Source of the DNA: an uncultured cyanobacterium
Lineage (GTDB): Bacteria > Cyanobacteriota > Cyanobacteriia > Cyanobacteriales > CAWUOF01
Reading direction: 5' to 3'
NCBI GenBank assembly: GCA_963744145.1
Contig: CAVUSO010000001.1
Coordinates: 2,336,001 to 2,400,000, forward strand
DNA length: 64,000 nt
Part shown: positions 1-64,000 of the stretch, piece by piece
Layout of the letters: each line of letters starts with the position of its first letter
Position numbering within the stretch: position 1 is the stretch's first letter
The notes under the pieces: generated by a model
Databases searched by the model: none
Seen by the model: the letters and a program-made list of their open reading frames with translations, nothing else
Told to the model about the DNA's origin: nothing
Program-made: the position numbers and the translations under genes

Positions 1-14
1 AAGTCTTATGATCT

Positions 15-108
15 GACAGACGAGATGTGGACAGACGAGATGTGGACAGACAAGATGTCCGTCCCACTAGAAACAATCACTCTTGTGGGACAGTCATCTT
101 GACTGTCC
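15..108. repeat. Short dispersed REP-like repeat: tandem 15-mers plus an imperfect 24-bp inverted pair
   Basis: GACAGACGAGATGTG is repeated in tandem from 15. GGACAGACAAGATGTCCGTCCCAC (44-67) is near-complementary to GTGGGACAGTCATCTTGACTGTCC (85-108). It lies just downstream of the methyltransferase stop. Confidence 0.7.
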
Positions 109-166
109 TAGTTATTTTTGCTTTCTTGTTTAATTTAGATACATTTTAAATATTTATCCCTTTTAT

Positions 167-469
167 TTATAGTAGTTTCATAGCCAGCACTTGCACAACA
201 GCACTGTGTCCCTGATGAAACAGCCCTTCATGGATTTCTCGCTCAAGTTCTACACTGTGCTTAAATTCTAGTCCTTCTAGTTCCTGCTGAATGGTTGTCA
301 GATCCATCAGCAAATTGGCATTGGGTGGACCTCCAGTTTTGAATTCCAGTTGACGGGGAGTATATGCTTCTAGCACAAACACACCACCCGATCGCAATCC
401 AGAAACCACTTGCCGATGGATACTAGCACGGATAGTTGGTGGTAAATGACAAAAAATCGAGACGATCGC
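167..469 (-). pseudogene. 3' half of an interrupted class I SAM-dependent methyltransferase
   Basis: The frame of ORF 167..409 extends upstream as A-I-V-S-I-F-C-H-L-P-P-T-I-R-A-S-I-H-R-Q-V to 469. This directly continues the N-terminal half at 13539-13828, which ends ...QPNSWD. Confidence 0.9.
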
Positions 470-3400
470 TAATAATTTTTAGTTCTACCGCTAATTAAAT
501 AAGAAGAATTTATCGAAATAGATTAAATTGATTGCCCACTGCATATTAATCAGAATGGTTTCAGTCCCGTTGCCAGGATTCATTATTGAGAAAGCAACTT
601 GACAACCAAGTTGACAAAAACTTTCGCGATAACGTGTTTCAGTCCCGTCGCCGGGATTAAGTATTGAGAAAGTTTTCCTTGAATCAGCAGGGTTTTCTTT
701 ATTGGAGCCATGTTTCAGTCCCGTCGCCGGGATTAAGTATTGAGAAAGCGTAAGTCCCATCGGGTAACATTAGTCCCTCAAGTTTCAGTCCCGTCGCCGG
801 GATTAAGTATTGAGAAAGTAAATATTATCTAAATCTTCCTAAATATTCTTTAGTGTTTCAGTCCCGTCGCCGGGATTAAGTATTGAGAAAGCTGCATCTT
901 TTAATCATGTTTCTAGTCTTTTAGAGTTTCAGTCCCGTCGCCGGGATTAAGTATTGAGAAAGTATCTATATAAACGTAGATGTTATAGTAGGAGATTGTT
1001 TCAGTCCCGTCGCCGGGATTAAGTATTGAGAAAGAAAAAACTAATACATCCAATAGAGCGCCGGCGCAAAGTTTCAGTCCCGTCGCCGGGATTAAGTATT
1101 GAGAAAGCAATGGGAATAAGACAGTCCACACGGTCATGCTAGCTGTTTCAGTCCCGTCGCCGGGATTAAGTATTGAGAAAGCCCCAATAATGGCAATCTC
1201 GCCAATTTGGTTAGTTTCAGTCCCGTTGCCGGGATTAAGTATTGAGAAAGTTGCGGTAGTGAGTGACATACATATCGTTCCAGGTTCTTGTTTCAGTCCC
1301 GTTGCCGGGATTAAGTATTGAGAAAGATCATCATTTTGCAAGTTGCGGTAGTGAGTGACAGTTTCAGTCCCGTTGCCGGGATTAAGTATTGAGAAAGCAA
1401 CCTTCAGCGAAACTTTTAAAACCCCAACCTTTCGGGTTTCAGTCCCGTTGCCGGGATTAAGTATTGAGAAAGGTGTAGCCGGGACTGGGATGGGCTCTGG
1501 CGTTGTGTTTCAGTCCCGTTGCCGGGATTAAGTATTGAGAAAGAGATAATTCCATTTGATTCTCCTTTCTTGGTGAGTTTGTTTCAGTCCCGTTGCCGGG
1601 ATTAAGTATTGAGAAAGAATTGATTTTGCTAAATATTCCAAAGAAACATCAAAGTTTCAGTCCCGTTGCCGGGATTAAGTATTGAGAAAGAGCAGGTAGC
1701 CGATATTCTTATCCCTGCTCTAGAAAAGTTTCAGTCCCGTTGCCGGGATTAAGTATTGAGAAAGCAGCTTTTTTGGGAGAAACTTTAGGGATAGGGATTT
1801 GTTTCAGTCCCGTTGCCGGGATTAAGTATTGAGAAAGTTTCTCTCCCAGAGAAATCGAGATTAAATTGTGTTCAGAGTTTCAGTCCCGTTGCCGGGATTA
1901 AGTATTGAGAAAGTTTGGGACAAATACGTTTCGAGTCTAAATTTGTCTCAGTTTCAGTCCCGTTGCCGGGATTAAGTATTGAGAAAGATTTGCGTATCCC
2001 GCAATAGTTGAAATTGTGCCTGAAGTTGGTTTCAGTCCCGTTGCCGGGATTAAGTATTGAGAAAGTCGATTCGAGATTTCTTAATCTGATAAATAAAATG
2101 TTTCAGTCCCGTTGCCGGGATTAAGTATTGAGAAAGAAGTTGATTTTGAATAGTTCAGTTTAGGAGGTTCAAGTTTCAGTCCCGTTGCCGGGATTAAGTA
2201 TTGAGAAAGCTATGAGAGTCGCATCAAAATCCCAAAAGTCCTATCAACCGTTTCAGTCCCGTTGCCGGGATTAAGTATTGAGAAAGCCCACAGTTTTATA
2301 TAGGTGAACTATCGGAGAAAAGTTTCAGTCCCGTTGCCGGGATTAAGTATTGAGAAAGATATCAGGTTGTCAATCATCCCGGATGATGTAGAAATGAGTT
2401 TCAGTCCCGTTGCCGGGATTAAGTATTGAGAAAGTAGATGAAATATTTGATGAGTCGGATTTCTCCCCCATGTTTCAGTCCCGTTGCCGGGATTAAGTAT
2501 TGAGAAAGAAGTCGGAGCAGCATTAAATTTCAGAGTAGTTTTGGTTTCAGTCCCGTTGCCGGGATTAAGTATTGAGAAAGGAGGATTAAATTATGAATCT
2601 TCCTTCAATGGAAGTCTTGTTTCAGTCCCGTTGCCGGGATTAAGTATTGAGAAAGCCGGGAGTACGCCTTCAGACCAGAGAACCGTCTTTACCCTGTTTC
2701 AGTCCCGTTGCCGGGATTAAGTATTGAGAAAGACCCAAAATAACATTACACAACAGGACAAAACAATGACGTTTCAGTCCCGTTGCCGGGATTAAGTATT
2801 GAGAAAGCTGCCCAATCAGCAATATTGACTATCACTGGTCTGGCGATGTTTCAGTCCCGTTGCCGGGATTAAGTATTGAGAAAGACCTACCTATGAAATT
2901 AGCACCCTTGCGTCGGGTGCGAGTTTCAGTCCCGTTGCCGGGATTAAGTATTGAGAAAGGGGGAAGTTATGTCCGACATCCCAGGGGGTGGCTTAGTTTC
3001 AGTCCCGTTGCCGGGATTAAGTATTGAGAAAGTCCCCTAAAGAAATATTTTCCCCAAAATCGGATAGTTTCAGTCCCGTTGCCGGGATTAAGTATTGAGA
3101 AAGCAGTAAAGCTGTCCAGACTGGACAGTTTTTTCTCGTTTCAGTCCCGTTGCCGGGATTAAGTATTGAGAAAGAAGTCTTGACCGGACAACAACCATGC
3201 TCCTTGATAGTTTCAGTCCCGTTGCCGGGATTAAGTATTGAGAAAGTTGGAGCTGAACTTTAAAGATTGACTTGGCAGTGATTGTTTCAGTCCCGTTGCC
3301 GGGATTAAGTATTGAGAAAGCGGGGGAAACCATCGGGTCAATTTGTGAATGAATGTTTCAGTCCCGTTGCCGGGATTAAGTATTGAGAAAGCGATGAGAT

Positions 3401-5408
3401 TTTCGATGAGTCTGACTTCAGTCCGAGTTTCAGTCCCGTTGCCGGGATTAAGTATTGAGAAAGTCTGCTAATGCCTTGGCTTTTAAAGATTTAATTTCTT
3501 CTGAAGTTTCAGTCCCGTTGCCGGGATTAAGTATTGAGAAAGCAATATTAGCAGACAAAATTTGCCCCGGACAAATGTTTCAGTCCCGTTGCCGGGATTA
3601 AGTATTGAGAAAGGTTTGGTCGTTTTGCTGTTTCTACATACCAACAGGAGTTTCAGTCCCGTTGCCGGGATTAAGTATTGAGAAAGTCCTTGGTTTGCAG
3701 TCCCCATTCCGGTGTCGGTGTTGTTTCAGTCCCGTTGCCGGGATTAAGTATTGAGAAAGCAATCTTGCTCCTCAGAATTTCTTCTGGGATTTTGATGTTT
3801 CAGTCCCGTTGCCGGGATTAAGTATTGAGAAAGCCGTTAGTTGTTGACGCGAATGAATGTTTGGATTATTGTTTCAGTCCCGTTGCCGGGATTAAGTATT
3901 GAGAAAGCTTAGAGTCAAATCCGGCGTGGGAAAATGTGTAGTTTCAGTCCCGTTGCCGGGATTAAGTATTGAGAAAGTGCCATAATGGACAAGGACTTAT
4001 ATAGATAAGTCCCGTTTCAGTCCCGTTGCCGGGATTAAGTATTGAGAAAGCCTCATTAAATAAAAAGGATTTAAAGAACGAGGGTCGTTTCAGTCCCGTT
4101 GCCGGGATTAAGTATTGAGAAAGCAAGGTAATTCCGGAAATTCCTTTACCCCAAGGATGTTTCAGTCCCGTTGCCGGGATTAAGTATTGAGAAAGCAGCA
4201 GGAGCAACAGCTAAGGCAATTTCATCATAATCAATAGTTTCAGTCCCGTTGCCGGGATTAAGTATTGAGAAAGTGGGTATAATTACTGGAATGGCAGTTC
4301 GTGGAATTTTCAGTTTCAGTCCCGTTGCCGGGATTAAGTATTGAGAAAGTATTCTACATATTAAAGTAGAAGAACCTATACCTATACCCATGTTTCAGTC
4401 CCGTTGCCGGGATTAAGTATTGAGAAAGCGGTCAATATTAATCACACGGGAATTACCATCAATAGTTTCAGTCCCGTTGCCGGGATTAAGTATTGAGAAA
4501 GTGTTGCTGATTCAGAATCAGCAAAACGAGGTTCTTTAAGTTTCAGTCCCGTTGCCGGGATTAAGTATTGAGAAAGAATTTTAATCAGCACAATAACCCC
4601 CAAGTAAAAATGTTTCAGTCCCGTTGCCGGGATTAAGTATTGAGAAAGAGGTCAGCAAGGAACTCGATGAGTTCCTGGTGAAGTTGAATGCTTCTTGTTT
4701 CAGTCCCGTTGCCGGGATTAAGTATTGAGAAAGCTCTCTGGCTAGGGATTAGCTATCGAGCATACTTAGGTTTCAGTCCCGTTGCCGGGATTAAGTATTG
4801 AGAAAGTTGTTTTCAAGTCGTCTTTGTTCTTAGAGCCAAAAACTACAGTTTCAGTCCCGTTGCCGGGATTAAGTATTGAGAAAGAACCAGAAAATTTAAC
4901 CCATCAAGAGCGTAATTAATGTTTCAGTCCCGTTGCCGGGATTAAGTATTGAGAAAGGCGACAAATGTTGGGTTAAATATAGCAGCAGGATAAGTTTCAG
5001 TCCCGTTGCCGGGATTAAGTATTGAGAAAGCTGATCTATGGGTGTATATATTAGATTGTTATGGGTTGTTTCAGTCCCGTTGCCGGGATTAAGTATTGAG
5101 AAAGTTGGTTGAGAATGAATTTTTAAAGGAACAAGTACAGAAATGTTTCAGTCCCGTTGCCGGGATTAAGTATTGAGAAAGCGGTGGACATAACAAGCGG
5201 ATGTATTGGCTAAGTCATTGTTTCAGTCCCGTTGCCGGGATTAAGTATTGAGAAAGTCTGTCGAAAAAGACAAGCACTTCGAGAAATCGAAGTTTCAGTC
5301 CCGTTGCCGGGATTAAGTATTGAGAAAGCCTAAAGTTAATATTATAGAAAGAATCTATAAAACATGTTTCAGTCCCGTTGCCGGGATTAAGTATTGAGAA
5401 AGACGATA

Positions 5409-6491
5409 AGTAATTGTACAGAATTATTTACAATAATAACATAATGTGTTAAGGTTGAAGAGTTGAAATTTAAATTTAACTAAAAAAATGATATTTCTAC
5501 GAGAAATTAATCCCCTTTCCGTTAAATTACTAAAGCGAATTTATCATCAAAGCCGACATCACCAGGTGCGTCAAAGAGCTCATTGCCTAATCTTAGCAAA
5601 CGACGGTGTAAAAGTCCCAGAGTTGATGAAAATTTTCAACGTCAGCTCTAAAACAATTTATAATTGGTTTGGGCGATGGGAATCATCTAGTATGGTTGGA
5701 TTATATAATCAATCAGGTAGAGGCTCTAAACCAAAATTTAATTCTGAACAAGAAAACCAAATTAAAGAGTGGACAAAATCCGAACCAAGACAATTAAAAC
5801 AAGTGGTAGAAAAAGCCAAAGAAAAATGGGGAATTGAGGCCAGTACAAAAACAATTAAAAGAATTTTGCAAAAATTTAATATGAGCTGGCATCGGATGCG
5901 TAAAGTGGTAGGAGGAGAACCTGTAGCTACCGTATATCAAGAAAAAAAGCGACAACTAGCAGAATATGAACGATTGGATAAGTTAGGTGAAATTGACCTA
6001 TATTACTTAGATGAATCCGGATTCTCTTTAATTCCTTCTGTGCCATACGCTTGGCAAGATATTGGCGAATATTTTGGGATTCCTAGTCAGCAAAGTAAGC
6101 GTTTAAATGTGTTAGGAATCATGAATAAACGGAATAAATTTGAAGCTTATGTTTCTGAAAAAAGTATCACTGGTGATGTAGTTGCGGCTTGTATTGATAC
6201 TTTCTTTCCTACCGTTGATAAACCCGTGGTAATTGTTACAGATCAAGCATCTATTCATACAGGCAATGCGATTTTTGAAAAACTTGAAGAATGGCAAGAG
6301 CGAAAAATTACTATTTTTGAGTTGCCTACTTATTCTCCCCATCTGAACCTAATTGAAATTTTGTGGAGGTTTATTAAGTATGAATGGATTCCGATAGAAG
6401 CTTATAAAGATTGGCCAACTTTCGTTGCAGCCGTTGAAAAGATTTTGAGAGAATTTGGAGAAAAGTATGTAATTAATTTTGTCTGACTACT
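5409..6491 (+). mobile_element. IS630-family insertion sequence inserted in a CRISPR spacer
   Basis: TA is duplicated at 5407-5408 and 6492-6493. Imperfect terminal inverted repeats: AGTAATTGTACAGAATTATTTACA versus the reverse complement of TGTAATTAATTTTGTCTGACTACT. Removal restores a 37-nt spacer. Confidence 0.92.
5488..6486 (+). CDS. IS630-family transposase (HTH + DDE), apparently intact
   Basis: 332-aa single ORF with N-terminal HTH segments and DDE motifs YYLDESGF, VTDQASIH and YSPHLNLIEILW. Confidence 0.95.
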   Translation: MIFLREINPLSVKLLKRIYHQSRHHQVRQRAHCLILANDGVKVPELMKIFNVSSKTIYNWFGRWESSSMVGLYNQSGRGSKPKFNSEQENQIKEWTKSEPRQLKQVVEKAKEKWGIEASTKTIKRILQKFNMSWHRMRKVVGGEPVATVYQEKKRQLAEYERLDKLGEIDLYYLDESGFSLIPSVPYAWQDIGEYFGIPSQQSKRLNVLGIMNKRNKFEAYVSEKSITGDVVAACIDTFFPTVDKPVVIVTDQASIHTGNAIFEKLEEWQERKITIFELPTYSPHLNLIEILWRFIKYEWIPIEAYKDWPTFVAAVEKILREFGEKYVINFV

Positions 6492-9400
6492 TAATAAGGT
6501 CTCATTATCCTATCTCGTAGGATAGTTTCAGTCCCGTTGCCGGGATTAAGTATTGAGAAAGTACTAATCTAATCTCCAATTCTAATCAATATACACTTAG
6601 TTTCAGTCCCGTTGCCGGGATTAAGTATTGAGAAAGTGGATCATCCAGAGACTGATACTTTTGAGAAAACTCTGAAATGTTTCAGTCCCGTTGCCGGGAT
6701 TAAGTATTGAGAAAGTCGGAGTAAATCCGGAGTATACGCCAATGCTGCTCTAGCAAGGTTTCAGTCCCGTTGCCGGGATTAAGTATTGAGAAAGCGGATT
6801 CCCAATGGCAATTATTGAATAGGTAGCGATCGCATGTTTCAGTCCCGTTGCCGGGATTAAGTATTGAGAAAGTCTGCCATATCAATATCATTTAATTGTT
6901 GATTTAATGCGTTTCAGTCCCGTTGCCGGGATTAAGTATTGAGAAAGCTGACTAAAACAACATAAATTTAATCTGCTGTGAGTTTCAGTCCCGTTGCCGG
7001 GATTAAGTATTGAGAAAGCTTGAATTGTCCGATTATGGCAATTCTTATTATTTGCATGTTTCAGTCCCGTTGCCGGGATTAAGTATTGAGAAAGAGGAAT
7101 TAGATAAGGAATTACGCCAATTACGATCAGGTTTCAGTCCCGTTGCCGGGATTAAGTATTGAGAAAGGTCCTTAATAATTTGGTGAGTGCCCATCAACGA
7201 CCCGGTTTCAGTCCCGTTGCCGGGATTAAGTATTGAGAAAGATACTTAATAAGTTTTTCTTATTAAGTAAAAATGCTTAGGTTTCAGTCCCGTTGCCGGG
7301 ATTAAGTATTGAGAAAGGACCAGACCGAATATTACAAAGTTCGGCAAAACTAGCCCAGGTTTCAGTCCCGTTGCCGGGATTAAGTATTGAGAAAGAAATA
7401 TATTGGCTCAAATTATGGAACTACAGAGAGCATGTTTCAGTCCCGTTGCCGGGATTAAGTATTGAGAAAGCCCAATGGGGGTCATCGACGACAGTTGGGG
7501 CAATCGTTTCAGTCCCGTTGCCGGGATTAAGTATTGAGAAAGAACCTAAGAATTTTAATATCTCTCCTTTTACTTCTTTATAATGTTTCAGTCCCGTTGC
7601 CGGGATTAAGTATTGAGAAAGTGGGGAATCTGACCCCCAACTTTTCCAATAATTTCGTTTCAGTCCCGTTGCCGGGATTAAGTATTGAGAAAGAAGTGAA
7701 CTTTAATACTGCTAACGACCCTAGCGCATTGATTGTTTCAGTCCCGTTGCCGGGATTAAGTATTGAGAAAGCTGGGGTGAATAGGTTTAGGAGCGATTGC
7801 AATCATTTGTTTCAGTCCCGTTGCCGGGATTAAGTATTGAGAAAGTTTATCGCTCTAACTTGGGGCAAAGACAGGAGCAGGTTTCAGTCCCGTTGCCGGG
7901 ATTAAGTATTGAGAAAGCTACCTGTAGATCCAACAAAATTAAATTCTTACCTGTTTCAGTCCCGTTGCCGGGATTAAGTATTGAGAAAGAAATTATGGTC
8001 GAATTATTAACGTTTCAGAATTGGTTTCAGTCCCGTTGCCGGGATTAAGTATTGAGAAAGCTAGCGAGGGGTCAGTAACTTTAGCTAGGGTGATTGGGTT
8101 GTTTCAGTCCCGTTGCCGGGATTAAGTATTGAGAAAAGGACTGCATCATTGGACGCTCTGGGGTCTTTTTGCGTCGTTTCAGTCCCGTTGCCGGGATTAA
8201 GTATTGAGAAAGTAGGTTTTCCTCTTTTACTAGGAGTAGAATTTTTCTTGTTTCAGTCCCGTTGCCGGGATTAAGTATTGAGAAAGTGTAATAAAGTTGG
8301 CCAGATTGATTCCAACCTCTAGTCGCGTTTCAGTCCCGTTGCCGGGATTAAGTATTGAGAAAGTTTAAAGGTAATGCTCGCCCCATCCCCCTCGATTGTT
8401 TCAGTCCCGTTGCCGGGATTAAGTATTGAGAAAGCCACTTGAAATAAAAAAATACCCTCCCATATCAAGTTTCAGTCCCGTTGCCGGGATTAAGTATTGA
8501 GAAAGCTAACGTTAATTCATCATTAGTTTGAGTCGGAATAAGTTTCAGTCCCGTTGCCGGGATTAAGTATTGAGAAAGCAACATTTGATTTATCCACTTA
8601 GGGTATCCCTCCTGGAAGTTTCAGTCCCGTTGCCGGGATTAAGTATTGAGAAAGTTTCTTTTATTTCTCCCTTTGGTTGTAATTTCTGAACCAGGTTTCA
8701 GTCCCGTTGCCGGGATTAAGTATTGAGAAAGGTTTCACTTACGAATTCCTAGAAGGAAATGAAAAAGTTTCAGTCCCGTTGCCGGGATTAAGTATTGAGA
8801 AAGAGCTGAGTTTTTCTTATCCAGCACTTTAGCTTTTAGGTTTCAGTCCCGTTGCCGGGATTAAGTATTGAGAAAGTTGCCAAAATTCTAGATGATCTAA
8901 TCTCATAAAATCAGTTTCAGTCCCGTTGCCGGGATTAAGTATTGAGAAAGTATTTCAAAAATCTCGTTCTGATCAGGGTCTACGTGTTTCAGTCCCGTTG
9001 CCGGGATTAAGTATTGAGAAAGTTTATAGTCCACGGGTTAATTAGACCTATTGGGACTATTGTTTTAAGTTTCAGTCCCGTTGCCGGGATTAAGTATTGA
9101 GAAAGACTTGAGGGGCATTCCCATCACTGTATAAATTTTGCCAGTTTCAGTCCCGTTGCCGGGATTAAGTATTGAGAAAGTTAGCTTGAGCTAAATCAGC
9201 TTGACTGCCTCCACCAGGTTTCAGTCCCGTTGCCGGGATTAAGTATTGAGAAAGTGATGTCGTACTAAATAGTCGTTACATCCCGAAGAAGTTTCAGTCC
9301 CGTTGCCGGGATTAAGTATTGAGAAAGTAGTCCCATCTCCTTGTAAAGAGATTTGAGAGATATTTTGTAAGTTTCAGTCCCGTTGCCGGGATTAAGTATT

Positions 9401-11312
9401 GAGAAAGTTTGGGAAGTGGTCTTTGATGACAAATCTGTCGTCGTTTCAGTCCCGTTGCCGGGATTAAGTATTGAGAAAGTAGAATCATCAATACAACCAC
9501 TAACCGTATAGGGAAGTTTCAGTCCCGTTGCCGGGATTAAGTATTGAGAAAGCCTAGCCAAATAAAACAACAGAGGAAAAACATGAAGATAGTTTCAGTC
9601 CCGTTGCCGGGATTAAGTATTGAGAAAGAAGTACTGTTTATAAATTAGACAACACAAAATTAGTGTAGTTTCAGTCCCGTTGCCGGGATTAAGTATTGAG
9701 AAAGCAGCAGGTGTATCCTGTCCCGAGGATGCTTACGAAGTTTCAGTCCCGTTGCCGGGATTAAGTATTGAGAAAGCTGAGAGCGAGTTCTTTTTGGGCA
9801 TAGTCATCCCAGTAGATTTGTTTCAGTCCCGTTGCCGGGATTAAGTATTGAGAAAGCAATAGGGCTGGGGATAATTTGCTTGAGTGTCCATCCCCTAAGT
9901 TTCAGTCCCGTTGCCGGGATTAAGTATTGAGAAAGCTTTTGCGATCGCAGTAGCTAATCCAGCAGCACGTTTCAGTCCCGTTGCCGGGATTAAGTATTGA
10001 GAAAGTTGCTCCATCAGGAACATTACCCCCTGATTGGTATTATTTCCGGTTTCAGTCCCGTTGCCGGGATTAAGTATTGAGAAAGATAGAAGTTTGACTC
10101 GCAAATTTAGGGGTAAAATAAATGTTTCAGTCCCGTTGCCGGGATTAAGTATTGAGAAAGTTGGAAATAATGTCAATCAATTAATATTATTCAATAAGTT
10201 TCAGTCCCGTTGCCGGGATTAAGTATTGAGAAAGATATTACCAGTACAATCACTGGGGTCCAGGCTACCGCAGGTTTCAGTCCCGTTGCCGGGATTAAGT
10301 ATTGAGAAAGCTGAACTAAGGGCTAGATGGGCGGCAGTGATCGCGGAAAAGTTTCAGTCCCGTTGCCGGGATTAAGTATTGAGAAAGTTCTCAACCAAAG
10401 ATCCTGATACAGGCGCCACCCTGAAGTTTCAGTCCCGTTGCCGGGATTAAGTATTGAGAAAGTTACCAGACTCAGACTTCCGTTGATACTCCTAATACGT
10501 TTCAGTCCCGTTGCCGGGATTAAGTATTGAGAAAGTTGTAAAACTCAACCCATTGGGTATATTGGGCATGTTGATTGCCAAAAGTTTCAGTCCCGTTGCC
10601 GGGATTAAGTATTGAGAAAGAATAAATGAGCTATTCTCGCTAGCCCAATTGCATAGACGTTTCAGTCCCGTTGCCGGGATTAAGTATTGAGAAAGAAGTA
10701 TTTTTATAGTTGACGGTGTAGCCATTTACCGTTTCAGTCCCGTTGCCGGGATTAAGTATTGAGAAAGGAGCTGTAACCCTTACGGCTCTAGCTGACAAAG
10801 ATGGCAAGTTTCAGTCCCGTTGCCGGGATTAAGTATTGAGAAAGTCGCTGATGCTAACTACAGCGGAATCAGTGGACTTAACGTTTCAGTCCCGTTGCCG
10901 GGATTAAGTATTGAGAAAGCTAATGCTTCCCTACCTACCTAATGAGACACTAATACTTCCCGTTTCAGTCCCGTTGCCGGGATTAAGTATTGAGAAAGCG
11001 GCAGCGTCTTTCCGGCGAGATTGCGTTCATTCAATCAATGTTTCAGTCCCGTTGCCGGGATTAAGTATTGAGAAAGCAGTAGTATAATCAAATTAAAATT
11101 ATGTCAATCAACAATGGTTTCAGTCCCGTTGCCGGGATTAAGTATTGAGAAAGTTGCTCTGACGTAGAACCCTTAGTCAATGGATTACAAAAATTTAAGT
11201 TTCAGTCCCGTTGCCGGGATTAAGTATTGAGAAAGCGGGTTATCACTGGACGGCTACGCACCTGATTAATTACAGGTTTCAGTCCCGTTGCCGGGATTAA
11301 GTATTGAGAAAG

Positions 11313-11560
11313 AGCGTGGTCTAGAAGCGTTACTGGGACTAGCTTGAAATAGCAATTTTGGCAGGTCTCCAAAAAAACTTCATTTCAGCGATTGCCCCAA
11401 CTGAAAATTTGCTAGATTTAGACCGGGGTTAGAGCGTAGAACTATTGAATTATCAAGGTTCTAGAGATTTTGGCGGCACCCCCTGGTTTTTCAACCTCGC
11501 TTCGCCTTGCCAAAAAATCTATACAGACACTATATAACACCTTTGCAACTTTGTCACATA
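11313..11560 (-). promoter_or_regulatory. CRISPR leader
   Basis: Non-coding region next to the last, perfectly conserved repeat, at the opposite end from the degenerate repeat. The distal boundary is approximate. Confidence 0.7.
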
Positions 11561-11731
11561 TTTTAGCACTCAAATTTTGCAGAAAAATAATTCAGGTAAT
11601 TTCTTATGGACAATGGCGATCGGATCACCTCTAATCGCTAAATAATACCAGCTTCATAAATTAGCACTACAGATAATATATATAGATCATCTGTAGTCAG
11701 AGTTGGAAGAATTGGTATAACTGGAGAAATA

Positions 11732-11760
11732 TTGACAATAAGTACATATTCGGTCATAAT
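11732..11760 (+). promoter_or_regulatory. Sigma70-type promoter for tnpA
   Basis: TTGACA (11732-11737), a 17-nt spacer, then CATAAT (11755-11760). The tnpA ATG follows 6 nt later. Confidence 0.7.
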
Positions 11761-11766
11761 ATATCT

Positions 11767-12385
11767 ATGACTAAATATGTAACGCCAAATGAAGCAGCTA
11801 ACACTCTCTTGAGTTTGTCTCAGAACCCTTAGAAGATGGGAAGTCGAGGGAAAAATCAATACCGTCAAAACACCCTGTGGTCACAGAAGGTACGACATCG
11901 AAGGGTTCATCAAAAAAGAATCAGCACCAGAAAGTGGACGCGCCACTGTTATCTATGCTCGCGTCTCTACCAGACCTCAACAAGCAGACCTTATGCGACA
12001 AATTGAGCGATTATCAACGCTCTATCCAGGCGCTGAAGTCGTTCAGGAAGTGGGAGGAGGACTTAATCTTAGGCGGAAAGGACTCATCACCCTTTTGGGA
12101 CGAGTTTTGCGTGGCGATATCGCAGTTATTGTGGTTGCCCACAAAGATCGACTCGCCCGATTCGGATTTGATCTTATCGAGTGGTTGTGTGAACAATTTG
12201 ACTGCCAAATCGTGGTTCTCAACCAAGTCAGTCTCTCTCCTCACGCCGAACTCGTTCAAGATATCATCGCAATCCTCCACAGCTTTTCAAGCCGACTTTA
12301 TTCCCTCCGCCGACTTGAAAACCAAATCAAAGAAGAGTTACAAACTGAAACCAAGGCACCAGAAAAACCCGTTAAAACAGCCTAA
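11767..12385 (+). pseudogene. tnpA: IS607-family serine recombinase (TnpA) with a +1 frameshift near codon 15
   Basis: The ATG at 11767 reads MTKYVTPNEAANTL. After a shift near 11805-11811 it continues VCLRTLRRWEVEGKI..TPCGHRRY (MerR-like HTH), then VIYARVST (catalytic Ser motif), VAHKDRLARFGF and ELVQDIIAILHSFSSRLY. Confidence 0.9.
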
Positions 12386-13530
12386 TAAAACTCTGAAAAT
12401 TCGGGTATATCCTGAACCTGCACTGCATCAAAAATGGAAGTCTTGGTTAGCGGCATCTCGTCACTGTTATAACCAAGCGATCGCTGCATTGAAATCAGGT
12501 AAAGAAATAACCAGTGCTTATTCACTGCGGAATTATGTGTTCAGTTTGGACTTACCTGATTGGGTAAAATCTGCCCCAGCACATCCAAAAGAGAATGCAA
12601 TTTTTGATGCTTGGGATGCAAGTAAACAAGCTCAGTCGCAAGGAGGTGAAGCAAGTTTCAGAAATTGTAGACAACCAGTCCAGGCGATTAAGTTTCATCA
12701 AGTTAACTTTAACGGGAAAACTTGGTTTCCTTCTCTGGTTAAAGGACTTAGTTTTCAGGCTAGCGAACCATTACAAAAAACTGAATTTGCGACTCAATTA
12801 GTCAGAGATAGAAAGCGGTGGTTTGCTTGTATTCCCATCCAGGCTGAAATTAATGAACCAAAACAATTAGACCAAGTAATTGCTTTAGATCCGGGGGTAA
12901 GAACTTTTCTAACTGGATATGATGGTGATTCATACTTAGAGTTTGGTAAGGCAGACATTGGACGCATTCAAAGATTGTGTTCTCACCTTGACCAACTCAT
13001 AGGACGCGCCTCGAAATCTGGTCGAAAACAAAAACGTCGGATGTACCAAGCCGCGAATCGTTTACGCATTAGAATTCGCAATTTGGTAGATGAATGTCAT
13101 AAACAAGTTGCTAATTACCTGACAACTCAGTACAAGGTGATTTTTCTGCCTAAGTTTGAAACTTCACAAATGGTAATTAAGTCCGGACGTCCGACTTCAT
13201 ACTAAAACAGCGAGACAGATGCTTACTTGGGCGCATTACCGATTTAAGTGTCATCTCAAACAAGTCGCTCAACAGCGTGGTGTTGTCGTCATTGATGTGA
13301 ATGAATCTTACACCTCAAAAACTTGTACTAGCTGCGGATACCAGCACCACCAATTAGGCGGGTCGAAAACGTTTAAATGCCCCCATTGTGGTCATATTCA
13401 TGATCGCGACTGGGGGGGCGCTCGGAACATTATGATCCGGGCTTTGAGGGACGGCTCCTTTGCTTTGGCGATCACGAGCGAAAGCATTGCTGTCGCGTAT
13501 GCTCTATTTGTCCAGAGTTGTACAGCGTAA
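11877..13530 (+). pseudogene. tnpB: IS607-associated TnpB (RNA-guided nuclease family) with a +1 frameshift at ~13191; true start uncertain
   Basis: Motifs include KTLKIRVYP, RuvC-I IALDPGVRTF, VNESYTSKTCTSCG and CPHCG (Zn finger), and DRDWGGARNI. ORFs 11877..13205 and 13219..13530 join if one C is removed (SGR-RLHTKTARQMLTWAHYRF). Confidence 0.9.
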
Positions 13531-13538
13531 TACCGTCA

Positions 13539-13828
13539 GCATCCCAAGAATTGGGTTGAATGACAAATTCAGCCAGATCTGCCACAATCGTTTCTATCTC
13601 CACAGAACGCTCTGCTGCTAGTTTGCGAGCTTTCTCCAAGCCTATAGAAGAACCATCGACAGCCGTAACCTGACATCCTTGCTGTGCTAGATATACAGCA
13701 TTCCTACCTTCTCCTTCGGCTAGAGAAAGAACATGACCTTTGGGAATCTGTTGGATGACTTGGACTAAAAAGTCGTTGGGATGCTTACCATAGGCATACT
13801 CAGTCTGGCTATATCGTTCATTCCACAT
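13539..13828 (-). pseudogene. 5' half of the interrupted class I SAM-dependent methyltransferase
   Basis: MWNERYSQTEYAYG..VLSLAEGEGRNAVYLA..VTAVD covers SAM-binding motifs I/II. The plausible reading stops at ...PNSWDA, and the remainder of ORF 13472..13828 is read from the transposon end. Confidence 0.92.
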
Positions 13829-13892
13829 AATTTACTAAAACGCTGTATTGTTATAACAAATGATTAGGAATACGGTAAAATTTTTACCCGAC

Positions 13893-14897
13893 CTAAATAT
13901 CTTCAACGACTTTGCCTCGGAACACTACATAGTTGTAGATGTTGTAGAACAACATAATGGGAATCAGAAAGCCAATAAAGATGAGCATAAATACTAACGC
14001 ACTAGGAGAGGCTGCGGCTTGATAGATGGTGATTTGGGTGGGGATGATGTAAGGAAAGACGATCAGTCCTAATCCAATAAAGGTAAGCAAGAAGATCAGA
14101 ATCGTCCAGATCAATGGTGTGTTTTCCTCCTCCCGGTTGAGACTTGTCCACAGCAGCCACACCAGTACCACACCCAACACCGGAATCATGGCAAAGATAT
14201 AAATTAAAGGCTGGCTAAATAACCGAGTTCGCGCTGCTTCATAGACGATCGGAGTAGCGATCGTGATTAAAGTCGCACCAATAAAGGTGGTGATAGTGGC
14301 AATTTTAGCGGTGCGAAAGTGGGTTTTTTGCAATTCTCCGTCAGTTTTCAAAATTAGGTAGGTAGAACCAATTAAGACATAGCCCTGGATTAAAGTCAGT
14401 GCTACTAATAGCGATCGCCAGTCCAACCAATCCCAGGTGGAGCCAATAAAGTGACCTGTCTGATCCACCGCGATCCCTTCAATTACACTACCAAGAGCAA
14501 AACCCTGTCCTAGGGCAGCAATAAAACTACCAATTCCAAAAGCAAAATTCCACAGCAACTTGCGATCGGAATGTTCTCGAAATTCAAAGGCGACTGCTCG
14601 AAAAATCAGCCCAAAAATCATGAGGAAAATCGGAATATACAAGGCACTGAGGATGGTGCTATAAGCCAAGGGAAATGCTCCAAATAAGGCTCCTCCCATT
14701 AGCACTAACCAAGTTTCGTTAGCATCCCAAATATTACCCAAACTGGTCATCAAAATAGTGCGGCGTTTTTCGTCTGAACTGGTCAGAGACAGGATGCCAA
14801 CTCCCAGGTCAAAACCATCGAGCATGACATACAGAAATAGGAATAACGCCAAAATTACAAACCAAACTTGAGGCAAAAAATGTAGTAGTGCGTCCAT
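13893..14897 (-). CDS. cydB: Cytochrome bd ubiquinol oxidase subunit II
   Basis: Motifs YVMLDGFDLGVG and WDANETWLV; multi-TM protein following cydA. Confidence 0.95.
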   Translation of the reverse strand: MDALLHFLPQVWFVILALFLFLYVMLDGFDLGVGILSLTSSDEKRRTILMTSLGNIWDANETWLVLMGGALFGAFPLAYSTILSALYIPIFLMIFGLIFRAVAFEFREHSDRKLLWNFAFGIGSFIAALGQGFALGSVIEGIAVDQTGHFIGSTWDWLDWRSLLVALTLIQGYVLIGSTYLILKTDGELQKTHFRTAKIATITTFIGATLITIATPIVYEAARTRLFSQPLIYIFAMIPVLGVVLVWLLWTSLNREEENTPLIWTILIFLLTFIGLGLIVFPYIIPTQITIYQAAASPSALVFMLIFIGFLIPIMLFYNIYNYVVFRGKVVEDI

Positions 14898-14906
14898 ATC
14901 AGATCC

Positions 14907-16343
14907 TTACTGTTGCGCTTTGGCTGGACGTTGATCGGGAATGTGGCTAGTGCGGTCTTGATTCTGAGTGCGATCTAATTCTGGTACAGGTAGCTCTAGA
15001 TTAGGACCGTGTTGGATAATTCGGCTACCAAAGTATAGTGTGAAAACAAACAAAACCGAATAGATCACCGCAAACAGAATCAGCGAAGTTAGGACATTTC
15101 CTGCTGGGATCTGGGATGCTGCATCGGCTGTGCGAATTTGCCCGTATAGAGTCCAGGGTTGTCGTCCCACACAGCGCACAATCCAGCCTGACTCAACCGC
15201 AATATAGCCCAAGGGAGCAGCAAAAATCCAGGTGCCCAGTAGCCATTTTTGCTGAACAATTTTTTCAGGTGAGAGGTTGCCCAGTAGCCATTGCAGAACG
15301 CTCCACAGCATTAATCCTGCTAAAAAGAAGCCTATCCCGCTCATAATTCGGAAAGAATAGTAAATCAATCCCACCATGTGGGGGCGATCGCTCGGCTCCC
15401 ATTCCTTTAAACCTTGGATCGGTTCAGACAAGTTCTTTTTAAATTCCAAAATGTAGCCTAAACCATTCGGAATAGTGATTTCCCAGTTATTCTTCTCTCC
15501 AATTTCATCGGGTATAGCCAGTAAACTCCAATCCGCTGGTTGTCCTGCTGGACTAGTTTCCCATTTGGCTTCCATTGCTGCTAGTTTAGTGGGTTGATGT
15601 TGTGCTACCTGTTCAGCACTAAGGTGTCCGATGTAGATTTGCAACGGGGTAATCGCGATCGCAATGGCTAAGACAATCTTCAGCGATCGGGCAAAGAAAG
15701 CTTGATGACGGTGGTTAAGAATATACCAGGCACTAATACCACCAATCACGAATAAAGATGTTTCCAGGGTGGCCAAAAACATATGGGACACGCTGTTAAT
15801 CATGAAGGGATTCCAGATTGCCTGAAAATAATCACTGACAATAAACTTACCATTGACCATTTCTCCACCTGTTGGGGTTTGTAGCCAGGAATTAGCCACC
15901 AAAATCCAGAAGGTAGATAAATTGGCACCAAATGCCACCATAATAGTAGCCAGGTAATGAATTATGGGAGGCACCCGTTCCCAACCAAACAGCATAATAC
16001 CCAGAAATCCTGCTTCCAGCATGAATGCCATCGCACCTTCAAAACCGAGAATGCTGCCCAAAAAATCACCTACTGCTTCCGAGAGTGGTGCCCAGTTGGT
16101 GCCAAATTGAAACTCCATCGGTAGACCTGATGCGACTCCAATGCCAAAGTTGAGAACATAAAGCTTTGACCAGAAGCGAGCATGGTGGTAATAATCGGGG
16201 TTGCGTGTTTTCAGCCATAGCCCTTCCACGATGACTAGGTAGATAGCCATACCAGTCGTGAGGACGGGCCAGAGCATGTGAAAGATCGCAGTCAGAGCAA
16301 ACTGCATTCGCGAGAGTGCAACGGTGTTCGATAAAAGATCCAT
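14907..16343 (-). CDS. cydA: Cytochrome bd ubiquinol oxidase subunit I
   Basis: Motifs LSRMQFALTAIFH, MEFQFGTNW, QPTKLAAMEA and GWIVRCVGRQPW. Confidence 0.96.
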   Translation of the reverse strand: MDLLSNTVALSRMQFALTAIFHMLWPVLTTGMAIYLVIVEGLWLKTRNPDYYHHARFWSKLYVLNFGIGVASGLPMEFQFGTNWAPLSEAVGDFLGSILGFEGAMAFMLEAGFLGIMLFGWERVPPIIHYLATIMVAFGANLSTFWILVANSWLQTPTGGEMVNGKFIVSDYFQAIWNPFMINSVSHMFLATLETSLFVIGGISAWYILNHRHQAFFARSLKIVLAIAIAITPLQIYIGHLSAEQVAQHQPTKLAAMEAKWETSPAGQPADWSLLAIPDEIGEKNNWEITIPNGLGYILEFKKNLSEPIQGLKEWEPSDRPHMVGLIYYSFRIMSGIGFFLAGLMLWSVLQWLLGNLSPEKIVQQKWLLGTWIFAAPLGYIAVESGWIVRCVGRQPWTLYGQIRTADAASQIPAGNVLTSLILFAVIYSVLFVFTLYFGSRIIQHGPNLELPVPELDRTQNQDRTSHIPDQRPAKAQQ

Positions 16344-16403
16344 GCGTCCTCTATTAAGTGGATTGTAGATTTTTAACTATTAACAAGAGAATATAGTTTT
16401 TCT

Positions 16404-17081
16404 CTAGCACCAGGATTGTTCACCAGGAGGATTGTGCAGTAACTCCCGAATATTAGCTTCAATGACTCGATAGCCAACATTACCATTGAGTCTTTGCCGT
16501 CCTTCATTAAAAATTAAAGTGGGGCTGACTGTAACAGTATACTCTTTACTTGAATCAAAATCCTTCGATAGCAAAGCATAAGCTTCACCACTATTAATAT
16601 GTTCTTCAATCTTAGTGATCGGCAATCCTAGCTGTTCCGCAATGCCAAACTGTACTTGGCGATCAGCGATATTTGCCAGTTGGGTAAAAAATGCCTCCCG
16701 AAATGCCCATGTTGCTTTTTTAAAGACTTGCTCAGATTTAGGAACGATACCTTTGATTTCTAATAATTTAATGGCGTGAAGAAACAAATGACAGGAGGTA
16801 GATGAGGCTGGTAGAACTTTCACCCAAATATCTGGATGAATAGTAATATGATTGAATTTTCTGGCAACTTCATGAACATGGTTGCTATATGCTTTTAAAC
16901 CACCCCGATCGCGCCAACGATTTTCTAACTTTTCCTGGGCATTACCAAAAATAGACACAAAATGATCATCGATCGATATCTGGTCTGAAAAATTTGTCAT
17001 CAGTTCATCAAGGCGAATTTGAGCAATATATGCCCAAACACAGAGAACATCGGAATAGTAAGATATAGCAATAGGTTCCAT
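16404..17081 (-). CDS. DsbA/FrnE-like thioredoxin-fold protein
   Basis: YYSDVLCVWAY near the N-terminus (second Cys absent) and a C-terminal SPTLIFN cis-Pro motif. Confidence 0.75.
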   Translation of the reverse strand: MEPIAISYYSDVLCVWAYIAQIRLDELMTNFSDQISIDDHFVSIFGNAQEKLENRWRDRGGLKAYSNHVHEVARKFNHITIHPDIWVKVLPASSTSCHLFLHAIKLLEIKGIVPKSEQVFKKATWAFREAFFTQLANIADRQVQFGIAEQLGLPITKIEEHINSGEAYALLSKDFDSSKEYTVTVSPTLIFNEGRQRLNGNVGYRVIEANIRELLHNPPGEQSWC

Positions 17082-17108
17082 AGTTTTTTTGAGGGTAAAT
17101 AGGAAAAG

Positions 17109-17470
17109 TTAAATCATCCAGTCACTATTAATCGCGACTATTGAGTGATCTAATTTGGGTTTGGCATCTTTCTGATTGGTTTTCTGACTACGCCAAAGTT
17201 TATAATACAAAATTGGTACTGCCGATCGCGATAATAACAAGGAAGCAACTTCACCTGCCATTAGTGAGATCGCTAAACCCTGAAAGATTGGATCAGCGAG
17301 AATAATTGCTGATCCTACCACTACCGCAGCCGCAGTGAGGAGCATCGGACGAAACCTGACTGCTCCTGCATCAATTACAGCTTGTTCCAGAGGTATTCCT
17401 TCTTTTAAACGTAACTCAATAAAGTCTACCAGAATGATCGAGTTACGCACCACAATTCCCGCACCAGCAA
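17109..17470 (-). pseudogene. C-terminal fragment of an RND efflux permease (AcrB/CusA family)
   Basis: [32 protein letters not shown] are the last TM segments of RND permeases. The preceding bulk of the protein is absent. Confidence 0.85.
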
Positions 17471-18138
17471 TGAACCAATACATCCGTGAAGAACGCCGTG
17501 ATGAGATATATGATAACTTCAAGTTAGCGCAGGTAGAACAGCAAAAAGGTGAACTGAAGTTTTCCTCTAATATTAACGAACTCAGACAATTAATAGAGGA
17601 ATAATCGTGGAAGTTAGTTTTAGTTCAGCTTTTCAACCTGCCTTTAAAAAGCGGATTAAAGGCAATACAGATTTAGAGGAGGCTTAACCATGCTCACATT
17701 TAACCTTGATGACGAAGCTGAAAAATATCTGATTGAGATATTATCTCAGGAAAAAACCACTAGCCAAGAATTAGTGAAAAAAACTCTTGCGTAACCATTT
17801 GACTAATTTAAAGCCATCTCAAACTATTTTGGCAAGAATGGGAGGTTATCCCGAATATTTATTAGCAGGCACAAAGGATTTATCAGATAGAGAGACTCGC
17901 AAACAAATTTTGGGAAAAAGGAGTTTTTCTAGCTGAACATTTAATTTGTGAAGATTATCAACACATGGCAGAACTAAACTTAAATTATCAAAATTTACCA
18001 GGAGATTTTAGCGATTTATCATTGGGCGCAATTTCTGAGCGTTTAAATATTCCCGCGATCGCCACATTAGATCAAGATTTTGATATTTACCGTCGTTATC
18101 GCAATCAACCTTTTATTCGTGTTTTTTATCCTCAATAA
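17470..18138 (+). pseudogene. Fused remnants of two toxin-antitoxin pairs (RelE/YafQ-like start; PIN-toxin C-terminus)
   Basis: An antitoxin tail ends at 17604. It is followed by a truncated [20 protein letters not shown], a frameshifted MLTFNLDDEAEKYL... and a PIN tail PGDFSDLSLGAISERLNIPAIATLDQDFDIYRR ending ~18138. Confidence 0.6.
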
Positions 18139-18663
18139 CTCATTCACGTTTCTAAAATAGTCTGTTGTAGCCAATTAATAATAGTTTGAATCAGATGGGG
18201 ATCTGGCGGTGAAAAAGTGGGAATGGTGGGATGGGGTGTTTATCCCAGTCTAGGAGTGAAGAGTAGATTTTGAGTTCGGTGAGGGTGCGGGGTGTACCTC
18301 CGGTGGATTTGGGGCAATGGTGTTTTTTGACGAGTTGCAGGTAGATGTCGGCAGCGGGGGGGTGATCGAATTTGCTGCGATCATCGATGCAGAAGAGTTG
18401 GTGGAATCCTTGGGGTAGTGGTAAGATGGAAAAATAAATTCAAGGTTGTTTTATGTCAAATCCTGAATTATTGGCAAAAATTCAGCAGTTATCCCGTGAT
18501 GAGAAGGTTGAAATGATGCAGTTTTTAACGGCTGAATTGGCGAAATAAGAAGGTTTAAAATCATTAGATAATGGTGTTGTTTATCGTCTTTGGTCGCCTT
18601 ATGATTATGGTGACGCGGCTCAGAAATTAATGAGCTTATTAGAACAAGCAGAAGCGAAAGAAA

Positions 18664-19044
18664 ATGCGAAATGCTAAACGATTTTCTTTTATTGAACGAA
18701 GGAATCAAGCAGGAGAGGCTAATGTTTTTCCTTGTGTACCCATAATTTTAAGCTACCGAGATTGTGTTTTAGAAGTTGTTGGTTTGTTAGATACGGGAGC
18801 AAGTCTTAATATTTTACCGGATCATATTGGTTTAGCGTTAGGAGCAGTTTGGGAGGAGCAAACGCTTTCAATTCCGTTAGCAGGTAATCTTGCGCCAGTG
18901 GAAGCAAGGGGTTTAGCTGTTATGGGACAAATTAGCAATTTTCCACCTGTTCGTTTAGCTTTTGCTTGGGCGAAGTCTAACGATCCGCCTATTATTTTAT
19001 TAGGGGAGGTTTGGGTTTCGCTTAAACTGTGCCATGTGCGGTAG
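18664..19044 (+). pseudogene. Retropepsin-like aspartyl protease family protein, probably 3'-truncated
   Basis: GLLDTGASLNILP motif. It ends PPIILLG and then runs into the convergent NACHT fragment. The small upstream gene (18453-18677) has an internal stop. Confidence 0.65.
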
Positions 19045-20474
19045 AAGTCGGGGTAGGGGAGGTTTTGGGCGCAGTGACGAATAACTATGTACGCAGCATT
19101 ATCAAAATCAAAAGATTCTATATGGTTTGTTTCTTTATTTATCGTCCAAAAACTATTTAAGATAAACAATATCCAGAATAATATATGATTTTTGTATATT
19201 GACTGTAGGCGTATCGTCGATTCGGCTACGTTTACTAAACAATCTTTAGGGCTTTTTGGGGACAAGCAAGATAGACAGTATTGCATAAAGCTTGTAATTT
19301 TATTGTTTATTGATGTCCTGAAAAGGTAGAAAAATCGGGCTGAAAAAATCCCTTTGCTAAGTATATAGCTTAAATCATCAAGCCAAAGCCAAGTCTGATT
19401 CGGCTTGGATGATTGATAAAATTGATAAAAAGATATAAAATCGACATCATTGACAATTTCGTAAAGGTCATCGCCCATCTCTGCATGGACTAAATGATAT
19501 GGCAAATTTACCACATAATGTTCATCTTCATTGAGTGATTCCCAGACACCTGAAAATTCTTTAACCTTTTTATCGTTGAGTTTCTGAGCTAATAGTGAAC
19601 TAGCAAGCGAAGAGGAAATTTGTTTGTAAAAATCACTACACCCATCATCAAAATTCACCAACTTCTCAATAAACTCCTCCTTCTCCTCATCTTCAACATC
19701 CCCACGCCCCAACCACAACAAAATCACCTGCTTCCACTGCGGTTCAAAAATCCGATATTCCTTCCCCGCCACCGGAAAATTAACATGATTTCGAGGTAAA
19801 AAATAATCCCAATCATCCACCGCCAAGGCAGCAAAATACTCCTGAAACGAGGCATGATAAAACACGCAAATCGCTTCTGGAAACCGTTCCACCCGATTCA
19901 ACCACCCCAACCTCATCACCGCCTGAAAAATCGGGCGATTTCCCAAAACCTTCACCACCCAACTTTCGGCTACAATAATTAGGCGATCGCCTCCGAGTTT
20001 CCATTTTTTGACATAATCTGAGGTCAGATTCAGCAAATCACCACTATGACAACAATCGAGAAACACAACTTGTTGGGAAATCGGACTATTTAGCATCAGT
20101 TCCCGCAACTGCTCTAGAGGAAAACCCCATTGTGATTTGCTCGGATTAGCATCACTAGCTGCAAGGTAAATTCGACCATCAGTCCCTGGGATTCCATGTC
20201 CTGCAAAGAAGAATAACGCTACATCGGGCAGGGTTTGGGTCTTTGGTTGAAATAGGTGATGAATAGCTTGGGACAGTTCTTCAGTGCTGACAACCTTTTG
20301 ATTTTCCTGAGAAGAAAGCAATCTATCATCAACAGACCAAGCAAAATCAGGATTTCCTTGGGAACGATTAAGCAAGGTGGCGATGTTCGTGGCATCGTAA
20401 TAGGGAGCATAGAGATGGTTATTTGTGAGGAAAGGATAACGATTGATCCCAACTACTAAGGCTTGTCGTTTCAT
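18822..20474 (-). pseudogene. Chimeric ORF: caspase-family (peptidase C14) N-terminus fused to fragments of a NACHT/HEAT-type protein
   Basis: The N-terminus has ALVVGINRY, FFFAGHG and FLDCCHSG. It switches abruptly near 19980 to LGWLNRV..FYHASFQEYFAA..QWKQVILLWLG (post-NTPase winged-helix region) with no P-loop. The tail is the antisense of the protease gene. Confidence 0.65.
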
Positions 20475-20525
20475 CTGCCTTACACCAACTATGATTAATC
20501 TTGGTTGAAATTTTACCCTAATTAC

Positions 20526-21116
20526 TTATGATCTCTCACGCCCCAAAATTTCATCAACACTAACCACCAACTCACTAAAAGCAAGGGGTGAAATAGTGTC
20601 ACCGCGTCGAAAACGTTGGACATTTGTATAACCATTAGCAGTGGGGTCGCGATCAACCTCTAGTACGGGCGTATTGCAATACGCCCCTTCTAAATTGACA
20701 ATCCAAAGTTCAATGATTCCCGCTCTACTATAGATAATTGCTTTTTTACGGTCCCTCCTAATTGTGGGATCTGCTACCTCAATAAGTAAAAAAATATCTT
20801 CAGGTTCAGGATGTTTATCTTCATACCCATATTGGTCTGGTTTTGCCACCACTAAATCAGGCTGTACATCCGAATAACTATCTATATGAACAGGATTCTG
20901 TACTGGTAAAGAAATCATCTTTCTGGTAACAAGTTCAGAAAAAATGGTTACTAAACGATTTACACAACCTGCATGACGAATCCCAATCGGTGCCATGTAA
21001 ACAATATCCCCATCAATTAACTCAACCCGATCATCTGGTATAAGTATCCCAACCTCACCCAGCTTGTAATATTCCTCTACAGTAAATTTCTTTTGTTCTG
21101 TTGCTACTACAGACAT
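20526..21116 (-). CDS. Uma2-family (PD-(D/E)XK) endonuclease-like protein
   Basis: FTVEEYYKL..RVELIDGDIV..QPDLVV..LLIEVAD..AGIIELWIVNL. The likely start is MSVVATEQ. Confidence 0.9.
   Translation of the reverse strand: MSVVATEQKKFTVEEYYKLGEVGILIPDDRVELIDGDIVYMAPIGIRHAGCVNRLVTIFSELVTRKMISLPVQNPVHIDSYSDVQPDLVVAKPDQYGYEDKHPEPEDIFLLIEVADPTIRRDRKKAIIYSRAGIIELWIVNLEGAYCNTPVLEVDRDPTANGYTNVQRFRRGDTISPLAFSELVVSVDEILGRERS
20663..20688. repeat. 26-nt palindromic small dispersed repeat, copy 1 (inside the Uma2 gene)
   Basis: GTACGGGCGTATTGCAATACGCCCCT; an identical copy lies at 29047-29072. Confidence 0.85.
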
Positions 21117-21489
21117 AATTTTTACCATCCTAAAAGATGCAATTTGCGATCGCATCCCGATCTAGTTGAAGAAACCAACATCAGTAGATAGTGGGACGGC
21201 GCGATCTCTCTACATCAGCCGTCAGTGTGGTAGTAAAAGCGATCGCGAGTGGAACAACAAAGCTATGCTAACTTGATCCTGTACCGCTGCCAAAATACAG
21301 CTTGACCCATTGAATGTATTCTGATCGATAAAATGCTAAAATTGTGATAATTACGTTTTTAGTTTTAGCTTTATAAAACCATGTTACTAGAAGATTACTT
21401 TAATTTTTTGGCTCCTGATGACATTCGGCTCAAAGGGACAAGAATCGGGATTGAAACAATTTTGTTTGACCCTAAACAGGACAAACTTC

Positions 21490-21918
21490 ATGCCCGCTAA
21501 AGACCTCTATCATGATACCGTCTGCACCGCCCTGATCAAAGACGGTTGGAAAATTACTGATGACCCGCTCATCCTCAAGATCGGGAGACGCTCTGCTTTT
21601 GTCGATCTGGGGGCTGAAAAACTGATTGCTGCTGAGAGGGATTCTGAAAAAATCGCTGTCGAAATCAAAAGCTTTCTTAGTCCTTCTCCCATCAATGATC
21701 TCGAAAATGCCTGGGAACAATTCTTTTTGTATGCTAGAACACTCCAAAAAATAGACCCAAATCGTTGTCTTTATCTAGCGATTAGTCGCAATACCTTTGA
21801 GACTTTATTCCAAGAGGAAGCGGGACAACTTTTGTTAGAAGAACCTGACTTCCGCATGATAGTTTTTGACTTCATCAGTGAGGAAATCATCCAATGGAAA
21901 CCGCAAATAAACCCCTAG
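21490..21918 (+). CDS. xisH: XisH-family protein
   Basis: MPAKDLYHDTVCTALIKDGWKITDDPL..VDLGAEKLIAAER..IAVEIKSFL. It is preceded by a truncated DUF433-like start (MLLEDYFNFLAPDDIRLKGTRIGIETIL, from 21381). Confidence 0.9.
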   Translation: MPAKDLYHDTVCTALIKDGWKITDDPLILKIGRRSAFVDLGAEKLIAAERDSEKIAVEIKSFLSPSPINDLENAWEQFFLYARTLQKIDPNRCLYLAISRNTFETLFQEEAGQLLLEEPDFRMIVFDFISEEIIQWKPQINP

Positions 21919-22241
21919 ACCAATGGCGTGAGATTCTGGAGAAAATTCTTCAATATTATGCCGATCTTCCCTACCGTTATGGTGATGTGATTACTTATGT
22001 TATTGTCAGTCGCGATCGCCACCACTTTATGCTGGTACATGAGGGCTGGGAAAATGACCGACGAGTGCATGGCTGTATCGTCCATGCCGAAATTCGCAAC
22101 GACAAAATTTGGATTCACTATGATGGAATTGAAGATGGCATTACAGATGAACTTGTCGCTGCTGGAGTACCTAAAGATTGTATTGTTCTAGCCTTTCATC
22201 CTCCTCAAGTTCGAGAGCATACTGGATATGCGTTGGCGTAG
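21894..22241 (+). CDS. xisI: XisI-family protein
   Basis: GWENDRRVHGCIVH..KIWIHYDGIEDGITDELVAAGVPKDCIVLAFHPP; overlaps the end of xisH. Confidence 0.92.
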   Translation: METANKPLDQWREILEKILQYYADLPYRYGDVITYVIVSRDRHHFMLVHEGWENDRRVHGCIVHAEIRNDKIWIHYDGIEDGITDELVAAGVPKDCIVLAFHPPQVREHTGYALA

Positions 22242-22347
22242 GTTAATTGCTTTAATTTTGTGAGTAAGGATTGTTCTAATGTCATAATCCTATCTCCTTA
22301 GTTGTTAGCATTTAGTTAGCGAGAAAATCAGATAGTCTTCTTTTTCT

Positions 22348-22591
22348 ATGATAACTCCAGAGGCAGTCCCATTTCCTCATCGTTTGTTAGGATGGCGATC
22401 GCACCCCGAATCAGACAATCAACCCGCAGATTGGATCATCGAACAACCAGACTTTTTGAGCGAAGGTAAAAATGCTCAGGGTAATCCTACTGCTTCTAGC
22501 TTAAGTGTTTCCACTGGAATTTGTATCTGTGGTGCAGGTTTAGCTGTTGCTGATCCAGGAAACAATCGAGTTTTGTTGTGGAATTTGAGTA
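22348..22591 (+). pseudogene. Internally deleted NHL-repeat gene remnant, copy A
   Basis: PADWII.QPDF, LSVSTGI and LAVADPGNNRVLLW are NHL-repeat pieces. Confidence 0.6.
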
Positions 22592-22598
22592 GCTTAGT

Positions 22599-23003
22599 TT
22601 ACCAAATCGCTTTTATGTTAGATAATGCTTGAATTCTTAAATCGCGAGTCACTAAAGGTAACTGCAAATATAAAGCAGTAGTAGCAATGATTCGATCAGG
22701 CATTTCAGGCACAACTATTCTATCAATTTGCTGAATAGATACGGCCAGATGTCGGTCTATTGGAACTAGAAAAATATTAATACTAGGATTATCAATAGAA
22801 CTCAGAACCCTAGTTAATACCTCGGTGGCAATCCGCCCTTTCTCTATCAAGTAAGCTATCTCAATAATTGAAATAGCGGAAATATAGATAGGACTATTTG
22901 TATTGACAGCTTGCTCAAGGGTTTTCAAAGCCGCTTCAGATAGTCGATTGAGATCAAAGATATACCAAATTAAAACATGAGTGTCGATGACTACTGCGGT
23001 CAT
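22599..23003 (-). CDS. VapC-like PIN-domain toxin
   Basis: VIDTHVLIW..ISIIEIAYL..EMPDRIIATTA..LVTRD. Confidence 0.9.
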   Translation of the reverse strand: MTAVVIDTHVLIWYIFDLNRLSEAALKTLEQAVNTNSPIYISAISIIEIAYLIEKGRIATEVLTRVLSSIDNPSINIFLVPIDRHLAVSIQQIDRIVVPEMPDRIIATTALYLQLPLVTRDLRIQALSNIKAIW

Positions 23004-23230
23004 GATAATAATTCTTCTCTGGGAAAATTAGCCCACATTTCCTGTCTAGCTTGCTGAATCTCTTCTGCGGTAATATCTACTTTTAAATCAGCACAAAGTC
23101 CCCGAATCGTTGTTAAAGGAGGCCCAGAGAGAGCCTGGTGAGCTAAAAATTCAGCAAAATCAAGCAATTCTTGTTGTTTATCTGCGGGTAATTGCTTTAA
23201 TTTTGTGAGTAAGGATTGTTCTAAGGTCAT
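23000..23230 (-). CDS. Cognate antitoxin (DUF2281-like)
   Basis: 76 aa, LPADKQQELLDFAEFL; overlaps the toxin start by 4 nt. Confidence 0.8.
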   Translation of the reverse strand: MTLEQSLLTKLKQLPADKQQELLDFAEFLAHQALSGPPLTTIRGLCADLKVDITAEEIQQARQEMWANFPREELLS

Positions 23231-23293
23231 ACTTCTATCTCCTTAGTTGTTAGCATTTAGATTAGCGAGAAAATCAGATAGTCTTCTTTTTCT

Positions 23294-23606
23294 ATGATAA
23301 CTCTGGCAGTCCAATTTCCCTTGCTTTCACCCCAAGGAGCAAAAGTTATTATTGGTGGTTTGGGGGATTCGATCATCTAGTCCTAATAGTTTATTTGGGC
23401 CAAGAGGTGTTTGTTTGGTTGCTGATGCTTGGAATCATCGGGTTTTGATTTGGAACCAAATCCCAGCAGATTCTCTTCTGCGGATATTGTGTTGGGACAA
23501 GCTGATTTTTCCCAAGGGGAACCAAATCGGGGATTTATGGATACAGCGTGCGATCGCTGATTCCGGAAACAATCGAGTTTTGCTCTGGAATTTGAGTAAT
23601 TCTTGA
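23294..23606 (+). pseudogene. Internally deleted NHL-repeat gene remnant, copy B
   Basis: SLFGPRGVCL, VADAWNHRVLIWNQIP and IADSGNNRVLLW; frameshifted; upstream of hypF. Confidence 0.6.
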
Positions 23607-23827
23607 TTAATTCCCCAAAATTAATTATTGTATGCAAGCCTGTTAATTAAATCTAAACTAAAATTAGTACATTTGACTTAATACAGGGACAAAAAATTAA
23701 ACTTTATGACGGCACAACTAGAACTCGAACAGATAAAACCAGAGCTAGTGTGGAAGTCCGATGATGGATTGTCCATCAAGTGGAATTACCACTGGCACTA
23801 AAATAAAGTCATCAAGAGTGTTTCTAT

Positions 23828-26215
23828 ATGATCACCAATATTAATCACCCAAATTTGTTAAATATAGCTGAAGAAATCCGGGTGCGTGGTACAGTCCAGG
23901 GAGTAGGATTTCGTCCTACTGTTTATCGTCTTGCTAAACTTTGCAGTTTGTGTGGTGAAGTTTGTAATGATGGGGAAGGTGTACTAATGCGAGTTGTGGG
24001 AACTGCTGAAGCTATAGAAACTTTTGTCGATCGACTTCAAAAAGAATGTCCACCTTTAGCAAAAATCGAAGCGATCGCCCGTTCTCCTCTATCTCCACCA
24101 CCAACTTACACAGATTTTACCATTACTAAAAGTATCACTAATCGAGTTAAAACCAGCATTACTTCCGATGCTGCAACCTGTCCCCAGTGTCAAGCGGAAA
24201 TCTTCGATCCTTTTAGTCGTTGGTATTGTTATCCTTTCACTAATTGTACTCACTGCGGTCCTCGCTTAAGCATTATTCGTGCTATTCCCTACGATCGCTG
24301 CAATACTAGCATGGCAAATTTTACCATGTGTTCGGATTGCGCGAAAGAATATGGAGATGTAACAAATCGCCGTTTTCACGCTCAACCTGTCGCTTGTCAA
24401 GTTTGTGGTCCAAAAGCTTGGTTAGAACGAGCAGATGACAAACCGATTGGATCAGATATGTTCTCAATGTTGGATGATGTAGATGCGGTTTGCACTCTGT
24501 TACAACGAGGGGAAATTGTTGCTATTAAGGGTATTGGTGGGATTCATCTTGCTTGTGATGCTACGAATGAAACGGCTGTAAAAAAACTTAGAGAACGTAA
24601 GCATCGCTATCATAAACCCTTTGCTTTGATGGCAAGGAATTTAGAAATTATCGATAAGTATTGTATTATTAATGATTTAGAGCGAGAACTGTTACAAAGT
24701 GCGGCTGCTCCCATTGTACTATTACAATTAAAAGGGAACAGGGAAGAAATTCCAAAACCTATTGCTGCTTCCGTCGCTCCTAATATTAATTTTCTCGGTT
24801 TCATGTTGCCTTATACACCGTTGCATCACCTGATATTGCGGCGGATGGAACGTCCGATCGTGTTAACAAGTGGCAACCTCTCCGATGAACCCCAATGTAT
24901 TAGTAATGAAGTCGCAAATGAGAAGTTAAATAAAATCGCTGATTATTTTTTACTACATAACCGAGAGATTGTCAATCGGGTTGATGATTCGGTGGTCAAA
25001 GTAGTAGGAAATCGGCTGCAAATTTTACGTCGTGCCCGTGGTTATGCTCCAGCACCAATTCATCTACCATCGGGATTTGAAGAAGCTCCTCCTATTTTAG
25101 CAATGGGGAGTGAATTAAAAAATACTTTCTGTTTGTTGCGGGAGGGAGAAGCAATTTTATCGCAACATTTGGGGGATTTAGAAAATGTGGCAGCGTTAAC
25201 AGCTTATCGGGAAACATTGGAACTTTATTTACATTTATTTGACCATCAACCAGCAGCGATCGCTGTTGATTTACATCCCGAATATCTCTCGACAAAATTG
25301 GGGAAAGAGTTGGGAATTAATCAGGTATATTCTCTTCAACATCATCACGCCCATATAGCGTCTTGTCTAGTAGAAAATGGGATAAGTTTAAATCATCAAC
25401 CGATTTTGGGAATTGCTTTAGATGGTTTAGGTTATGGTGAAGATGGTACACTTTGGGGTGGGGAATTTCTCTTAGCAGACTATCGCAGTTATCAAAGATT
25501 GGCAACATTTAAACCTGTTGCTATGTTAGGAGGAGAAAAAGCAATTTATCAACCTTGGCGGAATACTTATGCTCATCTGATGACAGGATTGAAATGGGAT
25601 GATTTGGTGGTAAACTATAGGGAGCTAGAAATTGTGCAATTTTTAGATCAACAGCCGCGATCGCTCTTAAATCAAATGTTAGCAAAAAGCATTAATTCTC
25701 CTTTAGCTTCTTCGACTGGACGTTTGTTTGATGCGGTGGCTGCTGCTTTAGGAATTTGCCGAGATTTAGTCAGTTATGAAGGACAAGGAGCAATCGAGTT
25801 AGAAGCTTTAGTTGATCATATTGATGAGCAAACAGGATATACTTTTGAAATTATACCTGATGTGATTTCCTGTTTGGAACCTCGTCTAATGTGGCAAGAA
25901 TTGTTAACAGATATACAACAAGGAGTTTCTCACAGTGTTATAGCGGCGCGATTTCATTTGGGACTTGCCAAAGCGATCGCATCTATGGTAAATCATTTAC
26001 AGGAATCTCACTCTTTTACTCAGGTGGCTTTGACAGGAGGTGTATTTCAAAATCAGGTACTATTAGAACAGGTTAGTAAACTACTGAAACTGATGGGATT
26101 GACAGTTTTAACTCATAGTTTAGTTCCCGCAAATGATGGTGGGTTGTCTTTAGGACAAGTAGCGATCGCAGCAGCGCGATCAATTCATCAGCCTATTGCT
26201 TTTAGTAGACAATAG
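23828..26215 (+). CDS. hypF: [NiFe]-hydrogenase maturation carbamoyltransferase
   Basis: Acylphosphatase motif GTVQGVGFRP, zinc fingers CPQC/CTHC/CSDC/CQVC, QHHHAHIASC and PANDGGLSLGQ. Confidence 0.97.
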   Translation: MITNINHPNLLNIAEEIRVRGTVQGVGFRPTVYRLAKLCSLCGEVCNDGEGVLMRVVGTAEAIETFVDRLQKECPPLAKIEAIARSPLSPPPTYTDFTITKSITNRVKTSITSDAATCPQCQAEIFDPFSRWYCYPFTNCTHCGPRLSIIRAIPYDRCNTSMANFTMCSDCAKEYGDVTNRRFHAQPVACQVCGPKAWLERADDKPIGSDMFSMLDDVDAVCTLLQRGEIVAIKGIGGIHLACDATNETAVKKLRERKHRYHKPFALMARNLEIIDKYCIINDLERELLQSAAAPIVLLQLKGNREEIPKPIAASVAPNINFLGFMLPYTPLHHLILRRMERPIVLTSGNLSDEPQCISNEVANEKLNKIADYFLLHNREIVNRVDDSVVKVVGNRLQILRRARGYAPAPIHLPSGFEEAPPILAMGSELKNTFCLLREGEAILSQHLGDLENVAALTAYRETLELYLHLFDHQPAAIAVDLHPEYLSTKLGKELGINQVYSLQHHHAHIASCLVENGISLNHQPILGIALDGLGYGEDGTLWGGEFLLADYRSYQRLATFKPVAMLGGEKAIYQPWRNTYAHLMTGLKWDDLVVNYRELEIVQFLDQQPRSLLNQMLAKSINSPLASSTGRLFDAVAAALGICRDLVSYEGQGAIELEALVDHIDEQTGYTFEIIPDVISCLEPRLMWQELLTDIQQGVSHSVIAARFHLGLAKAIASMVNHLQESHSFTQVALTGGVFQNQVLLEQVSKLLKLMGLTVLTHSLVPANDGGLSLGQVAIAAARSIHQPIAFSRQ

Positions 26216-26241
26216 TCTTTTAGATTAAGTGCGTATAATAC

Positions 26242-26425
26242 CAGGGCTGTTTCATGCTCGATTCTCTATTGATCGACCTAACCCCCCAACCCCCTTCCCT
26301 AGGAGGGAATGGGGAGTAGTTAAGATGATTAAATTAATTGGAGATTTAATAATTAATTCTTGCTCCCCTTGACCCTTAGGAGAGGGGTTGGGGGAGAGGT
26401 TTTCTTAAGCCATGAAACAGCCCTG
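26242..26425. mobile_element. 184-bp MITE with 15-bp terminal inverted repeats and a 9-bp target duplication
   Basis: TIRs CAGGGCTGTTTCATG (26242-26256) and CATGAAACAGCCCTG (26411-26425). GTATAATAC flanks both sides (26233-26241, 26426-26434). There is an internal C-rich/G-rich palindromic repeat. Confidence 0.85.
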
Positions 26426-26465
26426 GTATAATACTTTATTTTCAACTTACCAAAGGTAAAGCAAA

Positions 26466-26732
26466 ATGTGTTTAGCAATCCCCAGTCAAATTGTCCAAAT
26501 CACAGACGTAAACAATAAACTCGCGATCGTTGATATTAGTGGTGTGAAACGTCAAGTTAATATCGCTTGCATCGTCGATGATACCCATACTGTAGAATCT
26601 TGTTTAGGAGATTGGGTATTAGTCCATGTTGGTTTTGCCATGCAGCGGATTGACCCCCATGAAGCAGCAGAAACGCTAAAATTATTGGAGGAACTAGCAG
26701 AAATTCAAGAGTCATTAGCTATAAGTAACTAG
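26466..26732 (+). CDS. hypC: Hydrogenase maturation chaperone
   Basis: MCLAIP..GDWVLVHVGFAM. Confidence 0.97.
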   Translation: MCLAIPSQIVQITDVNNKLAIVDISGVKRQVNIACIVDDTHTVESCLGDWVLVHVGFAMQRIDPHEAAETLKLLEELAEIQESLAISN

Positions 26733-26779
26733 CTTTTCTTGGCAAATCAGTTCTGTATTCATCTACGGTAAAAAATCCC

Positions 26780-27919
26780 ATGAAATACATCAATGAATTT
26801 CGCGACCCACAAAAAGCCAAAATATTAATAGAACAAATTCGGCAAATCGGCCAACAAATTTACGCCGGAAAACCTATTAAAATTATGGAAGTTTGCGGTG
26901 GACATACCCATGCAATTTTTAAATATGGGTTAGAAGATTTGTTACCGGAAACGATCGAACTTGTTCATGGTCCGGGCTGTCCAGTGTGTATCATGCCTAG
27001 AGGTAAGCTAGATGATGCGATCGCCCTAGCCCAACAACCCCAGGTTATTTTTACAACATTTGGCGATGCAATGCGAGTTCCCGGTTCTCAATATAGCTTG
27101 ATGCAAACTAAGGCGAATGGTGCAGATATTCGGATGGTTTATTCGCCTTTAGATGCGCTACAAATTGCTAAAGAAAATCCCGATCGAGAGGTGGTATTTT
27201 TTGCGATCGGTTTTGAAACAACTGCACCTAGCACTGCTTTAACAGCAATCCAAGCAGAGAGCGATCGGGTAGAAAATTTTAGTTTATTTTGCAATCACGT
27301 TTTAGTTGTGCCCGCATTAGAAGCATTATTGGCTAACCCTGATTTGCAATTAGATGGGTTTGTCGGTCCTGGTCATGTTAGCACAGTAATTGGTACAGAA
27401 CCTTATCGAATTATTGCAGAACGATATCACAAACCTGTGGTAGTTTCTGGATTTGAACCTTTAGATATTTTACAATCAATCTGGATGGTAGTTAAACAAT
27501 TAACGGAAAAACGTTGTGAGGTGGAAAATCAATATAGTCGCTTGGTGCATTCCCAGGGTAATGCTGTTGCTTTGGATGCAATGCAACAGGTGTTTGAGGT
27601 GAGAGAGGAGTTTGAGTGGCGCGGATTGGGTGATATTCCTCTGTCTGGGTTGAAAATGCGTCCAGAATATGCGCGTTTTGATGCGGAAGCGAAATTTACT
27701 TTCCCCGGTAAGCAAGTTGCAGATCATAAAGCTTGTCAGTGTGGGGAGATTCTTAAAGGTGTGCTGAAACCTTGGCAGTGTAAGGTTTTTGGCACTGCTT
27801 GCACTCCTGAATATCCTCTTGGTGCCTGTATGGTTTCTTCCGAAGGTGCTTGTGCAGCATACTATAAGTATGGTCGTTTGTCAATAAGTAAGCGGGAAGA
27901 GGTGAATGCGACAAGGTAA
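26780..27919 (+). CDS. hypD: Hydrogenase maturation protein
   Basis: MEVCGGHTH, HGPGCPVC, GFETTAP, GPGHVS and GACMVSSEGACAAYY. Confidence 0.97.
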   Translation: MKYINEFRDPQKAKILIEQIRQIGQQIYAGKPIKIMEVCGGHTHAIFKYGLEDLLPETIELVHGPGCPVCIMPRGKLDDAIALAQQPQVIFTTFGDAMRVPGSQYSLMQTKANGADIRMVYSPLDALQIAKENPDREVVFFAIGFETTAPSTALTAIQAESDRVENFSLFCNHVLVVPALEALLANPDLQLDGFVGPGHVSTVIGTEPYRIIAERYHKPVVVSGFEPLDILQSIWMVVKQLTEKRCEVENQYSRLVHSQGNAVALDAMQQVFEVREEFEWRGLGDIPLSGLKMRPEYARFDAEAKFTFPGKQVADHKACQCGEILKGVLKPWQCKVFGTACTPEYPLGACMVSSEGACAAYYKYGRLSISKREEVNATR

Positions 27920-28952
27920 GAAGCAATTTCGAGAACGCACTGTTACTTTAGCTCATGGTAGCGGTGGTAGTGCGATGCGTGATCTGATTGATGACATTTT
28001 TGTGGGTAGTTTTGATAATCCCACTTTATCTTTGTTGGAAGATCAAGCCAGGATCGATTTAGCAAGTTTAATGCTGTTAGGCGATCGTCTGGCGTTTACC
28101 ACAGATTCTTATGTGGTTACTCCTTTGTTTTTTCCTGGTGGTGATATCGGAACTTTGGCAGTTAATGGTACTGTTAATGACTTATGTGTTAGTGGAGCAA
28201 AACCACTTTTTCTCAGTTGTAGTGTGATTCTAGAAGAAGGTTTAGAAATTGACATTCTCCGTCGAGTTGTTAACAGTATGAAAACTGCTGCTTTGGCAAC
28301 AGGTGTACAAATTGTGACGGGAGATACTAAGGTAGTTCCTCGCGGTTCTGCTGATCAGTTATTTATCAATACTACTGGTATTGGTGTAATTAAAATTGGC
28401 GTTTCTCCCGCGGCTGGAAAGATTCAACCAGGGGATATTATTTTAGTTAATGGTGATCTGGGGGATCACGGTGCTGCTATTGTGGTAGCAAGGGGAGAAT
28501 TAGCTTTGACAACTGCGATCGAAAGTGATTGTCAACCTTTAAATGGGTTAGTTGATGCGATCGTTTCAGTTTGTCCAAAGGTTCGAGCAATGCGCGATGC
28601 TACTCGTGGGGGATTAGCAACAGTATTGAATGAGTTTGCCCAAAGTGCTAATGTGGGAATTCGTTTATATGAAGCAGCTATTCCTGTTAAAAAAGAGGTG
28701 GCTGGAATCTGTGAATTGTTGGGATTCGATCCCCTTTATTTGGCAAATGAAGGTAAGTTGGTAGTTGTGGTTTCGCCAGATTCAGCAGATGAAGTTTTAG
28801 CCCTGATGCGATCGCATTCAGCTGGGAAAGATTCTCGGATTATTGGTGAAGTGATTGCGACTCCTGCTGGTGTGGTGTTGCTGAAAACTGAGTTTGGTAC
28901 AGAACGCATCGTTGATATGTTAGTAGGTGAACAACTACCCAGGATTTGTTAA
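27906..28952 (+). CDS. hypE: Hydrogenase maturation dehydratase
   Basis: LAHGSGG, FTTDSYVV, MRDATRGG and the C-terminal LPRIC. Confidence 0.97.
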   Translation: MRQGKKQFRERTVTLAHGSGGSAMRDLIDDIFVGSFDNPTLSLLEDQARIDLASLMLLGDRLAFTTDSYVVTPLFFPGGDIGTLAVNGTVNDLCVSGAKPLFLSCSVILEEGLEIDILRRVVNSMKTAALATGVQIVTGDTKVVPRGSADQLFINTTGIGVIKIGVSPAAGKIQPGDIILVNGDLGDHGAAIVVARGELALTTAIESDCQPLNGLVDAIVSVCPKVRAMRDATRGGLATVLNEFAQSANVGIRLYEAAIPVKKEVAGICELLGFDPLYLANEGKLVVVVSPDSADEVLALMRSHSAGKDSRIIGEVIATPAGVVLLKTEFGTERIVDMLVGEQLPRIC

Positions 28953-28980
28953 ATGTAAAATCAGCTAGAATAGATTTACC

Positions 28981-29851
28981 GTGAAAGGTTCTTATGACCG
29001 TAATCAAGACAAATCAGCACTACATCTTATTAGTGCTTGGGCCAGTGTACGGGCGTATTGCAATACGCCCCTAGTTTTAGCACAAATGAAGGTCGATGAT
29101 AAATCTAACGAAATTACTGCCATTCCAGCTTGATTAGAATTAATTGATATTGCTGGCTCAATTATTACTATTGATGCGATGGGTACCCAAACCGAAATTG
29201 CTAAAAAGATTATTGATAAGAAAGCTGATTACGTTTTGGCACTTAAAGCCAATCATCCTACTCTCTACTCTCAAGTTAAAGAGTTTTTTGAAACCGCACA
29301 GAAAAATAATTTTGCTGACCTTGACGTGAGTTATGATCAACGGATTGAAAAAGGGCATCATCGGACAGAAATTCGGTCAGTTTGGACTGTTCCAGTTACA
29401 GCGATTCCTTCACTTTATCAACCCAAATTATGGGCAGGGTTAAAAACTCTGGTGATGGTTATTCGTGTGCGTCATCTCCGCCACAAAACCACCAGAGAAG
29501 TTCAATTTTATCTAACTTCTTTAGAGAGTAATGCTCAATTGATCGGGTTAGCTCTCCGCAAACATTGGGAGATTGAAAATACTGTACATTGGACTTTAGA
29601 TTGTACTTTTTTTGAAGATAATTGTCGGATTCGTTCGTTTCATAGTCCTCGCAACTTGGCTCTGCTTCGACGCCTAGCTATTAATGCTCTTCAGCGTGAA
29701 TCAACCTATCAACGCAGTTTACGTCAAAAAAGTAAACGGGCTGCTATGGATCACAACTATATGGCCTAAATTCTTCGTTCTGGTTTTTCTGAGACTACAT
29801 TAGATTTTTCTGACTCCTTTTGTCAAGCCTAATTGAGATGCTCTTACCCTG
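28981..29851 (+). mobile_element. ISAs1-family remnant (5'-truncated transposase pseudogene; right end ...CCCTG at 29851)
   Basis: KSALHLISAWAS..KSNEITAIPA*LEL..ITIDAMGTQ..DYVLALKANH..HWEIENTVHWTLD, with an in-frame stop at 29131. Confidence 0.85.
29047..29072. repeat. 26-nt palindromic small dispersed repeat, copy 2 (inside the ISAs1 transposase frame)
   Basis: Identical to 20663-20688. Confidence 0.85.
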
Positions 29852-30296
29852 CCCTTTGACAGAGGCAGATTTTGAAGATTTCTTCCGCCTGCTACCTACA
29901 AGAGGAGATGGCCCAAAAAACTGGACTGTAGACATTGCCGCACGCAAAGCCGAAGCCGCAGGAAAAGCGGCACCGTTAGAAGAACAAGCGCAAACCCTGA
30001 ACCAGCAAGCAACCGAGTTGCGCGATCGCCTCGCTGCCTTGAAAAAAGCCAAAAAACAAGATACTGAAGAATATAGGGAAATTGAACAAGCTGTCAAAGA
30101 GATAGAAAAAGAGGCGAGAGAATGTAAAAATCAAGCTCAAGCCATTAAAGATGCTGTCTACGATCTCAAAGCAGTAAACCCAAATGTTAAAGCAGATAAG
30201 GACGATCGCACCCCAGAGGAATTGTTAGACTTCATTGAAGCCAAAGGGCGCGAAGTAACAGCTATTTTAGCTACTTTGAGGACTAAGAATAAATAA
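29852..30296 (+). pseudogene. C-terminal fragment of a type I restriction-modification methyltransferase (HsdM-like), cut by ISAs1
   Basis: PLTEADFEDFFRLLP..YDLKAVNPN..DDRTPEELLDFIEAKGREV resembles HsdM C-termini. It begins at the IS right end. Confidence 0.65.
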
Positions 30297-30320
30297 CAAA
30301 TGATAACAGGGTGAACACTT

Positions 30321-32348
30321 ATGGATTTAGAAACATTACTTGAGCGAATAAATATTGGAGAAGACCAAGACATAGAATTTAAGTCTGCCGACGGCGGTTT
30401 TCCCAAGGAAGTTTGGAAAACTGTATCAGCTTTTGCCAATACAGATGGCGGCTATATTGTTCTAGGTGTCACAGAAAATCGAAATAGATTCGAGATTACA
30501 GGTGTCCGCAATCCTAATGTTTTACTTAAAGAGTTTTGGAACAATCATAATAATCAGGAAAAACTAAGCTTTTCAATTTGCGATAATTCTGACGTGCAAA
30601 CTTTGAAGATAGAAAATCATAATTTAGTTATTATTAAAGTTCCCAGAGCAACCAGAACCCAACGCCCGGTTTATATTAATAAAAATCCCATGACGGGAAC
30701 CTATAAACGCAACCATGACGGCGATTATCCTTGCACGGATGATGAAGTTCGCCAAATGTTACGCGATGCGAGTAATGACCCTCAAGATATCCAAATTTTA
30801 GATAAATTTGGTCTGGGCGACCTCGATCCAGAAACTTTAAAATCTTTTCGTCAACGGTTTAGCTCTAGGGAACCGGATCATCCTTGGTTAGCATTAGACG
30901 ATCGCAATTTATTGATTCAGTTAGGTGGATGGCGGCGCGATAGAAACACTGATAAAGAAGGATTAACTATAGCTGGTTTACTGATGTTTGGGAGAGGAAA
31001 TAGTATTTTAGATGCACTGCCCCGCTATCAACTCGACTATCAAGAACGGCTGTCTAACAATCCAGAAGTTCGCTGGACATATAGATTGACACTTGATGGT
31101 AAATGGGAGCCTAATCTTTTCAATTTTTATTATCGCGTCTATAGTCGTTTAGTTAATGATTTAGATGTTCCCTTTAAACTAGATAAAGATGCTGTGAGGC
31201 GGGGAGAAACTCATGTCCATGAAGCGGTTAGGGAGGCTCTAGTAAATACTTTAATTCATGCCGATCATCTATCTTCTCGTCCTATTATAGTAACTAAATT
31301 TCCTAATGGTTTTTTATTCAATAATCCAGGTCGATTAAGGATTTCTATTCTGCAACTTTATGATGGGGGTATCAGCGATCCGCGCAATCCTAAACTGCAA
31401 ACGATGTTTCAAATGCTTGGTTTAGGTGAAAAAGCCGGATCGGGTTTTAAAAAGATTCTACGAGCCTGGAAAGAACAACAATGGTTTAGGCCATTAGTGT
31501 CAGAAAAATTCGATTTAGAGATGACATCAGTTGCGCTGCCGATGCTTAGTTTAATTCCTGAAAATGTCGAGCAAGAACTAAAAGAAATAGTGGGAGATAA
31601 TTACTGCCAACTAACAGAATTAGATCGAATTATTTTGGTACTAGCGCATCAGTTTGGAGAAATTAGTAATAGTGACATTCAGTGTTACAGACAGGAACAC
31701 CCTAGAGATATAGGAGAGTGCCTAAAGCACTTGGTCAATAACGGCTGGTTGGCGCAATCAGGACGTGGATGTGGAACCCAGTATTCTCTACCAAATAAAG
31801 GTCAACCGGATTTGCTTTCACTGCTACCAAGCTCCGAATATTATGAACCAAGCTCCGAATATTATGAACCAAGCTCCGAACATAACGAGTCTAGCTCCGA
31901 ACATAATCAGCCTAGCTCCGAACATAATCAGTCTAGCTCCGTGCATAATCAGTCTAGCTCCGTGCATAATCAGTCTAGCTCCGTGCATAATGATGAAAAT
32001 TTATTTTTACTAGAAATAGCGAATCCTGTTCGAGAGAAGAATCGGGTAAATCCTGAGTTGATGAGAGATACTATTCTAAAACTTTGCTCAGAAAGATATT
32101 TAACTGTAAAAAGATTAGCTGAACTATTGAATCGCAGTTCTGAAACAATTAGGAGTCATTACATTAATCCAATGTGGTCAGAAAAATTGCTTGAACTCAA
32201 ATACCCTGACGAGCCAACTCATCCGCAGCAAGCATACAGAACCTTATTGTCTCAAGGAATTAGCAAGATTTCTGATACTCCATCATCTTCCCAAACTCCA
32301 GAAAACACCGTTGACACCACCCATCCACCCACAACGCCGGAACCTTAA
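30321..32348 (+). CDS. Schlafen/AlbA_2 + RecG-like HATPase + HTH protein
   Basis: GEDQDIEFK, VSAFANTDGGYIVLGV, AVREALVNTLIHAD, PRNPKLQTMF..GEKAGSG and C-terminal PDEPTHPQQAY. Confidence 0.85.
   Translation: MDLETLLERINIGEDQDIEFKSADGGFPKEVWKTVSAFANTDGGYIVLGVTENRNRFEITGVRNPNVLLKEFWNNHNNQEKLSFSICDNSDVQTLKIENHNLVIIKVPRATRTQRPVYINKNPMTGTYKRNHDGDYPCTDDEVRQMLRDASNDPQDIQILDKFGLGDLDPETLKSFRQRFSSREPDHPWLALDDRNLLIQLGGWRRDRNTDKEGLTIAGLLMFGRGNSILDALPRYQLDYQERLSNNPEVRWTYRLTLDGKWEPNLFNFYYRVYSRLVNDLDVPFKLDKDAVRRGETHVHEAVREALVNTLIHADHLSSRPIIVTKFPNGFLFNNPGRLRISILQLYDGGISDPRNPKLQTMFQMLGLGEKAGSGFKKILRAWKEQQWFRPLVSEKFDLEMTSVALPMLSLIPENVEQELKEIVGDNYCQLTELDRIILVLAHQFGEISNSDIQCYRQEHPRDIGECLKHLVNNGWLAQSGRGCGTQYSLPNKGQPDLLSLLPSSEYYEPSSEYYEPSSEHNESSSEHNQPSSEHNQSSSVHNQSSSVHNQSSSVHNDENLFLLEIANPVREKNRVNPELMRDTILKLCSERYLTVKRLAELLNRSSETIRSHYINPMWSEKLLELKYPDEPTHPQQAYRTLLSQGISKISDTPSSSQTPENTVDTTHPPTTPEP
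31828..31991 (+). repeat. ~8 tandem 21-nt coding repeats (SSE/VHNQS-type heptads)
   Basis: C(A/T)AGCTCCG(AA/TG)(T/C)AT(T/A)A... units in frame within the ATPase gene. Confidence 0.9.
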
Positions 32349-32677
32349 ACCTAGCCCCAGATGCAGATGATTTTCATTCATGGCGCGAACAGAACCCTAG
32401 TCAGCCTTGTCCTCCAGGTTTAACAGAATGTCAAACTTGTGGTCTTTCTGTGTTTACTACAGAAGAAGGTGTCTGTACTGCTCTCCGGAGAAAACCTTTC
32501 CTGCGGAAAAAGAAACCAGCATTAGGTACTTTAACGTCTGAGTTTGGAGTGATACTGAATACACCTTCCCAAGGAAAGAAAGGAACAGGTGAAAATCATC
32601 ACACTTGGTGGGTTTCCCTGAATGCTGAACCCTGGAAAGTGTTTCATGTCATCACTATTACTTGCCCAGATCCCTGA
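32348..32677 (+). pseudogene. 5'-truncated hypothetical gene
   Basis: The frame of ORF 32450..32677 extends upstream as NLAPDADDFHSWREQNP..ECQTCGLSVF without an ATG, and contains HHTWW near its end. Confidence 0.45.
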
Positions 32678-32690
32678 ATAAGGTATACCT

Positions 32691-33068
32691 ATGAAACTTC
32701 TTCCACAATCCACTCAGTTAGGAAAGCTGGAATTAATCGAGGTGTATGAATATTATGATACACCCTGCCTTTTTTCTTGTCGGAACGCATCAGGACATCT
32801 ATTTATAGCTATTTTGTTTGACCAAACAAAAAGATTAGAAAAATGGCTTTACGCCTCTATGTCTCAACGTAGATTTGAAAATATTCGCGCCGGCTTAATT
32901 GATCTACGAAATACTTTTTTAAATTCAGAAGATGGATTTGTTTATGAAGTTATTATTAATTCAGATAATAGCCCTGATCGAGTTGAAATTATCTGGTGTG
33001 AAAATCTAATTGATGATTGGTTGCCAATGCCCAATGAGTTTATTGAGTTTGGGAACGCTCATTTTTAG
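32691..33068 (+). CDS. Conserved hypothetical protein (DUF6575-like)
   Basis: LGKLELIEVYEYYDTPCLFSCRN..WLYA..DDWLP. The family call is from memory. Confidence 0.55.
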   Translation: MKLLPQSTQLGKLELIEVYEYYDTPCLFSCRNASGHLFIAILFDQTKRLEKWLYASMSQRRFENIRAGLIDLRNTFLNSEDGFVYEVIINSDNSPDRVEIIWCENLIDDWLPMPNEFIEFGNAHF

Positions 33069-33232
33069 CCCTGTTTATAGCGAGTTGCACTGGCTGTTTG
33101 GCGATCGGCAAAAATTGCTTTCCAGTTAGAAGAAGATTTCCAAAAAAAGTCCAGGTATTATTAATTTAATATTAGATCCGAATCATGTTCAAATCAGTAG
33201 AGCGAATCATCCACGCTCTACTAACTCGCACA

Positions 33233-34387
33233 TTAATTGCGTAACTGCACGGGCATAACTAGACAAATCATCTTTAACCCAGCTAAAGGTGTTAAAATTA
33301 CTGGACTAGTAGCATTATTCAATTGAATTTGAATCTCATAAGCAGGAAGAGCTTTTAAACCTTCCATCAGATAGCGCACATTAAAAGCAATATCCAATGA
33401 ATCTCCAGATATTTTAGCAGCACAGGAATCTTTGCCACTACCAACATCTTGAGCTTCTACGGAAAGATCCATCTGCTGATTTTCACTGTCAATGCTGAAC
33501 TTAACTACATTATTTTTTTGATCAGCTAAAACAGCAATCCGTTCCAAACTACTTACTAATTGTCGTCGATCGACTGTAATTTGACGTTCAAACTGTTTGG
33601 GGAGAAGTTGACGATAGTTGGGATATTGACCCTCAAGGGTACGACTGGTTAAACGTTGATCACCCCATTCAAATATTACTTGACCTTGATCAAAATGAAG
33701 CGCTATGGTTTCTGTCGCTTTAAGCGCACCTAACATTCTTTCTACTTCTCGTAAAGCTCGAGCGGGAACTGTCACCTCAAACTCTTCAACATCAACATCA
33801 TCATCTGATTCTGAATCATCAGCAGTTTCAATCGTGCTTTGGACAATTGCTAATCGGTGTCCATCGGTCGCGGCAAATTCTAAACTATCTTGACTGAGCT
33901 TCATGTGAACTCCTGTGAGTACCTGCTTAGTTTCATCCGCACTGGTAGCAAACAGAGAACCACGCAATCCATCAATGAGAGTTTCCGAGGGTAAATGAAT
34001 AATTTGACCATTTTCAATTAATGGTAATTCAGGGAACTCCTGTGCATCCATTCCCCTGACTTTATAGCGTCCAGATTTATAGCTCAAAGTAATAAATGCT
34101 TCTTCCGTTTCATCATCGAGGGTAATTTCACCATCTGGCAGACGGGCAACAATATCATTAAGTAGTTTAGCTGGTAAAGTAAAGGTGCCACCAGTTTCAA
34201 TTTGAGCACTAAAAGTAGTTTGAATCCCTAGACTGAGATCGAAAGCAGTGAGCTGTACTCGCTGATTGTCTGCATCTGCTTTTAATAATACATTAGCCAA
34301 GACTGGATGGGTCGGACGTGAAGGAACAGCCCGACTGACGAGGGACAAATTGGCACTAAGATCGTTTTGGGAGCAAACCAATTTCAT
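33233..34387 (-). CDS. dnaN: DNA polymerase III beta clamp
   Basis: SRAVPSRPTHPVLANV, AATDGHRL, IAFNVRYL and LVMPVQLR. Confidence 0.97.
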   Translation of the reverse strand: MKLVCSQNDLSANLSLVSRAVPSRPTHPVLANVLLKADADNQRVQLTAFDLSLGIQTTFSAQIETGGTFTLPAKLLNDIVARLPDGEITLDDETEEAFITLSYKSGRYKVRGMDAQEFPELPLIENGQIIHLPSETLIDGLRGSLFATSADETKQVLTGVHMKLSQDSLEFAATDGHRLAIVQSTIETADDSESDDDVDVEEFEVTVPARALREVERMLGALKATETIALHFDQGQVIFEWGDQRLTSRTLEGQYPNYRQLLPKQFERQITVDRRQLVSSLERIAVLADQKNNVVKFSIDSENQQMDLSVEAQDVGSGKDSCAAKISGDSLDIAFNVRYLMEGLKALPAYEIQIQLNNATSPVILTPLAGLKMICLVMPVQLRN

Positions 34388-34815
34388 GGGTGTTTCAGAC
34401 GAAGATGATGTTGAGGTGGGATATATTATTCCTACTGATCAATGACAAGCTGGTTAGACTAGGAGTTGAGATCAGTATTGTTAATTGTAAGCAAAAGCAG
34501 ATATTACCATGTTGAATTGCTGGGAGCTACCTCAATCGACGACTTCCTACTATATTAGACAAGAAAGCAAAAGTCAAAAATATTTGTTTGTAGTAAGGGC
34601 TGTCTTCCCTCGATTATTGAGCATTAGGGGACTAAAGTCCCTACTACAAACGATACTTTTGCAAGAAGTCTATTTACTTGTGGAAAATGTGGAAAATTTG
34701 CACAAATGCTGATCTGACATAGATCAACTTGCTTCCGCTCCTGTGGAAAACTTGTGGAAAAAAGTCCAGTTTTTCCACAGGGTATTTATACTAAAGAAGG
34801 TTCCAGTGAGCTTAA
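34388..34815. other. Probable oriC with a DnaA-box cluster
   Basis: TGTGGAAAA at 34679, 34688, 34742 and 34753, plus TTTTCCACA at 34771 (cyanobacterial DnaA-box consensus), between dnaA and dnaN. Confidence 0.8.
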
Positions 34816-36204
34816 TTAAGATTTTTTGGGAAATTTACTGGCAAAATTAATCCGATCGCTAAGTTGACGCAAAGTTTGGGAGATGGTCGGGTCGGACTCT
34901 TTCAATTGAGCAACTTTCTCACAACTATACATCACGGTAGTATGGTCTTTACCTCCAAACTCTTCTCCAATCCTGGGTAAACTCAAATCGGTATGGTGAC
35001 GCATTAAATACATGGCAATTTGACGAGCTTGACTAATTTCTCTCCGACGGGAATTGCTTTTTAAATCCTCGATCGAAACATTAAACACCTCTGCAACTAC
35101 ATTTAATACTGATCCCGGTGTCGCTTCCACTTTCTCTGTGGGTGGATTTAAAATTGGTGCAATATTTTCTACCGTCATCGGTAACCCGGAAATAGAAATA
35201 TAAGCTACAGTGCGAATCAACGCACCTTCTAATTCCCGAATATTAGAAGTATAACTAGAAGCAATATACTCAATCACCTGTCGGGGTAAACGCATATTTT
35301 CATATTCTGCCTTTTTTTGTAAAATTGCCATGCGAGTTTCCAAATCAGGTGGTTGAATATCCGCAATTAATCCCATGGAAAACCGCGAACATAGACGTTC
35401 CTGTAACTGGGGAATATGATTAGGTGGGCGATCGCTAGCTAAAACCACCTGTTTTCCCGATTCATGTAAAGTATTAAAAGTATGAAAAAACTCTTCCTGA
35501 GTATATTCTTTACCTTCAATAAACTGAATATCATCCACCAACAACACATCTGCTGCTCGATAGTGTTCACGGAAACTCTGCATACTATCTTTGCGAATTG
35601 CCGCAATCAAATCATTAGTAAACTTTTCTGTAGAAACATAAAAAATATTCGCATCTGGGTCAATTTCCAAGCGATAATGACCTATTGCTTGCATCAAATG
35701 AGTTTTCCCTAAACCAACTCCTCCACATAAAAATAAAGGATTAAACTCTCGACCAGGGGATTCAGCTACTGCGAGGGAAGCAGCATGGGCCATTCGACTA
35801 TTAGAACCAACCACAAATCGGGAAAAAACATATTTAGGATTAAGTTCTGCTGGTCTGGGTCGATGATTTTGCTGATTTTCGGGAGCATCAGGACTAACAG
35901 TTGATGACCAAAAACTCTCCGCTTCCCCTGAATTAACAGTTTCTTGGTCTGAAGCTGTAGTAATGTAGATATCAACGGGATTACCAACAATATCTTGCAC
36001 CACATCAGCAATCGTTTTGATGTAATACTTCTGTAACCAATTACGAGCAAAGGGGTTAGGAGTAAGAATCACCAAACAATTATTTTCCAATTGCTGAGGA
36101 CTAGCAGTTTTGATCCAAGTTTCAAAGGTGGGTCGGCTTAGTTGGACATGAAGACGTTCAAGTACCTGACTCCAGAGACTGTTAAGGGAAATTTCGTTGG
36201 TCAT
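34816..36204 (-). CDS. dnaA: Chromosomal replication initiator
   Basis: [34 protein letters not shown] and [10 protein letters not shown]. Confidence 0.98.
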
Positions 36205-36319
36205 AGGTCATAGCTCAAAGTTAAACATAATGAACTTGTCCAAAATTGGCAAATATAAGATTGACATCCTCTCAAAGTACAGTTATCTCACCAAATTTTC
36301 TGAAAGGAACAGGGAAAAT

Positions 36320-37606
36320 ATGGATTTTGAAGCGACTTCTTCTCCTCATCTAGATCACCCTGAGAGTGGGTCAATAGCTGACCACCTAGCGCCCATCCAT
36401 TGTGAATTACCTGAAAAAAAACCAGCAATTTATCTGTTACTACTGCTAGCAGTCACAGGAATAACGGGTTTAAATGGTTGTCAGAGAAACCCCGATGTAC
36501 CTTCCTCCATCGCAATTGAACGCACTACATCGTCTCCTGTTGCCACATTACCCAAACAACCTAATCAAAACATTAATGTAGATTCTAATTTTATCGTTAC
36601 TGTGGTGGAAAAGGTAGGACCAGCCGTAGTGCGTATTGATTCTTCACGTACAATCAGTCAAAATCAAGGAAATGAATGGGATGAACCCTTGCTCCGTCGC
36701 TTTTCTGGTCGTAATCCTGCAAGCGATCGCGTTGAACGAGGTACCGGTTCTGGCTTTTTAATTAGTGCTGATGGACAAGTTCTCACTAATGCTCATGTCA
36801 TTAATGGTGCCGATCGGGTAAATGTCAAACTCAAGGATGGTCGCAGTTTTGCAGGTAAGGTCTTAGGAGAAGACCCCTTAACTGATGTTGCAGTGGTGAA
36901 AATTCAGTCCACTAATTTACCAACTGTAGCTTTAGGAAATTCTGATTATTTACGCTCTGGAGAATGGGCGATCGCAATTGGTAATCCTTTAGGTTTAGAT
37001 AATAGTGTTACGATCGGCATTGTTAGTGCTACTGAACGCTCTAGTAGTCAAATTGGTGTCCCCGATAAGCGGGTGGGTTTTATTCAAACTGATGCTGCGA
37101 TTAATCCGGGTAATTCTGGTGGACCCCTATTAAATGCTAGTGGTGAAGTAATTGGGATTAATACGGCAATTATTCAGGGTGCCCAAGGGTTAGGTTTTGC
37201 GATTCCGATTAACACAGCTCAACAAATTGCCCAACAGTTGATTACGAAAGGAAAAGTCCAACATGCTTATTTGGGGATAGTAATGGTCACATTAACACCA
37301 GAAATTAAGCAAAAAATTAATCATGATTCCCAAGGTCAGACCAAGATTCAAGAAGATGATGGTGTGTTAATTGTCCGTGTTGTGCCCAAATCACCTGCTG
37401 CGATCGCAGATCTTCGTCCTGGAGATATTATTAAAAAGCTGAATGAGCAATCGATTCAGAAGACCGAGCAAGTACAACAAATTATTGAAAATACCGGAAT
37501 TGGTGCTAATCTAAAAGTACAACTACGTCGGAATGGCAAGACTATGAATGTTACCGTGCAACCAGGTGATTTACCTGTGCGCTCAACTCGTCGTCAACCA
37601 CAGTAA
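36320..37606 (+). CDS. HtrA/HhoA-family serine protease with PDZ domain
   Basis: GTGSGF, LTNAHV, TDVAVVK and [16 protein letters not shown]. The start is probably MDFEAT at 36320. Confidence 0.92.
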
Positions 37607-37613
37607 ATTAATT

Positions 37614-38147
37614 ATGTCGGAAATCTTGTCAGTCTCCCAATTAGGTAATCCGGTTCTTCGTCAACCAGCTCAACCGATCGCTAATGTTAATGATCTAGAT
37701 CTGCAAAAGCTGATTGATGATTTAATTACTACCGTTACTCATACTAATGGAGTCGGGATTGCTTCTCCTCAAGTTGCTCAACCCTATTGTTTGTTTATAG
37801 TCGCATCTCATCCTAATCCTCGTTATCCTGCTGCACCCATGATGGAACCTACCGCAATGATTAATCCCAAAATTATTGACCATAATGATGAAATTGTCAA
37901 AGATTGGGAGGGTTGTTTAAGTGTTCCGGGAATTAGAGGGTTAGTACCTAGATATAAAACAATTGAAGTTGAATATATTAATCGAGCTGGGGATTTACAC
38001 CGACAAGTATTAACTGATTTTGTAGCGAGAATTTTTCAGCATGAATATGATCATTTAGATGGGATTGTATTTTTAGATCGAGTGGAAAGTACCTTGGAGA
38101 TGATGACGGAGGTGGAATATCAGCAACGGATTGTTAATCGAACCTAG
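37614..38147 (+). CDS. def: Peptide deformylase
   Basis: GVGIASPQ, EGCLS and QHEYDHLDG. Confidence 0.95.
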   Translation: MSEILSVSQLGNPVLRQPAQPIANVNDLDLQKLIDDLITTVTHTNGVGIASPQVAQPYCLFIVASHPNPRYPAAPMMEPTAMINPKIIDHNDEIVKDWEGCLSVPGIRGLVPRYKTIEVEYINRAGDLHRQVLTDFVARIFQHEYDHLDGIVFLDRVESTLEMMTEVEYQQRIVNRT

Positions 38148-38170
38148 ATTAGGATATCTCAGAAGAAGAA

Positions 38171-38241
38171 GGGCGAAGCATTCGGATATAATATTAACAG
38201 ACTTAAGCGATTAATTATCGCCCGAATGCTTCGCCCCTACA
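38171..38241. repeat. REP-like inverted repeat
   Basis: GGGCGAAGCATTCGG ... CCGAATGCTTCGCCCCTAC; related copies occur at 53688-53978. Confidence 0.75.
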
Positions 38242-38280
38242 GTTAACTGAACGGTATTGTTCTATAACTAAGAGGATAAA

Positions 38281-38871
38281 ATGACGATTAATCTCGAAAA
38301 AGGACAACGGATCTCCCTTTCTAAAGCAGCACGAGGATTAGCAAAAATTAAGTGTGGATTGGGTTGGGATGTCGGGAAGAAATCAGGAGCTTTTAGTAAT
38401 GTACCTGATTATGATTTAGATGCTTCAGTAATCTGTTTAAATGGAAATGGTAAACTGGATCATGAAAACAATATCATTTATTTTGGGAATTTGTCCCACA
38501 GTTCGGGAGGGATTACTCATTTAGGAGATAATATCACAGGTGCAGGAGAAGGAGATGATGAGCAGGTAATTGTTGATTTAACTAAAATTCCAACAGCGAT
38601 CGCCAGATTGGTTTTTACTGTTAATATTTATGATTGTATTGCTCGTCAACAAGAATTTGCCCAGGTGCAAAATGCTTTTGTCCGTCTGGTAAATGTTTCT
38701 AATAATCAAGAAATCGCTCGTTACAATTTATCTGGGGCTGAATATAAAGAAATGACGGGTATGATTATGGTAGAAATATATCGAGATCATCATCATGAGT
38801 GGAAAATGACAGCGATCGGCAATGGTGTTAAAGTTAATGGATTAGGAGATTTAGCTAAGACCTACACTTAG
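38281..38871 (+). CDS. TerD-family stress protein
   Basis: INLEKGQRISL, GLGWD, DLDAS and GDNITGAGEGDDE. Confidence 0.92.
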   Translation: MTINLEKGQRISLSKAARGLAKIKCGLGWDVGKKSGAFSNVPDYDLDASVICLNGNGKLDHENNIIYFGNLSHSSGGITHLGDNITGAGEGDDEQVIVDLTKIPTAIARLVFTVNIYDCIARQQEFAQVQNAFVRLVNVSNNQEIARYNLSGAEYKEMTGMIMVEIYRDHHHEWKMTAIGNGVKVNGLGDLAKTYT

Positions 38872-39021
38872 TCTCCCTAGATCAACCATAATTTACTTGT
38901 TTGCAGGAGTGAAAGTTATGACAATTAAAACCAGAAATCTTTTTTGAATTTGGTTGGTAGTAAGTGTTTGATGCTGACTACCAACTGCTAAGAGCATAAA
39001 ATTATAACCAGGACTTAACCG

Positions 39022-39594
39022 ATGTTTTCTACAGTAACAGATAAAATATGTTGGACAACTAGCGATTTAGAGCTATTTCCTGATAATGACAACCGTTATG
39101 AGATTATTGATGGAGATTTATTTGTGACGAGATCCCCTGATTGGAAACATCAAGAAGTCTGTGTAAAAGTTGCTACTAAACTTGAAATATGGTCAACTCA
39201 AACTAATCAGGGTAGAACTGCTTTTGCACCAGGATTAATTTTTACAGATGCTGATCATGTTATTCCTGATGTAGTTTGGGTTAGTAATGAACGTTTAGCA
39301 GAAATTATTGATCCAGCAGGACATTTAATTGGTGCTCCCGAATTAGTTGTTGAGGTTCTTTCTCCCGGAGAAGTACAACAAAAAAGAGATCGGGAGTTGA
39401 AACTCAAGTTGTATTCAGTTCAAGGAGTTAGGGAATATTGGATTTGCGATCGCTTCCAAATAAAAATTGAAGTTTATCGTCGCGACAATGGGATTTTAAA
39501 ATTAGCTGCTACTTTATTTACAGAAGATCATTTAACCAGTCCTCTTTTACCTGGATTTAGTTGTCCTGTTCATCAGTTATTTCCTGATCATTGA
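39022..39594 (+). CDS. Uma2-family endonuclease-like protein
   Basis: RYEIIDGDL..IPDVVW..APELVVEVLSPG..GVREYWI. Confidence 0.92.
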   Translation: MFSTVTDKICWTTSDLELFPDNDNRYEIIDGDLFVTRSPDWKHQEVCVKVATKLEIWSTQTNQGRTAFAPGLIFTDADHVIPDVVWVSNERLAEIIDPAGHLIGAPELVVEVLSPGEVQQKRDRELKLKLYSVQGVREYWICDRFQIKIEVYRRDNGILKLAATLFTEDHLTSPLLPGFSCPVHQLFPDH

Positions 39595-40274
39595 TAAAGT
39601 AAAGGGTCTTGTAATCCTAATTCTGCAAAAGCTGCTAATCTTAAACGACAAGCATCACATTGACCACAAGCTAACTCATCACCAGCATAACAAGACCAAG
39701 TTTCTTCCCAAGGTACACCCAATTGATTACCTAATTGGATGATTTCCGTTTTCTTTAATTCTAACAATGGACTCACGATCGCGATCGCTTGTCCTTCTCG
39801 ACCTTGTTTTGTCCCTAAGCGAAACACTTCTTGCATTGCTTGAATATAATCTGGACGACAATCAGGATAACCAGAATAATCTAAAGCATTGACACCTATA
39901 TACACAAAATTAGCACTAATAGTTTCCGCATAAGCAAGAGCAAAACTTAAAAAAATTGTATTGCGAGCGGGAACATAGGTAACAGGAATATGGCTAGACA
40001 TTTCTGCTAAAGTGCGATCGCGTGGTAATTCTATTTGTTCATCTGTTAAAGCTGAACCACCCCACCGACGTAAATCAAAACTCACGATCTGATGGTCAAC
40101 TATTCGAGCTGACTGAGCAACTAACTTAGCTGATCCTAATTCGCGTCGATGTCTTTGGTGATAATCAAACGAAAGAGCATAGCATTCACATCCATCTGCT
40201 TTCGCTTGGTATAGAACCGTAGATGAATCTAATCCACCTGATAATAAAACAACAGCTTTTTTTCTAGTAGTCAT
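39588..40274 (-). CDS. queC: 7-cyano-7-deazaguanine synthase
   Basis: LLSGGLDS, TYVPARNTIF, GYPDCR and WSCY..CGQCDACRLR. Confidence 0.97.
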   Translation of the reverse strand: MTTRKKAVVLLSGGLDSSTVLYQAKADGCECYALSFDYHQRHRRELGSAKLVAQSARIVDHQIVSFDLRRWGGSALTDEQIELPRDRTLAEMSSHIPVTYVPARNTIFLSFALAYAETISANFVYIGVNALDYSGYPDCRPDYIQAMQEVFRLGTKQGREGQAIAIVSPLLELKKTEIIQLGNQLGVPWEETWSCYAGDELACGQCDACRLRLAAFAELGLQDPLLYQ

Positions 40275-40302
40275 AATTGCTCAAAAATCTGATAATTTTT
40301 TA

Positions 40303-40860
40303 TCATCTAATGTGAAAATGTGGTTCATGATAAAACTGAAGTCTACCATAACCGAGAAATTGACCATAAGGATTTTCCCCCATCGGAAAAGCTGTTACTC
40401 CAAATAAATATATACCATCAAATTGAGGATTATGCACAGGATAAAGTCCAATTTTCACCTTTGTCCCTGGGGAAACAGGTGGATCAAATACTACTGATAC
40501 AGTACGGGTCTTCTCATCTCTACTCACCGAACCCAGTTTCAACTTTTGTTCCTTTTTTCCGGGTATTTGGACAAAAGCCTCGGTACTTTTCAGATAAAAT
40601 TCTATATTATCTCCACCTTGGTACTGATTAATCTTTACCTGTTCTAAAGGTTCCCCAGCATTTTCGGGTAAATTCAGGGTGAAATAATAAGTTGCACCCC
40701 AAACATAAGTATCGTTAAAGGTAGTCCTAACTGAGAGCAGAGCTGGAGGTTGAACAAAGTAAACCTTACCGTCTGATAGTTGGACTCCTTGAGCCCAGGG
40801 ACTGACACCTACCCAAATTCCTGTTCCGATCATTAATCTTAACCATCGGTAATTTCTCAT
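40303..40860 (-). CDS. Cyanobacterial secreted protein (DUF2808-like)
   Basis: Signal peptide; FDPPVSPG..NPQFDGIYLFGVTAFP..FLGYGRL. Confidence 0.75.
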   Translation of the reverse strand: MRNYRWLRLMIGTGIWVGVSPWAQGVQLSDGKVYFVQPPALLSVRTTFNDTYVWGATYYFTLNLPENAGEPLEQVKINQYQGGDNIEFYLKSTEAFVQIPGKKEQKLKLGSVSRDEKTRTVSVVFDPPVSPGTKVKIGLYPVHNPQFDGIYLFGVTAFPMGENPYGQFLGYGRLQFYHEPHFHIR

Positions 40861-41091
40861 ATTTCTCCTCCTAACCTGACCCGCTCTTGACCAAAATCAC
40901 CCCAATCATTAAATTTGCCCTACTATATTTTGCTTAAATTCAGTAATTTCTTAATATTTCTTATCAAAATCTCATCAGTATCTGAGAAGTTGTCATGACT
41001 TAGATTGTAGCAATTTGAAACAATATTTCATATTTTTTGCCAACGGCATTCGCTAAGATCAAAAGTAAAGAAGGTAAGTAGAGGTGATCTG

Positions 41092-41637
41092 ATGACTGCG
41101 ATCGCGCCAATGCCATTAAAACGACCACTATGTCAAACAATAGCTATTTTTACTCTAGCCTTTTGGCTAAGTAGTAGCCTAGTGTTAGATTTGGTAATTA
41201 TGCCTAGTTTGTACGTGAGTGGGATGATGACTGAAGCTGGTTTTGCCCCAACTGCATATTTAATTTTCTGGCTATTTAATCGAATTGAATTAATTTGTGC
41301 AGCTTTGGTATTAACCGTATTATTAGTGCTTCGCAATTTACCCAATCCTGCGCTCCGGTTAGGAGGGAAAGCAATTTTATTATCTGTCATTTTGTTAGTA
41401 GTTGCTTTAGTTGATACCTACGGTTTAACTCCCCAGATGAGTGCTTTAGGGATGCAGTTAAATCTTTTTGAGGTGGCTACAACTACTCCAGCAGGAATGA
41501 ATCAATTGCATCAAAGTTATTGGATTTTAGAATTAATCAAAGTAACAATTGCGGGCATCATATTAGGTTGGTGCTATAATAACTATACCGCCAACAATTG
41601 GTCAAAAAAAGTTCAAACTGGTTCCCAAGCTTCCTAA
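41092..41637 (+). CDS. Membrane protein (DUF4149-like)
   Basis: Four hydrophobic segments; FNRIEL..LTPQM..LHQSYWILE. Confidence 0.7.
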   Translation: MTAIAPMPLKRPLCQTIAIFTLAFWLSSSLVLDLVIMPSLYVSGMMTEAGFAPTAYLIFWLFNRIELICAALVLTVLLVLRNLPNPALRLGGKAILLSVILLVVALVDTYGLTPQMSALGMQLNLFEVATTTPAGMNQLHQSYWILELIKVTIAGIILGWCYNNYTANNWSKKVQTGSQAS

Positions 41638-41685
41638 ATCAAGCGGTTCTGTTCATGGTTCTGGGAAAATGAACCATGAACAAAA

Positions 41686-43929
41686 TTAGACATCAACTTG
41701 AGTAATCCGGCGAATATTTAAAATATCACTCATCTTTTTAATTTGGCTAAAAGTGCGCTCTAATTGATCGCGATCGCGGATATCAATACATAAATCAATC
41801 AGAGCGGGGAATCCAGGATAGGTTTTAACTTGAGCGCTACTCACATTAATCGAGTCATCTTTCAACCGGGAAAGAATATCATTCAGAACACCGACCCGAT
41901 CAAGTGCTTCAATCTGAATATTAACTGGATAGGTTTGAGGACGAAAACTCGATTCGGTCTGAGAATTCCAACTAACGGGAACTAGACGATCACCCGGAAT
42001 ACTTTCCACATTATCACAACCTTGTCGATGAATAGAAATCCCACGATTAGAACGAGTAACAATCCCAATAATTGGTTCTCCTGGTAAAGGATTACAACAT
42101 TTAGCTAAGTGATAAAGTAACCCTTCCACACCAGTAATGGGTGATTTTGATTGGGGACTAAGTGCTAAAGACTGAGGTAACTGAGGTAACTGATAAGTTT
42201 TTTCCGGTTCAATCGTCGGTTGTTTCGCTTTAATTGCATCGCGAAGACGATTCACCACTAGATTCAGCGTCACCTCTCCATAACCCAAAGCAGCTAACAA
42301 ATCTTCCACACTATGGTAATTCAACCGTTCAGTCAACACTAACATTGGTTCCGATTTCAACAAAGCTTCAAAACCATTTTTTCCGAGTTCCTTTTCCAAC
42401 AGATCCCGACCGCGCATCACATTTTCTTCTCGATGCGATCGCTTATACCATTGACGAATCCGATTTCTGGCTCCCGTTGTCACGGTAAAATTCAACCAAT
42501 CTAAACTGGGGTGACCATTTTTTTGGGTAAGGATTTCCACAATATCCCCATTTTTCAAGGGTTTATCTAAAGTCACCATCCTTCCATTGACTTTAGCTCC
42601 AGTACAATGATTTCCGACTTCCGTATGAATCCGATAAGCAAAATCTACCGGTGTAGCACCTCGACTTAAGGAAATCACATCTCCTTTGGGAGTAAACACA
42701 TAAACATCATCATCAAATAAATTATCTTTAACGCTTTCGAGATATTCCTGAGCATCTTTCAAATCACTTTGCCATTCTAACAGTTGTCGTAACCAAGTAA
42801 ATTTCTCATCTGCTGCGGTAAGCTGGACATTACTTGAACCGGTTTCTTTATATTTCCAATGAGCAGCAATTCCATACTCAGCAACATGGTGCATTTCCAA
42901 AGTCCGTAACTGCACTTCAATGGGACGTCCCGTATTACCAATCACTACTGTATGGAGGGACTGATAGCGATTCGGTTTCGGTAACCCAATATAATCTTTA
43001 AAGCGACCAGGAATCGGAGTAAACGCATCATGAACTATCGCTAAAGACCGATAACATTCTTCATTAGTTTGTACAATTAACCTAATCGCAGCGATATCAT
43101 AGATTTCGTGAAATTCTTTTTGTTGTCGCTGCATCTTTTCATAAATTCCATAAAGATGCTTCGGACGTCCGTTAATATCAATACAATTAATTCCCGCTTG
43201 ATCTAGACGATAGCGGAGCAAACTAATTACTTTAGTTAACTTATCCTCTCGATCAGCTCGCTTTTGTCCTACGAGTTCTTGCATTTTCCGGTAAGCTTCC
43301 GGTTCTAGATATTTAAAGGATAAATCTTCTAATTCCCACTTAAATCTACCAATTCCCAATCGATTTGCTAAAGGTGCAAAAATTTCTCGGGTTTCCAGAG
43401 CAATCCGCTGACGTTTTTCATCACTTAAATGTTCTAGCGTTCTCATATTATGTAGTCGATCCGCTAGTTTAACCACAATCACCCGAATATCTTGAGCCAT
43501 TGCTAAAAACATCCGACGGAAACTTTCAGCTTGACGCTCAGTTTTGCTAGAAAACTGAAATTTAGATAACTTGGTGACACCTTCGACCAAATGACTTACT
43601 TCCGCACCAAATCTTTGCTCTAATTCTTCCAGGGTGACATCCGTATCTTCCACCACATCATGCAAAAATCCCGCAGCAATCATCGCACTGCTACCACCGA
43701 GATCTCGCAATAACCCAGAAACTGCGATCGGATGACAGATATATGGTTCTCCGGAAGCTCGACGTTGTCCCTCATGTAACTTGTAAGCAAATTCAAAAGC
43801 TCGACAGATTAAACAACTATCGGTTTTCGCGTTAGCTGCGGGATCACTATTTTGTTGTGATTCTAAACAATCCTGAAGCCAGTCAGGAATTAGGCATTCT
43901 TTAGAAAAGGTTGTTACAGTTGCGTTCAT
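41686..43929 (-). CDS. spoT: Bifunctional (p)ppGpp synthetase/hydrolase (RelA/SpoT)
   Basis: HD motif LHDVVED, KLADRLHN, RFKDYI..PKPNRYQSLH, plus TGS and ACT domains. Confidence 0.95.
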   Translation of the reverse strand: MNATVTTFSKECLIPDWLQDCLESQQNSDPAANAKTDSCLICRAFEFAYKLHEGQRRASGEPYICHPIAVSGLLRDLGGSSAMIAAGFLHDVVEDTDVTLEELEQRFGAEVSHLVEGVTKLSKFQFSSKTERQAESFRRMFLAMAQDIRVIVVKLADRLHNMRTLEHLSDEKRQRIALETREIFAPLANRLGIGRFKWELEDLSFKYLEPEAYRKMQELVGQKRADREDKLTKVISLLRYRLDQAGINCIDINGRPKHLYGIYEKMQRQQKEFHEIYDIAAIRLIVQTNEECYRSLAIVHDAFTPIPGRFKDYIGLPKPNRYQSLHTVVIGNTGRPIEVQLRTLEMHHVAEYGIAAHWKYKETGSSNVQLTAADEKFTWLRQLLEWQSDLKDAQEYLESVKDNLFDDDVYVFTPKGDVISLSRGATPVDFAYRIHTEVGNHCTGAKVNGRMVTLDKPLKNGDIVEILTQKNGHPSLDWLNFTVTTGARNRIRQWYKRSHREENVMRGRDLLEKELGKNGFEALLKSEPMLVLTERLNYHSVEDLLAALGYGEVTLNLVVNRLRDAIKAKQPTIEPEKTYQLPQLPQSLALSPQSKSPITGVEGLLYHLAKCCNPLPGEPIIGIVTRSNRGISIHRQGCDNVESIPGDRLVPVSWNSQTESSFRPQTYPVNIQIEALDRVGVLNDILSRLKDDSINVSSAQVKTYPGFPALIDLCIDIRDRDQLERTFSQIKKMSDILNIRRITQVDV

Positions 43930-44343
43930 AGTCTAGCACTTAAGATTTTTACATAGAAGGGTTACTGTTAAATCTCAACCGATCGGGAAGTCAGAGAGAG
44001 ATATCTGGTAATTTTGCCTAAGAATACTTGGGTTTATCCCTGCTGTCAAAGGAAATGACCCAGGGATTGGTGTAAACTATCTTCTCAAAGCCAGAGTAAA
44101 ATTGCCGAAATCCTTAAAATAATTTAAGGGATCGCCGTCATTTATCGTTATTTTTACAACCTAAATGTAGAGCTATCCTGAAAAAATCTTTATTCTTATT
44201 CTAGCTTAATCAGGTGGCAACGGGAAGGATTGTGGGGCAATTACCTCCAAATTAAAATCTGGTCAGATGCGGATGGGCGGGAAAATTCTCCCCAGTTATT
44301 GGCAAATCCTGATTAGAATCATAAAGCGATGATCTGATTAACC

Positions 44344-45993
44344 ATGAGTGAACCTTTACTTTGTGTAGAAAATTTGCGTGTCGGATATCCCCACCCAGGA
44401 CAGTCTACCTGGGCAATTAATGATGTTTCTTTGATACTCAAACCAGGTGAAAGATTAGGATTGGTGGGAGAATCTGGTTGTGGTAAGTCAACTTTGGGAC
44501 GTGCTGTGATGCGGTTACTACCACCATCGACCCGCATCGAAGGAAAAGTCACCTTTGAGGGTGAGTCGGTGTTTGATTTCTCTTCAACCCGGTTACGTCG
44601 TTTTCGTGGTGAAGCGATCGCTTTAATTTTTCAAGATCCAATGACTAGACTTGATCCCCTGATGACGATTGGGGATCATTGTTTGGAAACGCTCTATGCT
44701 CATCAATCCCATTTGTCTAAACGTGAAGCTAAAGAAAAAGCCATTGCTACTTTAGAAGCAGTGAAAATACCCGCAACCCGTTGGTCTCAGTATCCCCATG
44801 AATTTAGTGGTGGAATGCGACAAAGAGTAGCGATCGCTTTAGCTTTGTTACTCGATCCTAAGTTAATTGTGGCTGATGAACCGACAACGAGTTTAGATGT
44901 GACCATCTCGGCTCAGATTTTAAAAGAATTAACTCGGTTATGTCAAGAACGGGATCTGGCTTTGTTGATGATTTCCCATGATTTAGCGATGGTGGGTGAG
45001 TATTGCGATCGCTTGGCTGTAATGTATGGTGGGAAAATTGTCGAAGCTGGACTCACTCAAGAGATTTTTCAGTCTCCTCAACATGAATATACGCGATCGC
45101 TGCTCCAAGCGGCTTTACATATTCAAGTATTTGATCAACCATCTGTTCCGACTGCGGTAACTTTACCAAATCATCAATCACCAATTCTGCAAGTTAGTAA
45201 TTTAGATAAATATTATACGATTGAATCTAATTTTTTTGCCCAATTCTTTTCATCAAAAGTCAAAATGGTTAAAGCTGTTGATGACATTAATTTGACGCTT
45301 TACCAAGGGGAAATTTTGGGATTAGTGGGAGAATCTGGTTGTGGTAAAAGTACCTTATCTCGGACAATTTTGCAGCTCATCCCAGCAACTAGAGGTAAAA
45401 TTGAGTTGTTTGGACAAGATTTAACCAAATTATCACCTCGTTTAATTCGTCAACAACGAAGACAAATGCAAATGGTATTTCAAGATCCCCATGCTTGTCT
45501 TAATCCGATGATGACGGTGGGAGAAGGTATTGCTGATGCTTTATTTATTCATCACTTAGCAACTCCTATTCAAGCAAAAGAGCTAGTCAATAAAATGTTA
45601 GCTAGGGTGGGATTAACACCTCCGGAAGATTATTATTACCGTTATCCCGGTGATTTGTCGGGAGGACAACAGCAAAGAGTAGCGATCGCTCGAGCTTTGA
45701 TTACCCAACCCAAGCTATTAATCTGTGATGAACCAGTAAGTATGTTAGATGCGAGTGTCCAAAGTCAGGTGCTGGATTTAATGTTAGAATTAAAAGCCGA
45801 ATTTGATTTAACTTATTTATTTATTACTCACGATCTGTGGTTAGCTAGATTTTTATGCGATCGGATTGCGGTGATGAATGCTGGTAGAATTGTTGAAATT
45901 GGCACCACTCAAGAGATTTTTACTAATCCTCAACACCCTTACACTCAAACCCTGATCCAAGCTGCACCACTTTTAGCTCGGAGTTACTCATAG
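44344..45993 (+). CDS. Oligopeptide/dipeptide-type ABC ATP-binding protein (two NBDs)
   Basis: Two GESGCGKS Walker A motifs with FSGGMRQR and LSGGQQQR signatures. Confidence 0.93.
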   Translation: MSEPLLCVENLRVGYPHPGQSTWAINDVSLILKPGERLGLVGESGCGKSTLGRAVMRLLPPSTRIEGKVTFEGESVFDFSSTRLRRFRGEAIALIFQDPMTRLDPLMTIGDHCLETLYAHQSHLSKREAKEKAIATLEAVKIPATRWSQYPHEFSGGMRQRVAIALALLLDPKLIVADEPTTSLDVTISAQILKELTRLCQERDLALLMISHDLAMVGEYCDRLAVMYGGKIVEAGLTQEIFQSPQHEYTRSLLQAALHIQVFDQPSVPTAVTLPNHQSPILQVSNLDKYYTIESNFFAQFFSSKVKMVKAVDDINLTLYQGEILGLVGESGCGKSTLSRTILQLIPATRGKIELFGQDLTKLSPRLIRQQRRQMQMVFQDPHACLNPMMTVGEGIADALFIHHLATPIQAKELVNKMLARVGLTPPEDYYYRYPGDLSGGQQQRVAIARALITQPKLLICDEPVSMLDASVQSQVLDLMLELKAEFDLTYLFITHDLWLARFLCDRIAVMNAGRIVEIGTTQEIFTNPQHPYTQTLIQAAPLLARSYS

Positions 45994-46133
45994 ATTAGAG
46001 ATCAGGATCAGGTTAATAATTGATTAGATAAAATCTGCAAATTTTCAGAAATAAATTTTTATTGTGCTGTGAAATAATTAGGGTAAGAGCTAAGATTAAA
46101 TCAGCCCGATCGCTAGAATTAATCTTAACCCTT

Positions 46134-48575
46134 ATGAAACCCCTAGTTGATTTATTTTGGCTTGGTAGTAGTTTATTGATCTACAATCTATTCGGGATCA
46201 ATTCTACTCTAGCCCAAATTGTCCCAGATGGGACTTTACCAGTTAACTCTCTGGTCAATTCTAATTACAATAATATTTTGATTAATGGTGGTACTAGAGT
46301 AGGTGGGAACTTATTTCATAGTTTTAAAGATTTTTCTATTCCCACAGGTAACACTACATTTTTTAATAATGCGATCGATATTCAAAATATTATCACTCGG
46401 ATTACCGGTTCATCAATTTCTAATATTGATGGTACAATTAAAGCTAATGGTACTGCTAACTTATTTTTCCTCAATCCAAATGGGATTATTTTTGGCTCTC
46501 AGACTAAATTAAACATTGGTGGTTCCTTTTTAGCTAGTACCGCAAGTAGTCTAATTTTTGCAGATCAAAGTCAATTTAACATTACCAATCCTCAATCATC
46601 ATTACTCACTATTAATCTACCAGTAGGTTTACAGTTTGGTCAAAATCCAGGAGCAATCAATCTAGTGGGATTGGGGCATAATTTAACTTATGCTGATTCT
46701 ATACTTCCTATATATACAAAATTTATCCGAGGTAATAATTCGACGAGTTTACAAGTATTACCTGGAAAATCTTTAGCTTTAATTGGAGGTGAAATTAATC
46801 TCCAAGGAGCTGTATTAATAGCACCAGGAGGACAGATTGATTTAGGTAGTGTGAACGGGGGAAAAGTTGGATTTAATCAGACGAGTAATGGGTGGATATT
46901 TGACTATCAATCTGTCCCTAGTTTTGCTGATATCAATCTATCTCAAAAATCCTTAGTCGATGCTAGTAGCGATTGGGGAGGTGGATTTATTTCTGTCCAA
47001 GGAAGAAACGTAATTTTGACTGGTAATTCAGTCATGTTAATTCAAAATGAAGGAATTAACCCAGTCGGAGATATTAGCATAAATGCTTCAGAATCTGTGC
47101 AATTAAGTGGTAGCTTTAATACCAACGTTTTAACAGGTTTGGAAAATCAGACGATCGGAGTAGGACAAGGAGGAGATATCAAGATAGTCACTAAAAAATT
47201 AGTAACGCAAGGAGCATCAGAAATAAATGAAACCAGTTTTGGTGCTGGTCAAACAGGTAATATTATCCTCCATGCTGATGACTCGATTGATGTCGGTCAA
47301 TTTAGTGGTATTCAAGTGATAAATTTTGCTTCAGGTAATGCTGGTAATGTTAACTTATGGACTAAAACATTAAATATCACTGGTGGTGCAGGGATTGACA
47401 ATCTAAGTTTAGGGAGCGGGTATGGTGGACAGATAAATGTTAATGTCAGTGATTCGGTCTTAGTAAGTGGATTCGACCCAAGTAGTCTGTTAGCTAGTTT
47501 TTTGGGAGCAACAACTGTTAGCACGGGAAATGCTAATAGTTTAACGATTAATACCTCAAAATTAATGGTAGAAAATGGAGGGAAAGTAGAGTCTTCTACT
47601 CTAGCAAGTGGTAATGCAGGACATCTCACAATTAATGCTTCGGAATCGGTGGAAGTGAGCGGGGAAATTCCCTTTAATCTTGAACCTAGTTTACTCACAT
47701 CAAGTGCTAGGGTTGTTAATAAAAATCAACAACAATTATTTATGTTACCAGCGATCCCAACGGGAATGTCTGGAGATGTCACAATTAATACTCCAAAATT
47801 AAGTGTGACTGATGGAGGTTTAGTAAATGTAAAAAACCAAGGATCAGGAAATGGGGGAACACTAGATATCAATGGAGATACAATTTTGCTGAACAATTCT
47901 GGAGGGATTTCTGCTACTACTATCAACGGTGAAGGTGGTAATATTTTCCTAGCAGAACATGATATTATCCTGAATCAAGGAAGTACAATTACTGCTACTG
48001 CTGGTGGTAGTGGTAATGGTGGTAATTTGCATCTTAATACCCAAACATTGACCGTTTTAGATCAGAGTAGTATTACAGCTAATGCGATTAAAGGTCGAGG
48101 TGGTAATATTACCATTGATACTCAAGGATTGTTTCTGGATCGCGATAGTCAAATTACCGCTGTTTCTCAACTGGGAATCAATGGGATAGTCCTGATCAAA
48201 ACTCCAGATATTGATCCTAGTAAAGGTTTGATTAAATTGTCTCAGTCCGTAGAGGATGCTTCTAATCTAATTAATAATGCTTGTGAAAAAAGTCGCGGAA
48301 GTAATTTTTATCTAACTGGTCGGGGGGGACTACCTCCGAGTCCTAGTCAATCATACATTACTAGTAGAGCAGTAGCAGATTTAGGAATTACTCATCCCCA
48401 GATCAGGAATATCAGTAAATCTCCTCTTAGTTCTGGTCAATCATCAATATCTGAGCCAATAGTTGAAGCTACTGGTTGGGCGATCGATCATAATGGTAAA
48501 GTAATCCTGATTGCTAGTACCTCGACTGTTTCGCTACATAGTTTATGGTTGAAATCTCCTCCTTGTCCCGGCTAA
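46134..48575 (+). CDS. Filamentous haemagglutinin-family (TPS-domain) exoprotein
   Basis: AQIVPDGTL, NLFHSF, NPNGIIFG, Gly/Asn-rich repeats and TGRGGLP..EATGW. Confidence 0.9.
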   Translation: MKPLVDLFWLGSSLLIYNLFGINSTLAQIVPDGTLPVNSLVNSNYNNILINGGTRVGGNLFHSFKDFSIPTGNTTFFNNAIDIQNIITRITGSSISNIDGTIKANGTANLFFLNPNGIIFGSQTKLNIGGSFLASTASSLIFADQSQFNITNPQSSLLTINLPVGLQFGQNPGAINLVGLGHNLTYADSILPIYTKFIRGNNSTSLQVLPGKSLALIGGEINLQGAVLIAPGGQIDLGSVNGGKVGFNQTSNGWIFDYQSVPSFADINLSQKSLVDASSDWGGGFISVQGRNVILTGNSVMLIQNEGINPVGDISINASESVQLSGSFNTNVLTGLENQTIGVGQGGDIKIVTKKLVTQGASEINETSFGAGQTGNIILHADDSIDVGQFSGIQVINFASGNAGNVNLWTKTLNITGGAGIDNLSLGSGYGGQINVNVSDSVLVSGFDPSSLLASFLGATTVSTGNANSLTINTSKLMVENGGKVESSTLASGNAGHLTINASESVEVSGEIPFNLEPSLLTSSARVVNKNQQQLFMLPAIPTGMSGDVTINTPKLSVTDGGLVNVKNQGSGNGGTLDINGDTILLNNSGGISATTINGEGGNIFLAEHDIILNQGSTITATAGGSGNGGNLHLNTQTLTVLDQSSITANAIKGRGGNITIDTQGLFLDRDSQITAVSQLGINGIVLIKTPDIDPSKGLIKLSQSVEDASNLINNACEKSRGSNFYLTGRGGLPPSPSQSYITSRAVADLGITHPQIRNISKSPLSSGQSSISEPIVEATGWAIDHNGKVILIASTSTVSLHSLWLKSPPCPG

Positions 48576-48592
48576 ATTTGCTCCTCTGATTT

Positions 48593-50602
48593 CTACACAT
48601 CTAAATGAGCAATACCTGCTTCAGAACGTTGCACAGTACCAATGAAAGCATCTTCTAAAGAGAAAGGGACAGGACGATCGCTAAATAATTTGATTTGATT
48701 AGCTTCGAGGTGCGATCGAATTTCCAGAAGTTCGGTACTCGGATGATCGAGAACAACGTGCAAGCGATCGCCAAAAATAGAAACGCGCCAAGGTTCTAAA
48801 TAGTTTTTTAGTAAATTTGCTGCTTGCTGATTCCGATCAACCCGCAATTCAATTAATTGTCCGGGTTGAGCTGCTTTGATTTCACTCGGTGAACCCTCTA
48901 ATACTACTTCTCCTGCTACCATAAATCCCATCCGATTACATTGTTCTGCTTCTTCTAAATAGTGGGTGGTAACTAGAATTGCTGTTCCTTGACGAGCAAA
49001 ATCATTAATAATTCGCCAAAACTGTCTTCTCGCTAAAGGATCAACCCCTGATGTCGGTTCATCTAAAAACAGAATTTCTGGTTCGTGCATTACTGAAGCT
49101 CCAAAAGCTACTCGTTGTTTCCAACCTCCTGGTAATTTTCCAGTTAACATATTTTCTCTTCCCACTAAACCACAAGTTTCTAGTACCCAAGAGATTTTTT
49201 GCTGTTGTAATTGTCTAGGAACTTGATAAACTCCACAATAAAATTCTAAATTTTGCTGAATAGTTAGATCATCATAAAGAGTAAATTTTTGACTCATATA
49301 ACCGATCCGTTTGCGGAGAGCACCACTCCGCAGGTTATCACTTTCTCCCGCTAAAGTCATTTGACCGCTAGTAGCTGGTAGTAAACCACATAGCATTTTA
49401 ATGGTAGTAGTTTTTCCGGCACCATTAGCTCCCAGTAAACCATAAATTTCTCCATAATTAATTTTTAAATTAACTCCTTTGACCGCACGAAATTTACCGA
49501 AGGTTTTTTGTAAGTTGATCGCGCCGATCGCTACCTTAGCAGTGGTAGGATTAAAGGTTAAATTTGCAGATTTAGCCCGAGGAAAGGGAATAAATAATGG
49601 ATCAGAACCTTGTTGACGGAGACGAGTCACAAAGACATTTTCTAAGGTAGCATCACTAATTTGAATGCTCTGAATGGGAATATTGCTCTCATAAAAAGCT
49701 TGTCGCACCGCTTTTTCATCTTTTTCACCATGAGCAACTAATACATCTAAGCGATCGCCAAAGGTTTGAATATCTGCAATACTTGAACGATGATGAGCAA
49801 TTTCCTCAAGAACTTTTTCTGCACCAGCAAGATTGGGTGTCCGGACTTCTAATCTTTCTAATCCAAGATGAAGACGCAATTCTGGGAGAGTTGCAATTTC
49901 ATTAATTTGTCCTTCATACATTAAAGCAATTCGGTTACAGCGTTCTGCTTCATCTAAATAAGGAGTTGCTACAACTATCGTCATTCCTTCGGAAGCAAGT
50001 GCTGCTAATATATCCCAAAATTCTCTTCGTGATACTGGATCTACTCCAGTGGTTGGTTCATCTAATAATAAAATATCTGGTTGTGATACTAAAGCACAAC
50101 AAAGAGCTAATTTTTGTTTCATTCCTCCCGATAATTGTCCAGCTAAACGATTACCGATTCGTTCGATCCCCATTAATCTGAGATATTTATCCTTGCGTTG
50201 CTCGAATTGTTCGGGAGGTACTTGTCGCAATCCCCCACTATAACTTAAATTTTCATCAATACTTAAGTCTAAATATAGAGAGAATTGCTGGGTAAGATAG
50301 CCAATATTTAATCTTGCTAATCGGGGTAATTTTCCCAAAATTTGCACATCTCCCCCTGAAGATTCCATCACTCCACCTAAAATATGAAATGTGCTGGTTT
50401 TTCCCGCTCCATCTGGACCAATTAAACCAAATATTTCACCCTTATAAACTTCAAAATTAATCCCTTTCACCGCAGTGAAATTGCCATAGCGTTTAATGAG
50501 ATTTTGCACAGAGATAACTGGATTATTAGAGGTGATCTCGCGATCGGCTTCATCCAGTTTATTAGCAGTAATATTGGCAATTGGTTCAACTTCGTATGTC
50601 AT
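48593..50602 (-). CDS. Dual-NBD ABC ATP-binding protein (YbhF-like)
   Basis: GPDGAGKT and GANGAGKT; DEPTTGVDP and DEPTSGVDP. Confidence 0.92.
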   Translation of the reverse strand: MTYEVEPIANITANKLDEADREITSNNPVISVQNLIKRYGNFTAVKGINFEVYKGEIFGLIGPDGAGKTSTFHILGGVMESSGGDVQILGKLPRLARLNIGYLTQQFSLYLDLSIDENLSYSGGLRQVPPEQFEQRKDKYLRLMGIERIGNRLAGQLSGGMKQKLALCCALVSQPDILLLDEPTTGVDPVSRREFWDILAALASEGMTIVVATPYLDEAERCNRIALMYEGQINEIATLPELRLHLGLERLEVRTPNLAGAEKVLEEIAHHRSSIADIQTFGDRLDVLVAHGEKDEKAVRQAFYESNIPIQSIQISDATLENVFVTRLRQQGSDPLFIPFPRAKSANLTFNPTTAKVAIGAINLQKTFGKFRAVKGVNLKINYGEIYGLLGANGAGKTTTIKMLCGLLPATSGQMTLAGESDNLRSGALRKRIGYMSQKFTLYDDLTIQQNLEFYCGVYQVPRQLQQQKISWVLETCGLVGRENMLTGKLPGGWKQRVAFGASVMHEPEILFLDEPTSGVDPLARRQFWRIINDFARQGTAILVTTHYLEEAEQCNRMGFMVAGEVVLEGSPSEIKAAQPGQLIELRVDRNQQAANLLKNYLEPWRVSIFGDRLHVVLDHPSTELLEIRSHLEANQIKLFSDRPVPFSLEDAFIGTVQRSEAGIAHLDV

Positions 50603-50642
50603 TACAACTAAGGATTATTAATCCCAAATACGGTTTACATTA

Positions 50643-50861
50643 TTACTGAAAATCTTCTAGTGGTTCATCAAAATCATCACTAATTGAAATAATATTTCGA
50701 TCACTGCCAAATAAAGGTGGACGCTTACGTGAGTTTTGCACTGAAACCAATTTTACCATTGGTCGATCATTTCTAGTAATAATTATCTCTTCTCCTTTTG
50801 CAGCAATCTCAAGTAGTTGAGTTATTTGAAGTAAGGCTTGATTGATATCTATACTTTGCAT
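50643..50861 (-). CDS. Phd/YefM-family antitoxin (no adjacent toxin)
   Basis: GEEIIITRNDRPMVKL..ISDDFDEPLEDF. Confidence 0.8.
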   Translation of the reverse strand: MQSIDINQALLQITQLLEIAAKGEEIIITRNDRPMVKLVSVQNSRKRPPLFGSDRNIISISDDFDEPLEDFQ

Positions 50862-50924
50862 AGTTTATTTTCCTTGAATATCTGTTTAAGGTACAAAATC
50901 ATTAGTATTGCGTTCGGGAAAATT

Positions 50925-52241
50925 TCAGTTAGTTAAATCAATTTCTGCATCAACGGGCATCCCAGGTTTAGCAAATCCTTCTGGCTGATCGATCGCTAAT
51001 TTAATTCCAAATACCTGCTTCACTCGATCTTGCTTAAAGTAAATATTTTCTGGGGTAAAAGATGCTTTGGTATCAATTTGGGAGATATGAGCGTGATAAG
51101 GATGTTTGGAACTTGAATCTAAAAATACTCTTCCTGTTTGTCCGACTCTTATCTTACCCAGATCACCTTCAGGAATATAAGCTCTCATATAGACAGCATT
51201 AGGATCGAGAACTGTTAGCAAAGTTTTCCCAGTTGCTACTACTGCACCTGGTTCTAAAGGACGACTTTGAACTATTCCATCAATCGGACTTTTGACATCA
51301 AATGATTCTAATCGACGCTGAATTTGATCACGAGCAGCTTGAGCGTTTTTTACTTTTGATTGTGATGCTAATAACCTTGACTCTGCTTGGGTTTTCTGTT
51401 GATAATAAGCGTCAAGTTGAGCGTTCCGTATTTCTGGATTTAATCCGGTTGATTGCACTTGAATAGCATTTCCTTTAGCTGCTGTCAAACGCTCTTGAGC
51501 TGCTTTGACTGATGCTTGAGTTGCGATCACCTTTGCTACTGCACTCGCTAAACTGGTATTAGTAGTATCTAAGGTAGTTTGCTTTTCGTCAAATTGTTGT
51601 TGGGTTACAGCACCTTCACTCACTAACGAAGCATAGCGATCGCGTTCAAGTTGAGCTAATCTTAACTGAGACTTGTACTGCTCTACTTCTGCTTCTGCTT
51701 GTTTTACTTGTGCTTCTATCTGAGCCAAATCTGCTTCAGCCGCAGCAACATTTGATTGAGCTTGACTAACTCTACCAACTGTATCCTCTTGAGCTTGTTT
51801 TACATTCAAATTTGCTTCTTTGATCCGACTATCTGCAACTGCAATATCTTGTTTTGCTTGTAATTCTTCTTGACGTGCTGATTCTATTTGAGCATTTAAA
51901 CCACTCAGTTGGGCTGGAATTTCTTCATCTTCCATTTGCACTACTAATTGCCCTTTTTTCGTCTGATCCCCTTCCCGAACTAGAATCGCTGTGATTCTTC
52001 CTGCTGTTTTTGCCCCAATATCTACTTCGTCAACTTCTAATCTCCCACTGACACGCAAGATCGTCTCTGGTGGTTTTGGTAAGATTGTCCAAATTCCATA
52101 GCTGATCCCTCCGATCGCTAATCCGACTGGTATTAATAGTCTTGGGTTAAATTTTTTGGGCTTTTTTGACGGTGGCTCGGTGCTGGGTAGGTTGGACAGG
52201 GGTTGATTGTCCTTAATTTGATGAGATGCAGTTTGGGTCAT
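50925..52241 (-). CDS. HlyD-family membrane fusion protein (YbhG-like)
   Basis: N-terminal TM, SGRLE, long coiled coil, SPIDG, ASFTPENIY and KPGMP. Confidence 0.92.
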   Translation of the reverse strand: MTQTASHQIKDNQPLSNLPSTEPPSKKPKKFNPRLLIPVGLAIGGISYGIWTILPKPPETILRVSGRLEVDEVDIGAKTAGRITAILVREGDQTKKGQLVVQMEDEEIPAQLSGLNAQIESARQEELQAKQDIAVADSRIKEANLNVKQAQEDTVGRVSQAQSNVAAAEADLAQIEAQVKQAEAEVEQYKSQLRLAQLERDRYASLVSEGAVTQQQFDEKQTTLDTTNTSLASAVAKVIATQASVKAAQERLTAAKGNAIQVQSTGLNPEIRNAQLDAYYQQKTQAESRLLASQSKVKNAQAARDQIQRRLESFDVKSPIDGIVQSRPLEPGAVVATGKTLLTVLDPNAVYMRAYIPEGDLGKIRVGQTGRVFLDSSSKHPYHAHISQIDTKASFTPENIYFKQDRVKQVFGIKLAIDQPEGFAKPGMPVDAEIDLTN

Positions 52242-52277
52242 ATCTGCGATCCGTTAAATGGCTAGTATTTACATATC

Positions 52278-52296
52278 ATACTAGACGGTCTAGTAT
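52278..52296. promoter_or_regulatory. Candidate TetR operator
   Basis: Perfect palindrome ATACTAGAC-G-GTCTAGTAT between the divergent hlyD-like and tetR genes. Confidence 0.7.
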
Positions 52297-52328
52297 AAGT
52301 AAACTACTCACGTAATTAAAATTAATCT

Positions 52329-52934
52329 ATGACTGTTGCTGTCACCAACTCACGTCAAGCCAATGTCAAACAGAAAAAAATCTTACAGGGCGCCATGCAG
52401 GTATTTTTTCACGATGGTTACTTAGGTGCGAGCATGGATAAAATAGCCAGGGAATCAGGGGTTTCTAAACAAACTATTTATAGTTATTTTCATGACAAAG
52501 AAAGCTTATTTAAAGCGATAATTGAGCAAATCACAACAGTACGATTTCAGACCTTATTTGAGTCAGATAAATTACATGGAGAACCAGAACAATTACTGCG
52601 AAAATTAGCTGAAACTTATTTACTCAAAGTTGGTGATGATCAGAATTATCTGAATTTACTCAAGGTAATTATTGCCGAATCCTCACGTTTTCCGGAAATC
52701 ACAAAACTCTACTACCGAATTGTCATCCAGCGTGGTCGTCAACTTTTAAGTGAATATTTTGATGCTCATCCCGAATTAGGAATTAAAGATCCTGAAGTTG
52801 TTGCTCATATTTTTTTTGGTTCTTTAGTATCCTTTGTGGTGGTGCAAGAAATTATTCACGGTAAAGAAATAGCCGCTCTTTCTGCTGCTAATTTAATTGA
52901 TGGTCTGATTGATCTGATCCTCCATAAAAGTTAA
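52329..52934 (+). CDS. TetR/AcrR-family regulator
   Basis: ASMDKIARESGVSKQTIYSYFHDKESLF. Confidence 0.95.
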   Translation: MTVAVTNSRQANVKQKKILQGAMQVFFHDGYLGASMDKIARESGVSKQTIYSYFHDKESLFKAIIEQITTVRFQTLFESDKLHGEPEQLLRKLAETYLLKVGDDQNYLNLLKVIIAESSRFPEITKLYYRIVIQRGRQLLSEYFDAHPELGIKDPEVVAHIFFGSLVSFVVVQEIIHGKEIAALSAANLIDGLIDLILHKS

Positions 52935-52985
52935 TTTAATCCTCTTGGTTTTGGGGCGATCGCTAGTATTGATAAATCCAGTTTC

Positions 52986-53615
52986 TTAAGGTTGGTGATC
53001 TTCCTCTTTAACGACAAAATTAATTCGTTGGTAAATATCTGTCAGGGGGATTTGCAATTCTAGGGATTCTAGGGTTAATATAGATTCCTGGGATTCATAT
53101 TCTGTTAATTCCCATTTCCCCTTTGAATTTTTGGCAAATTGTTCGATATGATAACTATATTGATCAATTAAAATGTATTCCTGCAATTCTGGGATTGAAC
53201 GATAAAATCGAAATTTATTACCGCGATCGTAGTTTTCGGTTGAATCAGATAAAATCTCTATAATCATAAGTGGATTTGTCACGTTCGTCTGCTTATTTCC
53301 TTGATAAATTGGTTGTCCTTGAATCACCATGATATCAGGATAGAAGTAACGACGAATTTCGGGTATCCACAGACGTACATCACTAATAAATATCTCATAA
53401 TCTTGATCATTCATACTCAAGAGAAATTGGCGGCAAAAATTTAGGGCAATTTTATTATGATTAGCAGTTCCACCTGTTATTTGAATAATCTCTCCATCAT
53501 GGTATTCACTTTTATCGATCGCAGTTTCTTCTAAAGCTAGATATTCTTCCGGTGTGTAGTAGCGTTTTTCAGGTTTTGGCTGATTAGCGATCGGGTTTAT
53601 TACCTGAGTTTCCAT
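52986..53615 (-). CDS. Uma2-family endonuclease-like protein
   Basis: YTPEEYLALE..SEYHDGEI..YPDIMV..IIEILSDSTENYDRGNKF. Confidence 0.92.
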   Translation of the reverse strand: METQVINPIANQPKPEKRYYTPEEYLALEETAIDKSEYHDGEIIQITGGTANHNKIALNFCRQFLLSMNDQDYEIFISDVRLWIPEIRRYFYPDIMVIQGQPIYQGNKQTNVTNPLMIIEILSDSTENYDRGNKFRFYRSIPELQEYILIDQYSYHIEQFAKNSKGKWELTEYESQESILTLESLELQIPLTDIYQRINFVVKEEDHQP

Positions 53616-53687
53616 AGTTATTTCCTTCCCCATTTGCAGTCATTTTATGATTATACAATAAGTTGTTAATCCTGACAATTGGAGCTT

Positions 53688-53978
53688 GTAGGGGCAAAGC
53701 ATTTCGGCAGATCAGTAATGGCTTAAAACTAGAAAGATATGACCGAAATGCTTTGCCCTCGGCCATTTATGAATCAAAGAGATTGACTATATTCCCATGC
53801 TGTTTTAATTGAATTGGATTTTAATATATAGTTGATCTGTTGGTTTCATAAATGGTGAGGGCAAAGCATTTCGGTCATATTATACTTCCCTTCGACTACG
53901 CCCTTCGACTCCGCTCAGGGAACACTCAGGGTAAACGCTTAGGCCATTATCTATTCGCCGAAATGCTTTGCCCCTACA
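53688..53978. repeat. Cluster of REP-like inverted repeats
   Basis: Two GGGCAAAGCATTTCGG...CCGAAATGCTTTGCCC pairs and a nested CCCTTCGACT(A/C)CGC duplication. Confidence 0.8.
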
Positions 53979-54104
53979 ATTAACTGAATAATTTGTATTC
54001 TTCGATCGCAATTTGTAAAGTTTTGTATCAGAATGGCAATTTTCTGAGCAAAAATCGATGATTTTTAGTATAATCTAGGCTAATTTGTCAAAACGCATCT
54101 ACCT

Positions 54105-57100
54105 ATGAAAATTATACATGGAACTTGGATTCCAGAATCAACAAATACTTTTATTCAAAAAGGTGGATTTTTTATTTGGGTGGAAACCCCGATTAAAATT
54201 AATCAGAAATATCCAGCAGGTTATCATCCTGGTCAGCTTAGTGGGACGGAATTAGAAGCATTTTTAATTAATGATTTAGGTGTACCCGCGATCGCGAATG
54301 GGAAATTGAGTCAAAAAATCTCTGCTAAATATTTTGCTCTCCCGACCGCGAATCATCAACCTTTACCTTCACCAGAATTAGAGAAATATTTAGAAACAGA
54401 AGTAGATCAGGAATATGAAAATTTAAATTTTGCCTATTGGGAAGTTAATGCTTATGAAGTTAGTTTAAAAATGGGAGATGCTATTTATAATCATAATATT
54501 ATTAAATTTCTGAACAATATTCATTTTTTATGTATTCACAACTCCTTAGAAATCTCATTTGGTTCAGATTTATTGTTTTGGTATCACTACACCCAAGCGT
54601 TTAAAGAAATTATTCTGAAAGATCAATATATTCCAGCTTTAATCTATCAGGAACCCCAGATTCCTATTACTAAAGGTAAACGGAAAAAGCCGGAGAATTC
54701 CTTTGAGATTTATGGAGGGTGGGAAATTATTCCTGATCAATCTACTAGATTAATTAACAATTATACAGCTTATATGCCCTTAGTTTGTACTGCGGGAGCA
54801 ATGAGTCCTAGGACAACAGTAGAATTTTATGAGCGAGATAGTTTACTAATTCATTTTTCTGAATATTTACTCCATGAAATTGTCACCAACACACCTTCAA
54901 CAGCTAAATTTGATCAATTAATCACAGATACTTTAATCTCGCGTTGCTTTAATTCCGATCCAAACAATCCGAGAACTAGTACATCAGCACTAGAAGAATA
55001 TAAACAGTGGTATGCTTGGAGAGAAAAATTAACTAGCAGTCATGCTCATGCTACTTTTAATCTTTGTTTCTTATTAGAAGAAGCAAGTCGGGAAACTGAT
55101 GATTGGAGAATTCATTTTCTCGCTAATGCTAAAGAAGATCCTTCCTTTCGATTACCTTTGAGTGAATATTGGGGCTTAAATCAGAGTCGAAAAAAGGAAT
55201 TGGGAATGTATTTTGGGAAAGATTTTGAAACCCAGCTCTTATTAAATTTAGGACAAGCTGCGAGAATTTATCCCAAAATTTGGGAAGGATTAGAAACAGA
55301 TCGTCCGGTGGGATTATTATTAAATGTGAACGAAGCATTTGAGTTTTTGAAAGAAAGTGCTTGGATCTTAGAAGATGCTGGTTATAAAGTAATTATTCCT
55401 GCTTGGTGGACACCAGAAGGTCGTCGTCGGGCAAAAATTCGTCTCAAGACTTCGACCAGAGCAAAAGCAGCAGCACTGAAACAAGGATATTTTAGTTTAG
55501 ATTCTCTGATTCAATATAGTTATCAATTATCAATGGGGGGTGAAGTTATCACCCAGAAAGAATGGGAACGATTAGTAGATACAAAAACTCCCCTGATCCA
55601 ATGGAGAGGACAGTGGATGGAGTTGGATATTGAAAAAATGCAGCAGTTGCTCGAATTTTGGCGATCGCAAGCTGAAGAACAACCAGAAATTGAGCTATTA
55701 GATTTATTGAAAATGACTGCTGATGTGGAAACCGATTTAGAAATTGAACATGATGAAGTTTTATCAGATTTGATGGCAAAATTACAAGATAAGAGTCGGA
55801 TTGAAATGATTGAAGATCCACCCCAATTACAAGGGAAATTGCGGGAATATCAAAAACGGGGAGTATCCTGGTTACAATATTTAGACGGATTGGGTTTAAA
55901 TGGATGTTTAGCTGACGATATGGGATTAGGAAAGTCAGTTCAAGTCATTGCTCGGTTAGTTAATGAAAAAGCTACAGCAGCAAAACCACTTCCTCCCACC
56001 TTATTAATAGCACCTACTTCAGTAGTAGGAAATTGGCAAAAAGAAATTGAAAAATTTGCTCCCCATTTACGGACTATGGTTCATCATGGGAGCGATCGCA
56101 TTCAAGTACCAGCGGATTTTAAAGCTGCTTGTTCGGAATATGATGTAGTCATTAGTTCCTTTACTTTAGCACGGAAGGATGAAAAACTATTTAGTAGTGT
56201 GAAATGGCAACGTTTAGTTTTAGATGAAGCTCAAAATATCAAAAATCCTAAAGCTGCTCAAACTAAAGCTATTTTAAAATTAAAAGCTAAACATAAATTA
56301 GCTTTAACTGGAACACCAGTAGAAAATCGTTTGCTTGATTTGTGGTCAATTTTCAATTTTCTGAATCCAGGTTATTTAGGAAAAGAAACCCAATTTCGTA
56401 AAGCATTTGAGCTTCCAATTCAAAAAGATAACAACCGAGTTAAGTCTACTACCCTAAAACAATTAGTAGAACCGTTTATTTTGCGACGGGTAAAGACCGA
56501 TAAATCAATTATTAATGATTTACCGGATAAAGTCGAGCAAAAGGTTTATTGTAATTTAACCAAAGAACAAGCTTCGCTCTATGAAGCTTTAGTTAAAGAT
56601 GTGAGTGAACAAATTAATAGTCTTGAAGGTATCCAAAGGAAAGGGTTAATTTTAGCAACTTTATTAAAATTAAAGCAAATTTGCAATCATCCTGCCCAAT
56701 TTTTACAAGATGGAAGTGAATTTTCAGTAGAGCGATCGCATAAACTTAGTCGTCTAACTGAAATGGTCGAGGAAGTAATGACAGAAGGAGAAAGTTTATT
56801 AATCTTCAGTCAATTTACCGAAATTTGTGCGGGATTAGAAAAATACTTCAAGCACACTTGTCATTATAACACCTATTATATACATGGAGGAACTAATCGA
56901 CATAAGCGGGAACAAATGATCAGTGAATTCCAACAAGAAGAAACGGAAGCATCAATATTTATTCTATCCCTAAAAGCAGGGGGAGTAGGGATTACACTCA
57001 CCAAAGCTAATCATGTATTTCATTTTGATCGTTGGTGGAATCCAGCAGTAGAAGATCAAGCAACAGATCGAGCTTTTCGGATTGGTCAAAGTAAAAACGT

Positions 57101-57278
57101 TTTTGTCCATAAATTTGTCGCGATCGGGACTTTAGAAGAACGGATCGATCAGATGATTACCGATAAGAAAAAATTAGCTGATGCAGTCATGAATGCAGAT
57201 GAATCTTGGTTAACTGAGTTAGACAATGAAGCGTTTAAGGAATTGATTAGCTTGAATAAAGCTGCTATTTTAGATTAA
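54105..57278 (+). CDS. SNF2-family helicase (cyanobacterial type)
   Basis: LADDMGLGKS, LDEAQNIKN, LTGTPVENR, SLKAGGVG and DRWWNPAVEDQATDRAFRIGQ. Confidence 0.95.
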   Translation: MKIIHGTWIPESTNTFIQKGGFFIWVETPIKINQKYPAGYHPGQLSGTELEAFLINDLGVPAIANGKLSQKISAKYFALPTANHQPLPSPELEKYLETEVDQEYENLNFAYWEVNAYEVSLKMGDAIYNHNIIKFLNNIHFLCIHNSLEISFGSDLLFWYHYTQAFKEIILKDQYIPALIYQEPQIPITKGKRKKPENSFEIYGGWEIIPDQSTRLINNYTAYMPLVCTAGAMSPRTTVEFYERDSLLIHFSEYLLHEIVTNTPSTAKFDQLITDTLISRCFNSDPNNPRTSTSALEEYKQWYAWREKLTSSHAHATFNLCFLLEEASRETDDWRIHFLANAKEDPSFRLPLSEYWGLNQSRKKELGMYFGKDFETQLLLNLGQAARIYPKIWEGLETDRPVGLLLNVNEAFEFLKESAWILEDAGYKVIIPAWWTPEGRRRAKIRLKTSTRAKAAALKQGYFSLDSLIQYSYQLSMGGEVITQKEWERLVDTKTPLIQWRGQWMELDIEKMQQLLEFWRSQAEEQPEIELLDLLKMTADVETDLEIEHDEVLSDLMAKLQDKSRIEMIEDPPQLQGKLREYQKRGVSWLQYLDGLGLNGCLADDMGLGKSVQVIARLVNEKATAAKPLPPTLLIAPTSVVGNWQKEIEKFAPHLRTMVHHGSDRIQVPADFKAACSEYDVVISSFTLARKDEKLFSSVKWQRLVLDEAQNIKNPKAAQTKAILKLKAKHKLALTGTPVENRLLDLWSIFNFLNPGYLGKETQFRKAFELPIQKDNNRVKSTTLKQLVEPFILRRVKTDKSIINDLPDKVEQKVYCNLTKEQASLYEALVKDVSEQINSLEGIQRKGLILATLLKLKQICNHPAQFLQDGSEFSVERSHKLSRLTEMVEEVMTEGESLLIFSQFTEICAGLEKYFKHTCHYNTYYIHGGTNRHKREQMISEFQQEETEASIFILSLKAGGVGITLTKANHVFHFDRWWNPAVEDQATDRAFRIGQSKNVFVHKFVAIGTLEERIDQMITDKKKLADAVMNADESWLTELDNEAFKELISLNKAAILD

Positions 57279-57304
57279 CTTTAACCTAACTAGGGAGAAA
57301 AATA

Positions 57305-58144
57305 ATGGCTCAATTTAGTAAGACTTGGTGGGGAAAACGTTTTATTCTAGCATTAGAAAGGTTTAGTAATCCCTCGCGATTATCAAGAGGACGTTCCTAT
57401 GCTAGCAATGGGAAAGTAATTAGTTGCGAAGTGAAAAATAACACAATTTCTGCGGTAGTGAGAGGTTCAATAAATCCCTATTTTGGAGTTTACAAAGAAC
57501 CCAAATATAAGACGACCATTAAAATTACTCCCATTAGTAGTGCTAATTGGTCGAAAGTGCTTAGTAAACTGTCCTCAAAAGCTAGTTTTGTTTCCAAATT
57601 ACTGTTAAATGAAGTTCCTGATAATATTGAAAATGCTTTTAGCGAGCTGGGATTACATCTTCTTCCTTATAGTGAAAAGGATTTTGATAATAATTGTTCT
57701 TGTCCCGATTACGAGAATCCATGTAAACATATTGCGGGAGTATATTATTTAGTAGCATCTCAGTTAGATCATGATCCATTTCTGTTATTTGAACTCAGAG
57801 GTTTATCGAGAAGTGAGTTACAAACTGAATTAGCTAAAACTCCTTTAGGGAAAATTTTATCAGCTGAATTAGGAACGAAAGAATATATCTTAAATTCCGC
57901 AGAGTCTTATTATTCTCCGCTAGAAAAAGTCACAATAAACGAGCCAATTAATCCAAGAGAGTTTTGGTTAGGAACTAAACGACTTCCCCAAACCATAGAA
58001 ACAGCTCAATCTGCATCATTATCTGCGATCGCGGTGAAAAAGCAAGGGGATTTTCCGGCTTTTTGGAAAAAAGATTATTCTTTTATTGCGGTAATGGAAG
58101 AGTTTTATGAACGGGTGAAGACTAAAAATAAAGATGTTTTATAA
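57305..58144 (+). CDS. SWIM zinc-finger protein
   Basis: RLSRGRSYA, CSCPD..PCKHIAG and DPFLLFELRG; the usual SNF2 partner. Confidence 0.92.
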   Translation: MAQFSKTWWGKRFILALERFSNPSRLSRGRSYASNGKVISCEVKNNTISAVVRGSINPYFGVYKEPKYKTTIKITPISSANWSKVLSKLSSKASFVSKLLLNEVPDNIENAFSELGLHLLPYSEKDFDNNCSCPDYENPCKHIAGVYYLVASQLDHDPFLLFELRGLSRSELQTELAKTPLGKILSAELGTKEYILNSAESYYSPLEKVTINEPINPREFWLGTKRLPQTIETAQSASLSAIAVKKQGDFPAFWKKDYSFIAVMEEFYERVKTKNKDVL

Positions 58145-58184
58145 TGGGAGGAAAATAGTTGGCGATCGTCAGCTAAATTTCCGA

Positions 58185-59078
58185 TTAGAACACAGATAAA
58201 TTTAACTGTTTAGCACCATCAAAAGAAGCATTATTAAGAATAGCTTTTCGGAAGTTTGTATTTTTCAGTGTGGCATTGGTAAAATTAACACCAGAGCAGT
58301 TAGCATTTTGGAAAGATGTACCACCTAGAGCTGAAATATTTACTGCAATTGTATGAAGCCATGTATTTTTATTGCTCACTTTAACAGAGTGCCAACCCCT
58401 ATAGACATAGAGCAACATTAATAAATATATACACACATCAATTGGAAAATAAATAGTCATCGACCAATCCAACGGAAAATCCATTATCCCAAGCACAGAA
58501 AGAGGCATCTGTGTTACAACATAGAAGATAAAGAGAAGAGCATCGGTATCTCCAGCTATTCTAGTAATTGCGATCGCAGTAGCAATAATAATATCGGCAA
58601 AGAAAATAATAGAGATAATTCTGGTATTTTTATCTATAAACATAAGAATAATCATAAAAACAAAACTAATTATGGCCAATTTCCTCAAATCTAATTTTTG
58701 ATAAAGGGGTAAAAAACTAAACCCTAAAACCATAAATAAATAGATATAACCATAGGCAGTAATATTATAGGTTTTTTGTCCATTAAATGACATTAATCCA
58801 AATGTAGCTAGATAGGTTTGAGAAAATGTTGCAATCACTAAAGCTGCAAAACAAATAGTCAAAAATGTAAATATCCATCGCTTCTGCAATCCAGCATTAG
58901 CTTGGACAAATTTACAACCAGTTAGATTAGCTCGACTAAAATCAGTTCCCCTGATATCACATTGAGAAAAATCAGCACCTGATAAGTCTTTACCTTGAAA
59001 CGATAAACCCCTAAGATTCTTATTGCGAAAGTCTCTTTTCCCTTTATTGTAGCAATTTAATATTTCTTTAGCCTTCAT
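58185..59078 (-). CDS. Pentapeptide-repeat membrane protein
   Basis: RDFRNKNLRG..DLSGADFS, several TM segments, then GGTSFQNAN..FTNATLK. Confidence 0.8.
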   Translation of the reverse strand: MKAKEILNCYNKGKRDFRNKNLRGLSFQGKDLSGADFSQCDIRGTDFSRANLTGCKFVQANAGLQKRWIFTFLTICFAALVIATFSQTYLATFGLMSFNGQKTYNITAYGYIYLFMVLGFSFLPLYQKLDLRKLAIISFVFMIILMFIDKNTRIISIIFFADIIIATAIAITRIAGDTDALLFIFYVVTQMPLSVLGIMDFPLDWSMTIYFPIDVCIYLLMLLYVYRGWHSVKVSNKNTWLHTIAVNISALGGTSFQNANCSGVNFTNATLKNTNFRKAILNNASFDGAKQLNLSVF

Positions 59079-59307
59079 AACAGCTTTTTCAAGAGAAGAA
59101 TAACGACCGCTCACATATTTATTTGATTATAAACCTCACCATCAAAAATTGCCTAGGACTATCATCTGATTAATCTGTGACGCGCTACATTGACAATCTG
59201 TAATAAATAGGGTAAATTTAGAAGTCGGGTTTAGATATTGCTGTATATTGATGGGAGCTTTTGACCTTCGACTTAAACCCCCTATTAATTCTTAAGAAAA
59301 CAGCCAG

Positions 59308-61521
59308 ATGTCCCAAATTAAACGCCGTCATTTTCTCCAATTTGCTGGCTCAACTCTAGCTGCTATGGGTCTGAGTCAGATTGACTTTTTCCGACAAGCA
59401 AATCAGTATGCTCAGGTTCTTGCTCAGAATACTACTCGTAAACTTGCCCTGTTGATTGGAATTAATAACTACCCTGCTCCTAATGGTTTATCCGGTTGTG
59501 ATACTGATGTCGATCTACAGCGGGAGTTACTAATTTATCGCTATGGCTTTAATCCGAAAGATATCTACGAAGTTCGAGATGAGAAAGCAACTCGTCAGGG
59601 TATTTTGGATGCGTTTGAAGAGCATTTAATTAATCAGGCACAACCTGGGGATGTGGTGATCTTTCACTATTCTGGTCATGGTTCGCGAGTTCAGGATGCT
59701 GATCCAAATCCTGGGATGGTTTTCAATAATCAGGGTTTTAACAGTACCCTCGTTCCTGTCGATCGGGAGATTCTGAATTCCCATCAAGTGCGCGATATTA
59801 TGGGACATACCCTGTTCCTGCTGACTTCTGCTTTAGCAACGGATCAGGTGACGATGGTGCTGGATAGCTGTTTTTCTGGTGGTGGTTTGCGGGGAAATAC
59901 CCGAATTCGGGCTTATCCTACTCGCGATCGCTATAGTATTGGTGAACTTCCCAGTCAAGCGGAATTTGACTATCAGAACCGTTGGTTAGCGGATAAACGG
60001 GTAAATTTGACTCCCCAAGCATTTGCCCAAAAACGGAAAGTTGGGATTGCCAAAGGAGTTGCCATCGGGGCGGCATTGACCACACAGGAAGCTCACGAAG
60101 CACCAGAGCAAACCTTTGGGGGCAATCTTCAGGCAGGAGTTTTTACTTATCTGTTGACTCGATATCTATGGCAACTTTCTATTCAACAGTCGATCGCCAC
60201 AACTTTTGATTATTTGGCACTTAGTACGGGTAAATTGACACTCGAACGACAAAAACCTTTATTAGAAACAAATAACTTAAGCAGTCCGATCCAAAAACAA
60301 CCTGTTTATTTCCTGAATTCAACAACCCCTGCGGCGGAGGCTGTAGTCAATAAAGAGCCAGAAAGTAATGAAAAAATTTCCTTTTGGTTGGGAGGAGTTT
60401 CCCCTACAACACTGATAACTTATGAACCAGGTGCAAAATTTGACATCATTGATAACCAAGGAAATGCGGTTGGAGTAATTGAGCTAACGGGTCGAGACCA
60501 TCTGCAAGCTGTGGGCAAATTGTTACCTGGTGGAAAAACTTCAGTTACAAAAGGAACTCTGCTACGAGAGCAAATTAAAGGTGTACCAGCCAATCTGACT
60601 CTCAAGGTGGGAATGGATGTATCTCTGGGCAATGATCTTGCTACTGTACAACAAGCACTTCAGTCTATGAACCGGATCGAAGTTTTACCCGTGACCCAGC
60701 AGCAAGAACTAGATTGTGTATTCGGGCGAATGTCTGACCAGATATTGGGTCAGTTGAAGTTACAGAATTTTGGCAAGCTTCCACCGGAAAATAGTTTCTG
60801 TTTATTTAACCCGGATCTAACTCCGATCGCCGACTCATCTGGTGCGGTTAGTGAATCAGTAACATCAGCGATCGCCCGATTACGTCCCCGATTGAAAGCT
60901 TTGTTAGCTAGAAAAGTATTGAAAGCTGTTTTGGGAGATAGCAACGGTTCTCCTCTCAGGGTTAGTGCTGACATCATCCAAGATGATCAAGGAAAAGAAA
61001 CAACCTTGACCACGCTGAATAGTCGGGGGAATCAAGAAGCAGGTGGAAGGTCTTTAACTATTAATATTCCATCAAAACCATTAAAACCTGATACCAATCT
61101 CTATGTGCAGGTGCAGAATAATGAATCTAAAACCTTGTATGTGGCGATTTTAGTAATTTCTGATAGTGGCGAATTTAATGTGTTATATCCCATTGGAAAC
61201 GCGATCGATTCTGCTTTAGTTGAAAAGGGTAAATCTTTGAAAACTCCCTATCCGATTATTACGCAGGGTCCAGCAGGATATTTTGAGTTATTGGTGATTG
61301 CAAGCAAGGATCAATTGAGAGATACACTTAAAGCAGTGACAGAAATTGCTAAAGGTCGTAGTAGAGGAAGTGAACCTGTGATACTACAAGAAGATGAACC
61401 GTTACAAGTTGTCAATGAGATATTGGGCGATATAGCCCGAGCAGGTGCAAAAGCTGGAATCCAAGGAATAGATACAAGGATATCAGCAACTTTATCTACT
61501 GTTATACAAGTTACTGATTGA
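59308..61521 (+). CDS. Caspase-family (peptidase C14) protein with twin-arginine-like N-terminus
   Basis: KRRHFLQ, ALLIGINNY and the catalytic dyad motifs HYSGHG and LDSCFSG. Confidence 0.9.
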   Translation: MSQIKRRHFLQFAGSTLAAMGLSQIDFFRQANQYAQVLAQNTTRKLALLIGINNYPAPNGLSGCDTDVDLQRELLIYRYGFNPKDIYEVRDEKATRQGILDAFEEHLINQAQPGDVVIFHYSGHGSRVQDADPNPGMVFNNQGFNSTLVPVDREILNSHQVRDIMGHTLFLLTSALATDQVTMVLDSCFSGGGLRGNTRIRAYPTRDRYSIGELPSQAEFDYQNRWLADKRVNLTPQAFAQKRKVGIAKGVAIGAALTTQEAHEAPEQTFGGNLQAGVFTYLLTRYLWQLSIQQSIATTFDYLALSTGKLTLERQKPLLETNNLSSPIQKQPVYFLNSTTPAAEAVVNKEPESNEKISFWLGGVSPTTLITYEPGAKFDIIDNQGNAVGVIELTGRDHLQAVGKLLPGGKTSVTKGTLLREQIKGVPANLTLKVGMDVSLGNDLATVQQALQSMNRIEVLPVTQQQELDCVFGRMSDQILGQLKLQNFGKLPPENSFCLFNPDLTPIADSSGAVSESVTSAIARLRPRLKALLARKVLKAVLGDSNGSPLRVSADIIQDDQGKETTLTTLNSRGNQEAGGRSLTINIPSKPLKPDTNLYVQVQNNESKTLYVAILVISDSGEFNVLYPIGNAIDSALVEKGKSLKTPYPIITQGPAGYFELLVIASKDQLRDTLKAVTEIAKGRSRGSEPVILQEDEPLQVVNEILGDIARAGAKAGIQGIDTRISATLSTVIQVTD

Positions 61522-61682
61522 TGAATCTAGAATTAGCAGTTTTAGAGCATCGCGGTTATTTTAGATCAGAAAGCCGTTATAATTCTATTGTAAATATGCG
61601 ATCGCCGCCTATTTTTTGTTAGTTGAGAATTTTTCAGTAATTTTTTGGTATTTTAATGAAAATATAATTTGAGTATAAAAAT

Positions 61683-64000
61683 ATGAAATTTCAAAAAATA
61701 AGATTGACGGCAATATTATCATTTTTAATAACGCTAAGTACGGGTGAATTTCCTACTATTATTAATTCTCAATTGAAAATATCTTCTTCATTGGCGATCG
61801 CCCAAATAAATATTGTCCAAACAAATGCTGATAAAAAAGCTGAGGCTGACAGGTTATTAAAACAAGGTATTGAGCAGTATCAAAATAGTCAATTTCAAGC
61901 GGCATTACAATCTTGGCAACAAGCACTAATCATTTGTCGCGAAATTAAAGACCGCTCTGGTGAGGGTAATGCTCTGGGCAATCTCGGACTTGCTTACTAT
62001 TCTCTCGGTAACTACACCAAAGCCATTGATTACCATCAACAACATTTGGTGATCGCCCGGGAAATCAAAGACTACAAAGCTGAAGGGTATGCTCTAGGTA
62101 ATCTGGGCAATGCTTATCATTATCTTGGCCAACACACTACCGCTATTGATTACTATAAACAGGCATTAACGATCGCCCGGAAAATTAAAGGCCGCGAAAT
62201 AGAAGGGAAAATTTTGCTAGGGCTGGGTCTTGCATACGATTCTCTTGGTAACTACACAAAAGCGATTGACTATTATCAGCAAAGCTTAGTAATTACCCGA
62301 GAAATTAAAGACATACAAACTGAGAATATAGCTCTAGAAAGGCTAAGACTTGCTCAAATAAATGTAGACCCAAAAACTAAAGCCCGGAAATCGGAAGCTG
62401 ACAGACTATGGCAACAAGGGAGACAGCAGGATAAAACCAGTCAATTTCAAGCGGCATTACAATCTTGGCAACAAGCACTAATCATTTATCAAGAAATCAA
62501 AGACCGCCAAAGTGAGGGTAATACTCTGAACTATCTGGGACTTGTTTACAGTCATCTTGATCAATACACCAAAGCGATAGAGTACGAACAGCAAAGTTTG
62601 GCGATCGCTCGCGAAATTAAAGACAGTCAAACTGAGGGGGTTGCTCTAGACAATTTGGGAAACGTTTACCATTCTCTTGGCGAATACACCATAGCAATCG
62701 ATTGCCATAAACTGGCATTACTGATCTATCACAAAATTAAAGACCGTCAAGGTGAGGATCATGTTCTGAACAATCTGGGACTCACTTACCATTCTCTTGG
62801 CGAATACACTATAGCAATTGATTACTTTAAACAGGCATTAGTGATCGCCCGTGAAAGTAAAGACCGTCAAAGTGAGGGTTATGCTCTGGGCAATCTGGGA
62901 AACGCTTACGATTCTCTTGGCAAACACCACACGGCAATTAATTACTATAAACAGACATTATTGATCGCCCGTGAAAGTAAAGACCGTCAAAGTGAGGAAA
63001 CGGCTCTGGGCAATCTGGGACTTGCTTACCAGAATCTCGGCCAATACCCCACAGCAATTAATTACCATAACCAGCAATTGGCGAGTTCCCGGGAAATTAA
63101 AGACCGTCAAGGTGAGGGTATAAGTCTGAACAATCTGGGACTTGATTACTATTTTCTCGGTCAATATCCTACAGCAATTGATTACCATAAACAGGGATTA
63201 GTGATCGCCCGCAAAATTAAATACCGTCAACTTGAGAATATCATTCTAGCTAACTTGGGATTAATTCTCTACAAACAAGGTAATTTCAATACTGCTGAAA
63301 AATCATTATTTGCTAGTATCAATATTTCAGAAACACTAAGAAGTAGATTAGATGATACTGACAAAATATCAATATTTGACACACAAAAGAGTCCATATAT
63401 TAATTTACAAAAAGTATTAGTTGCTGAGAATAAAACTAAAGAAGCCTTAGAAATTTCCGAACGTGGTAGGGCAAGAGCATTTGTTGAGTTATTAGCATCT
63501 CGTTTATCCTCATCAGTTCAAACTAATATTACTCCACTGAATATCCAACAAATACAACAAATCGCATCTGAACAAAACTCAACAGTTGTTGAATATTCAA
63601 TTATTTGGGATGAATCTATATATATTTGGGTAGTAAAGCCTACTGGTGAAATTGTGTTTCACCAACTAGATATCAAGTCTTTAAACCAGCAACAACATAC
63701 ATCCTTAAAAGATTTCGTTAACAAAAGTCGTAACTCTATTGGAGTAAGAGGATTACCCGTTCGTGCAGGTCTAACCATACCATCTAATATCCTAGCATTC
63801 CTAGAAAAAACCGATGAAGCTACTGCTAAAGATCATCTTCGACAACTCTATCAAATTCTCATCCAGCCGATCGCCGACATCCTACCAAAAGACCCCAACC
63901 AGCGAGTTATTTTCATTCCCCATGATGCTCTCTTTCTAGTCCCATTCCCCGCATTGTTAGATGCCAATGGTAAATACTTAATCGAACAACACACAATTTT
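61683..64000 (+). CDS. TPR-repeat + CHAT-domain protein (runs off the window)
   Basis: ATG at 61683 with a signal-like N-terminus, many 40-aa TPR units (EGNALGNLGLAY..AIDYHQQ), EALEISERGRARAF and the CHAT start IFIPHDALFLVPFPAL. It is missing from the ORF track because there is no stop within the window. Confidence 0.88.
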   Translation, partial: MKFQKIRLTAILSFLITLSTGEFPTIINSQLKISSSLAIAQINIVQTNADKKAEADRLLKQGIEQYQNSQFQAALQSWQQALIICREIKDRSGEGNALGNLGLAYYSLGNYTKAIDYHQQHLVIAREIKDYKAEGYALGNLGNAYHYLGQHTTAIDYYKQALTIARKIKGREIEGKILLGLGLAYDSLGNYTKAIDYYQQSLVITREIKDIQTENIALERLRLAQINVDPKTKARKSEADRLWQQGRQQDKTSQFQAALQSWQQALIIYQEIKDRQSEGNTLNYLGLVYSHLDQYTKAIEYEQQSLAIAREIKDSQTEGVALDNLGNVYHSLGEYTIAIDCHKLALLIYHKIKDRQGEDHVLNNLGLTYHSLGEYTIAIDYFKQALVIARESKDRQSEGYALGNLGNAYDSLGKHHTAINYYKQTLLIARESKDRQSEETALGNLGLAYQNLGQYPTAINYHNQQLASSREIKDRQGEGISLNNLGLDYYFLGQYPTAIDYHKQGLVIARKIKYRQLENIILANLGLILYKQGNFNTAEKSLFASINISETLRSRLDDTDKISIFDTQKSPYINLQKVLVAENKTKEALEISERGRARAFVELLASRLSSSVQTNITPLNIQQIQQIASEQNSTVVEYSIIWDESIYIWVVKPTGEIVFHQLDIKSLNQQQHTSLKDFVNKSRNSIGVRGLPVRAGLTIPSNILAFLEKTDEATAKDHLRQLYQILIQPIADILPKDPNQRVIFIPHDALFLVPFPALLDANGKYLIEQHTI

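Follow-up and report, generated by a model that had tools for sequence, protein, structure and literature searches.

How does a CRISPR array without cas genes come to interrupt, together with an IS607-family transposon, a gene for a SAM-methyltransferase? Cas-less arrays are common, and the route by which they reached their location is rarely traceable. The window analysed here (64,000 nt of DNA from an uncultured cyanobacterium) holds such an array, and below we ask how exactly the insertion can be delimited, what it contains, and whether the transposase of the accompanying element could have carried the array to its present site.

A base-precise insertion

The 13,069-bp block at positions 470-13538 is a single, base-precise and pure insertion, with the 2-bp GC on either side (Table 1). 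Aligned with two full-length orthologues, the methyltransferase halves (13828..13539 and 469..170) meet at columns 100/101 with neither gap nor overlap, and joining them in silico with one GC kept gives 591 nt coding for 196 aa with no internal stops (codons across the site TGG GAT GCG ATC GTC); with two GCs or none the frame is broken. A preliminary description of this locus, made from the sequence alone, had proposed a split at one GC and a 196-aa ORF on joining, with which both the in-silico join and the orthologue alignment agree, the joined protein having no extra or missing residues there relative to its homologues.

The same description had predicted an intact gene after cydB with an empty GC site, and this is what a syntenic metagenome locus from a relative (L046) contains: cydB (90% at the amino acid level), an intact methyltransferase gene of 195 aa, and the 914-aa regulator found downstream of the methyltransferase in the window (82%). 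Its empty site reads TGGGATGCGATCGTCTCG. The right flank of the window aligns up to L046:2823 and the left flank from L046:2822, a 2-nt overlap formed by the GC only, such that comparison of empty and occupied sites reveals exchange at a 2-bp core without longer target duplication for the whole 13-kb block. An assembly artefact, in which the methyltransferase halves are not truly joined to the array and the IS, could draw on the presence nearby of at least one probable single-base assembly error (position 13190). However, no misjoin could divide a gene at a single dinucleotide and yet restore a 196-aa frame at a site identical to that in the relative's gene, there is no repeat at 469/470 or 13538/13539, and the right junction is bridged by one independent Logan contig (13267-14200); we consider the probability of such an artefact negligible.

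Table 1 Features of the interrupted methyltransferase locus, in window positions
Feature	Position	Strand	Remarks
SAM-methyltransferase, C-terminal half	167..469	-	100 aa + stop; begins at orthologue alignment column 101
GC crossover dinucleotide, left copy	468..469	.	Closes HIP1-like target half-site GACGATCGC (461-469)
Non-repeat flank, array trailer side	470..557	.	88 bp
CRISPR array	558..11312	- (transcribed)	130 repeats of 37 nt
Two direct TTGACAA motifs, 12 bp apart	599..617	+	In oldest spacer; candidate surrogate left end
1,122-nt "spacer" with nested IS630-family element	5403..6524	+	ORF 5488-6486; DDE_3
CRISPR leader and its upstream region	11313..11614	-	
HIP1-like target half-site GGCGATCGG	11615..11623	.	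GG core 11622-11623; precedes IS607 left end
IS607-family element	11624..13538	+	1,915 bp, ~1,836 bp without MITE; start ATCACCTCTAATC, finish ACCGTCA
Palindromic MITE, ~79 bp	~11643..11721	.	Many genomic copies; lies between IS607 left terminus and TnpA-type motifs (11722-11738)
tnpA	11767..12385	+	MerR-like HTH, then serine-recombinase (Resolvase) domain
tnpB	12390..13530	+	OrfB_IS605 and Cas12f1-like TNB domains
SAM-methyltransferase, N-terminal half	13539..13828	-	96 aa; Methyltransf_25/TehB matches
GC crossover dinucleotide, right copy	13539..13540	.	
cydB	13893..14897	-	Syntenic upstream neighbour of methyltransferase gene

Contents of the insert

The insert comprises an 88-bp flank, the array, a nested IS630, a leader of ~300 bp, and the tnpA and tnpB genes of IS607; its ORFs are those of IS630, tnpA and tnpB only, and no cas gene is present within it. 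ORF and profile searches thus bear out the inventory first given (array with leader, nested IS630, tnpA and tnpB, no cas genes) as far as it went, but it had missed the own left end of IS607, the MITE, a frameshift in tnpA and a probable assembly error in tnpB. Degeneration is seen in the terminal repeat of the array (558-594), and a T>C variant in the 8 repeats that follow it. Bases 499-556 of the flank recur as a 76-82% paralogue on the chromosome at C1:441794-441868, and a position weight matrix (PWM) finds no likeness to the IS607 left end in positions 470..557.

Two further arrays in the genome have repeats that differ from this one by 1-2 nt. One of them, located at C1:4.81 Mb and 2 nt distant in its repeat, adjoins a type I-D cas operon, where it follows genes for Cas3-like, Csc2, Cas6, Cas4 and Cas1 proteins. 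The leader is 89% identical over 303 nt to that of a cas-less array at C1:860 kb and 87% identical over 217 nt to that of the type I-D array. In both repeat and leader the inserted array therefore matches the array beside the type I-D cas genes, and its spacers overlap the protospacers of that array. The leader has been retained, and the type I-D cas operon, at a distance of 2.46 Mb, probably serves this array in trans. The array may also have been shorter at the time of the move and have grown later.

Membership of the transposon in the IS607 family is indicated by a Resolvase domain (E 8e-11) with an HTH segment (...LRTLRRWEVEGKI) upstream of it in tnpA, by tnpB downstream of tnpA, and by the absence of terminal inverted repeats alongside subterminal direct motifs at both ends, a layout shared by sister copies. 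The left-end motifs are TGGAGAA and TTGACAA, 10 bp apart (11722-11738), and the right-end motifs, TGGACAA and TGTACAA, show the same 10-bp spacing but lie on the other strand (13508-13524). TnpB, whose stop lies 8 bp before 13538, scores 76.6 bits for the Cas12f1-like TNB profile, 21.5 for HTH_OrfB_IS605 and 23 for OrfB_IS605, the last being below its cut-off. In the assembly, the frame of tnpA is shifted by +1 through one extra base near 11803-11809, and that of tnpB is broken at ~13190. The extra base in tnpB is missing from the independent contig X1, and once base 13190 is dropped, as in that contig, the frame is open for 400 aa; for tnpB, an assembly error is thus the probable cause.

The HIP1-like half-site GGCGATC[GG] and, directly after it, a complete IS607 left end at 11624 place the array (558-11312) outside the element. 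Contrary to the initial supposition, the array is consequently not part of the IS607 element, and on the same coordinates we reject a transporter IS with cargo between its own ends.

Sister copies and HIP1-like targets

It had been suggested that other genomic copies of the IS607 element should define its normal ends and core; none exists in this genome, in which the element is single-copy, and we turned to sister copies from other cyanobacteria (n=29, 1,831-1,841 bp in length, with the right flank visible in 24 and the left in 15). The right end reads ACCGTCA, then G, then C or G in 24/24 (C in 21, G in 3). The element in the window ends likewise at 13538, which identifies the right junction as a true IS607 right end, and the GC core and the end at 13538 originally proposed for the element have their equivalents in the G[C/G] crossover and the ends of the sister copies.

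On the left, HIP1-like CGATCG followed by G or C flanks all 15 copies, and the empty sites from other genera (CCGATCGCATCC and GCGAGCGGATAT) establish that CGATCG is target DNA; this hexamer stands before just 0.19% of genome positions. In this cyanobacterial subfamily the usual core is GG at the left-end side and GC at the right-end side, and in two sister copies comparison of empty with occupied sites reveals insertion at the 2-bp core without longer duplication. The methyltransferase site, GACGATC[GC]ATCC, belongs to the same HIP1-like target type, and shares with one proven sister target an 11-mer, CGATCGCATCC, that occurs 42 times in 7.7 Mb. As read from these flanks and empty sites, the comparison shows that the cyanobacterial IS607 subfamily inserts at HIP1-like sites, and the little target specificity ascribed to IS607 in the preliminary description does not apply to it.

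How the array may have moved

Our best explanation, which we advance tentatively and at a level somewhat short of probable, is that the 13,069-bp block arrived by a single insertion through the serine-recombinase chemistry of an IS607-type TnpA, with the CRISPR array as cargo. A cas-less array would first have acquired IS607 a short distance upstream of its leader, at the HIP1-like site GGCGATC[GG]. TnpA would then have paired the right end of the IS with a surrogate left end past the far side of the array, nucleated by the direct TTGACAA motifs at 599-617, bypassing the MITE-split left end of the element itself; a circle running from 470 to 13538 would have been excised and subsequently integrated at the methyltransferase site. 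In favour of this account, the MITE parts the left terminus of IS607 from its motifs. The available portion of the IS607 literature (PMC6188088) describes a TnpA that exchanges strands at 2 bp without longer duplication, that is targeted by subterminal direct motifs possibly >60 bp from the end, and that pairs ends with little regard to the sequence of their terminal 19 bp, as well as transposition of IS607 with tet cargo. The original claim that TnpA moved the array as cargo stands as regards the precise insertion and a right boundary that equals the IS607 end; that TnpA carried array and IS together in one step is what we infer.

The candidate surrogate end lies 129 bp inside the left junction, and its two motifs have the orientation and form of the TnpA-type motifs of the IS607 left end. 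Such pairs number 341 on both strands of chromosome C1, corresponding to 0.0045 expected per 200 nt of one strand, a figure to be read for a pair that was identified post hoc. Against it, native left ends differ in the distance of the motifs from the crossover (~19 bp vs 129 bp) and in their spacing (10 bp vs 12 bp), and a whole-left-end PWM over 470-560 gives nothing significant (best score -24.3, about the 99th percentile). The pair favours a surrogate left end, lending some support to the earlier suggestion of a cryptic site beyond the array. Against one-step mobilisation, there is no known donor site, circle or second example, and the present activity of the element cannot be inferred because tnpA is frameshifted in the assembly. 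Moreover, relocation of the array appears to be a one-off event, since an array detector, run with a control, found no array within 10 kb of any sister copy (0/29).

Several alternative hypotheses may explain the left boundary. A composite transposon with two present-day IS copies we reject, as the IS is single-copy in the genome and nothing resembling a left end occurs at 470-560. A second, like-ended element (another IS607, or one of the genome's IscB elements or MITEs) may, however, once have stood on the trailer side, TnpA having moved the whole unit before the left element was excised precisely to leave GACGATC[GC]TAATAAT. All steps would be canonical IS607 reactions, serine-transposase excision being scarless (according to the available portion of PMC6188088); the same left-end sequence, ATCACCTCTAATCGC, also opens 12 further genomic sites, which are IscB-encoding elements of ~1.56 kb and derivatives of ~470 bp; and the MITE-split left end would account for the right-hand IS having remained. 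Yet position 470 shows no remnant of a second element, the TTGACAA pair would be a coincidence despite its low expected frequency (0.0045), and one event more is needed than with a surrogate end, leaving a lost partner unlikely.

Less likely again is that IS607 alone entered the methyltransferase gene and that an array-only circle of 11.15 kb, with a reconstituted HIP1-like site (GGCGATCG joined to CTAATAAT), was added later by TnpA-type exchange at the junction of gene and IS left end, the second route envisaged in the preliminary description. CGATCG does stand on both sides of the array segment (461-469 and 11615-11623), and the core order GC / GG / GC fits exchange at a left-end junction, but the circle would have lacked an element end or replication function, the available portion of PMC6188088 contains no account of a left-end junction recombining with a bare target site, and the motif pair at 599-617 is left unexplained. 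Finally, IS607 may have inserted normally and the array been added by illegitimate or short-homology recombination at CGATCG sites, with no transposase acting at the left junction. HIP1 is abundant (7,852 copies in the genome, about 1 per kb), and CGATCG brackets the array segment as a 6-7-bp direct repeat. However, homologous recombination uses homology far longer than 7 bp, a circular intermediate would still be required, and the join is base-exact at the same position between G and C as in proven insertions of the IS607 family, all of which makes this the most doubtful of the mechanisms that accept the assembly.

Comparison with known systems

With the IS607 family (IS607 of Helicobacter pylori, IS1535, ISC1926), as presented in the available portion of Chen et al. 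2018 (PMC6188088), the element shares a serine-recombinase TnpA with N-terminal HTH followed by tnpB, a size of ~1.8 kb without terminal inverted repeats but with subterminal direct motifs, and a 2-bp G-containing core without longer target duplication. In the same source IS607 is reported to need only (G)GG, whereas the cyanobacterial subfamily uses CGATCG[C/G]. Unlike in that family, the mobilised unit here measures 13 kb, with cargo external to the IS and a left boundary other than the IS left end.

In one-ended transposition of the ISEcp1 and IS91 types, a single IS mobilises adjacent DNA via a surrogate end, by means of DDE or HUH transposases that leave target duplications or read past an end. 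As in these elements and in composite transposons, one IS end and a distant second boundary would here have moved neighbouring DNA; the present case differs in the proposed serine recombination via a circle, in junctions that are scarless save for the 2-bp core, and in its one IS copy. The large serine recombinases TnpX of Tn4451 and TndX of Tn5397 excise multi-kb cargo circles that insert at a 2-bp core, but they belong to another recombinase class, with a large C-terminal domain as compared with a small TnpA with N-terminal HTH, and their transposons have ends defined on both sides and carry resistance genes rather than a CRISPR array.

Cyanobacterial Tn7-like CASTs (e.g. ShCAST) combine tnsB/tnsC/tniQ with a Cas effector and use a short array for targeting. 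They, too, place a CRISPR array inside a transposed unit in filamentous cyanobacteria, yet the ORFs of the insert (IS630, tnpA and tnpB only) lead us to reject a CAST identity: there is neither Tn7 machinery nor a cas gene, and the 130-repeat array, defence-type and I-D-like, would be a mere passenger. With orphan arrays served in trans it has in common the cas-less state, its repeat and leader being close to those of the array at a complete I-D operon in the same genome; how such arrays reached their location can seldom be told, whereas in this case the event is written in the junctions.

Implications for IS607 and HIP1

We found no paper linking IS607 to CRISPR array cargo or to a HIP1 target, and HIP1 as an insertion site appears in print, according to the available portion of PMC5861425, only for the small repeat SDR5. 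Taken together, the two junctions, the relative's empty site and the rules of this IS family document the cas-independent relocation of ~11 kb of spacers, apparently through serine-transposon chemistry. Insertion of this subfamily at HIP1-like sites provides the "target-indifferent" IS607 family with a specific landing sequence, and HIP1 with a concrete interaction with a mobile element.

A wider reading, in which IS607/TnpB is a vehicle for a whole CRISPR memory, we consider speculative and, taken as a whole, improbable. If true, TnpA would pick up an adjacent cas-less array, with motif pairs present by chance in its spacers serving as surrogate end, and deposit it at any of thousands of HIP1-like landing sites. 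TnpB, with a guide derived from DNA just beyond the right end (the methyltransferase gene), would thereafter cleave those copies of the polyploid chromosome that lack the array, and repair would copy the entire 13-kb block, driving the relocated array to fixation.

An insertion within a methyltransferase gene

The window lies within a 7.63-Mb contig of a 7.7-Mb genome in 4 contigs. The block at 470-13538 separates two halves of a SAM-methyltransferase gene, and comparisons with relatives bear out the proposal of the preliminary description that this split reflects a precise, GC-flanked insertion. A search for full-length orthologues gave matches in 26 of 41 relatives, and when the best two (68% and 64% identity) were aligned with the halves, these abutted at columns 100/101, with no residues missing or doubled. 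A scripted join of the flanks retaining one GC yields a stop-free frame of 591 nt (196 aa); retaining both GCs or neither breaks the frame. The intact gene expected beside cydB, with an empty GC site, was recovered when metagenome contigs were scanned with the N-terminal half of the methyltransferase (484 relatives, 80 of them kept): one locus, L046 (82% aa), combines cydB (90% aa) and an uninterrupted methyltransferase gene of 195 aa with the 914-aa regulator (82% aa) that lies downstream in the window too. In a DNA alignment the right flank of the block reaches L046:2823 and the left flank begins at L046:2822, a 2-nt overlap, and the empty site itself, TGGGATGCGATCGTCTCG, is identical to the in-silico join. 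The block is thus a pure insertion of 13,069 bp, with GC on either side.

Features of the insert, the interrupted gene and related loci (window coordinates, or positions on the chromosome contig of the host genome, C1)
Feature	Position	Strand	Remarks
SAM-methyltransferase, remaining 100 residues	469..170	minus	no Pfam match of its own
Flank, 88 bp	470-557
CRISPR array	558-11312		130 repeats of 37 nt
IS630-family element	within 5403-6524		nested
CRISPR leader	11313-11614
IS607-type element	11624-13538		tnpA and tnpB
Palindromic MITE, ~79 bp	~11643-11721		ends TACCA...TGGTA; dozens of dispersed genome copies, 70-88% identity
SAM-methyltransferase, first 96 residues	13828..13539	minus	Methyltransf_25 and TehB matches
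Second array	C1:860258-877175		212 repeats; no cas neighbours
Third array	C1:4811439-4823631		163 repeats; directly behind Cas3-like, Csc2, Cas6, Cas4 and Cas1 genes (type I-D operon)
HNH/RuvC elements, ~1.56 kb	C1: 98328, 3812954, 7021839	+
HNH/RuvC elements, ~1.56 kb	C1: 5666122, 4139940	-
Derivatives, ~470 bp	C1: 3192630, 3491396, 5858529	+
Derivatives, ~470 bp	C1: 6261464, 2284092	-

The CRISPR array and its counterparts

No cas genes were found in the insert. The array repeat ends, on the minus strand, in ...GGGACTGAAAC, and the low-coordinate end of the array consists of a degenerate terminal repeat and a run of 8 variant repeats, for which reason the leader was assigned to the other end. 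Two further arrays exist in the genome, with repeats that differ from those of the window array by 1-2 nt, so that the three together comprise 505 repeats. The leader of the window array matches that of the array at C1:860 kb at 89% over 303 nt and that of the I-D array at 87% over 217 nt. Moreover, six of its spacers overlap, always on the opposite strand, spacers in the two further arrays. Five have partners in the I-D array, the overlaps measuring 32 nt (97%), 32 nt (100%), 22 nt and, in two cases, 17 nt, and four of these five pairs are collinear along both arrays; the sixth overlap, of 17 nt, involves the array at C1:860 kb, which has no cas neighbours. These overlaps suggest that the window and I-D arrays sampled the same invaders in one lineage, and consequently that the window array would be used in trans. 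In the genome contigs collection, the exact 37-nt repeat had no match and no relative carrying the window array was found. Two long 'spacers' in the array at C1:860 kb were considered as IS607-type elements and ruled out on examination. The sequence beside the last repeat of the window array (499-556) has one paralogue, at C1:441794-441868 (58-75 bp, 76-82%), in an unrelated intergenic region; this paralogue of the trailer flank was set aside, the surrounding genes having no cas or IS link.

Ends and reading frames of the IS607-type element

The preliminary description had looked to other copies of the element to define its ends and core. BLAST found no second copy in the same genome, whose remaining IS607-type TnpA genes are just 41-46% identical to that of the window, but sister copies in other cyanobacteria do supply the ends and a G[C/G] core (square brackets denote crossover dinucleotides). 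Of 401 genomes of the order searched at the DNA level, 117 matched, with copies ~78% identical, and a protein-seeded scan of the genome contigs collection gave 29 sister loci. In all 24 visible right flanks ACCGTCA precedes a G, which is followed by C (21) or G (3). The 15 visible left flanks all have CGATCG, with G (12) or C (3) as the next base, and continue through 4-5 variable bases into CCTCTAAT; the canonical length is 1,831-1,841 bp. The right boundary of the block at 13538 is accordingly confirmed as the right end of the IS. The window element also possesses a complete left end of its own at 11624 (ATCACCTCTAATC), with GGCGATC[GG] just before it, which places the array outside the IS and not within it. 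A MITE separates the left terminus from both subterminal motifs (11722-11738). A comparison of 11300-14000 with Rfam, accepting E values up to 0.1, gave no match and thus no described guide-RNA family.

In the assembly, tnpA has one base more than the sister copies near 11803-11809, a spot without cover in the Logan contigs of public sequencing runs, which likewise leave 11313-11797 and 12089-12282 uncovered. The tnpB gene is frameshifted near 13190, where a contig from a public sequencing run (depth ~5, possibly the same sample) is exactly one base shorter. Without the extra base the tnpB frame is open over 400 aa, and its frameshift is probably false, created by the assembly. Given this indication of indel errors, the frameshifts of both genes are provisional, and more single-base errors are likely elsewhere in this genome assembly. 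No ATG, GTG or TTG is evident as a tnpB start in frame just after tnpA (12285-12420).

Target sites and core dinucleotides

Empty sites in sister species reveal the target directly: CCGATCGCATCC becomes CCGATC[GG]-IS-[GC]ATCC when occupied (four empty sites), and GCGAGCGGATAT becomes GCGATC[GG]-IS-[GG]ATAT (one empty site). As CGATCG is already present in the empty sites, this core of the cyanobacterial palindrome HIP1 is the target sequence, with a G[C/G] dinucleotide at both sides, and the little target specificity previously ascribed to the element does not hold for this group. The empty methyltransferase site (plus strand GACGATC[GC]ATCCCA) has the CGATCG half-site, and shares with the independently proven target of one sister copy an 11-mer, CGATCGCATCC, with 42 occurrences in the 7.7-Mb genome. 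CGATCG stands ahead of 0.19% of genome positions, and HIP1 itself is present 7,852 times. The right junction, ACCGTCA[GC]ATCC, is the product expected of canonical insertion, and the left junction, GACGATC[GC]TAATAAT, has its break where a canonical insertion would put it and runs on into non-IS DNA. Both hence bear the signature of this type of transposase, and we infer that TnpA itself made them.

At C1:1873856 (-) (locus L044), a left end of the same IS607 type stands alone over 65 bp and truncates a gene just upstream of fbp that looks, in our reading of the translation, to be of NlpC/P60 type. The host sequence ahead of this left end, ACCGTCAG, matches the IS right terminus exactly. This site was rejected as a head-to-tail joint of right and left ends, since ACCGTCAG reads as coding sequence of the truncated gene; the site is thus a target resembling the IS right end, which suggests that IS607 targets may mimic that end.

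All seven copies with both flanks visible in Heteroscytonema crispum UTEX LB 1556 have GG at the left-end side and GC at the right-end side, and the reverse pairing is absent among the sister copies (loci L125-L149). Such asymmetry is unpredicted by an identical 2-bp core. A potential explanation is that an element core of GG meets a HIP1 core of GC with pairing required at the first base only; the strand with a mismatched 3' end would stay unligated and repair would copy the other strand, so that each junction would receive the core of its right-hand partner. The three cores of the window (GC, GG, GC) agree with this rule.

Routes to the present arrangement

Inversion or deletion between IS copies was rejected because neither would bring the left gene half up against the trailer flank, and insertion via a circle is consequently needed. 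The cores fit three such routes. We tentatively place foremost the use, together with the IS607 right end, of a surrogate left end beyond the array, which would have carried the array as cargo. A position weight matrix built from six sister left ends gives a best score in 440-560 at about the 99th percentile, with no whole-end resemblance. A direct pair of TTGACAA motifs, 12 bp apart and oriented like left-end motifs, lies at 599-617, and TTGACAA is the second motif of the element's own left end (11732-11738). Such pairs number 341 in C1 on both strands, giving an expectation of 0.0045 for any 200 nt on a single strand, and for this post hoc test the corrected chance is estimated at roughly 0.02. 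PMC6188088 reports that IS607 TnpA is directed by subterminal motifs, possibly >60 bp from the end, that terminal 19-bp identity hardly affects end pairing, and that the TnpA filament grows irrespective of sequence. Disruption of the native left end by the MITE would make recourse to a surrogate more likely.

An unlikely alternative, ranked next, is that another element with matching ends stood on the trailer side and was later excised scarlessly; 12 more sites in the genome do start ATCACCTCTAATCGC. Less probable still is the integration of an array-only circle at the point where the methyltransferase gene meets the left end of the IS, which the cores would equally permit. Recombination at HIP1 by some agency other than a transposase, set against the transposase signature of both junctions, appears very improbable. 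The chance of an assembly artefact is negligible: misassembly could not yield a pattern matched by the intact, contiguous empty site of L046, and one independently built contig from the public run spans the right junction (13267-14200). Of the earlier claim that TnpA moved the array, the recombination chemistry and the part played by the IS right end have good support, whereas a one-step cargo move is likely but unproven.

Generality and wider relationships of the element

The association of IS607 with an array is a single event and no habit of the family: a crude detector, which did detect the window's own array, found no CRISPR array within ±10 kb of the sister copies (0/29 loci). In a literature search, supplements aside, no paper was found with a CRISPR array as IS607 cargo, or with HIP1 as an IS607 target; passages of PMC6563490 do not describe the arrangement, and one of PMC5861425 mentions HIP1 as the insertion site of the small repeat SDR5.

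Most of the 12 sites starting ATCACCTCTAATCGC are either ~1.56-kb elements, which encode a 430-aa HNH/RuvC protein that we read as IscB-like, or ~470-bp derivatives of them. These elements share their first 15 bases with the IS607 left end, have TGGACA-type motifs at both ends, and are without a transposase gene. As the only tnpA in the genome with matching element ends is that of the window IS607, this element may formerly have served as their helper.

Follow-up and report, generated by a model that had tools for sequence, protein, structure and literature searches.

In this study, we report a single insertion of 13,071 bp (470-13540) in the genome of an uncultured cyanobacterium, in which a CRISPR array classified as orphan type I-D lies together with its leader and an IS607 element encoding a TnpB assigned to the pro-Fanzor type, with the dinucleotide GC at each junction. 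The window analysed was a stretch of 64,000 nucleotides, to which all coordinates refer. Each part of the block was identified, its boundaries were located, and a gene for a TehB-like SAM methyltransferase was found to be split exactly by it, the right end of the IS forming one boundary. A preliminary description of this DNA had noted a physical link between the tnpB gene and a CRISPR array; the link is real and, since array and IS form one insertion block, is tighter than plain adjacency. Because there is one block with the IS right end as its boundary, we consider, with a probability of about 0.7, that the IS607 element and the orphan array constitute one insertion in which TnpB and array are tied by shared mobility and not by RNA.

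The two halves of the methyltransferase gene lie on the same (minus) strand on either side of the block. In tblastn, residues 126-224 of an ortholog (L093) matched 469..173 (E 2e-28), placing the C-terminal half (AIVSIFCHLP... to the stop codon) at 173-469, and residues 30-124 matched 13828..13544 (E 2e-36) in the N-terminal half (13541-13828), where Pfam Methyltransf_25 and TehB were also detected. The first bases of this second stretch, ATCCCAAGAATTGGG..., are those of the predicted reRNA guide. At the outer left junction the GC occupies 468-469 (GACGATC-GC-TAATAAT), and joining this junction to the right flank rebuilds ...PNSWD-A-IVSIF..., as in the intact ortholog. It is followed by a trailer flank of 88 bp (470-557), which extends to the terminal degenerate repeat of the array and of which 499-555 had one other match in the genome (82%). 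Searches for a second copy, a donor site or an empty site of the block found none. The flank upstream of the leaders of the other two arrays of the genome, A and C, used for locating a donor or paralogous site, returned a dispersed repeat only, and an exact search with 34 nt of methyltransferase flank gave 0 matches in genome contigs and 0 in metagenome contigs. Among the 30 related genomes searched for the methyltransferase, the best ortholog was 64% identical and intact, and no near relative with an empty site was found.

The array (558-11312, minus strand) consists of 130 repeats of 37 nt, where 0 were expected by chance, and 129 spacers. Its degenerate, oldest repeats lie at the low-coordinate end, and an IS630-type element (5403-6524, with an ORF at 5488-6486) is located inside it. 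The leader (11313-11602, minus strand) faces the left end of the IS607 element. An Rfam scan of 10800-14000 (E up to 1) detected no guide-RNA family and gave weak CRISPR-DR matches, all below gathering scores; as these fell on both strands, the orientation of the array was deduced from its leader and by comparison with array C. Three arrays in the genome (A, B, which is the window array, and C) have a common repeat, and array C is preceded by cas3', cas10d, csc2, csc1, cas6, cas4 and cas1d. This I-D cas operon is located at C1:4811439, 2.46 Mb from the window array, and its flanking repeat differs by one or two changes. The window leader is 88% identical to the flank of array A (291 aligned columns) and 85% identical, over 204 bp, to the flank between the cas genes and array C. 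Membership of type I-D follows from the repeat and leader held in common with the array beside the I-D cas genes, from which the window array differs in lacking adjacent cas genes and in lying inside a disrupted gene with an IS607 element. No cas genes were detected among the 16 window ORFs scanned or the four ORFs in the 12 kb to the left, and the array is therefore classed as an orphan. As judged by these sequence comparisons, the array belongs to type I-D and has a conserved leader of its own. Comparison of the spacers of the three arrays yielded 13 short pairwise matches, none of them collinear, and no spacer matched the genome outside the arrays.

Three arrays with near-identical repeats, in an assembly that contains at least one probable single-base error, could in principle lead to the misplacement of an array, in which case there would be no real 13 kb block. 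Such an artefact is very improbable here. Array B is distinguished by a private repeat variant, with TTAAT in place of the TGAAT of A and C; its 129 spacers are unique, with no collinear sharing; and both ends of the array continue into unique sequence. In addition, contigs of two public sequencing runs back the inner junctions. A contig of run X1 (1083 nt) spans the junction of the IS right end with the methyltransferase gene (13267-13900) without any difference from the window, and a contig of run X3 is identical to the window over 11602-11752, covering the leader, the IS left end and the MITE-like insertion described below; the outer left junction was read from the assembly.

The IS607 element is 1925 bp long (11616-13540) and was found in single copy in a search of the genome. 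Its left end (11616-11766, plus strand), located by a left-end profile built from 18 relatives and by the relatives' alignment, begins with GC at 11616-11617 followed by GATCGGATCACCTCTAATCGCTAA. It is split by the insertion of a dispersed, MITE-like repeat of 75 bp (11642-11716), beyond which the left end resumes at TGGAGAAATATTGACAA; the profile matched on both sides, at 11616-11645 (E 5e-6) and at 11718-11749, and the repeat, at 11640-11722, had 29 matches elsewhere in the genome. The positions of the IS ends were defined from 26 independent insertions in relatives. The core on the left flank was GC in 16 of the 25 readable insertions, and on the right side it was GC in 18, GG in five and unreadable in three. 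DNA homology to 27 loci extended from about 11718 to 13540, and in seven Heteroscytonema loci (L014-L019, L038) divergence began exactly outside GC-GATCGG... and ...GTCA-GC. The window element shows the conserved ends and matching 2 bp core, without target duplication, that define an IS607 insertion (GC-GATCGG... at 11616 and ...ACCGTCA-GC at 13540). About ten short elements in the genome bear the same 21 nt left-end head, and in five of these the other end reads ACCGTCA-CC; such elements point to activity of TnpA in the lineage.

The first gene of the element, tnpA (11767-12385, plus strand), encodes an IS607 serine recombinase (Pfam Resolvase, 1.7e-17; NCBIfam NF033518, IS607 transposase, 180 bits against a cut-off of 110); in the assembly its reading frame is shifted in the HTH region by an additional base at 11808. 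The second, tnpB (12315-13530, plus strand), also has one extra base, at 13190, the sole indel in tnpB that is peculiar to the window in comparison with six relatives. The tnpB frameshift assumed in the preliminary description is thus present in the assembly, but the base is missing from the single contig of run X1 that covers the position and is otherwise identical, so that either an error of assembly or a polymorphism may account for the frameshift. The evidence against it consists of this one contig of low depth (4.7). Since both genes are frameshifted in the assembly and the left end is split by 75 bp, the element may now be inactive. The tnpB frame is open upstream to about 11811, i.e. 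for about 200 codons across all of tnpA, which suggests from sequence a dual-coding region in this clade and a long form of TnpB of about 577 residues. If translated, this open frame would be an unreported feature of pro-Fanzor elements.

The sequence motifs on which the preliminary description had based its assignment of the TnpB were all located. In the translation, IALDPGVRTF corresponds to 12879-12908, with the RuvC-I motif DPG at 12888-12896; VIFLPKF (13137-13157) occupies the canonical RuvC-II region; VNESYTSKTC lies at 13297-13326; and DRDWGGARNI (13402-13431) contains the RuvC-III aspartate (13402). The relocated glutamate (codon 13303-13305) stands six residues ahead of the first CxxC of the zinc finger (13324-13389), as E-SYTSKT-CTSC at 13303-13335. 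In an alignment with canonical TnpBs from its own genome, the window protein has P in the RuvC-II glutamate column, where these have E (vYEDL, AVEDL, HIEDL), and E in the column before the zinc finger, where these have P or R; their RuvC-I motif is DLG, DMG, DIG or DHG. Pfam matches in the window protein were OrfB_IS605, HTH_OrfB_IS605 and Cas12f1-like_TNB. The signature published for pro-Fanzors, DPGx(120-160)ExxxxxxCxxCx(12-18)CxxCx(4-8)D (PMC10711439), is present in full in the window TnpB, read through with X at the frame break and with a DPG-to-E spacing of about 135, and it was found in 101 of the 120 homologues collected.

In a quick maximum-likelihood tree of 52 rows, made up without named Fanzor or Cas12 sequences, the window TnpB was nested in a cyanobacterial DPG/Ealt clade of IS607 TnpBs (SH-aLRT 100, 96 and 97), and all 17 canonical TnpBs of the same genome that were tested fell outside it. 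The sister of this clade (support 90) consisted of IMG/VR viral rows, including giant-virus MAGs, with long branches. The best solved match of a close homologue, P0003, was mimivirus L79 (PDB 9b0l; 5e-22), compared with 3e-9 for ISDra2 TnpB. L79, the Fanzor2-type protein of Acanthamoeba polyphaga mimivirus, and P0003 both have DPG and NE-x-TxKTC-xxCG. Identity to L79 is about 30% or less, and L79 is of viral origin, measures 520 residues and has an N-terminal extension rich in lysine, whereas the window protein is bacterial. The TnpB is moreover paired with an IS607 serine recombinase TnpA, as the pro-Fanzor class requires. Judged by motifs, TnpA partner, closest solved relative and its apparent clade in the quick tree, it is of the pro-Fanzor type, as had been claimed. 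The cyanobacterial IS607 pro-Fanzor TnpBs described in the main text of Yoon et al. 2023 (PMC10711439) have the same DPG, the same glutamate six residues before the first CxxC and the full signature; they are likewise paired with an IS607 serine recombinase, and the relatives named there are cyanobacteria. No protein difference from that description was apparent. The protein itself adds little, since earlier work has described its clade as the likely bacterial origin of the eukaryotic Fanzors. What sets the window copy apart is the insertion block that it shares with a CRISPR array; the words 'CRISPR array' are absent from the main text of PMC10711439.

A putative reRNA (omega-RNA) scaffold was located at 13357-13540 (plus strand), overlapping the 3' end of tnpB, as the preliminary description had expected, and stopping at the IS right end. 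RNAalifold analysis of 21 sequences predicted 51 pairs, 14 of them with compensatory changes, for example in 13420-13442 and 13494-13527. According to PMC10711439 and PMC10690162, the IS607 elements ISXfa1 and the Clostridium botulinum IStron similarly have a reRNA that stops at the right end and a guide taken from the right flank; they also share with the window element a serine TnpA and a 2 bp core, and their TnpA acts through a circular intermediate without target duplication. Their core is GG, whereas that of the window group is mostly GC and sometimes GG. By analogy with ISXfa1 (PMC10711439), the guide would begin with ATCCCAAG..., just past the GC crossover dinucleotide. The proposal that the guide comes from the right flank and corresponds to the empty methyltransferase site can be kept, with its start moved from GCATCC to this position. 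The left flank that had been quoted as preceding the GC does exist, but beyond the array, at 461-467. In the relatives, left flanks showed a weak purine preference only, at positions -3 and -4, and hence give little indication of a TAM apart from the GC.

The preliminary description had further taken the locus as a juxtaposition of TnpB and array of the kind that precedes type V systems, in which the TnpB can or will use the neighbouring crRNAs. That array and IS607 form one block, with the IS left end 303 bp from the nearest repeat (ending at 11312), speaks for this, and a passage of PMC10691335 leaves room for tnpB insertion near a pre-existing array as a route to Cas12. The TnpB-derived type V systems treated there (Cas12f, V-U) also have a TnpB-family nuclease gene near a CRISPR array. 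In those systems, however, the array lies downstream and is conserved with the nuclease (PMC10691335), whereas the window array lies upstream of tnpA-tnpB on the opposite strand and is of type I-D, with its own leader and with its cas operon elsewhere. Local alignment of the array repeat with the IS and the reRNA revealed no similarity between repeat and reRNA and no anti-repeat; the best score against the IS was 10, the shuffled mean was 10.6, and the observed score was reached in 260 of 300 shuffles. The element has its own reRNA, conserved with covariation. The link to an array is not conserved either: 79 of the 80 loci of relatives had no array in the flanks fetched, which for many loci were shorter than 10 kb. 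One in 80 is about what chance would give, although the exception, L043 (an Arthrospira record), in which another array lies some 440 bp downstream of tnpB, counts in favour of the type V reading. Two further k-mer matches in the relatives' loci proved to be protein-coding repeats, and the window leader, trailer flank and repeat had no match in the 80 loci. A TnpB and array on the way to type V is thus a reading whose probability we regard as close to negligible, and the caution in the preliminary description that nothing indicated use of the crRNAs by this TnpB is upheld by the dissimilarity of repeat and reRNA.

Within the one-insertion explanation, the manner in which the array came to lie between the flank and the IS was considered. 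The segment of 11,146 bp between the GC of the flank and the start of the IS left end is placed exactly, with no base lost on either side, and the outer junctions were probably made by the IS607 TnpA. The identity of two bases at the junctions has a chance of about 1 in 16. The left-end profile detected no IS607 left-end likeness in 440-600, around the outer left junction, even at E 1000, and a move of the whole block would for this reason need an aberrant or surrogate site. The sole hint of a surrogate site, noticed post hoc, is a TTGACAA-N5-TTGACAA pair at 599-617. A likeness of ATCGCTAATAAT at the outer junction to ATCGCTAAATAAT in the left end was rejected, as the left-end stretch spans the later MITE insertion point.

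Alternatively, two unrelated events may have followed one another, an insertion of the IS607 element into the methyltransferase gene and a later arrival of array and leader at the same point without TnpA, the GC being a chance microhomology. The route might have been repair of a break, or else illegitimate recombination at HIP1-like CGATCG sequences, which occur in the target as well as in the left-end head. Both the target (ACGATCGC) and the left-end head (GCGATCGG) show a likeness to a palindrome common in cyanobacteria, which we take to be HIP1, and the lack of left-end-like sequence at the outer junction fits this account as well. With two orphan members of the I-D array family, A and B, the genome must have seen at least two moves of arrays, and beside array A no IS607 element was noticed. 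Placement of the segment with zero base loss is nevertheless what site-specific recombination would be expected to give and is unlikely to result from break repair, and we consider two separate events unlikely. That the IS607 element captured or carried a complete leader-bearing array, a cargo of 11 kb, by TnpA recombination at GC cores is put forward tentatively, as a possibility that we hold to be less likely than not.

Under the one-insertion explanation, TnpA, recombining at the 2 bp core, would have made the outer junctions in one of two ways. Array and IS may have travelled together in a single circle, with the true right end and a surrogate site on the left, or the array may have come in on a circle that integrated into the GC at the left junction of the IS. 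TnpB, if intact, would behave like other IS607 TnpBs: it would bind the reRNA transcribed from the 3' end of its gene and, with a right-flank guide, would cut the empty site. The array would be transcribed from its own leader on the opposite strand, and the I-D Cas proteins, whose genes lie 2.46 Mb away, would act on it in trans.

The interest of the locus lies in the presence of a whole array with its leader in a precisely delimited insertion that also contains a TnpB-bearing IS607 element. If the element did capture or carry the array, this would be a natural example in which a TnpB transposon and a CRISPR array came to form one mobile unit, and a route by which orphan arrays could spread within a genome, which would help to explain their multiplication in cyanobacteria. 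If TnpA made the block, serine-recombinase transposons can move arrays and unite a TnpB with an array, and such a union is one of the two ways in which type V systems have been proposed to arise.

A TehB-like methyltransferase gene of the minus strand is divided in the window into two halves that lie 13 kb apart and flank both the CRISPR array and the IS607 element. When the intact ortholog from L093 was aligned, its residues 30-124 mapped to 13828..13544, inside the right-hand half (13828..13541), which adjoins the IS, and its residues 126-224 mapped on the same strand to 469..173, the half lying beyond the array (173-469). Joined, the halves read ...PNSWD-A-IVSIFCHLP..., the ortholog reading ...PQSWQ-G-VVSIFCHLP... 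The stretch 470-13540 (13,071 bp) is thus a single insertion, containing the IS607 together with the array, its leader and its trailer flank.

The array of this insertion (558-11312, minus strand) comprises 130 repeats of 37 nt, with none expected by chance; degenerate repeats lie at its low-coordinate end, and an IS630-type element (5403-6524; DDE_3 transposase, ORF 5488-6486) sits between two of its repeats. Two further giant arrays of the chromosome contig (G000:C1) have the same I-D repeat apart from 1-2 changes: array A (860258-877175, 212 repeats), with no cas genes beside it among the ORFs scanned there, and array C (4811439-4823631, 163 repeats), which is preceded by a complete type I-D operon (cas3', cas10d/csc3, csc2, csc1, cas6, cas4 and cas1d). 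A histidine-kinase gene terminates within the terminal repeat remnant of array A. Compared with the sequences directly upstream of arrays A and C, the segment 11313-11602 shows 88% and 85% identity, respectively, which identifies it as the leader; the window array is accordingly read on the minus strand, away from the IS. No collinear spacer sharing was found among the three arrays, and no spacer gave a match to the IS or to the remainder of the genome.

The IS607, of which the genome has one copy, carries upstream of tnpB a tnpA gene (11767-12385, plus strand) identified as an IS607 transposase (NCBIfam, 180 bits against a cut-off of 110; Resolvase in Pfam). DNA homology with 27 relatives' loci covers approximately 11718-13540, and both ends were set by seven Heteroscytonema loci (L014-L019, L038), the left as GC-GATCGG...CCTCTAAT...TGGACAA and the right as ...ACACCGTCA-GC. 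Among the 26 insertions examined, the left dinucleotide was GC in 16 of 25 readable cases and the right was GC in 18 and GG in 5; differing dinucleotides at the two ends have also been found experimentally in another IS607, according to part of PMC10690162. The left-end head lies at 11616-11641, and a 75 bp dispersed repeat bounded by TACCA...TGGTA has inserted into the left end at 11642-11716; the family of this repeat (11640-11722) gives 29 further matches in the genome. A contig of the public sequencing run X3 shows no difference from the window over 11602-11752, in support of the junction of leader, left end and MITE. About ten short genomic elements (for example G000:C1 98322, 3812948, 7021833, 4139946, 5666128, 3192624, 3491390, 6261470 and 2284098) bear the same 21 nt left-end head; five finish in ACCGTCA-CC, and one type, of about 150 bp, has this ending, like the right end of the IS. 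The lineage has therefore had an active TnpA of this kind, by which these non-autonomous elements may have been mobilised as MITEs.

Every junction of the 13 kb block has GC, the crossover-core dinucleotide of this IS clade: the left junction is GACGATC-GC-TAATAAT, the sequence where the leader flank meets the IS inside the block is ATGGACAATG-GC-GATCGG, and the right junction is ACCGTCA-GC-ATCCCAAG, the block's right boundary coinciding exactly with the right end of the IS. Two readings are both compatible with this structure. Excision might have brought a surrogate left site together with the true right end, yielding a circle of array and IS that would then have integrated at the GC of the methyltransferase gene; or the IS would have been present in the gene beforehand, and an array-bearing circle would have entered at the left-junction GC of the IS. 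No left-end-like sequence was found in 440-600. The oldest spacer (595-635) contains TTGACAACCAAGTTGACAA (599-617), similar to the TGGACAA pair found in IS607 left ends; counted only after being noticed, this pair pattern has one occurrence in the window and 17 in the chromosome. A route independent of TnpA, in which the GC would be chance microhomology, was given roughly one chance in five.

The tnpB gene (12315-13530, plus strand) is split over two frames in the assembly. The first (12315-13205) reads ...KTLKIRVYPEP...IALDPGVRTF...YKVIFLPKFETSQMVIKSGRPTSY up to a stop and carries the Pfam domains OrfB_IS605 and HTH_OrfB_IS605, and the second (13177-13530) reads ...RLHTKTARQMLTW...VIDVNESYTSKTCTSCG...CPHCGHIHDRDWGGARNIMIRAL... 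and matches Cas12f1-like_TNB (2e-21); homologs are uninterrupted across the break (...MVVKSKRKLHTKTARQ...). The extra base at 13190 is the sole window-only indel in tnpB relative to six relatives, and the assembled tnpA has one extra base at 11808. Five contigs of the public run X1, which may be the sample behind the assembly, match the window at 11850-12020, 12329-12680, 12653-12833, 12832-13288 and 13267-13900, and their sole difference from it is the absence of the letter at 13190, which restores the frame (one contig, depth 4.7); the tnpB frameshift is therefore doubtful. The assembly may contain further single-base indel errors.

Yoon et al. (PMC10711439) describe pro-Fanzors as mainly cyanobacterial, linked to IS607, and distinguished by DPG in RuvC-I and by a glutamate that lies six residues ahead of the zinc finger and replaces the canonical one, with the expression DPGx(120-160)ExxxxxxCxxCx(12-18)CxxCx(4-8)D. 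The window TnpB, translated across the break with an X placed there, fits this expression with a spacing of about 135; 101 of 120 homologs also fit it, the 19 others including the frameshifted record of the window itself and eight that are at most 302 residues long; there was no second match among the genome's ORFs of at least 250 residues. The genome has 26 TNB-domain matches, and 17 of the 25 others were compared, leaving out eight near-copies, short or broken sequences. DPG and the alternative glutamate are both absent from all 17, and in the alignment these canonical TnpBs have E at the window's P and P or R at the window's E. The best structure match of P0003, a close homolog, was mimivirus L79 (PDB 9b0l, 5e-22), with ISDra2 TnpB at 3e-9. 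A maximum-likelihood tree from a quick search, with 52 rows that included no Cas12 and with viral rows that are unnamed and long-branched, placed the window TnpB within a cyanobacterial DPG clade (SH-aLRT 100, 96 and 97), sister (90) to 16 IMG/VR viral rows, some of giant-virus MAG origin, with the genome's canonical TnpBs outside. The preliminary description had called this protein a pro-Fanzor; all of its quoted TnpB motifs were located at 12315-13560, the grouping with canonical IS605 TnpB that it named as contrary evidence was not seen in the tree, and the pro-Fanzor assignment is supported. The window TnpB is a further member of an already known clade.

A consensus fold of the final 260 bases of 21 distinct elements gave 51 pairs, 14 of them with two-sided changes preserving pairing (for example in the helices at 13420-13442 and 13494-13527); these compensatory changes are what counts, conservation by itself being no proof for an reRNA (omega-RNA) structure that overlaps coding sequence. 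By analogy with ISXfa1, where part of PMC10711439 reports the first flanking base as part of the scaffold, the guide would start at 13541 (ATCCCAAG...).

Relatives have a tnpB frame that remains open for some 200 codons ahead of KIRVYP, an ATG lying near -201, and the resulting 577-residue ORF overlaps the entire tnpA gene in a different frame (L013:9440-11173; L014:9476-11209; window 11789-13530; 49 distinct loci among L012-L091). Over 190 upstream codons this frame is stop-free in 33 of the 49 loci and the third frame in none (mean 10.4 stops), and third-codon-position variation in tnpA is half that in the tnpB core (0.25 against 0.49). Pfam gave no match on the extension. The word 'overlap' is absent from the main text of PMC10711439, and the part of PMC9956272 concerned gives IS607 ORFs solely as partly overlapping or separate.

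That a pro-Fanzor-type TnpB lies physically beside a CRISPR array, as originally observed, is confirmed; the accompanying proposal that this juxtaposition represents a precursor of type V systems is unsupported. No functional link was found in repeat similarity, array position and strand, or 80 relatives' loci. The repeat is not similar to the IS or reRNA in either orientation (score 10; mean for shuffled repeats 10.6). Conserved Cas12 arrays are placed downstream of the nuclease gene in the relevant part of PMC10691335, whereas the window array sits on the left-end side of the IS, upstream of tnpB and on the opposite strand. Among the 80 loci, scanned with flanks of up to 10 kb and frequently shorter, three were flagged and just one holds a true array: L043 (11576-13160, an Arthrospira platensis PCC 7345 scaffold), where a pro-Fanzor tnpB is followed, about 440 bp downstream, by 23 repeats whose 35-36 nt unit is a different one. 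The three arrays with 10 kb per side make up about 1.3% of this genome's DNA, and one in 80 is therefore the chance expectation. What is worth follow-up is the 13 kb block itself, a single insertion with precise boundaries in which a CRISPR array is joined to an IS607 that bears TnpB.
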